Source of the DNA: Microcystis aeruginosa NIES-843
GTDB lineage: Bacteria; Cyanobacteriota; Cyanobacteriia; Cyanobacteriales; Microcystaceae
DNA: 32,000 nt
Assembly (NCBI RefSeq): GCF_000010625.1
Contig: NC_010296.1
Span: forward strand, 4,290,001 to 4,322,000
Direction: 5' to 3'
In this document: one piece after another, positions 1 to 32,000 of the stretch
Layout: the number at the start of each line of letters is the position of its first letter
How positions within the stretch are numbered: the stretch's first letter is position 1
Notes under the pieces: model-generated
The model's database searches: none
What the model saw: only the letters and a program-made list of their open reading frames with translations
Told to the model about the DNA's origin: nothing
Translations under genes and position numbers: made by a program

Positions 1-514
1 AAAAGTTACTTGGAGGAGAAATAAAGCGAAAAACTCCTTTTCTCCAACTCCAAAAATCGGGGGACTTTTTGCGTAAATTTACTTCCACTGTGTTTGTTAC
101 CCAAAGAACAATGGAATAGGGAAATTCTCGCAGTCCTTCCCTTGTCCATTGCAGATAACCAAAAAATTTATCTAGTTCCGATTTTTCCCGTTGCCATTCG
201 ATCGAGTGTAATTTTTCCACTCCTGTGGTTGTGATCACGGCGTTTTTGCTTTGTAATAACTCTGGTTTTCTGGAGACTAAACTAGCAATTGCTGCTCTTA
301 AACTCGGTTCTTTTTGATCTAAATCAATCCGATAACAAGGGATTACTGGTTCTAATTCTTTGCTATAGCGATCGATGATTTCTTTTCGCAATTTTTCCTG
401 ATCACACACACAAATCAATATATTTAATCTCTCTTGATTTGCCTCTAGAGACACGATTAAACCTTCGTATTCTCTTTCATTTTGGTCAATAATTGAAGAT
501 GTTTCATTATTCAT
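1..514 (-). CDS. hypothetical protein, N-terminal 171 codons only (ORF runs off the left edge of the window)
   Basis: Manual minus-strand translation from the ATG at 514-512: MNNETSSIIDQNEREYEGLIVSLEANQERLNILICVCDQEKLRKEIIDRYSKELEP...FWSWRKGVFRFISPPSNF. I checked every tta/cta/tca triplet in 1-514 and none is in frame. An upstream in-frame stop lies at 554-556. The ORF is absent from the supplied track because it has no stop inside the window. No P-loop or other named motif was recognised. Confidence 0.6.
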   Translation of the reverse strand, partial: MNNETSSIIDQNEREYEGLIVSLEANQERLNILICVCDQEKLRKEIIDRYSKELEPVIPCYRIDLDQKEPSLRAAIASLVSRKPELLQSKNAVITTTGVEKLHSIEWQREKSELDKFFGYLQWTREGLREFPYSIVLWVTNTVEVNLRKKSPDFWSWRKGVFRFISPPSNF

Positions 515-557
515 AATAAGTGGATAAATGTTAAAAACTGTCAGATACCCCCCTTAG

Positions 558-585
558 GTAGGGTTGATTCATGAATCAACCCTAC
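558..585. repeat. 28-bp perfect palindrome GTAGGGTTGATTCATGAATCAACCCTAC
   Basis: Read directly; the sequence equals its own reverse complement. It lies 44 bp upstream of the minus-strand ATG at 514. Confidence 0.9.
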
Positions 586-603
586 GGATCAAGGAGTGAT
601 CCG

Positions 604-809
604 CACCCCCCTTATCAAGGGGGATCCCCCCGCCTATCGGCACCCCCCTTATCAAGGGGGATCCCCCCGCCTATCGGCACCCCCCTTATCAAGGGGGATC
701 CCCCCGCCTATCGGCACCCCCCTTATCAAGGGGGATCCCCCCGCCTATCGGCACCCCCCTTATCAAGGGGGATCCCCCCGCCTATCGGCACCCCCCTTAT
801 CAAGGGGGG
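604..809. repeat. tandem array of a 37-bp unit CACCCCCCTTATCAAGGGGGATCCCCCCGCCTATCGG, with 5 full copies (604-788) plus a partial sixth
   Basis: Units were indexed by hand at 604, 641, 678, 715 and 752, and all are identical. Each unit contains a CCCCCTT-ATC-AAGGGGG hairpin and the palindrome GGGGGATCCCCC. There are no unique spacers. Confidence 0.95.
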
Positions 810-847
810 CAGGGGGGATCCATCTTCAATTTAATTATAACTACTTA
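752..847. repeat. left arm of the 96-bp inverted repeat bracketing the ATPase gene
   Basis: The reverse complement of 752-847 equals 2231-2273 joined to 3702-3754, with one mismatch (G/A at 3742). The arm consists of one and a half 37-bp units plus the unique sequence GGATCCATCTTCAATTTAATTATAACTACTTA. Confidence 0.9.
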
Positions 848-857
848 TTTATCCCAT

Positions 858-2153
858 TCAAATTGTTCCTCTTTTTTTCATTAACTCAACTACAATCGGA
901 TGCACGTTATACCAGAGATCGCCATTGCGGTATTCCAAAATATATAAACCATGCAACAGATCTAGAAAATTTTGATCCTTGAGATCCTTCGGTTTTGACT
1001 TTTTATAAACAGTTTTAATAATTTCCTCATCTGCTGTACCGATACTTTCAGCAAAATCGAGACTAAGTTCTGTGATTGATTGTTCTAAAACAGCTTGATT
1101 AATTTTTAGGGTATTATCATCAGGATAACGACGAACCGATCGCAAACAAACCCGACAGCAATCATTAGTAATGCGAATTAATTCTCGTAACACTCCCCCA
1201 CTGTAAAGACAAATTTTTTCGAGGGTGTCAGGATCGATTAAAGCGGGATCGATGCGCTTAGTGATAATCTCGGTTAAAGTAGCAATAATTTGCGGATCGG
1301 GTATAGCATTAGGTGAATTAATGTCTCCCTGTTTAAAGAGTTTATATACAGGCATTTGTACGATCTGATCGTTGGTTTCTGTTTGGAGAGTTGCCTTTAA
1401 AGCTACTTCTCTTAAAGCGGCGATCGGAATAGTCATAATAATCCGAAAACTGGGCAACATAATCGCTTTAATATGGGATTGAAAAATATCCCTTACCTGT
1501 GCCAAGTCAATTTTATCAATGTCATCAACAATTACTAAGATTTTTTTCTGACTTTGGGACTCGATCGCACTAGCTATAATGTTAATTTGGGCAACTAAAT
1601 CGTTAATTCTCCGCTCATACTTTTGTTTGATTTCCTCCCGAATAGTCGAATTAATCTTGAGAATTCCTTTAATGTGAGCTAGTAAAGAAGAAAAGTTAAA
1701 ACCCGTTTCGACAGTGGCATCTGCTTGATTGGTTTCGGTGCGAATTTGTTCAGCAAACCATTGATAAAAGCTTTTTTTAATAGAATCTTTAATAGTTAAA
1801 TTTTGGGCTTCCGCTTCTGACATCATCTGAACGGCGATCGAGAATAAAATATTAACATGATTTACGTCTGACATTTCGATCGTGTCTGAGATCGAGAAGA
1901 AAACAACAAAATAGCGATCATCTAACTTTCTTTTAAATTCGTAGAGTAGGGTTGACTTACCACAACCCCGATGTCCTGCTAGAATAATTTTTCCGTCTTC
2001 CGAAGGACTATCTTCGACCAATTGTTCTAATTCTTCGATAATTTCTGTGCCGTATTTGACAGCAAAACGCTGTAATTCTTTATCCGATCGCAGGGGTAAA
2101 AGTTCCAAATTGCGATAGGCTTCTCGAAAGGGTTCCAGTAAAGGACTAACCAT
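858..2153 (-). CDS. stand-alone P-loop NTPase (AAA/STAND-like ATPase), 431 aa
   Basis: ORF track. Walker A GHRGCGKST at aa 60-68. Walker B-like ILVIVDDIDK. Helical C-terminal tail, possibly a winged helix. The layout resembles Arch_ATPase/AAA_16-type NTPases. No effector domain was recognised. Confidence 0.75.
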   Translation of the reverse strand: MVSPLLEPFREAYRNLELLPLRSDKELQRFAVKYGTEIIEELEQLVEDSPSEDGKIILAGHRGCGKSTLLYEFKRKLDDRYFVVFFSISDTIEMSDVNHVNILFSIAVQMMSEAEAQNLTIKDSIKKSFYQWFAEQIRTETNQADATVETGFNFSSLLAHIKGILKINSTIREEIKQKYERRINDLVAQINIIASAIESQSQKKILVIVDDIDKIDLAQVRDIFQSHIKAIMLPSFRIIMTIPIAALREVALKATLQTETNDQIVQMPVYKLFKQGDINSPNAIPDPQIIATLTEIITKRIDPALIDPDTLEKICLYSGGVLRELIRITNDCCRVCLRSVRRYPDDNTLKINQAVLEQSITELSLDFAESIGTADEEIIKTVYKKSKPKDLKDQNFLDLLHGLYILEYRNGDLWYNVHPIVVELMKKRGTI

Positions 2154-2230
2154 GAGTAATTAAATTAGACTGTGTGTTGTGAAGATAATTAGCCACAAAG
2201 AAAACCAGAAAAAAATTAACTGATAACTGA

Positions 2231-2273
2231 TAAGTAGTTATAATTAAATTGAAGATGGATCCCCCCTGCCCCC
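2231..2273. repeat. right arm of the inverted repeat, proximal 43 bp
   Basis: TAAGTAGTTATAATTAAATTGAAGATGGATCCCCCCTGCCCCC is the exact reverse complement of 805-847. Confidence 0.9.
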
Positions 2274-3691
2274 TAGGGCTGTTTCATTCTCCCATCAGAA
2301 TATCAAAAGTAAAAGCGATCACTATCAGGTAAAATGAGGAGTGACCGCCAACCTTTAAAATATATGTTGAGCTTAATAGAAAAACTGAAACAAGTCAAGG
2401 ACTTTAGGAAAGATAAAGGAAAAAGACACCCTTTATGGATAGTATTAGTAGTAATAATACTGGGAACAATGCTAGGATACTCAGGTTATAGAGAACTAGG
2501 AGAGTTTGCTAAAAATAATCGGCACAGGCTCAGTAAAGAATTTAACATAATTCCAGAAAGAGTCCCATCCTATTCAACAATTAGAAGGGTAATGATGGGA
2601 GTTGACTGGCAGAGTTTGTTAAAAATGTTTAATGAATGGGCATTAGAAGAATATGGACAAAGAGATGATATAAATTGGCTAGGTATGGATGGAAAAAGTC
2701 TCAAAAACACCCTAAAGAATCCTAATAATGAACAACAAAATTTTATCATGTTTGTCTCATTGTTTAGTCAAGAAAGTGGATTAGTATTACACTTAAAAAG
2801 AATCGAAAACAAAAAAGGGTCTGAAATCGACGAAGGGCAAGCTATAATTGAGGATTGCTCTCTCCAAAATAAAGTTTTTACTGGCGATGCTTTACACTGT
2901 CAGAAAAAAACAATCAGCTTAATAGCCAAGACTAAAAATGATTATGTTATCACCGTTAAAGGAAATCAGAAAAATCTTTATAAGCGAATACAAGACCTGA
3001 GTAATTCCTCAAAGCCAGAAAGTTGCTTTCTTGAACAAGATAATAGTCATGGACGAAAAATATCAAGAAAAATAGAAGTTTTTAAAGTGAGAAAAAATGA
3101 AAGACAAGGGTTTGAAAATCTGCGAAGAGTTATTAAAGTAGAAAGAAAGGGTAGTCGCGGGGATAAAACCTATGAAGAAACAGCTTACTATATCAGTAGC
3201 CTAACCGAATCCGCTCAAGTATTTGCTAAAATTATTCGAGGACATTGGAAAATAGAAAATCAGTTACATTGGGTAAAAGATGTAATTTTTGAGGAAGATA
3301 AAAGCGAGATAAGTGATTTTCAAGCGGCCAGCAATTGGTCAATTCTCACAACTATAGGATTGAATCTTTTCAGAGGTTTGGGTTTTCTCTCAATAACAGA
3401 GGGACAGAGGTGGTTAGCTGAACGTTGGGAAAAATTGATAGTTTTATCGACGTAAGAAGCAGAAAAATTAGCTAAATTAACAGGATGTACTCTCAGACAA
3501 TTTCAAGAGAGATAGGCTTTTAGTGGCTTGGGAACAGGCTTTATCAATTTATTCATAATAAATATTGGCAGAAGATTAAAGATTAGTTATTGTGACTAAC
3601 TCTTTTGATTAGAAAAAGATAAACTTGAGAATCTTCGGTCAAATTTATTGACTCAAAATCAGCTGTAATTAATTTAAATGAAACAGCCCTA
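2274..3691 (+). mobile_element. ISAs1-family insertion sequence, 1418 bp
   Basis: 15-bp terminal inverted repeats: TAGGGCTGTTTCATT at 2274-2288 and AATGAAACAGCCCTA at 3677-3691. Perfect 10-bp direct repeat CCCTGCCCCC at 2264-2273 and 3692-3701. The element contains a single transposase ORF. Confidence 0.9.
2334..3455 (+). CDS. ISAs1-family (H-repeat-associated) DDE transposase
   Basis: The N-terminal segment KDFRKDKGKRHPLWIVLVVIILGTMLGYSGYRELGEFA and the C-terminal GHWKIENQLHWVKDVIFEEDKS are hallmarks of ISAs1 transposases. The true start may be the internal Met in MLSLIEKL. Confidence 0.85.
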   Translation: MRSDRQPLKYMLSLIEKLKQVKDFRKDKGKRHPLWIVLVVIILGTMLGYSGYRELGEFAKNNRHRLSKEFNIIPERVPSYSTIRRVMMGVDWQSLLKMFNEWALEEYGQRDDINWLGMDGKSLKNTLKNPNNEQQNFIMFVSLFSQESGLVLHLKRIENKKGSEIDEGQAIIEDCSLQNKVFTGDALHCQKKTISLIAKTKNDYVITVKGNQKNLYKRIQDLSNSSKPESCFLEQDNSHGRKISRKIEVFKVRKNERQGFENLRRVIKVERKGSRGDKTYEETAYYISSLTESAQVFAKIIRGHWKIENQLHWVKDVIFEEDKSEISDFQAASNWSILTTIGLNLFRGLGFLSITEGQRWLAERWEKLIVLST

Positions 3692-3701
3692 CCCTGCCCC
3701 C

Positions 3702-3754
3702 CTTGATAAGGGGGGTGCCGATAGGCGGGGGGATCCCCCTTAATAAGGGGGGTG
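3702..3754. repeat. right arm of the inverted repeat, distal 53 bp (separated from the proximal part by the IS)
   Basis: CTTGATAAGGGGGGTGCCGATAGGCGGGGGGATCCCCCTTAATAAGGGGGGTG matches the reverse complement of 752-804 with one mismatch. Confidence 0.85.
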
Positions 3755-3794
3755 TCTGACAACTTGTAACACCTACCTACTTAACTGATAACTG

Positions 3795-4046
3795 TTATTT
3801 TTCTGCTGCCCAACCGTCGGGAGTGTAGGTTTTTAATGCCAAAGCATGGATGGCTTCGGTAGCCAGTGCCGATTGTAAAGCGCCATAAACCATTTGATGC
3901 TGTTTAACGCGGGTTTTGCCGGCAAATTCGCCAGAAATAACCACCGCTTCCAAATGATCGCCACCTCCCGTTAAATCCCGAATCATCACCTGTGCATCGG
4001 GGATTTGTTCTTGAATCATCGCTTCTACTTGGCGAAAGTCAACCAT
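3795..4046 (-). CDS. bolA: BolA-family protein
   Basis: 83 aa with [31 protein letters not shown]...IHALALKT, the typical BolA signature. A GAGGAG Shine-Dalgarno sequence lies just upstream of the ATG. Confidence 0.85.
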
Positions 4047-4117
4047 CGTAACTCCTCAAAAGAATTAAAGATACTCTGATCCCATTGTTACCGAAAGCTC
4101 GTCAATGGGGACAAAAT

Positions 4118-4852
4118 TTACTGCTGTGGGGGGGAGTTGTTAGGAGTTGCGGAGGTGGGAGTCGGTGCGGAGATGGGTGTACTGACAAATCCCATCTCGT
4201 AGAGTTGTTGATAGCTTTTTTGTCCTAATTCACTGGTGGGGTTTTGGGATTGAATCACCTGAATTAACAAAGGAACCGCCAATTCTGGCTGATTTTGCGC
4301 CCTATGAACTAAAGCAAGCTGATAGGTGGCTTCATCCCGCAGTTGTCCGGTGTTTAAAGCACTTTGACGCTGAGAATCGAATACTTTCGGGTCAATTCCT
4401 GAGAAACTATTAGCTAATTGCAGATGATAGTTAGATAGTTGGTTAAAAATCCGGCGCGCTTGATTGAGTTTGTCCACAGCGACATCGTATTTAGCGGCAT
4501 TAATAGCGGCGTTCGCTTCTTCCACTAAACGTTGTCCCCCCTGAAGACTCAGGACACTATCGGCTTGATTTAAGGGTTTTAATTCGTTAGGATCGCTGGT
4601 GGGATTGTTAGAGTCGGGGGTTTGTGCTTGTCCGTCAGGTGCGATCGCTATGACTAAACCGATCACCAGAGTGAGCAGATAAATTAAACTATAAGGCTGT
4701 TTTCGCTTAACCATAAAATTTCTCGACTTAATGTTCCTGATGGGAACGGCTATTTTTTCTAACATCGACAACTGACCTATAGTAGCTTTTTTGGGGCAGT
4801 TTCGATCCGACCCCAGCTTTCTAGACGTTAGATTTAGCGGTTTTGTCGCCAT
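4118..4852 (-). CDS. hypothetical membrane-anchored or secreted protein with a helical repeat-like region
   Basis: ORF track, 244 aa. It has a hydrophobic segment YSLIYLLTLVIGLVIAIAP and a Pro/Ser/Thr-rich C-terminus. The internal ATG at 4714 (MVKRKQPYSL...) would place the anchor at the N-terminus and may be the real start. Confidence 0.55.
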   Translation of the reverse strand: MATKPLNLTSRKLGSDRNCPKKATIGQLSMLEKIAVPIRNIKSRNFMVKRKQPYSLIYLLTLVIGLVIAIAPDGQAQTPDSNNPTSDPNELKPLNQADSVLSLQGGQRLVEEANAAINAAKYDVAVDKLNQARRIFNQLSNYHLQLANSFSGIDPKVFDSQRQSALNTGQLRDEATYQLALVHRAQNQPELAVPLLIQVIQSQNPTSELGQKSYQQLYEMGFVSTPISAPTPTSATPNNSPPQQ

Positions 4853-4995
4853 GGCAAGCGCTGATTTTTCCCGAAGAATCAGTACAAGTCCCCAAAAAGT
4901 TAGTTTATCCCCCCGATTAATGGTTTAAATACCGATAATTCCCCCCTTGCAAGGCTGTCCAGATAGAATAAAGAGAAAGTAGGAGTTTAGTTAAA

Positions 4996-5559
4996 ATGTC
5001 TTTATCGCTGATTACCCGTAAGTTTACGGTGGAAGAATACGAAAAAATGGCAACCCAGGGAATAATCAAACCCGATGAAAAAGTGGAATTAATTCGAGGA
5101 GAAATTATCAAAATGTCACCGATGGGAACCCGTCATGCTGCTGGTATAGATCGATTAATACAATTACTTTATCAAAAATTAGGACAGAAAATTATTCTCA
5201 GAGTTCAAAATCCGATTAGATTAAATAATAATTCTCAACCAGAACCAGATTTAAGTTTACTAATACCTCGATCGGATTTTTATGTTGCTGCCCATCCTTG
5301 TCCTCAAGATATCTATTTAGTTATTGAAGTTTCCGATTCTACCCTCGATTATGATCGCTATACTAAAATTCCTCTTTATGCGGAGGCAAATATTCAAGAA
5401 GTTTGGATCGTCAATCTCAAGGAAAAATGTTTAGAAGTTTATCGCCATCCTCTGCATGGTAGTTATCAAGCTATTCAGAAATACTCTATAAATGAGAGGG
5501 TTTTTATGACATCTTTTCCCGATATAGAATTCACTATTGCAGAAATATTAGGAGTGTAG
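4996..5559 (+). CDS. Uma2-family (DUF820) putative endonuclease, copy 1
   Basis: 187 aa. The pattern FTVEEYEKM...ELIRGEIIKMSPMGTRHA...PEPDLSLL...IEVSDSTLDYDRYTKIPLYAEANIQEVWIVNL matches the restriction-endonuclease-like Uma2 family that is abundant in cyanobacteria. Confidence 0.8.
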   Translation: MSLSLITRKFTVEEYEKMATQGIIKPDEKVELIRGEIIKMSPMGTRHAAGIDRLIQLLYQKLGQKIILRVQNPIRLNNNSQPEPDLSLLIPRSDFYVAAHPCPQDIYLVIEVSDSTLDYDRYTKIPLYAEANIQEVWIVNLKEKCLEVYRHPLHGSYQAIQKYSINERVFMTSFPDIEFTIAEILGV

Positions 5560-5564
5560 TTAAA

Positions 5565-6134
5565 ATGTCTTTATCACTGATTACCCGTAAGTTTACGGTG
5601 GAAGAATACGAAAAAATGACAACCGAGGGAATAATCAAACCCGATGAAAAAGTGGAATTAATTCGAGGAGAAATTATCAAAATGTCACCGATGGGAACCC
5701 GTCATGCTGCCTGTATAGCTAGATTAACACAGTTATTTTATCGAAAATTTGGCGATCTTATTCTCTTAGGAGTGCAAAATCCGATTAGATTAAATAATAA
5801 TTCTCAACCAGAACCAGATTTAAGTTTACTAATACCTCGATCGGATTTTTATGTTGCTGCCTATCCTTGTCCTCAAGATATTTATTTAATTATTGAAGTT
5901 TCTGATTCTACCCTCGATTATGATCGCTATACTAAAATTCCTCTTTATGCAGAAGCAAATATTAAAGAGGTTTGGATTATCAATCTCAAGGAGGAATGTT
6001 TAGAAGTTTATCGTCATCCGCTGCATGGTAGTTATCAAGCTATTCAGAAATATTATCGAGGTGAAAGTATTTTTATTGAATCCTTTCCAGAAATAGAGTT
6101 AACTTTAATTGAAATACTCGGTAATATTTATTAA
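5565..6134 (+). CDS. Uma2-family (DUF820) putative endonuclease, copy 2 (tandem paralog)
   Basis: 189 aa, collinear with copy 1. The duplication period is 569 bp and includes the ribosome-binding region TAGGAGT(T/G)TAGTTAAAATG. Confidence 0.8.
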   Translation: MSLSLITRKFTVEEYEKMTTEGIIKPDEKVELIRGEIIKMSPMGTRHAACIARLTQLFYRKFGDLILLGVQNPIRLNNNSQPEPDLSLLIPRSDFYVAAYPCPQDIYLIIEVSDSTLDYDRYTKIPLYAEANIKEVWIINLKEECLEVYRHPLHGSYQAIQKYYRGESIFIESFPEIELTLIEILGNIY

Positions 6135-6192
6135 ATTAAATTCTAGAGCGTTTATGATACCATTTTCTTTATTTCTGGCAGGCATCCTACTA

Positions 6193-7203
6193 TTATTTTT
6201 CTAAGAGATGGCGGTACTTTTCTCCGAGATTTTCCGTTGCTTTGGTTAATTTCCCCTTTTCGTCTAGGATAGGCAGTTTCATGATTTCCGATGAAGCTTT
6301 AATTAAAAGTAGTACCTCCCGAAACTTGGCCACGTCTTCCTCTAGATGAGGATTAAAATTAGCTCGTGACTCCAGTTCGGTTAAACTCTGAATAGCTCTA
6401 CTATTCAGACTATTAACGAGGTATTGTAACTCCTTAATTCTGCGCTGAACTTGTCCTAAAAAACTCTTACTTTTATCTAACTGAGCTATTTTATTATTCA
6501 CTTCCTTGGCGTATTCGATAGCTTTACTTAGGGCTTTTTTGCCTTCTCCTCCTAAGACAAAACCACCAATCATTAAAGCAGGTCCGACGGTAATACCTCC
6601 TAAAACCACTGTTCCCAAAGCCATGCCACCACCACCGGCAGCTAAAGAACCACCTCCTAACCATGCTAAGGTAGCATTCCAAGCAGCTGCCCCACTAAGT
6701 CCACTAATTGCTGTTCCTGTACTAGCAGTACCGAAAAGACCAATTAATCCTAGGGTTCCCTGACTGGCTGCCGAAGCGACTCCCACTACTTTTAAACTCC
6801 CCACAGCCAAACTTTGTGCGTCTAACACTTCTGCTTTAAATTCCTTGAATTGTTGGGCAGAAAATCCCTCAAACCCTTCTAAGAAGCGTTGATGGGATGG
6901 GGAGTAATTTTGACCAATTCTTTGACTATTTCTTTGATCAATTCGTCGAACAAACTTAACAAATCTGCCGATAGTGTTGATTTTGACATTAATTTGCAGT
7001 TGACCGTATTCTTCCGCAAATTTTTGGGTAGCTTGAAACTTTTTTTCTAGAGATTTATTGGCTTTTTTATATCTTTGTTCGGCACTTTTGCCAATTTTTT
7101 CCGCCTTTTGTAGCTTGGAGACACCATTAGCACCCGCACTAACTCCCACACCAGCAGTAACTAAGGCAGCCGCACCAAGAATAATCGGGATAATAAAGAT
7201 CAT
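6193..7203 (-). CDS. hypothetical membrane protein: N-terminal TM helix, coiled coil, central Gly/Ala-rich glycine-zipper segment, C-terminal coiled coil
   Basis: 336 aa. N-terminus MIFIIPIILGAAALVTAGVGV. Central region GTASTGTAISGLSGAAAWNATLAWLGGGSLAAGGGGMALGTVVLGGITVGPALMIGGFVLGG. The flanks are Lys/Glu/Gln-rich heptad-like helices. No named family was recognised. Confidence 0.7.
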   Translation of the reverse strand: MIFIIPIILGAAALVTAGVGVSAGANGVSKLQKAEKIGKSAEQRYKKANKSLEKKFQATQKFAEEYGQLQINVKINTIGRFVKFVRRIDQRNSQRIGQNYSPSHQRFLEGFEGFSAQQFKEFKAEVLDAQSLAVGSLKVVGVASAASQGTLGLIGLFGTASTGTAISGLSGAAAWNATLAWLGGGSLAAGGGGMALGTVVLGGITVGPALMIGGFVLGGEGKKALSKAIEYAKEVNNKIAQLDKSKSFLGQVQRRIKELQYLVNSLNSRAIQSLTELESRANFNPHLEEDVAKFREVLLLIKASSEIMKLPILDEKGKLTKATENLGEKYRHLLEK

Positions 7204-7530
7204 GACCGAAAAGCTCCTAGTCTATTCAGTTTTCTCAAATTCTACCAAGATAGTTAAAAAAAAATCAAGGAGGTGCATCTCACACTTGCAGAAATACCGA
7301 CAATCAGCAATTATCAGTGACTCTTAAATTATGGCTCTTCTCGACTTTGTGTGATAATTTTTGCTTATGAAATCGTGAAATGTTTACTGGGAAAGACTTT
7401 TAGGACTATTTTGTTAAACAAACTATCAGTATAGACCTCATTTCCACACAGAAACCAGCAAACCCTAAATTATTACAGATGCGTCAGCGGCTGCCTGTAA
7501 GCATCCCACCGAAAAACTAATGCGCGGGGG

Positions 7531-7587
7531 GTTTGGGGGCGGCGCCACGCCCCCAACGGGGGGTTTGGGGGGTAGAACCCCCCAAAA
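7531..7587. repeat. two adjacent GC-rich hairpins (GTTTGGGGGCG..CGCCCCCAAC and TTTGGGGGG-TAGAA-CCCCCCAAA)
   Basis: Read directly. They lie about 140-190 bp downstream of the folD stop on the minus strand. They could be a terminator or a small dispersed repeat. Confidence 0.6.
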
Positions 7588-7722
7588 GCTTGGATTGAGT
7601 AATAAAATCAAAAGTAAAGCCCAATTTTAAAAGAGAGTTTCCCCGTAAAAATCCCAACTTGCTAGATTGACAAAATTGTATCGGTAGAATTACTGAATAG
7701 CTGATAGCTGGTAGCTGCGGAT

Positions 7723-8580
7723 TTATAACTTGCGTTCGTAACTTAACAAGGTATTTTTTAATAACATTGCCACCGTCATCGGACCGACACCCCCGGGGAC
7801 AGGAGTAAGATAACTAGCCACTTCTAAAACCCCAGCATAGTCCACATCGCCCACCAAACGGTCAGCGACGCGATTAATCCCCACATCCACCACCACTGCA
7901 CCAGGTTTTACCATATCTTTAGTGATTAAATTGGCTTTACCGACAGCAGGTACTAAAATATCGGCACTTCTGGTTATTTCTGCCAGATTTTCCGTGCGCG
8001 AGTGAGCAATAGTCACCGTAGCGTTTTCCTCCAATAACATTAAAGCTAAAGGTTTCCCCACTAGAATACTGCGACCCACCACCACCGCGTGCTTACCAGC
8101 TATGGGAATATTATATTCTTTCAGGAGTGCCATGACCCCCGCAGGAGTACAACTGCGGATACAGTCCTCACCCCGCACTAAACCGCCTAAATTGAGAGGA
8201 TGTAAACCATCAGCATCTTTTTTCGGGTCAATTTGGTAGAGAAGGGAAACCGCATCTAAATGCTTAGGTAAGGGTAATTGAATTAAAATCCCGTCCACCC
8301 GCTCATCTTGATTGAGACGGACAATTTCCGCTAAAATTTCTAGTTCACTTGTATCGGTGGAAAAATGACGACCAAAAGAGGCCATACCGATTTTAGTACA
8401 AGCTTTCTCCTTATTGCGGACATAAACGGCACTAGCGGGATTATCCCCCACCATCAACACCGCTAACCCCGGAGGTCGTCCCATTGGAGATTTTAGCGTC
8501 TGGATGCGCTCTCCTAGACCAAGTTGGATTTTTTGAGCTAAGGCTTTCCCGTCGAGAATTTGGCAAGTAGTTACGGACAT
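7723..8580 (-). CDS. folD: bifunctional methylenetetrahydrofolate dehydrogenase/cyclohydrolase FolD
   Basis: [99 protein letters not shown] prefer the ATG at 8580 ([11 protein letters not shown]) over the track start at 8649, because the latter adds 23 non-conserved residues and overlaps the divergent neighbour. Confidence 0.92.
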
Positions 8581-8642
8581 TCTATGATAATACCGAGAAC
8601 AAAAATCTTTCGGATCTATTCTATGGTCAAAAAGATTGGCTA

Positions 8643-9380
8643 ATGGCACTCGTTAAGGTTAAAGCAAGAATGTCTATTCAGACTCGTGTAGCGCGCATCA
8701 GCAGTTTATTATTATTGCTAGGGTTATTCGGTTGTAGTACCCTTGCTGACCTAGGTATTGCCGTTCCCTACATCGGTGATCCTCCCCTAACAGCGATCGA
8801 GCAATTACAGGAAAAACCAAAAGGCACTTTAGTTTATCTTAGGGGAACCGTGAGCAATTATGCCCCTTTTTTAGCGGGAGGAGCCTATCTTTTGCAGGAT
8901 AAGTCTGGTAAGATTTGGATTCGCACCAATAGCAATAAATTACCCCGTCAAGGCGAAGAAATCGTCATTAAGGGCAAAATTGACTTTGAAGCTATTCCCC
9001 AGGGTTCCCAAACCGTTAACGAATTGTATGTGGTGGAATTAGAACAGATGGATGCAGTAGCGGTTAATTCTCTTCCTACTCCCTCCCCGTCCCCAGAAAT
9101 TAAACCCTCCCCCACCTCAGAAGTTAAACCCCCAGAAAACAATTCTCCCCCGGTTTCAACTAAACCCCTCGAAAATCCCCGACAGGTGACAATTCCCAGC
9201 GCAGCTGAAACGAAACCCCCAGAAACTCCCGTCGTTACCCCCGTTAAACCCAATCCACCCGTGCAACCCGTCGCAGAAGCGATTCCCCCCAAACCCCCCG
9301 CAGTGGTTAAACCCGTCCCAGACCCCCTCGATGCCTTCTTTTTACCCCATAAACAAAGCGAGAAAAACAGTAAACAGTAA
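8643..9380 (+). CDS. putative lipoprotein with an OB-fold-like domain and a Pro-rich C-terminal tail
   Basis: Signal and lipobox [22 protein letters not shown] (the alternative ATG at 8670 is plausible). The segment [28 protein letters not shown] is OB-like. The tail is rich in P, K and V. The stop codon lies inside the CAGTAAA repeat array. Confidence 0.65.
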
Positions 9381-9435
9381 ACAGTAAACAGTAAACAGTA
9401 AACAGTAAACAGTAAACAGTAAACAGTAAACAGTA
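9368..9435 (+). repeat. heptanucleotide tandem repeat (CAGTAAA), 9 full units plus a partial
   Basis: Units indexed at 9368, 9375 ... 9424. Three consecutive units supply TAA in all three forward frames. Confidence 0.95.
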
Positions 9436-9448
9436 GCGGGGCAAACAG

Positions 9449-9809
9449 ATGGAGAGTAAAGTTTATGACAAAGCTTATAAATTTGCCCTTAGGATTGTTA
9501 AAGGCTATAAATATTTTTGTGAGACTAAACAAGAATATATTTTGTCAAAACAGTTATTAAGGAGTGGCACTTCAATCGGGGCTAACATTTCCGAGGCTAA
9601 TGGAGCTATTTCTAACGCTGATTTTCGAGCTAAAATGTCAATAGCTTATGAAGGAATGTCTAGAAACAAAGTATTGGCTGTCTCTATTGAAAGACACGAA
9701 TTACATAGAGGAAAGAGCCTTTCAAAGTATCAATGATGATGCGGAGGAAATTGGTAAAATGCTTTGGGCTATTCTAAAAACCTGCCAAGAAAATACCAAA
9801 AACCAATAA
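9449..9809 (+). pseudogene. four-helix-bundle protein (23S rRNA intervening-sequence protein family) interrupted by a 1-nt frameshift near 9650
   Basis: Frame 1 gives MESKVYDKAYKFALRIVK...SKQLLRSGTSIGANISEANGAISNADFRAKMSIAY and then degenerates. Shifting +1 after 9649 gives KECLETKYWLSLLKDTNYIEERAFQSINDDAEEIGKMLWAILKTCQENTKNQ*, ending at 9807-9809. That is the expected continuation (KE..ETKYWL) for this family. Confidence 0.8.
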
Positions 9810-9842
9810 CTGATAACTGATAACTGATAACTGATAACTGAT
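9810..9842 (+). repeat. heptanucleotide tandem repeat (CTGATAA), 4 full units plus the partial CTGAT
   Basis: Units at 9810, 9817, 9824 and 9831. The last partial unit, CTGATG, supplies the ATG of the NUDIX gene at 9841. Confidence 0.95.
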
Positions 9843-10260
9843 GATATTTGTTGCTTTGGCGATTTTGGAACAGGACGGTCGATTTTTAATGCAGTTGCGC
9901 GACGACATCCCGACGATTCTCTATCCGGGGGTGTGGGGTTTATTTGGTGGTCACTTAGAAGCGGGTGAAAGTCCAGAAATAGGGTTAAAACGAGAGTTAA
10001 AAGAAGAAATTAACTACGAAGCGCCTAGTTTACGCTATTTTCGCTCTTATAACGATGATAATCTCTCTCGTTATCTTTATCATGTACCCCTGACCTTGGG
10101 ATTAGAAAAATTAGTGCAAACAGAAGGACAAGATTTAGCTTTATTACCTCCGGCTGCCATCCGTCAAGGGGAATACTACTCCGAGAAGATTAATCAGACT
10201 CGTTCTTTAGGAAAAATTCATCGCCAGATATTACTCGATTTTCTAGAAGTAGAATTATAG
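9841..10260 (+). CDS. NUDIX hydrolase
   Basis: Nudix box GGHLEAGESPEIGLKRELKEEINY (GX5EX7REUXEEXGU pattern); 139 aa. Confidence 0.85.
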   Translation: MIFVALAILEQDGRFLMQLRDDIPTILYPGVWGLFGGHLEAGESPEIGLKRELKEEINYEAPSLRYFRSYNDDNLSRYLYHVPLTLGLEKLVQTEGQDLALLPPAAIRQGEYYSEKINQTRSLGKIHRQILLDFLEVEL

Positions 10261-10360
10261 TGGATATTAGAGCCAGACAAGGAACTCCCCTATCTATACG
10301 AAAGTCGTAGTTAACACTGCTCCTCACCTCCCTCGAAGGCAAAATGCTCCCGCTTTTTGA

Positions 10361-11728
10361 ATGGCTTTATCTAAACGTCAATCTTATTTTGGCTTTGTCT
10401 TTATGAACCAGTCGCGTCCCTCGTTCGTTTCCGTGCAGAAACTCCTATCTGGAGGTGCGATCGCTACCCTAGCAGTTAGTTCCCTGATGGTCCTTACCCC
10501 CGCAGCCAAAGGGGAAAAACCCTTAGAAGATAACCCGAAAGCAGTCATCGACCAGGTTTGGCAAATTGTTAATAATGAATTTGTAGATCGTAGTTTTCAT
10601 CAAATCGATTGGCAAAAAAAACGTCAAGAATTGTTAAGCAGAAATTATACTAATCCCCAACAAGCTTACACGGCAATTCGGGAAGCTTTAAAGGAATTGG
10701 GTGATACTTATACCCGTTTTTTAACTCCTAGGGAATTTTCTGTCCTCACCAGTCAAACTTCCGGAGAATTATCGGGAATTGGGGTACGTTTAGCCCTTGA
10801 TAAACGCACTAGCGATCTGGTCGTTGTCGATACGGTGAAAAAATCCCCCGCCAAGGAAGCAGGAGTAAAAAGCGGCGATCGCCTGATCAGAATTAATGGC
10901 AAACCCACCGCTTTAATGACCTTAGAACAAGCAATGGAAGCTCTACAGGGAGCAGTGGGTACTAGCGTTAGTTTACAGCTTGCCCGTCCCGATCGAGGGG
11001 TATTTGAAGTGACTTTGACCCGGGTAGATATCGAAATCCCCTCGGTTAGCTATACCCTTAAACAGGAAGGTGGGGTGAAAGTTGGTTATATCAAACTGGA
11101 TGAATTTAGTTCCCACGCAGCCGAACAAATGAAAGAGGCGATCGAGGAATTAAGTCAACAACAGGTATCCGGCTATGTTCTCGATCTGCGGGGCAACCCC
11201 GGCGGGTTACTATTTGCTAGTGTCGATATCGCTCGTATGTGGATGAAACAGGGCAAAATCGTTAGCACCATCGATCGACGAGGCGGTGATCGCCAATTTA
11301 TCGCCAATAACACCGCTATTACCGATTTACCCCTCGTGGTCTTGGTCAATAAAGGTTCCGCCAGCGCCAGCGAAATCCTCGCCGGGGCGCTGAAAGAAAA
11401 TGGCCGGGCGACTTTAGTCGGTACATCGACCTATGGCAAGAGTACCGTCCAATCGGTACACACCCTCTCCGATGGTTCCGGTTTAGCGGTGACAATTGCC
11501 CGTTATTATCCCCCCAACGGCGAAAATATCTACAAAAAAGGCATTAAACCCGATGTGCAGATCGAGTTAACCCAGGAACAACAGCTGCGCTTCCGCGATG
11601 ATCCTTCTTTGGTGGGAACTAAGGATGATCCCCAGTACCAACAGGCGATCTCACTCCTACAATCCCATAATGTTAAACGTCCTGGCACTAGCAATCTCAA
11701 TAATCCTTTGAGTAGTCGAGCTGAATAA
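10361..11728 (+). CDS. carboxyl-terminal processing protease (peptidase S41, Ctp family) with a PDZ domain
   Basis: GIGVRL..PDZ-like AKEAGVKSGDRLIRINGKP..GYIKLDEFS..LDLRGNPGGLL..VVLVNKGSASASEILAGALKENGRATLVGTSTYGKSTVQSV. The start could be the Met at aa 15. Confidence 0.9.
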   Translation: MALSKRQSYFGFVFMNQSRPSFVSVQKLLSGGAIATLAVSSLMVLTPAAKGEKPLEDNPKAVIDQVWQIVNNEFVDRSFHQIDWQKKRQELLSRNYTNPQQAYTAIREALKELGDTYTRFLTPREFSVLTSQTSGELSGIGVRLALDKRTSDLVVVDTVKKSPAKEAGVKSGDRLIRINGKPTALMTLEQAMEALQGAVGTSVSLQLARPDRGVFEVTLTRVDIEIPSVSYTLKQEGGVKVGYIKLDEFSSHAAEQMKEAIEELSQQQVSGYVLDLRGNPGGLLFASVDIARMWMKQGKIVSTIDRRGGDRQFIANNTAITDLPLVVLVNKGSASASEILAGALKENGRATLVGTSTYGKSTVQSVHTLSDGSGLAVTIARYYPPNGENIYKKGIKPDVQIELTQEQQLRFRDDPSLVGTKDDPQYQQAISLLQSHNVKRPGTSNLNNPLSSRAE

Positions 11729-11783
11729 TTGTCCTCAATAATGTCTAAGTAGGTAGGTGGAATTAAATATAAGATGAACGTAG

Positions 11784-11808
11784 GTTGGGTTGAAGCATGA
11801 AACCCAAC
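11784..11808. repeat. small hairpin repeat GTTGGGTT-GAAGCATGA-AACCCAAC
   Basis: Read directly. It resembles a dispersed cyanobacterial palindromic element. Confidence 0.6.
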
Positions 11809-11887
11809 GCCCGCTCATGTTACGCTACCGCTAACCCATCCTACAAATAATTGTGCCTCCCTACTTAGGGTTTGCGGCAAAAAGTAC

Positions 11888-11951
11888 GGGCGAAGCATTC
11901 GGATAGAAAATCTACGTTTCACCGATAGGTTATTGCCCGAATGCTTCGCCC
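11888..11951. repeat. long hairpin element with a 15-bp perfect stem, GGGCGAAGCATTCGG ... CCGAATGCTTCGCCC, and a 34-nt loop
   Basis: Stems indexed at 11888-11902 and 11937-11951. It is MITE-like or REP-like, in the ctp-recR spacer. Confidence 0.7.
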
Positions 11952-12105
11952 CTACAGGACACGGGCCGATGAAGACGCAAGGTGTTGAAGCACGATTCTT
12001 TCAAAATCTTGCACCTGTTTCACGAGAAAAGCCACAAAACCCTTACCTTGCCTACATTTCACATTTATTCAGCAAACCCTACTTAATCCCAACCTTGGCG
12101 AGATT

Positions 12106-12672
12106 TTACAATTCCCGACGACCTTCTAAAGCTCTCGCTAAAGTTACTTCATCAGCGTATTCTAGATCGCCGCCCATCGGCAACCCAAAAGCGATACGGG
12201 TAACTTTAGTGAAGGGTTTCAGTAAACCCCCGATATACAAAGTCGTGGTTTCCCCTTCGACACTGGGACTGATAGCTAAAATAACTTCCTGAATTTTTTT
12301 CTGGCTGACTCTGGTGACTAAAGACTGTATATTTAATTGATCTGGACCAATCCCATCCATGGGTGAGATGACACCCCCTAAAACGTGATATTTGCCCGAA
12401 TATTCCCTTGTTTTCTCCAAAGCAATCACATCTCTGGAGTCAGCTACCACACAGATAGTCCCCGTTTCTCGGTTAGGATTGCGGCAAATTTCGCAGATTG
12501 GTTCGGCCGAAAGATGAAAACAAACCTGACATAATCCTACTTGTTTTTTCGCTGCTACGATCGCCTGGGCCAATTCGATCGCATCTTGTTCCGGTCGTTT
12601 GAGAATATAGAGGGCCAGACGTTGAGCGCTTTTGGGTCCCACCCCGGGTAATTTTTGTAACTGCTCGATCAA
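12106..12672 (-). CDS. recR: recombination protein RecR
   Basis: [16 protein letters not shown] (HhH), the zinc-finger cysteines [16 protein letters not shown], the Toprim segment [28 protein letters not shown], and the C-terminus [21 protein letters not shown]. The track start is a TTG. Conserved residues continue upstream (see findings). Confidence 0.92.
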
Positions 12673-12710
12673 ACGAGCTAAAGGCGGTGTATAAATAGCA
12701 GTTAATCCTC

Positions 12711-12745
12711 TTATCAGTTATCAGTTATCAGTTATCAGTTATCAG
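12711..12745 (-). repeat. heptanucleotide tandem repeat, 5 units of TTATCAG on the plus strand (CTGATAA on the minus strand)
   Basis: Units at 12711, 12718, 12725, 12732 and 12739. On the minus strand the array lies just upstream of recR. Confidence 0.95.
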
Positions 12746-12794
12746 ATTTGAGTTTTCAAGTGAGCAGTGTTACATGGAAGTTTCCTGCTGTCTT

Positions 12795-12822
12795 TTCACT
12801 GTTTACTGCTCACTGTTTACTA
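12795..12822 (-). repeat. degenerate heptamer array TTCACTG TTTACTG CTCACTG TTTACTA (CAGTAAA-type on the minus strand)
   Basis: Read directly. It abuts the stop codon of the 12824-13357 gene. Confidence 0.8.
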
Positions 12823-12823
12823 A

Positions 12824-13357
12824 CTAAGACCTTTTTGGTAAACGGACATCGATAACACTGGTGTTGAAATTATAATTATCTCCTTCTAACTCGATTAAAG
12901 TGCCAATTTTCACCTTTTGACCGCCAACAACCGCACCAGTATCAGTAACTTCCGCTTGACCACTGAGAGTCATAATCATATCTTGAGAATAGTTTTCCGT
13001 GCGGGGATCGGGTAGGACTTTCACACTACCATCCGGCTGCGGAACTAAGACATTTCTCGCTAAAGGTTTAACATTTTTTATATCCACTTGACCAGCCGGT
13101 TGATTACGAATAACAATATTAGTTTTCTTCTCGGTATTGAATTGATTAATCAAAGCATTGGGATTGAGAACACTTAAACCCCGGACAATAACATCCACTT
13201 CTATGGGTTCTTTGGTAACTTGAGCGATGGTACTTTTACCACTTGTCCCCGGTACAACAAAAATACCGATAATTGTCAATAAAATTACTAAGGCTGCTCC
13301 AATATCAAGCAAGCTAAATTTACCGAATAAACGTCCTTTTGAGTCTAATAACTGCAT
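12824..13357 (-). CDS. conserved cyanobacterial membrane-anchored protein (DUF4330-like)
   Basis: 177 aa. The N-terminus MQLLDSKGRLFGKFSLLDIGAALVILLTIIGIFVVPG matches my recollection of the DUF4330 family. The family name is unverified. Confidence 0.6.
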   Translation of the reverse strand: MQLLDSKGRLFGKFSLLDIGAALVILLTIIGIFVVPGTSGKSTIAQVTKEPIEVDVIVRGLSVLNPNALINQFNTEKKTNIVIRNQPAGQVDIKNVKPLARNVLVPQPDGSVKVLPDPRTENYSQDMIMTLSGQAEVTDTGAVVGGQKVKIGTLIELEGDNYNFNTSVIDVRLPKRS

Positions 13358-13497
13358 AGCCTTGAATTTATATAGATGACTATTCCTAGAGATCGAGCCT
13401 AGAGAGTAAATTCTATCATGATCAGAATCTTGGTCGCAGACAGGAAGTCTGACTTAAGATAGAAGATCGGAGTCTCACACGGAGCGATCGATAGACA

Positions 13498-15537
13498 ATG
13501 GCGGGTAAAACTCAACTTAAGAAACAAGAAAAGCAATTATCTCAACTTGATCTGACCCCTTCTGACGGTAACAACCTCGAAAAAGTTGCCCCCGTCAAAC
13601 ATTGGTCGATCGAAGATAGCGAAAATCTCTATCGCATCCAAGGCTGGGGAGAACCCTATTTCTCGATCAATGCCGCAGGAAATATTACCGTCTCGCCTCA
13701 GGGAGAAAGGGGCGGTTCTTTGGACTTATACGAGTTAGTTTCGGCGATTAAGCGGCGAAATATCGGTTTACCCCTGTTAATTCGGTTTAGTGACATCCTT
13801 GAGGATCGGATCGAGCGCCTGAATGCCTGTTTTAGCCGAGCGATCGCCCGTTATAATTATCCCAATGTCTATCGCGGTGTCTATCCGATCAAGTGCAATC
13901 AACACCGTCACATCGTCGAGTCTTTAGTGCGTTTTGGTAAACCCTATCAATTTGGGTTGGAGGCTGGTTCAAAACCAGAGCTAATGATTGCTTTAGCTAC
14001 CCTAGAACCAGCCTTAAACGGCAAAAATGACAAAACACAACCATTGCTAATTTGTAACGGCTATAAGGACAAAGAATACATCGAAACCGCTCTTTTGACC
14101 ACTCGTCTCGGTCATCGGCCTTTGATTGTCATCGAACAATTGGAAGAATTATATTTAACCCTGCGGGTCAGTCGTCAGTTAGGAATTGCCCCACATTTGG
14201 GAGTGCGTGCGAAACTGGGGACAAAAGGGGTGGGCCGTTGGGGATGTTCCACGGGAGACCGGGCAAAATTCGGTTTAACCGTCCCGGAAATCTTGACGGT
14301 GGTGACGGAATTAGAACAAGCGGGGATGTTAGATTGTCTGCAACTGCTGCACTATCATATCGGGTCGCAAATCTCCGCTATTAGCGTCATTAAGGATGCT
14401 ATTCGCGAAGCTAGTCAGATTTATGTGGAATTAGCGAAATTAGGGGCAAATATGACCTATCTCGATGTGGGGGGTGGTTTAGGGGTCGATTACGATGGCT
14501 CAAAAACTAACTTCTACGCCTCAAAAAACTACAATATGCAGAATTATGCCAATGATATCGTGGCCGAGGTCAAGGAAGCTTGTGAAGATGCCCAGATTTC
14601 ACCCCCAATTCTCATCAGTGAAAGTGGCCGGGCGATCGCTTCTCATCAATCGGTGTTAGTCTTTGATATCTTGGGAAGTAGTGAGGTTCCCCAAAACCCT
14701 CCCGATCCCTGCAATGGGAAAGAACACCTCATCCTCCGTAATCTCTGGGAAACCTACACGGGTATCGATGAGCGCAATTATCAGGAAGCTTATCACGATG
14801 CGGGACAGTTCAAAGAGGAGGCGATTAGTCTGTTTAATTTCGGTTATCTCAGTCTCAAGGAACGAGCTAGAGCCGAACAATTGTACTGGGCTTGTTGTCA
14901 CAAAATTCTGCAAGTGGCCCGACAAGAGGATTATGTTCCCGATGACTTGGAAGACTTAGAGCAAATTATGGCCTCAATTTATTATGCCAATCTCTCGGTT
15001 TTTCAGTCAGTTCCCGATAGTTGGGCGATCGATCAACTATTTCCAATTATGCCGATCCATCGTCTTGATCGAGAACCTACTCAAAGAGGAATTCTCGCCG
15101 ATTTAACCTGTGATAGTGACGGGAAAATTGCCCAGTTTATCGATTTGCGCGGGGACATAAAATCAGTTTTAGAATTGCATCCGTTGGAGTACAAAAACGG
15201 GAAACATTCTCCAGAACCCTATTATCTAGGAATGTTTTTGGTGGGTGCTTATCAAGAGATTATGGGCAATTTACATAATCTTTTTGGCGATACTAACGTG
15301 GTACATATTCAGATGAGTCCCAAGGGGTACGATATCGAGTATCTAGTCAAAGGAGATACGATCACGGAAGTATTAAGTTATGTGCAGTATTCTGCGGAAG
15401 ACCTGTTAGAAAGAATTCGTCTTCGTTGTGAACAAGCTTTGCAGGAAAATCGCATGACTGTGGAAGAATCCCAGTTACTACTACAGGATTATGAACGCAG
15501 TTTGCGACGTTATACCTATCTAGTGGGTGGGGATTAA
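13498..15537 (+). CDS. speA: biosynthetic arginine decarboxylase
   Basis: 679 aa. WSIEDSENLYRIQGWGEPYFSINAAGNITV, YPIKCNQ, LEAGSKPEL, HYHIGSQI and DVGGGLGVDYDG are typical of SpeA (PLP-dependent, group IV decarboxylase). Confidence 0.93.
   Translation: MAGKTQLKKQEKQLSQLDLTPSDGNNLEKVAPVKHWSIEDSENLYRIQGWGEPYFSINAAGNITVSPQGERGGSLDLYELVSAIKRRNIGLPLLIRFSDILEDRIERLNACFSRAIARYNYPNVYRGVYPIKCNQHRHIVESLVRFGKPYQFGLEAGSKPELMIALATLEPALNGKNDKTQPLLICNGYKDKEYIETALLTTRLGHRPLIVIEQLEELYLTLRVSRQLGIAPHLGVRAKLGTKGVGRWGCSTGDRAKFGLTVPEILTVVTELEQAGMLDCLQLLHYHIGSQISAISVIKDAIREASQIYVELAKLGANMTYLDVGGGLGVDYDGSKTNFYASKNYNMQNYANDIVAEVKEACEDAQISPPILISESGRAIASHQSVLVFDILGSSEVPQNPPDPCNGKEHLILRNLWETYTGIDERNYQEAYHDAGQFKEEAISLFNFGYLSLKERARAEQLYWACCHKILQVARQEDYVPDDLEDLEQIMASIYYANLSVFQSVPDSWAIDQLFPIMPIHRLDREPTQRGILADLTCDSDGKIAQFIDLRGDIKSVLELHPLEYKNGKHSPEPYYLGMFLVGAYQEIMGNLHNLFGDTNVVHIQMSPKGYDIEYLVKGDTITEVLSYVQYSAEDLLERIRLRCEQALQENRMTVEESQLLLQDYERSLRRYTYLVGGD
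15494..15535 (+). repeat. direct repeat copy 1 (last 42 bp of speA)
   Basis: AACGCAGTTTGCGACGTTATACCTATCTAGTGGGTGGGGATT recurs at 22011-22052 with one mismatch (T/C). Confidence 0.9.
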
Positions 15538-16261
15538 TAGAGGTTACTTGTGGGGGAAATTTAGCTCATTTTCCCTTTTTAAAGCATTGATCGCAGAATT
15601 TTGGGCTAATGCTACCTCTGGTAGTACATTTATATGTATTTTCTCACTCCTTTCTTGCCGTCCCGCAGGAGGGAAGCGACATCAACATCTATTTCGTAAA
15701 AATTTAGTTACAAATACTTTGCGATTTGTGTCAATAACTTGCTACCTGCTACTTTTGCTACAGGAAATAGGTACAATTGCTGGTAGAGAAAGAATCTTTA
15801 TTGAGGCACCAAAGACCCAGGCAGTGCATACGATTAGATCGCACCCCCAGTGTATATCAATCAAAGTTTTTACCTGACTTATATACTATGCGATTGTACT
15901 GTCCAAGTCAACATGGTGAAAGGCCATGAATACAGGATCACAGACGAATTTAGTAAGCAGAAACCGCTTCCACCGGCGAGCTTCTCTGAATTTTAACTAG
16001 GATTTTTCTATTTCTGCTGAATTACCGCCACTTGATCACGAGTCCATCTATTCCCTGCATCGTGTAGTCTCAAGCGTGAGTGGCAATGATAGTCAAGAGT
16101 CGTCCCCGACCTTGGCAGAGATGAATTTTGCCGTGAGCGAGACTAAATCGACGGTAAGGCGGGGGCAGATATCGAAATAACCCCCAACTCCTCAGAAATA
16201 AGTATCGACAGTTAGGAACCAACCCCTGACCTCACATCTGAAGCACTCAAGGAGAAAAAAT

Positions 16262-18295
16262 ATGCTTGACCAAAGTTTCAACCTATCAGACAGCAATGTT
16301 TTAGATGATATCTTCCAGTTACCAACCCTTGTCGTGGAATCAGGTTTAGGACGCTCCGATTTGATTACCCCTGTTTCCGGTAAAAGTCTCCAGGGCATGG
16401 ATTCTGGCTTTTTAAGCAATTCTGTGGAAGAATACCGGCTAGAACTAGAAAATCGCTGGCAATCATCCCAATCCCTTTCCTCTTGGCTTAACGGCGATGA
16501 TTTTTTAACAGGTCAAAGTAGTTTTGTGGGTCTTCCCAGTTCTGTTGACCTAGCCGGCAATACCCTCGCCACAGCCAGAGCGATTACAGTCGGTCCCAGC
16601 ACCACCAGTTACACCGATTGGGTAGGAAGCACCGATACCAACGATTACTATCGTTTCACCCTCGCTAATTCTGGTAACTTTAATCTCAATCTAACCGGAA
16701 TGACCGCCGATGCGGACGTGCTACTGTTAAATAGTAGCGGTTCTGTCATTGCCTCCTCTACTAACGGTGGTACGGCTTCTGAGAGCATTACCCGTCAGTT
16801 GAGTGCAGGCACCTACTACATTCGTGTCTATCCCTATAGTGGCAATACCAACTATAATCTCGCTGTTTCGGCTACTGGCGGTGGTAATGTTGACCTAGCC
16901 GGCAATACCCTCGCCACAGCCAGAGCGATTACAGTCGGTCCCAGCACCACCAGTTACACCGATTGGGTAGGAAGCACCGATACCAACGATTACTATCGTT
17001 TCACCCTCGCTAATTCTGGTAACTTTAATCTCAATCTAACCGGAATGACCGCCGATGCGGACGTGCTACTGTTAAATAGTAGCGGTTCTCTGATTGCCTC
17101 CTCTACTAACGGTGGTACGGCTTCTGAGAGCATTACCCGTCAGTTGAGTGCAGGCACCTACTACATTCGTGTCTATCCCTATAGTGGCAATACCAACTAT
17201 AATCTCGCTGTTTCGGCTGGTGGAAGTGACTGGTTTAGTCAAAATCTGCGCGATGCAGGATTGATCAGTACAGCACGTTCTCTCGCTGCGGATGGTAACC
17301 TTAGCCGCAATGATATGATTAGCATTTTCCGTAATGCTGAAGATGGTAGTGTCATTGATGCCACTGAGTTAACGGATTTGCGTACCATTGTTAGTAATGC
17401 TAGTCGCTTTACCATGCAGAACCCTGTGGTATTTCTCTCGAATAGCATCGCGAATGGCAATACCGCTAACCAATGGTGGACTGGTGGTGGTTCTACCCGT
17501 CAAACATTAGGCAACCTCTATGCTGGCAGTAGTGCAACCCAAATGGAACGATTGATTGGAAAATGGTTCTTGGGATTAGATCGTCCAACGGCTGCCAGTG
17601 GAACAACTTACCGTTCTTGCAGTGGTTCACTGCTCCAAAGTGGCGTTAGCTATCAAGATATCAATCAAGGTAATCTAGGTGATTGTTACCTCCTAGCTGC
17701 TTTAGCAGGAACAGCTTACCGTACTCCTAGTACCATTCAAAATATGTTCACCGACAACGGTGACGGTACCTTTACCGTGCGTTTCTTCCGCAATGGGGTA
17801 GCTAACTATGTAACAGTCGATCGTTACTTACCAACGACTGCTTCTGGCTCTTTCTATTATGCCAACCGGGATCGGGGTTTGCTTTATAACAATACTGGAA
17901 ATGAATTATGGGTGGCCCTCGCTGAACGAGCCTATGCTCAAATTAATGAATCGGGTTGGATTGGACAAGATAACACCAACTCCTACGCAGGAATTAACGG
18001 AGGTTGGTCGGATACGACGGTTCAGCAGATTACAGGGCGCAACACTGTCCGTGATTATACCTTAGACAATAGCGATCGCACGGCTGTGATTAATGCCTTT
18101 AATGCCGGTCGAATTGTCTTCCTTAACTGGGCAGGTCATGCTCTCACCTTAGTTGGTTACAATCCAACAACTCAACTGTTTACTATCTATAATCCTTGGG
18201 GTCATGCTGATAATTTCACTTGGAATCAAATTATCAATGGCACAGGAACGGGGCATGAACAACGCTTCACAGATTGGAGCTATACCACGACCTAA
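16262..18295 (+). CDS. calpain-type (peptidase C2) cysteine protease with two N-terminal PPC (pre-peptidase C-terminal) domains
   Basis: 677 aa, with the Shine-Dalgarno sequence AAGGAG upstream. The PPC motif DTNDYYRFTL...ADADVLLLNSSG...GTYYIRVYPYSGNTNYNLAVS occurs twice. Calpain active-site motifs: QGNLGDCYLLAAL (Cys475), AGHALTLVGY (His626), IYNPWGH (Asn644). Confidence 0.85.
   Translation: MLDQSFNLSDSNVLDDIFQLPTLVVESGLGRSDLITPVSGKSLQGMDSGFLSNSVEEYRLELENRWQSSQSLSSWLNGDDFLTGQSSFVGLPSSVDLAGNTLATARAITVGPSTTSYTDWVGSTDTNDYYRFTLANSGNFNLNLTGMTADADVLLLNSSGSVIASSTNGGTASESITRQLSAGTYYIRVYPYSGNTNYNLAVSATGGGNVDLAGNTLATARAITVGPSTTSYTDWVGSTDTNDYYRFTLANSGNFNLNLTGMTADADVLLLNSSGSLIASSTNGGTASESITRQLSAGTYYIRVYPYSGNTNYNLAVSAGGSDWFSQNLRDAGLISTARSLAADGNLSRNDMISIFRNAEDGSVIDATELTDLRTIVSNASRFTMQNPVVFLSNSIANGNTANQWWTGGGSTRQTLGNLYAGSSATQMERLIGKWFLGLDRPTAASGTTYRSCSGSLLQSGVSYQDINQGNLGDCYLLAALAGTAYRTPSTIQNMFTDNGDGTFTVRFFRNGVANYVTVDRYLPTTASGSFYYANRDRGLLYNNTGNELWVALAERAYAQINESGWIGQDNTNSYAGINGGWSDTTVQQITGRNTVRDYTLDNSDRTAVINAFNAGRIVFLNWAGHALTLVGYNPTTQLFTIYNPWGHADNFTWNQIINGTGTGHEQRFTDWSYTTT
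16544..17218 (+). repeat. 345-bp tandem duplication inside the calpain gene (two PPC-domain units)
   Basis: 16544-16873 matches 16889-17218. By eye they differ only at the codon GTC versus CTG (V/L, about 3 nt). Confidence 0.9.
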
Positions 18296-18320
18296 AAAAC
18301 ACTCTCTGTAGAATATTAAG

Positions 18321-18347
18321 TATAAGGTGGGCAAAGCCCACCTTATA
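18321..18347 (+). terminator. stem-loop TATAAGGTGGGC-AAA-GCCCACCTTATA just after the calpain stop
   Basis: 12-bp perfect stem, 26 bp downstream of the stop codon. It lacks a clean U-tract, so terminator function is only plausible. Confidence 0.5.
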
Positions 18348-18357
18348 TCAGCTCCGG

Positions 18358-18879
18358 ATGATTGAGGTAATGATGTTTAACTTGAGCAAACTTTTCTTTT
18401 TTCTGGTCTTAACAACTTGTAGCGGTTGTTCTCCAATCAGGTTCTCGCCAACCAGTAATTTACCAACTAATTTTATGAGGGAAATGAATATGCCTATTAC
18501 TGAAAATCTGCCAATTAAAAATATCACACTTGTTTCTAGAGAAGAGAGAATTCCTCCCAAGGGAGTGTCACCGCATCCTAACCGTGATATCGCCTTTGCT
18601 GACGTATTTGTTCACTTAGAAAACTCTCAGGAAACAACAATAAAACTCAACATTCAAAAGATTGAAATACGGAATGTTTCTGATAGTAAATTACAAGACT
18701 TTAGTTTTGTCCCCCAAACTGTTGAATTAAAACCCCTAGAAAATTCTGAACTTGTCTTTCATTTGAGCAATAAAACTGGTTATGTTGGACAGGACAAAGT
18801 TAAAGCTGTTCTTGCCTATCAAGTCAAAAATCAGGTTAGAGTCATTGAATCGGAAGCAGTGACAGTGAATAATAATTGA
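18358..18879 (+). CDS. small putative lipoprotein or secreted protein, beta-rich
   Basis: I prefer the internal starts at 18358, 18370 or 18373 (MFNLSKLFFFLVLTTCSGCSP, signal-like with Cys) over the track start at 18274, which overlaps the calpain gene and the hairpin. No family was recognised. Confidence 0.6.
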   Translation: MIEVMMFNLSKLFFFLVLTTCSGCSPIRFSPTSNLPTNFMREMNMPITENLPIKNITLVSREERIPPKGVSPHPNRDIAFADVFVHLENSQETTIKLNIQKIEIRNVSDSKLQDFSFVPQTVELKPLENSELVFHLSNKTGYVGQDKVKAVLAYQVKNQVRVIESEAVTVNNN

Positions 18880-18897
18880 GCTAAACTCGTCTAGTAG

Positions 18898-18940
18898 AGT
18901 AACGCACCAACAAGAAAAGAAAAGTTTTTGATGCGTTACT
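18898..18940 (+). terminator. hairpin AGTAACGCA ... TGCGTTACT (9-bp stem, 25-nt loop) downstream of the lipoprotein gene
   Basis: Read directly. The loop is large, so support is weak. Confidence 0.3.
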
Positions 18941-19176
18941 GCAATATTAATATCTTGATTGTTTCTCTAAAAATAAGGGATTGACCAGCGCAACCTACTG
19001 AATATTTTCTGGAATTTTATTCCCCTGCGGAGAATTTCAATAACTCTGCCAGGGAATTATAGCGTTTCCTAAGCTAGTGAGGTACACCTATTTTTCTTCC
19101 CTTTTGCCTAAAACCCATAACTTTTGTACCTCAGCAGACTGCAAAACGCTATATCTTCAATAAACCTCTTGTATAA

Positions 19177-19273
19177 TTATAGTCATTTCAGATAATTCTG
19201 ATACAGTCTAGACCGACAAAATCCTTATGAACTCTGGGATTGATATTCTCAATCTTAATTGAAATGACTATAA
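19177..19273. repeat. 97-bp element bounded by a 14-bp perfect inverted repeat, TTATAGTCATTTCA / TGAAATGACTATAA
   Basis: Indexed at 19177-19190 and 19260-19273, in an AT-rich non-coding stretch. It is MITE-like. Confidence 0.55.
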
Positions 19274-19510
19274 CTTTTAAGAGTTCAAAAACGGCAAAAA
19301 TAACAATTAAATTGCATCAAATATATAAATAGAGCATTTAATTGGTTATTATTCATTTCTAATTCTCCTGACCAGTGATACTAAATCCGTTGAGTATAGG
19401 CTACATATCAGGACAGGCAAAAGGCAATAGGCAATAGGCAAAAGCGGAAATAAATAATCAGTTTTTAATAACCAGATTTAGTATGACTATTGGCTACTGA
19501 CTCCTAACCC

Positions 19511-20755
19511 GGCTCTTCTAGGTTCTGTGTGAGCATGGTATAATAGTAACACAGAACAGGAGGTGGGTTATGTGGATAAATTTTGATCAACTCCTCGATT
19601 TACCAAATGTAACAGTGGTCAATTATCAAAAAATTGATGAGACAATTTTCCTAAAGCTCGCTCTTTTAAATGAAACAATTGAATGTCCGAATTGCCATCA
19701 AACCTTGGACAGAATCAATCAGACAGAGTATAATCTAGTCAGAGATTTGTCAATATTAGGCAATCGAGTATATTTGGAAGTACCACGCCGCCAGTTTCAT
19801 TGTCAAAAGTGCCAAAAGTATATCAGCGAAAGACTAAGTTTTATGAGATTAAGACAGCATCATACAATTCGCTATGAATCGATGATTTATGAGAGAGTAA
19901 AAAATTGTAGTATCGAAGAAATAAGTCGAGAAGAAGGGTTAGGATGGTCAGAAGTTGAGTTAATATTTAATCACTGTGCTAAAGAACTAGAAAAGGAAGA
20001 GTGGGAAGCACCAGAACGAATAAGCTTAGATGAATTTAGTAACTTAAAAGGACACAAAGATTTCATAACAACGGTCGTAGATCTGGACAAGAAAATTTTA
20101 CTAGATGTGATTAAAGGACATAAGCAAGAAGAATTAATGGAAGCCTTAAAAGCACAGCCAGAGGCAGTTCGGGAGAAGGTGAAAGAAGTGAGCGTCGATA
20201 TGTGGTCAGGATTTACAGCAGTGATCAAGGAATTATTTCCTAATGCTAAAATCATCTATGATCGTTTTCATGTAATGGCTATCATCAATGACGAGCTTAA
20301 TAAATTGAGAAAATTAATGGGGGTGCATGAAAAAGGATTACCTCATTTATTATGGAAGAATAAAGAGGACTTAAAAGACGAGCAAAAACAACAACTAGAA
20401 GTTATCCTGAAAGAACATCCCTGCTTGGGAATAGCCTGGGAAATGAAAGAAGAAATTAGACAAATTTATCAAAGTAGTAGAACGTTCAGAGGTGCTGAGA
20501 GAAAATTGGAAAAATGGATAAGAATAGGCGGAATATTATATGAAAGTGGTGCCAGCATGATCCAGAAGCATTTGCAGGGTATTTGTAATTACTTTGAAAA
20601 TCATACAACCAACGGATTAATTGAGGGAATGAATACCAAAATAAAGCTTATTAAAAGAATGAGTTATGGATTTACCAATTTTCAACATCTTCGACTTAAG
20701 CTGTTTGCTTGCTTTAATTCATAACAAAAATTAACACACGAAAACCAGAAGAGCC
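19511..20755 (+). mobile_element. ISL3-family insertion sequence (copy 1), about 1245 bp
   Basis: Left IR GGCTCTTCTAGGTTCTGTGTG at 19511. The reverse complement of the right end reads GGCTCTTCTGGTTTTCGTGTG, ending at 20755. The flanking direct repeat is CCTAACCC (19503-19510 and 20755-20762, with a one-base boundary ambiguity). Confidence 0.88.
19570..20724 (+). CDS. ISL3-family transposase
   Basis: 384 aa. N-terminal zinc-finger-like CPNCHQ...CQKCQKY, the motif DMWSGF..DRFHV, and the C-terminal TNGLIEGMNTKIKLIKRMSYGFTNFQHLRLKL. Confidence 0.9.
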   Translation: MWINFDQLLDLPNVTVVNYQKIDETIFLKLALLNETIECPNCHQTLDRINQTEYNLVRDLSILGNRVYLEVPRRQFHCQKCQKYISERLSFMRLRQHHTIRYESMIYERVKNCSIEEISREEGLGWSEVELIFNHCAKELEKEEWEAPERISLDEFSNLKGHKDFITTVVDLDKKILLDVIKGHKQEELMEALKAQPEAVREKVKEVSVDMWSGFTAVIKELFPNAKIIYDRFHVMAIINDELNKLRKLMGVHEKGLPHLLWKNKEDLKDEQKQQLEVILKEHPCLGIAWEMKEEIRQIYQSSRTFRGAERKLEKWIRIGGILYESGASMIQKHLQGICNYFENHTTNGLIEGMNTKIKLIKRMSYGFTNFQHLRLKLFACFNS

Positions 20756-20821
20756 CTAACCCTAAGAACAATTTTTGATTTTTACAACAGGTCTAATTTT
20801 TATATCATCAATTATAAGTAC

Positions 20822-21427
20822 CTAGGCAAAATTAATTACATACTCGCCTCCAAAATTGTCCAGCACTTTTTTAACGTAAGCGAGGAGGCTCTTTCGGTCT
20901 TTATAGGCGCTAAATTCAATCCATTCATATTTTAAAAATCTCCATAATATTTCAATTAAATTTAAATGAGGTGAATAAGTGGGCAACCAAAATATTTTCA
21001 AGTTTTTCTTTTCCCATTCCTCAAGTTTCTCCATAAATGCCTCGCTGGTATGAATGGAAGCTTGGTCAATTATTATGACAGTTTTTTTCTGTATATTTTG
21101 GCAATATTTATCCAGAAAATTAATAACTATCTCGCTAGTAACCGTTCCGACCTGTGTCTCATAAAATAATTGATTATCTCGTTTCATTATTCCTAAAATA
21201 TTTAGTCTTTTACCTTCAATTGGTGGTAACTTTATCGTGGTTTTTTCTTCTTGCCAAGCCTCAGGAATACAAGGCTTTGAATCCCCTCCCATTTCATCCA
21301 AATATCCTATCTCAATCTCTCCTCTTTTTTCCTGTTTTTTTAGTTCTTCTAAAATAGGTAGTTTGACCTCAAGCTCCCACTCATCAGGGGTTTTGGCGAC
21401 CCCTCTTCTCACCCTTTTCCACCTCAT
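20822..21427 (-). CDS. IS630 transposase, DDE catalytic part (orfB; the frame is open upstream to the slippery site)
   Basis: IIIDQASIHTSEAF and FWLPTYSPHLNLIEILWRFLKYEW are typical of IS630/Tc1-mariner DDE domains. Confidence 0.85.
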   Translation of the reverse strand: MRWKRVRRGVAKTPDEWELEVKLPILEELKKQEKRGEIEIGYLDEMGGDSKPCIPEAWQEEKTTIKLPPIEGKRLNILGIMKRDNQLFYETQVGTVTSEIVINFLDKYCQNIQKKTVIIIDQASIHTSEAFMEKLEEWEKKNLKIFWLPTYSPHLNLIEILWRFLKYEWIEFSAYKDRKSLLAYVKKVLDNFGGEYVINFA

Positions 21428-21495
21428 GTTGATTTTTTTTATAAGTCTTTTTATCGTGTCTTTGCTTACGGTTAATTTCCCTTCTTCTACAATTT

Positions 21496-21819
21496 TTATC
21501 TGGATTTTTTTAAGCTTTTCGGTTCTTCTTTTACCCAGTCAATAACTTGTTGACCTTGGGCTTCTGTCAATTTAGGTTTTCTCCCTCTTCCTCGACGATT
21601 ATAAAAACCAATTAGTTTTCTATCTTCCCAGGCCGTCAACCAATTATAGATGGTCTTTCTCGTAACTCCAAATATTCCGCTCAATTCTTCTATCGTGGTT
21701 CCCTGAAAACTTAAGAGTATACATTTCGCTCGCTCTCTTACTTGATGATGTTTACTAGCTCGATAAATTCTCTCTAGCATTTTCTGGCTCTCGGGGTTTA
21801 GGTCTCTAATCAATCTCAT
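21496..21819 (-). CDS. IS630 transposase, HTH DNA-binding part (orfA)
   Basis: 107 aa. The helix-turn-helix segments ERAKCILLSFQGTTIEELSGIFGVTRKTIYNWL and RGRGRKPKLT are seen in IS630 N-termini. Confidence 0.85.
   Translation of the reverse strand: MRLIRDLNPESQKMLERIYRASKHHQVRERAKCILLSFQGTTIEELSGIFGVTRKTIYNWLTAWEDRKLIGFYNRRGRGRKPKLTEAQGQQVIDWVKEEPKSLKKSR
21505..21511 (-). promoter_or_regulatory. A AAA AAA slippery heptamer, a candidate programmed -1 ribosomal frameshift site joining orfA and orfB
   Basis: The run of 7 T on the plus strand is read in the orfA frame as TTA AAA AAA. A -1 slip continues as ATC CAG ATA AAA..., giving ..SLKK-IQIKIVEEGKLTVSKDTIKRLIKKINMRWKRV with no stop until the orfB terminus. 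The fusion is about 332 aa. Confidence 0.7.
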
Positions 21820-22010
21820 TGTATTTTCCTGCTGCTTCGTTTTTTTATGTATTATACTTCTTAATTTTTTATTTGGGTAATTAATTTTGCATGACTACTT
21901 ATCATCAGTTAAGTCCAACTCTTTCTTGGCGAACACGCACCCCGCAGGACGATCAAGAATTTTGATAATATTGGTTCTAAGCTGTTCAGCATCTAAATAG
22001 CGTATATAGC

Positions 22011-22052
22011 AACGCAGTTTGCGACGTTATACCCATCTAGTGGGTGGGGATT
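22011..22052 (+). repeat. direct repeat copy 2 (duplicate of the speA 3' end)
   Basis: AACGCAGTTTGCGACGTTATACCCATCTAGTGGGTGGGGATT followed by GA. In the speA frame it would read ..SLRRYTHLVGGD followed by TGA. Confidence 0.9.
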
Positions 22053-22131
22053 GATGATTGCTCTTGCCGATCGAGTAATCGATCGAGGATGATAGAAAAT
22101 AGACAAAATAGATAGGCAGTAAGGGGAAGCA

Positions 22132-24147
22132 GTGGAAAAGGGAACGCTGGTAGAATTTCGAGTCCAAGGAGAAAGGCGCTTAGGGGTGATCGATCGCCCA
22201 GAAGGTAAAAAAGATTGGATCGTCATCGATCAAGGGGGAAACCCGCATAAACTGCGTCCCCAACGCTTCGATTACATTATCAAAGCAGGTCCATCCAACT
22301 ATAAAGAGATCGCCAATTTTCTGCGGGAAGTCCAACCCTATCTAGATCCTAGTGGTTTAGAAGTGGCCTGGGAATTATTAGCCGGGGAAAATCAGTTAGT
22401 CACTCCCGAAACCATGGCCGAGATTCTCTTTTCCGATCGCGGTCCGCAGTTTTGTTATGCGGCCTATTGTCTCTTGAGTGATGATAAAGTTTATTTTAAA
22501 AATAAAGGGGATGGTTACGAGGCCCGATCGGAAAATCAGGTAGAGGAAATCAAACACCAGCTAGAGGTGGAACAACAGCGTCAACGGGAAAAAGGCCAAT
22601 TTCTCCAACGTCTCCAACAGGCCCTGGCCGGTGAAACGGTAGAATGGTCAGAAAGCGATCGAATTCGTCTGGAATCTCTAGAAAAATTTATCCTCCAACC
22701 CGAACAAAAATATCCAGCAGCCATGGACATACTCTCGCTGCTGGGCCGTTCCCAAACCCCCGAGGCTGCTTTTGAATTGTTAGTCGATTTGAAATGGTGG
22801 AGTAGTCACGAAAACCTTTTCCTGCGACGCAGTTCCTACCCCGTTCAATTCTCGAAAAAGGTACTTGATGTGGCGCGTCTTAATTTACTCAATCCCCCTG
22901 CGGATGCGGATGTCAACAATCGTCTCGATTTAACCCACCAAAAAATTTATACCATCGACGATGAAAGTACCGAGGAAATCGATGACGGATTATCGGTGGA
23001 AATGCTCGCGGATGGTGGTCATCGTCTCTGGATCCATATTGCCGATCCTAGCCGTTTAGTGCTTCCCGATGATGAATTAGACCTAGAAGCACGTCGTCGC
23101 AGTACCAGTCTTTATCTTCCCACGGGAATGGTTCCCATGTTTCCCCTAGAATTGGCCGCCGGTCCGATGAGTTTGGTACAGGGTAAACTTTGTCCCGCAT
23201 TGAGTTTTGGGGTAATCCTCGATGAAACAGGGGCGATCGCAGATTATCGGATTCATCCTAGTACAATTAAACCTACCTATCGCCTCACCTACGAAGATGT
23301 GGACGAAATGTTACATCTGGATCTGCAGCATGAACCGGAAGTAAGGATTCTCAACCGTTGGGCAAAACAACGCCACGCATGGCGCAAATCTCAGGGATCG
23401 ATTAACATCCAAATGCCAGAATCATCCATTAAGGTGAAGGATAACGACGAAATTATCGTAGAATTGCAGGAAGTTTCTCCATCTCGGCAATTAGTGGCGG
23501 AAATGATGATTTTAGCCGGAGAAATCGCCGGTCGCTACTGTCAGGAACACGAGATACCCGTGCCTTTCCGCGGACAACCACAACCGGAATTACCCCCCGA
23601 TGAGGAGTTAATTTTACTACCCGCGGGCCCGGTGCGTTCCTGTGCCTTGCGTCGCTGTATGCCGCGCAGTGAGATGACGACGATTCCTAACCGTCATGCT
23701 AGTCTGGGATTGAATACCTATTCCCAAGTAACTTCGCCAATTCGCCGTTATACTGACCTTTTGACCCATTTTCAACTAAAAGCCCATCTCCGGGGCGATC
23801 AACTGCCTTTTACCCGGGATAGAATGCAGGAAATTCTCTATAGTGTCGCTAGTTCGGCCCAAGAAGCCACCTCGGTGGAACGACAAACTAATCGTTATTG
23901 GAGTTTGGAATTTTTGCGACGACAGGGAGATCAAGTCTGGCAAGCTTTGGTGTTGCGCTGGCTGCGGGAAGAGGAAAATTTAGGCTTGATTTTATTGGAG
24001 GAATTGGGGTTAGAATTACCCCATCGTTTTGAGCGCTCGGTATCTTTAGGCGATCGCTTTCAAGTGCAAGTTAGTCGCTCTGATCCCCACCGCGATGAGA
24101 TCCGTTTTCGCGAGTTATCGGGTTTTGTCTCCTCCCAAGCAAGTTAA
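22132..24147 (+). CDS. RNase II/R-family 3'-5' exoribonuclease (RNB domain)
   Basis: 671 aa with a GTG start. Motifs: YTIDDESTEEIDDGLSVE, IHIADPS, and HASLGLNTYSQVTSPIRRYTDLLTHFQLKA (RNB catalytic motifs). The C-terminus is S1-like. Confidence 0.9.
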   Translation: MEKGTLVEFRVQGERRLGVIDRPEGKKDWIVIDQGGNPHKLRPQRFDYIIKAGPSNYKEIANFLREVQPYLDPSGLEVAWELLAGENQLVTPETMAEILFSDRGPQFCYAAYCLLSDDKVYFKNKGDGYEARSENQVEEIKHQLEVEQQRQREKGQFLQRLQQALAGETVEWSESDRIRLESLEKFILQPEQKYPAAMDILSLLGRSQTPEAAFELLVDLKWWSSHENLFLRRSSYPVQFSKKVLDVARLNLLNPPADADVNNRLDLTHQKIYTIDDESTEEIDDGLSVEMLADGGHRLWIHIADPSRLVLPDDELDLEARRRSTSLYLPTGMVPMFPLELAAGPMSLVQGKLCPALSFGVILDETGAIADYRIHPSTIKPTYRLTYEDVDEMLHLDLQHEPEVRILNRWAKQRHAWRKSQGSINIQMPESSIKVKDNDEIIVELQEVSPSRQLVAEMMILAGEIAGRYCQEHEIPVPFRGQPQPELPPDEELILLPAGPVRSCALRRCMPRSEMTTIPNRHASLGLNTYSQVTSPIRRYTDLLTHFQLKAHLRGDQLPFTRDRMQEILYSVASSAQEATSVERQTNRYWSLEFLRRQGDQVWQALVLRWLREEENLGLILLEELGLELPHRFERSVSLGDRFQVQVSRSDPHRDEIRFRELSGFVSSQAS

Positions 24148-24293
24148 TCTCTCGCGGAGTCAGTATTCAGGAGTCGGGAGATAGGGTGATAGGGATTTAG
24201 GGGGTTTAGGGAAATTTCAGCCAAATGCTCCACTACCCCACTACCCCACACCCTGCCACCACCGAAAAGCTTTTTGCCGCAAACCCTAAATAA

Positions 24294-24480
24294 GGTTCTT
24301 CGGTTTGTGTTATGCAATGGACGGAGGTTATAAGGGATGAAACTCTTATAGAGAAAGGCATTTGGCGATTTTTATCAATTGTTTTCGATCTAGAGCGAAC
24401 TAATCAATTAAATCTCTTGCCAGATAAGAATTTAGTCGATTTATGCCACCCTATCGAACTATACTAAGTAACGAAGAACC
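24294..24480 (+). mobile_element. 187-bp MITE derived from the ISL3 element at 24998-26419 (copy A)
   Basis: Ends are GGTTCTTCGGTTTGTGTTATGCAA ... AAGTAACGAAGAACC. The two ends resemble, respectively, the right and left ends of the neighbouring ISL3 (GGCTCTTCGGGAATTGTTATGCAA and GGCTCTTCGTTAC). There is no ORF of its own. Confidence 0.75.
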
Positions 24481-24914
24481 ATACTTGTCAATGTAAAGTT
24501 TTATTACAGGATTCAACGTTTCTGACCCTGATGTTCTCTATTCTCTGGTTACTCATCAACCCATTCAACTCTTACAAAAAAACCAGAATCAAGATTCTCT
24601 AAGTCAGGCAATTGTTTAGATTAACTTTATTGCCTAGGAATTCAGATTGGGATGACTAATTAACGTAAGTTCGGGATAAGCTGAAACCCTTATTCTGTCA
24701 TTGGCTGGAACCATGATTCCCTCGTTGAGGAAGTCTCAAAATAGCCTTAACGCGAACATCAGATTAATTTAACCACGAGTTATGATCGCAAAAAAAGTGA
24801 TTTTTTGATTATTGATACTTATCAAAGGATTCCAATTATCAATCCAGCCGAGTTTCTCACCCTTTTCTAAGGTCAATGGGAATTTTTTTGAGGTGAAAAA
24901 AGGTAGTAAAAATA

Positions 24915-24944
24915 AACCCCTTCAAATGAGTGAATGAAGGGGTT
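24915..24944 (+). other. hairpin AACCCCTTCA-10 nt-TGAAGGGGTT
   Basis: 10-bp perfect stem read directly, in a 500-bp stretch without ORFs. It could be an orphan terminator. Confidence 0.4.
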
Positions 24945-24997
24945 ATTGAGAGTTTTTCATTGATGGTTTTTAGGAGACTTTTGTGGTTTCCTTTTCT

Positions 24998-26419
24998 GGC
25001 TCTTCGTTACCCTTTATGCTAAATCAACATACAAGATGCCAAGATAACATACTTCTAACCCAAAAATTCCGAAAGTTTCTCAAGCCATAGCCTCTCCGTT
25101 TTATTAGTTTAAGTTTATTGTTGATTCCCTCGACCACCCCATTCGTTGTCCTTCGCTCGAAATAACTAATTATTTCTCCAAACCAGTTTCGGATTGTTTG
25201 ACAACTCTTGGTAAAAACACTGGAGGATTTTGCCAACCATTCCGAGATGGATAGCATTCCCTCTGTCGGATTCTCTGAGGTTTCATAAATCTTTCTAAAT
25301 TCTTCCTTTAATTCCTGCATCTTTTTCAAATTTGGGAATTTTTCTTTGATAGCTTCTAGTTTAATTTTTTGGGGTTCCGTTAAATCTTCTTCATTTTTTA
25401 ACAGGCTATATTTACTTCGCTTTAAAACTTCTAGCTTCGCTTCTTTTTCCGCTTTCTGTTTTTTATTTTTCTGCGCTTCTACGGCTCTTTTTTCTGCTCT
25501 TCTCTGTTCGTCTAACTCTTGATTAATTTGTTTCATTACATGGAATCTATCGGCGACTACTTCGGCCGATGGCATCAATTCTTTCACCAAATTTTTATAA
25601 GGCAACCAAAGGTCTATGCTCACTTCTTCAATTTGCTCTAACACCTCTTTTCCCCAGCCCGTAAGCGTTTCTCTCAACTCTTCTTGTGTTCGCTTCTCTA
25701 GAATAGCTATTAGTTTTCCCGTATCTAAATTTACTAAAACCGCACAGTAATTTTTTTGTCCTTTGACTAGAGCGATTTCATCAATTCCTAGTCTTTTTAA
25801 TTCCGATAGGTCTGGCTCTGTAATTTCTTCGGCGATGTCCTCTATCATTCTTTGAATCTCTTCTTCCGTTACGTCATTTATTCGACTAACATTTAAAATA
25901 TCTCCTTCTTTTAATTGTTCGAGTATATTTGCGGCTAGTCTTTTCGTATAGGTTCGTTTCTTGGCGACAAAATCTAACTCTTCGCTAAAGGGTCTCTGAC
26001 AATTATCGCACTTAAATTGACGACGATTAATTTGTAGGTATACTGGTTGACCTGAGATTGGTAAATCTTTGACTAAATGTCGATGATTTTGGTGGAGTTT
26101 ATCGCTCTCTAACCCACAACGAGGACAGGTTGCTTTTTGATTTTTCGATTCGATTCGGCAAACTATACCGATATTTTCTAGGTGTAGATAGCCTTGAATA
26201 CAGGTTCCTTTTAGGTTCAAAAATTTGTCAAGTATCATAAGTAAAATAATCTCGTTTTTGGCTATTATATCAAATCTTAACTCAATTGTCTATCTTTTGG
26301 TATTAACCTGTTTGTGCCTTAAGTCCTTCCCTGTATGGATTTCAGCTACTTTTGAGCGTAGGCGCTCTCATCGAATTTTATTTTAAGTTAATTATTTGCA
26401 TAACAATTCCCGAAGAGCC
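24998..26419 (-). mobile_element. ISL3-family insertion sequence (copy 2), 1422 bp, with a perfect 8-bp target duplication
   Basis: One end reads GGCTCTTCGTTACCCTTTATGC at 24998. The reverse complement of the other end reads GGCTCTTCGGGAATTGTTATGC, finishing at 26419. The direct repeat CCTTTTCT lies at 24990-24997 and 26420-26427. Confidence 0.92.
25024..26238 (-). CDS. ISL3-family transposase
   Basis: 404 aa. CPRCG...CDNCQRPF zinc-finger region, DLW..ADRFHV, and TTNGVVEGINNKLKLIKRRGYGLRNFRNFWVR. Confidence 0.9.
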   Translation of the reverse strand: MILDKFLNLKGTCIQGYLHLENIGIVCRIESKNQKATCPRCGLESDKLHQNHRHLVKDLPISGQPVYLQINRRQFKCDNCQRPFSEELDFVAKKRTYTKRLAANILEQLKEGDILNVSRINDVTEEEIQRMIEDIAEEITEPDLSELKRLGIDEIALVKGQKNYCAVLVNLDTGKLIAILEKRTQEELRETLTGWGKEVLEQIEEVSIDLWLPYKNLVKELMPSAEVVADRFHVMKQINQELDEQRRAEKRAVEAQKNKKQKAEKEAKLEVLKRSKYSLLKNEEDLTEPQKIKLEAIKEKFPNLKKMQELKEEFRKIYETSENPTEGMLSISEWLAKSSSVFTKSCQTIRNWFGEIISYFERRTTNGVVEGINNKLKLIKRRGYGLRNFRNFWVRSMLSWHLVC

Positions 26420-26447
26420 CCTTTTCTGTGGATTTGGATGATACAAT

Positions 26448-27128
26448 CTAATTCTCGTCGAGAATATTAATCTGTATTTTGTTTGATTCGACAATGCCAT
26501 GCCATACAGGTTGTGCAGAACCTGTTTGCCATTGCTGAGGAAACTCTCCTTCTTGATTAACTTCATCGCACATAATCCAGTTTGTGACCGAACGTTCTTT
26601 TTCTGTTACTTGATAAGTAGCAGTAATATCAAAATGACCACTCCCTAGCTCAATATTCTTTAGTCGAAGCCAATCAGTTAGATTTAGGGTGTGGCTCAAG
26701 CTTTTACCAGGTTTAAGAAGGCAAACTATCTTAGCCGTCGCATATCTAGCAGTAGAAAGCGGAATCAATATGGGTTCTCTTTGACCCTCACCGATAACCC
26801 TCAACTGTAAATTATCATAATGGTTACCTTGGGGAGTTACATAATGAGAGACAAGCAAAATATCTTCGTTGACTTTATTAGTAAGTTTCCAATTCAATCG
26901 TATATTTTCTGCTAGTGTATAAACGCTTTTCTCGCTTGTCAATGATGCTTCAAGTTCACTCACTTCAGCTTGTTTAACCAAATTAGCGATATTGTTAGAC
27001 ATACTCTTTCTATCTACTATAACAGAAAAGCAACTTAAAAGAATAACTGTCAATAAAATTAGGACAACAAAGATTTTCAATTGAGTTCTTGTAGTTAGTT
27101 TTATAGATTGTTTTAAGGAGGAGAGCAA
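26448..27128 (-). CDS. hypothetical N-terminally anchored protein with a beta-rich domain
   Basis: 226 aa. A TTG start is preceded by the strong Shine-Dalgarno sequence AAGGAGGAG. TM segment IFVVLILLTVILLSCFSVIV. No family was recognised. Confidence 0.6.
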   Translation of the reverse strand: MLSSLKQSIKLTTRTQLKIFVVLILLTVILLSCFSVIVDRKSMSNNIANLVKQAEVSELEASLTSEKSVYTLAENIRLNWKLTNKVNEDILLVSHYVTPQGNHYDNLQLRVIGEGQREPILIPLSTARYATAKIVCLLKPGKSLSHTLNLTDWLRLKNIELGSGHFDITATYQVTEKERSVTNWIMCDEVNQEGEFPQQWQTGSAQPVWHGIVESNKIQINILDEN

Positions 27129-27156
27129 ATTTCTCCTCCTTATCCGTCAGGAGTTA

Positions 27157-27936
27157 TTAAGATTGTCGATTTCGGCGTACTAATGCCATCAGTCCAATAA
27201 CTGCCATAAAAGAGACAATTCCAGCAGATGGCTCTGGGACTGATAGTTTGAATCCCCAGCTAACTCCATCATAGATAGTTAGGACTCTGTTAGTATAGTC
27301 AACTTTAGAGATGAAAGTTTGAGCGTCGAAAAAACTATTAGGCCAATATCCTGCTGGTTTGTCGTAGAAATGCTGATCCGCATATTGGAAAGGATATAAC
27401 GGTGGGAGAGTTGGACCACCTGGGTTAACATCCATCTCATAAAAAGGTGGGACAATACCGCCACCTATGAGATAATTGTCGTATAATCCCTGAGACCAAA
27501 AGAAATCAGCTCTATCTGTTCCGGTATATTTGAAATCAATCCGTATCTCAACTCCTCCCACATTTGGTTTCGCAAAGGCATCAAAGGTGCTAACCTCAAA
27601 TACGGCATTAAGCTCACCGCCATTAGCTAATGTCCACAGATTGCCAGCATTCCAAGCGTCAAATGATTTTCTAAACTCAGAGCCAGGTTTGACTGCATCT
27701 GCTCCTTTAATGGCAGTTGTACTTACATAAGCATCGCTTCTACAATCCTTATATTTCGTTTTATCGAAGCCGAAACACTCCTGAATTGAATCAGAGTAAG
27801 TTGGAGTGGGATCGGTTATCTTGATGGTTGCAGCATTTACCTTCCCATAGTTGAGAAATAGGATTGTAGAAAGGCTAACAGATGTAAATCCGAAAACAGT
27901 TTTGAACGACTGAAACGTCGTTTGGGTGTTTAGCAT
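27157..27936 (-). CDS. PEP-CTERM sorting-domain protein
   Basis: 259 aa. N-terminal signal-like FGFTSVSLSTILFLNYGKVNA. C-terminal VPEPSAGIVSFMAVIGLMALVRRNRQS (PEP motif, TM helix, Arg cluster). Confidence 0.75.
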   Translation of the reverse strand: MLNTQTTFQSFKTVFGFTSVSLSTILFLNYGKVNAATIKITDPTPTYSDSIQECFGFDKTKYKDCRSDAYVSTTAIKGADAVKPGSEFRKSFDAWNAGNLWTLANGGELNAVFEVSTFDAFAKPNVGGVEIRIDFKYTGTDRADFFWSQGLYDNYLIGGGIVPPFYEMDVNPGGPTLPPLYPFQYADQHFYDKPAGYWPNSFFDAQTFISKVDYTNRVLTIYDGVSWGFKLSVPEPSAGIVSFMAVIGLMALVRRNRQS

Positions 27937-28126
27937 GGGTCTTAATCCTTTTACTAAAAATTTACTTCAAGTACGATCGCCTCTCTCATATCTCAGGTCA
28001 AGCAACAGCCCAACCCAACAACAAAGACGGACAACAGGACAATACACGCTCCCCCCCCAATAAAGTATCAAAAACTACAATTTAATAAATCTTTATATTT
28101 CTCTCCCTAGCAGCGACTCCCAAAGC

Positions 28127-28216
28127 AAGGAATCTCAATTAGTTTCCCCTGTTTTACCCCTTCTCAAGCGACCTATCCTCTTCCGTGAGGGATTGTAGCG
28201 CGATATGTCGGATTCG
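28127..28216 (+). repeat. ~90-bp direct repeat, copy A (downstream flank of the RelE-type TA cassette)
   Basis: AAGGAATCTCAATTAGTTTCCCCTGTTTTACCCCTTCTCAAGCG...GATTGTAGCGCGATATGTCGGATTCGG aligns with 28746-28835. By eye about four-fifths of positions are identical. Confidence 0.75.
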
Positions 28217-28219
28217 GTA

Positions 28220-28471
28220 TTATTTATAAATATCACCACGAGAACCGATCTCAGTGATAATGAAAAGCCGTTCTTCTCGATTGACTTGCATTAATACCCG
28301 ATAATTACCAACTCGCAGACGATAACCCTCACGTCCTTTAAGTTTTTTGAAATCTGTCTGAGTAGGACTAACCAGCAATTGATCCAGTTCATTTAAGATA
28401 CGCTCTTGGCTACGAGGCTGTAACCGTTTTAGGTAACGCTCGGCTGGTTTTAAGATGATGTAACGCCACAT
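28220..28471 (-). CDS. type II toxin, RelE/ParE superfamily
   Basis: 83 aa. YRLRVGNYRVLMQVNREERLFIITEIGSRGDIY is a typical RelE/StbE C-terminal pattern. It overlaps the upstream small acidic ORF. Confidence 0.8.
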   Translation of the reverse strand: MWRYIILKPAERYLKRLQPRSQERILNELDQLLVSPTQTDFKKLKGREGYRLRVGNYRVLMQVNREERLFIITEIGSRGDIYK

Positions 28472-28644
28472 CCTAATTCAGCCTTTAACTTAACTAAGGA
28501 TTTGCCAGGATCGCGCCCTTCTAGATACTCCTGATAGGCTTTCTCTGCCGCTTCAATTTCTTCGGGAAGCACGTCATCAGCCGTCTCAGAAGTTTCTAAA
28601 TACTCTAGGAATTGCTCAATATCTACAGCACTTTGGTCGTTCAT
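28450..28644 (-). CDS. putative cognate antitoxin (small acidic protein)
   Basis: 64 aa, acidic. It is translationally coupled to the toxin ORF, overlapping it by 22 nt. No DNA-binding motif was recognised by eye. Confidence 0.6.
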   Translation of the reverse strand: MNDQSAVDIEQFLEYLETSETADDVLPEEIEAAEKAYQEYLEGRDPGKSLVKLKAELGCGVTSS

Positions 28645-28745
28645 GCTACTGCCCTTACCTCCTTATTGTTTTTCTGGCTTTCATTTTAAGTTTTACCACA
28701 TTTATAAGTGTATCCTAAGAGTGCGATCGCATCGATTCACAGGAG

Positions 28746-28835
28746 AAGGAGTCTCAAGTATTTTCCCTGTTTTACTCCTTCTCAGGCGAACTATCGTCTT
28801 GTATGAAAGATTGTGGCGCAGTATGTTGGATTCGC
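28746..28835 (+). repeat. ~90-bp direct repeat, copy B (upstream flank of the RelE-type TA cassette)
   Basis: AAGGAGTCTCAAGTATTTTCCCTGTTTTACTCCTTCTCAGGCG...GATTGTGGCGCAGTATGTTGGATTCGC. The spacing to copy A is 619 bp. Confidence 0.75.
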
Positions 28836-29063
28836 CTTTGCGTTCTCCCTTGGCTGCGCCTCAACTCGATCGCTAACCCAAATTAAGCACGATTATATTG
28901 CCATAAAGCCGAAGAGGCTTGGTCTCCAACCCCTTGAGGACAAGATAGGCTGCACCCGCTCATTCTGTCGGTTGGATGGGGGAAACCCGTTACTGATTCT
29001 GCTCACAGAGAAGGACTAATTTTATTGGTGTAGAATAGAGACAATTATTGAGAGAGAAAGAAA

Positions 29064-29315
29064 ATGAGCACTATTTCCCTTGAAATTCCTGAAGAAATCT
29101 TAATTAGTCTCAAAGAAACTCCTGAAAATCTATCAAGAGAATTAAAAATATTGGCAGCCGTTAAACTTTTTGAACTTGACAAACTATCTTCAGGACGTGC
29201 AGCCCAATTAGCCGGAATGTCACGAGTAGAATTTTTAACTATTTTGGGGCGTTATCAAGTCTCCCCTTTTTCTTTAACGACTGAACAATTGGAACAAGAT
29301 ATTGTCAATGCCTAA
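29064..29315 (+). CDS. UPF0175-family antitoxin-like protein
   Basis: 83 aa. ISLEIPEEIL...LAAVKLFELDKLSSGRAAQLAGMSRVEFLTILGRYQVSPF matches the UPF0175 pattern. Confidence 0.8.
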   Translation: MSTISLEIPEEILISLKETPENLSRELKILAAVKLFELDKLSSGRAAQLAGMSRVEFLTILGRYQVSPFSLTTEQLEQDIVNA

Positions 29316-29796
29316 TCCTCAAGTCATTGTCAACACCTCTCCTCTACTGTACTTACATCAAGTGGGCTATTTGGAATTGCTCCAACGCTTGTATTCTCAA
29401 ATCTTGACTCCTCCAGCAGTAATCGAAGAATTAGCAATCGGTAAAAATCAAGGAATTGATGTTCCCAATATTCAGGCGATTGAATGGATTTCAATTACTC
29501 TGGTTAAATCAGTCAGTCTAATTCCAGCTATTATTGATTTAGGGCAAGGAGAAGCAGAGGTATTAGCTTTGGGATTAGAAAATCCAGATAGTTTACTGAT
29601 TTTTGATGATCAGTTAGCCCGACGTATTGCCGATTTATATCGCTTGAAATATTCAGGAACGCTTGGTGTTTTAGTTAAAGCGAAGCAGCAGGGCTATCTA
29701 TCTTCTGTTGCTCCCGTTATTGCTAAGTTACGCCATCAAGGAATGTGGCTAACTGATAAAGTTGTCAATGATGTTCTTCGATTAGCTGGAGAGTAA
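29308..29796 (+). CDS. DUF3368-family PIN-like nuclease (putative toxin)
   Basis: VIVNTSPLLYLHQVGYLELL...GEAEVLALGLE...LIFDDQLARRIA...GTLGVLVKAKQQGYL. The ATG at 29308 overlaps the antitoxin stop by 8 nt. The track start at 29302 is a TTG. Confidence 0.8.
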   Translation: MPNPQVIVNTSPLLYLHQVGYLELLQRLYSQILTPPAVIEELAIGKNQGIDVPNIQAIEWISITLVKSVSLIPAIIDLGQGEAEVLALGLENPDSLLIFDDQLARRIADLYRLKYSGTLGVLVKAKQQGYLSSVAPVIAKLRHQGMWLTDKVVNDVLRLAGE

Positions 29797-29812
29797 GTAT
29801 GCTTAAAAAAAA

Positions 29813-29998
29813 GGCTCTTCGTTACTTGGTATGGTTCGATAGGGGAGCATAAATCGACTAAATCCTTATCTGGCAAGAGACTTAATTGATTAGTTCGCTC
29901 TAGATCAAAAACAATTGACAAAAATCGCCAAATGTCTTTCTCTATAAGAGTTTCATTCCTTATAATCCTGTACGTTGCATAAGACAAACCGAAGAACC
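29813..29998 (-). mobile_element. 186-bp ISL3-derived MITE (copy B), inverted relative to copy A
   Basis: The reverse complement aligns end to end with 24294-24480. I counted roughly 18 differences, including one indel. Ends are GGCTCTTCGTTAC... and ...CCGAAGAACC. The 102-aa track ORF at 29736-30044 is an artefact of this element. Confidence 0.75.
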
Positions 29999-30129
29999 AT
30001 CTGGGTTGTAATAAACCTGCACCTGTCAGCATCCCACACCCCATCTTCCCACTTCCCCCGATTGAGTTAGCGGGTTCGGCTTCGATCTGTCAGAATACAA
30101 GTATTGAAACAACCCTTTTAAGAGGCTTC

Positions 30130-31308
30130 ATGGTGGAAGTTAAAGTCGTCCCCCCGAAACGCAATTGGGTTCAGACGTGGTGGCAATCCCTGAATTCCTT
30201 ATCCCGCTTACTGGTGATTGCTCTAGCTGCACCACTTGTCGTCCTGAATGTCTGGGCATTATCGGCAATTTTTGGCTATTTTGAATCTTTATTTGTTATT
30301 TTACTGATAGCGGCCGTTCTATCTTTTCTCTTGGGTTATCCGGTGACTTGGTTGGAACGTCAGGGATTAAAACGGGGTTTAGCTGCGATCGTGGTTTCCC
30401 TGATCACGATTTTAATTTTTGTGGCCGTGGGCATAACCCTAGTTCCCTTAGTCTTCACCCAAGCACAGCAATTTGTCAACAGATTGCCAGAATGGTTAGA
30501 CTCGGGACAGCGCCAACTGATGCAACTAGATACCAAAATCGACACGATGAATCTACCGATTCCGATCAGTTTCGATGGTCTGATCGCTCAGTTTAACAGT
30601 CGTTTAGGGGCAGAATTGCAAATTTTAGCGGGAAGAAGCGTTAATTTAGCCCTTAATCTCACCGTTTTTACTGTGGTGCGGGTGCTTGATGTGCTGCTAA
30701 CCATTATCCTCACCTTTTATCTGCTTCTCCACAGTCCCGATATCTGGAGGAGTATTATCCAATGGTTGCCCAAACCCGTCCAACAACCCTTTTCCCTAAC
30801 CCTACGCTTAAGTTTTCAGAATTACTTTGTCGGACAGGTGATTTGTGCCACCTGCATGGCCCTGGGATTAGTCACGGCATTTTTATCGATTAAAGTCCCT
30901 TTTGGTCTCCTATTCGGTCTGTTGATTGGCACCATGGCTTTAATCCCTTTTGGGGGAACTGTAGGCATTGTCACGGTGACAGCTTTACTAGCTTTGCGCG
31001 ATATTGGTTTAGCTCTACAAGTTTTAGCCGTGGCTGTAGTGGTGCAGCAAATTGTCGAAAATGGCATTGCTCCCCGGATTTTGGGCAGTGTCACCGGGTT
31101 AAATCCCTTTTGGGTGTTGGTCTCGGTCTTGACGGGGGCGCGAGTGGGCGGTTTACTGGGGGTGATTGTCGCGGTTCCCATGGCAGTAATGATCAAGGAA
31201 GCTTTGGAGGTGATCCGTCAAGTGACACCAGAGGAGACAAAACACGGGATAATTAAACCCTCTCTCCCCCTAGAATCAGAATCCTCTAGCGAGGTGGTTT
31301 CTCGCTGA
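30130..31308 (+). CDS. AI-2E family transporter (PerM/UPF0118-type permease)
   Basis: 392 aa with multiple TM helices. The conserved C-terminal half reads LIPFGGTVGIV...VVQQIVENGIAPRILG...LNPFWVLVSVLTGARVGGLLGVIVAVP. Confidence 0.85.
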   Translation: MVEVKVVPPKRNWVQTWWQSLNSLSRLLVIALAAPLVVLNVWALSAIFGYFESLFVILLIAAVLSFLLGYPVTWLERQGLKRGLAAIVVSLITILIFVAVGITLVPLVFTQAQQFVNRLPEWLDSGQRQLMQLDTKIDTMNLPIPISFDGLIAQFNSRLGAELQILAGRSVNLALNLTVFTVVRVLDVLLTIILTFYLLLHSPDIWRSIIQWLPKPVQQPFSLTLRLSFQNYFVGQVICATCMALGLVTAFLSIKVPFGLLFGLLIGTMALIPFGGTVGIVTVTALLALRDIGLALQVLAVAVVVQQIVENGIAPRILGSVTGLNPFWVLVSVLTGARVGGLLGVIVAVPMAVMIKEALEVIRQVTPEETKHGIIKPSLPLESESSSEVVSR

Positions 31309-31733
31309 AGAATGACTGACGGCATGATCTAGGGCGATGTGAGCAGTAATATTGGCCGGGATAAATCGGCAATTTTCTCGCAGGTTCTTGGCTTTTCTCC
31401 CTCGATCGAGTTATGATATCCATATTGGTAGATTAACTCCACTTGCCCTGATCGCCGTCCCTGGCGGATGCCTTGCTGGTCTCTGGGGCCTAGCTTATTG
31501 GGAGATTAGCTAACCAATTATCTCTAAACTCCGATAATTTTAAGAAAAGGTCAATGTCTATCCCGATAAATAAGCAAAAAATCGATATTTTGGTTAAATA
31601 GGCTACATTAACAGCCAGCTTTCTATCGTAAGCTCGAAGTTAAGACATAAAGTCAATATCACCCTCCGATTGCAATGAAAAAATGTTTGGATCGCTTAAG
31701 GTTTAAGCCTTTCAGACATTTTTTTTTGTGGAT

Positions 31734-31777
31734 TGATACTAAATCCAGTTATTAAAAACTGATTTAGTATGACATGG
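31734..31777. repeat. hairpin ATACTAAATCCAGTT-ATTAAA-AACTGATTTAGTAT
   Basis: Near-perfect 14-15-bp stem with one bulged C. Its arm sequences, TGATACTAAATCC and GATTTAGTATGAC, also occur at 19375-19388 and 19476-19488. Confidence 0.6.
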
Positions 31778-32000
31778 ACAAAAACCAACAGACCATGATC
31801 TGGAGAGATCGTCAAGAAAAGTATCAGAGTGAACTCTTGGAAAAGAATTGGTAAAATATAATTAGTAGGGAGAGTATTGCTGTTAATGTTTCGCTTTTTA
31901 ACGAGACGTTAACCAAGCTCAAAAGCAAAAAATAGCAGTAATTTGCCAAAAGCTCAAGGCCAATGGCTGACTGCTCTATACATCTCTCGTATTCTTTACT

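Follow-up and report, generated by a model that had tools for sequence, protein, structure and literature searches.

The ICEs and CIMEs found at the 3′ ends of fda, rplL or rpsI in streptococci resemble the arrangement at speA that is described here. CIMEs and integrase-less relics at the 3′ ends of protein genes are exemplified by the fda site of ICESt1/ICESt3 in Streptococcus thermophilus, and for the CIME systems a cognate element is known that bears an integrase and uses that att site, and their excision has been demonstrated. The speA locus lies in a 32,000-nucleotide stretch of the Microcystis aeruginosa NIES-843 genome, referred to as a whole as the window. Like a CIME, it is an island bounded by repeats of a housekeeping gene's 3′ end, with the gene intact and no recombinase inside; unlike the CIME systems, no integrase-bearing element, attP or second cargo was found at speA.

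The other closely related class is insertion with long target duplication (Nobusato et al. 2000, Gene 259:99; Furuta, Abe & Kobayashi 2010, NAR 38:2428, PMC2853133). Among the cases that Furuta et al. list are H. influenzae repeats of 46 bp that overlap the 3′ ends of genes, and one of 88 bp from the comparison of Microcystis NIES-843 with PCC 7806 (PMC2853133), and their operational criteria were an insert of <20 kb, a repeat of >30 bp, no mobility gene and an empty site in a relative. At speA, accessory genes spanning <20 kb (6.5 kb now, ∼4.1 kb before the arrival of IS elements) likewise lie between direct repeats of >30 bp (42 bp, or 45) that duplicate a target present in one copy at the empty site; the unit, a protease and lipoprotein cargo, carries no integrase, transposase or other mobility gene of its own, the IS elements being missing in L083 and L098; conspecific genomes include an empty site, the uninterrupted target with one repeat being seen in the relatives L001, L002, L003, L004 and L006; and the repeats overlap a gene 3′ end, as the 46-bp repeats of H. 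influenzae do. It differs from the published cases in that the cargo is a protease–lipoprotein pair and not a restriction-modification system, which is a criterion of the published screen rather than of the phenomenon, in that the whole duplication falls within the end of the upstream coding region and breaks off in the stop codon, and in that the polymorphism is old and was later colonised by IS elements and MITEs. The locus either extends this little-studied class past restriction-modification cargo or else marks a cryptic att site at speA; it does not overturn current views, and its value is that of a worked example and a possible handle on the insertion mechanism.

Duplication of the speA 3′ end

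The repeat pair and the genes on either side of it are as follows.

13498..15537, + strand: speA, biosynthetic arginine decarboxylase, intact (Pfam Orn_Arg_deC_N, Arg_decarb_HB, Arg_decarbox_C)
15494..15535, + strand: direct repeat copy 1 (coding), followed by the insert-specific AATAGAGG, which completes a TAA stop
22011..22052, + strand: direct repeat copy 2, no longer coding and subject to drift; the ancestral TGA stop and ancestral intergenic sequence come next
22132..24147, + strand: rnb, RNase II family exoribonuclease (Pfam RNB and RNase II accessory domains)

The final 42 bp of speA, AACGCAGTTTGCGACGTTATACCTATCTAGTGGGTGGGGATT, were recovered at the same coordinates (15494-15535 and 22011-22052) and with the same single mismatch (T to C, Tyr to His) as had been noticed in a preceding sequence-only reading of this DNA, and the repeat reaches 45 nt if two mismatches are allowed. 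Two matches to the 42-mer occurred in none of 100 dinucleotide-preserving shuffles. Copy 1 comprises the last 41 coding nucleotides of speA plus the T of its stop codon, is invariant across all filled alleles and matches the empty-site consensus. Copy 2, as that reading had also held, still translates in frame as the end peptide RSLRRYTHLVGGD followed by TGA; it carries one or two SNPs depending on the strain and is shortened to 22 nt in L086. The sequence-only reading had considered that copy 2 might belong to a larger speA pseudogene, which would have undermined it. Pairwise alignment of the 240-bp flanks of both copies, however, found no similarity outside the repeat, the likeness ending at 45 nt, so copy 2 is not a portion of such a pseudogene.

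A search for the 42-mer elsewhere, which had been proposed as a check, placed it only at the speA site in the window and all fetched loci, and no viral contig contained it. The 42-mer folds no better than its shuffles; a tRNA or structured-RNA target was looked for and no tRNA or Rfam RNA matched; and scans for promoters and terminators at the junctions gave nothing exceeding chance.

Empty and filled alleles of the speA–rnb junction

The gene rnb is the ancestral right-hand neighbour of speA and adjoins it in five Microcystis genomes. The sequence-only reading had inferred that speA once stood directly before the exoribonuclease gene and had expected relatives to show an empty site with one 42-mer, and just this was seen in five Microcystis species representatives (L001, L002, L003, L004 and L006), in which speA, a single 42-mer, the TGA stop and rnb follow one another; it is thus not the case that all relatives are filled and lack the repeat. 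In the alignments of these five, the blocks on either side of the insert are adjacent and overlap by 45 nt on the empty side. The insert is present on at least 12 other contigs, and both its left and right junctions are sharp and the same in every filled allele. The speA gene of the window is 98-99% identical to Microcystis speA. Because other strains keep an intact empty site, this is a real presence/absence polymorphism, fairly ordinary and of a kind already described, and, in a cyanobacterium that forms blooms, it is a clearly documented case of polymorphic gene gain, with empty, IS-free filled and several independently decayed versions.

The locus derives from a single ancient insertion of an ∼4.1-kb segment between speA and rnb in an ancestral Microcystis. 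On the left, the segment was attached behind the first base of the speA stop codon, and on the right 42 bp upstream of that point; with the joining points offset in this way, both sides have the 42 bp. In copy 1 speA stays complete, the AA of the insert making a TAA stop instead of TGA, so the gene end was regenerated as had been supposed, and since the left junction lies inside the stop codon the SpeA protein is unchanged; copy 2 preserves ∼120 bp of native sequence upstream of rnb. Afterwards copy 2 drifted, different lineages acquired MITEs and three IS families in the tail, and the population has kept filled as well as empty alleles.

We consider it very unlikely that the polarity was the reverse, namely that Microcystis was filled at first and that recombination between the 42-bp repeats then removed the cassette from the empty genomes. 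Such a deletion would recreate the observed empty site exactly, the insert alleles are 4-6% apart and so at least as divergent as the flanks (1.5-3.8%), and the flank haplotypes are unsorted by presence or absence; the adjacency of speA and rnb was found only in Microcystis, and because the two are not neighbours elsewhere, outgroup polarity is uninformative. None of the empty sites, however, shows the variants of copy 2 (C at position 24, A at 37 or 38), and a duplicated, non-functional speA end would still need the original insertion, so that reversed polarity would change only how the empty alleles came about and leave the feature itself what it is. Among the 74 non-Microcystis loci fetched, none had a duplicated speA end, and a search for further contexts with the rnb protein of the window returned only 2-kb contigs. 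Other indels near the speA locus overlap by 7-9 bp only, so a general process of long duplication is not seen there.

Cargo of the insert

Between the repeat copies, the window contains the following.

15536..16261, + strand: left inner end and leader; six-frame Pfam search empty, no Rfam or tRNA match
16262..18295, + strand: cargo gene 1, calpain-type (Peptidase_C2) cysteine protease with PPC and Peptidase_C2 domains (Pfam)
18358..18879, + strand: cargo gene 2, small lipoprotein with lipobox, conserved partner of the protease
18880..19510, no strand: non-coding tail, 631 bp, 34% GC, with MITE-like dispersed repeats at ∼19178-19272 and 19376-19487
19511..20755, + strand: ISL3-family IS, secondary; terminal inverted repeats GGCTCTTC.../...GAAGAGCC, target duplication (C)CTAACCC, 7-8 bp
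20756..20816, no strand: tail remnant between the two IS elements, part of it a dispersed repeat
20817..21899, − strand: IS630-family IS, secondary, transposase in two ORFs; TA flanks at 20815-20816 and 21900-21901
21900..22010, no strand: right inner end, unique sequence, ending ...GCGTATATAGC and abutting copy 2

The original insert of ∼4.1 kb, now grown to 6.5 kb, consisted of a leader, the calpain/PPC protease, its partner lipoprotein and a repeat-ridden tail. The contents given in the sequence-only reading held part by part, with one correction: its AT-rich spacer of ∼630 bp is there, at 34% GC, but is made up largely of dispersed MITE-like repeats. The first stretch after speA, 724 bp, contains no recognisable gene. 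Within the leader, 15536-15824 is unique sequence, 15825-15893 and 16149-16261 are similar to the sequence that precedes a core S8 peptidase gene, and 15894-16148 is a probable MITE that is absent from some alleles.

By Pfam and NCBIfam annotation, the cargo is a PPC and Peptidase_C2 protein and an uncharacterised lipoprotein. The protease gene has two tandem PPC units (a 345-bp repeat, 16543-17187), and its 5′ 1 kb shares 94% DNA identity with the 5′ part of the core S8 peptidase gene (L090). Proteins 41-43% identical to the lipoprotein are encoded directly 3′ of a calpain homologue in Dolichospermum (L092) and Pseudanabaena (L093), and L097 has a 166-aa gene directly after a calpain homologue at ∼73% DNA identity, so that a strain-variable calpain-type protease travels together with a conserved lipoprotein partner. 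Mobility borne by the cargo itself was rejected, the two-gene module standing without flanking repeats in Dolichospermum and Pseudanabaena. The right inner end always stands next to the 42-mer and nothing else in an exact-pattern search, by which divergent copies would be missed, and a 59-aa frame abutting copy 2 had no homologue among 5.8 billion proteins. The composition analysis of segment against flanks that had been suggested gave no foreign signal in GC (42.4% versus 41.3%) or in codon usage, which is native.

This native composition and the partial paralogy to a core Microcystis locus (the S8 peptidase upstream region and 5′ end, up to 94% DNA identity), by which the source could be within the genus, would suit an origin by replication template switching or Campbell-type homologous recombination. 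In the first, a fork past the speA stop would jump to a donor, copy ∼4.1 kb and return 42 bp upstream, for which an insertion with a flanking duplication is the expected footprint; in the second, a circle already carrying 42 bp of speA homology would integrate by a single RecA crossover. Both are unlikely. Clear microhomology is absent at both joints, the search for a donor, where the insert ends would run on into other sequence, found none, and the S8 similarity begins 290 bp inside the insert and could be a later gene conversion, while the Campbell route leaves it to be explained how the circle came by its 42-mer, and such a junction was not found. In the search for a second location or donor locus of the insert ends, none appeared; the right inner end was sought by exact pattern, so divergent copies would be missed.

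Later arrival of IS elements and MITEs

The segment had been taken to be a single integrated unit of 6.5 kb, and this part of the sequence-only reading has to be revised to ∼4.1 kb, since both IS elements came later: the ISL3 is precisely missing from L083, L098 and L081, and the IS630 from L083 and L098. In their place, an IS701, a MITE or a deletion reaching into copy 2 is seen in other lineages. ISL3 and IS630 here, and IS701 and MITEs elsewhere, lie inside the region with a short target duplication each, as in IS-mediated or composite-transposon insertions. Such an origin was nonetheless rejected, because these repeats are also there in the IS-free L083 and L098 and every IS is flanked by a short target duplication of its own. 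In contrast to a composite transposon, the IS elements are secondary and not at the insert borders, the insert has neither terminal inverted repeats nor a target duplication of short fixed length, no inverted repeats were found between its ends, and 42 bp is far above any transposase target duplication.

Search for mobility functions

No integrase, resolvase or transposase domain was found in the cargo, and six-frame translations of the leader and tail gave no Pfam match at E ≤ 10, so that no hidden integrase or gene remnant was found there. A recombinase gene or its remnant was likewise lacking in the window and in each of at least 12 filled alleles, the divergent L086 included. Nor did an exact-pattern scan of metagenome and viral contigs reveal a joined attP-like junction (...GCGTATATAGC–42-mer–AATAGAGG...), which is weak negative evidence since assembled contigs seldom capture circles, and the reconstructed attP was not enriched in arm-type repeats. 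Searches of known plasmids and phages returned only short MITE-like matches to the insert, which speaks against a phage or plasmid origin, and the protease–lipoprotein cassette was the only cargo found at the speA site. The earlier remark that integrase, tRNA and plasmid genes are missing thus stands after domain, RNA and plasmid searches; of the att-site integration proposed with it, the regeneration of the speA end holds, and the rest is by analogy only, no integrase or remnant, attP junction or other element at the site having been found.

The insert may still be the relic of a site-specific integrative element, CIME- or satellite-like, a tentative explanation to which we give some weight. 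Its attP would have held the last 42 bp of speA, copy 1 would be attL and copy 2 attR, and a tyrosine or serine integrase module would have been deleted early or have acted in trans, with only cargo left between the att sites. The repeats do coincide with a target site at a housekeeping gene 3′ end, and the gene is exactly restored, the identity stopping within the stop codon and the element supplying the stop; the junctions are sharp and the same in all alleles; the arms of a former attP could survive in the unique, conserved non-coding inner flanks (286 bp left, ∼110 bp right); and the C at position 24 of copy 2 in several lineages, against T in all empty sites, is compatible with an attP-derived left half. 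Against this, none of the at least 12 filled alleles, L086 among them, has a recombinase gene or remnant; neither a joined attP form (metagenome and viral contigs) nor the 42-mer (viral contigs) was found; arm-type repeats are lacking; a single cargo type was seen at the site, no other element was found to use this attB, and the 74 non-Microcystis loci did not show a duplication of the speA end; and one extra event would be needed, a clean loss of the integrase before the sampled alleles diverged.

Joining of offset ends by host repair as a proposed explanation

An integrase-free long target duplication fits at least as well as the att-site route, and we put the probability of a host-repair origin, i.e. 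of an insertion with long target duplication carrying cargo other than a restriction-modification system, at roughly 45%, not far above that of the integrative-element relic. The joint would then have come from host break repair or recombination with no dedicated integrase. As a candidate route, staggered breaks 42 nt apart could have been filled in; alternatively, the two ends of the incoming fragment may have been joined at offset positions on two chromosome copies. Several points count against long target duplication. The class is a descriptive one whose mechanism has never been shown experimentally; no donor locus of the insert ends was found; the other indels near the locus overlap by 7-9 bp only; and the speA stop codon is the exact place of the left junction, for which a random joint within the tolerated interval has an estimated chance of roughly 5%. 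Such a stop-restoring junction would be expected of an attP that had evolved to leave its target gene whole.

There is also the possibility, which we hold only tentatively, of an insertion mechanism that places cargo at gene ends while preserving the sequence of both neighbours. If this is true, the many filled and empty alleles in bloom metagenomes would offer a natural system for studying the insertion mechanism.

Two copies of the speA end enclose an insert at the speA–rnb junction

The 3′ end of speA, AACGCAGTTTGCGACGTTATACCTATCTAGTGGGTGGGGATT at 15494-15535 (copy 1), recurred with one mismatch at 22011-22052 (copy 2), bearing out the 42-bp duplication claimed from the sequence alone; a repeat finder allowing two mismatches gave a length of 45 nt, and two matches turned up in 0 of 100 shuffles that preserved the window's dinucleotide composition. 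Copy 1 is the end of an arginine decarboxylase gene of 679 aa with all three Pfam domains, and copy 2 translates in frame to RSLRRYTHLVGGD, then TGA. Membership of copy 2 in a longer speA pseudogene was rejected by aligning 240 bp around each copy: similarity was confined to the repeat, so copy 2 is an isolated fragment. No tRNA gene or Rfam family was found.

Features from copy 1 to rnb
724 bp 3′ of copy 1: stretch without recognisable gene (leader)
16262-18295: protein with PPC and Peptidase_C2 domains (calpain-type protease)
18358-18879: lipobox protein
631 bp: spacer, 34% GC
19511-20755: ISL3 element, inverted ends GGCTCTTC/GAAGAGCC, target duplication of 7-8 bp, (C)CTAACCC
20817-21899: IS630 element, flanked by duplicated TA
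From 22132: rnb, RNase II gene

With the speA protein as query against one genome per species, Microcystis accounted for six loci of 98-99% identity, and no other locus exceeded 80%. In five of the six (L001-L004 and L006), window segments 12.1-15.5 kb and 22.0-24.2 kb mapped to adjacent segments with a 45-nt overlap, giving the order speA, a single 42-mer, TGA, a 77-nt intergenic stretch and rnb; the sixth (L005) is filled, and its contig terminates within the protease gene. The empty site with one 42-mer predicted for relatives is hence present, and insertion into the ancestral speA–rnb junction, the main inference of the sequence-only reading, is confirmed.

Copy 1 was the same in all filled alleles and equal to the consensus of the empty sites, while copy 2 had 1-2 strain-dependent substitutions (position 24 to C; 37 or 38 to A), as expected because it is non-coding now. 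Outside Microcystis, speA and rnb lie apart, which leaves no outgroup to settle the polarity. Were the filled state the older one, deletion between the repeats would regenerate the empty site exactly, and some empty alleles could be secondary; however, the copy-2 variants were carried by none of the empty alleles, and we regard such a reversed history as very unlikely.

The inserted unit of about 4.1 kb was later colonised

Further filled alleles (L081-L089 and L098) were collected by a protease homologue search and contig look-ups. ISL3 and IS630 were both exactly absent from L083 and L098, which matched the window on either side of each element. Six contigs (L082, L084, L085, L087, L088, L089) departed from the window at ~21980, where an IS701-family element starts in the three that were read (L082, L087, L088), the contigs ending within or just past it; the non-coding 3′ part of the insert (tail) holds a MITE with GGGACTTAG ends in L081, and the M. 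novacekii allele (L086) lacks most of this tail as well as 20 nt at the start of copy 2. Because the two IS elements are exactly absent from two alleles and other elements occupy others, the inserted unit is ~4.1 kb, composed of leader, protease, lipoprotein and tail, and the rest is later colonisation. The proposed 6.5-kb accessory insert thus stood as an insertion but not in size and make-up: the unit measures 4.1 kb, and the IS elements joined it afterwards.

Dispersed Microcystis repeats lie in the tail at about 19178-19272, 19376-19487 and 20755-20809; further copies occur at different loci and on a Microcystis plasmid, and a 46-bp stretch is shared with Microcystis phages. The 95-bp element at 19178-19272, probably a MITE, has 98% identity to a plasmid stretch of Microcystis aeruginosa FD4, and one is also present in L091, a locus with a core S8 peptidase gene; the 46 bp of spacer at 19443-19488 are 97.8% identical to phages Ma-LMM01 and MaMV-DH01, and this short repeat is dispersed across Microcystis loci (L091, L006, L003, window 31736-31764). 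About 255 bp of the leader (15894-16148), probably a MITE insertion, are missing from L085 and from the equivalent stretch preceding the S8 peptidase gene in L091.

Joints and mode of insertion

All filled alleles have the same borders: speA sequence 5′ and insert sequence AATAGAGG 3′ of copy 1, and insert sequence ending in GCGTATATAGC 5′ and ancestral GATGATTGC 3′ of copy 2, with no inverted repeat between the insert ends. Together, the alleles show a single insertion event with a 42-bp target duplication and no recombinase of its own, followed by IS and MITE colonisation.

We tentatively prefer insertion with long target duplication (probability roughly 0.45), which requires no lost gene. 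This class, drawn from genome comparisons, comprises accessory genes of <20 kb with repeats of >30 bp that lack a mobility gene and have an unoccupied site in a related genome; its examples include 46-bp repeats over gene 3′ ends in H. influenzae and, in Microcystis, a case of 88 bp (PMC2853133), and a later paper states that DNAs not encoding restriction-modification systems fall under it too (PMC3457768). The speA–rnb insert agrees with the class in insert size, repeat length, lack of a mobility gene and the empty site in relatives, and departs from it in cargo, which is not a restriction-modification system. Its joints would have formed by staggered breaks and then fill-in, or alternatively by attachment of the ends at positions offset between two chromosome copies. 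Template switching and Campbell-type recombination seem improbable sources. Other indels of the neighbourhood had overlaps of 7-9 bp only, so a general long-duplication process finds no independent backing in this sample. The insert is well documented and unsurprising for a Microcystis genome.

The insert may instead derive from a site-specific integrative element whose integrase was lost, a somewhat less probable source. The strongest point for this reading is the left joint, which lies within the stop codon, where AATAGAGG converts GAT-TGA to GAT-TAA, so speA is restored exactly; for this a random joint in the interval tolerated by both genes has an estimated ~5% chance. Against it, the integrase must have been lost early and cleanly, and many searches were negative. 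The absence of integrase and tRNA from the insert held up: neither recombinase nor transposase domains occurred in the cargo proteins, translating the leader and the IS-free L083 tail in all six frames gave no Pfam match at E≤10, and the only longer frame adjoining copy 2, a 59-aa stretch on the minus strand that lacks a start codon, had neither a Pfam match nor a homologue in a set of 5.8 billion proteins. Metagenome and viral contigs lacked the joined junction expected for circular or extrachromosomal DNA, viral contigs lacked the 42-mer, and plasmid and phage records lacked the cassette; the right inner end always neighboured the 42-mer, never other sequence; the joined junction reconstructed as attP had no excess of repeated 8-11-mers as candidate arm sites; and none of 74 non-Microcystis loci from the speA scan carried a duplicated speA coding end. 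Of the suggested att-site integration, regeneration of the gene end stands, via TAA, but with no integrase or joined junction found the att analogy is unproven.

Composition, cargo genes and age of the insert

The composition check proposed with the insertion revealed no foreign signature: GC was 42.4% in the IS-free insert versus 41.3% in the window, and codon usage of both cargo genes fell inside the spread of neighbouring core genes. Insert alleles diverged by ~4-6% and flanks by 1.5-3.8%, and flank haplotypes did not sort by insert presence or absence; the polymorphism is thus old, or reshuffled by homologous recombination.

Over its first 1 kb and part of its upstream region (16245-17217), the protease gene matched the 5′ portion of a core S8 peptidase gene at up to 94% DNA identity (L090 9984-10956; also L091), so the PPC module has undergone exchange within the genus; one N-terminal PPC module is common to two different secreted proteases, probably via recombination or gene conversion. 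A 345-bp tandem repeat in the protease gene (16543-17187, copies 99% identical) encodes PPC units, of which other Microcystis alleles have one, two or three (proteins of 554/562, 666/677 and 778 aa; compared: L098/L086, L081, L087), so its number is strain-variable.

A lipoprotein gene of ~165 aa was always 3′ of the calpain-type protease gene: in the window (16262-18879), in Dolichospermum (L092 8001-11506) and Pseudanabaena (L093 8001-10879) at 41-43% protein identity, and in a further cyanobacterial contig (L097 3282-6330), where a 166-aa gene immediately follows the calpain homologue at ~73% DNA identity. The two genes form a conserved module, with the lipoprotein, a family without Pfam or NCBIfam model, possibly an inhibitor or anchor. 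The Dolichospermum and Pseudanabaena modules lie in unrelated loci and have no flanking repeats; in Pseudanabaena yagii (L093 8001-15153) the module is ~2.3 kb from speA, with two opposite-strand genes between, and this same neighbour pair is probably coincidence.

Elsewhere in the window, a tandem array at 562-845 comprises about six 37-bp units, each with a palindromic CCCCCCTTATCAAGGGGG motif, and a 569-bp tandem duplication (4972-5840, 91% identity) is made up of two adjacent ~188-aa genes (4996-5559 and 5565-6134). Heptanucleotide tandem repeats of the AAACAGT/TAACTGA type in several intergenic regions (9351-9441, 9786-9837, 12712-12746) resemble the short tandem repeats usual in cyanobacteria.
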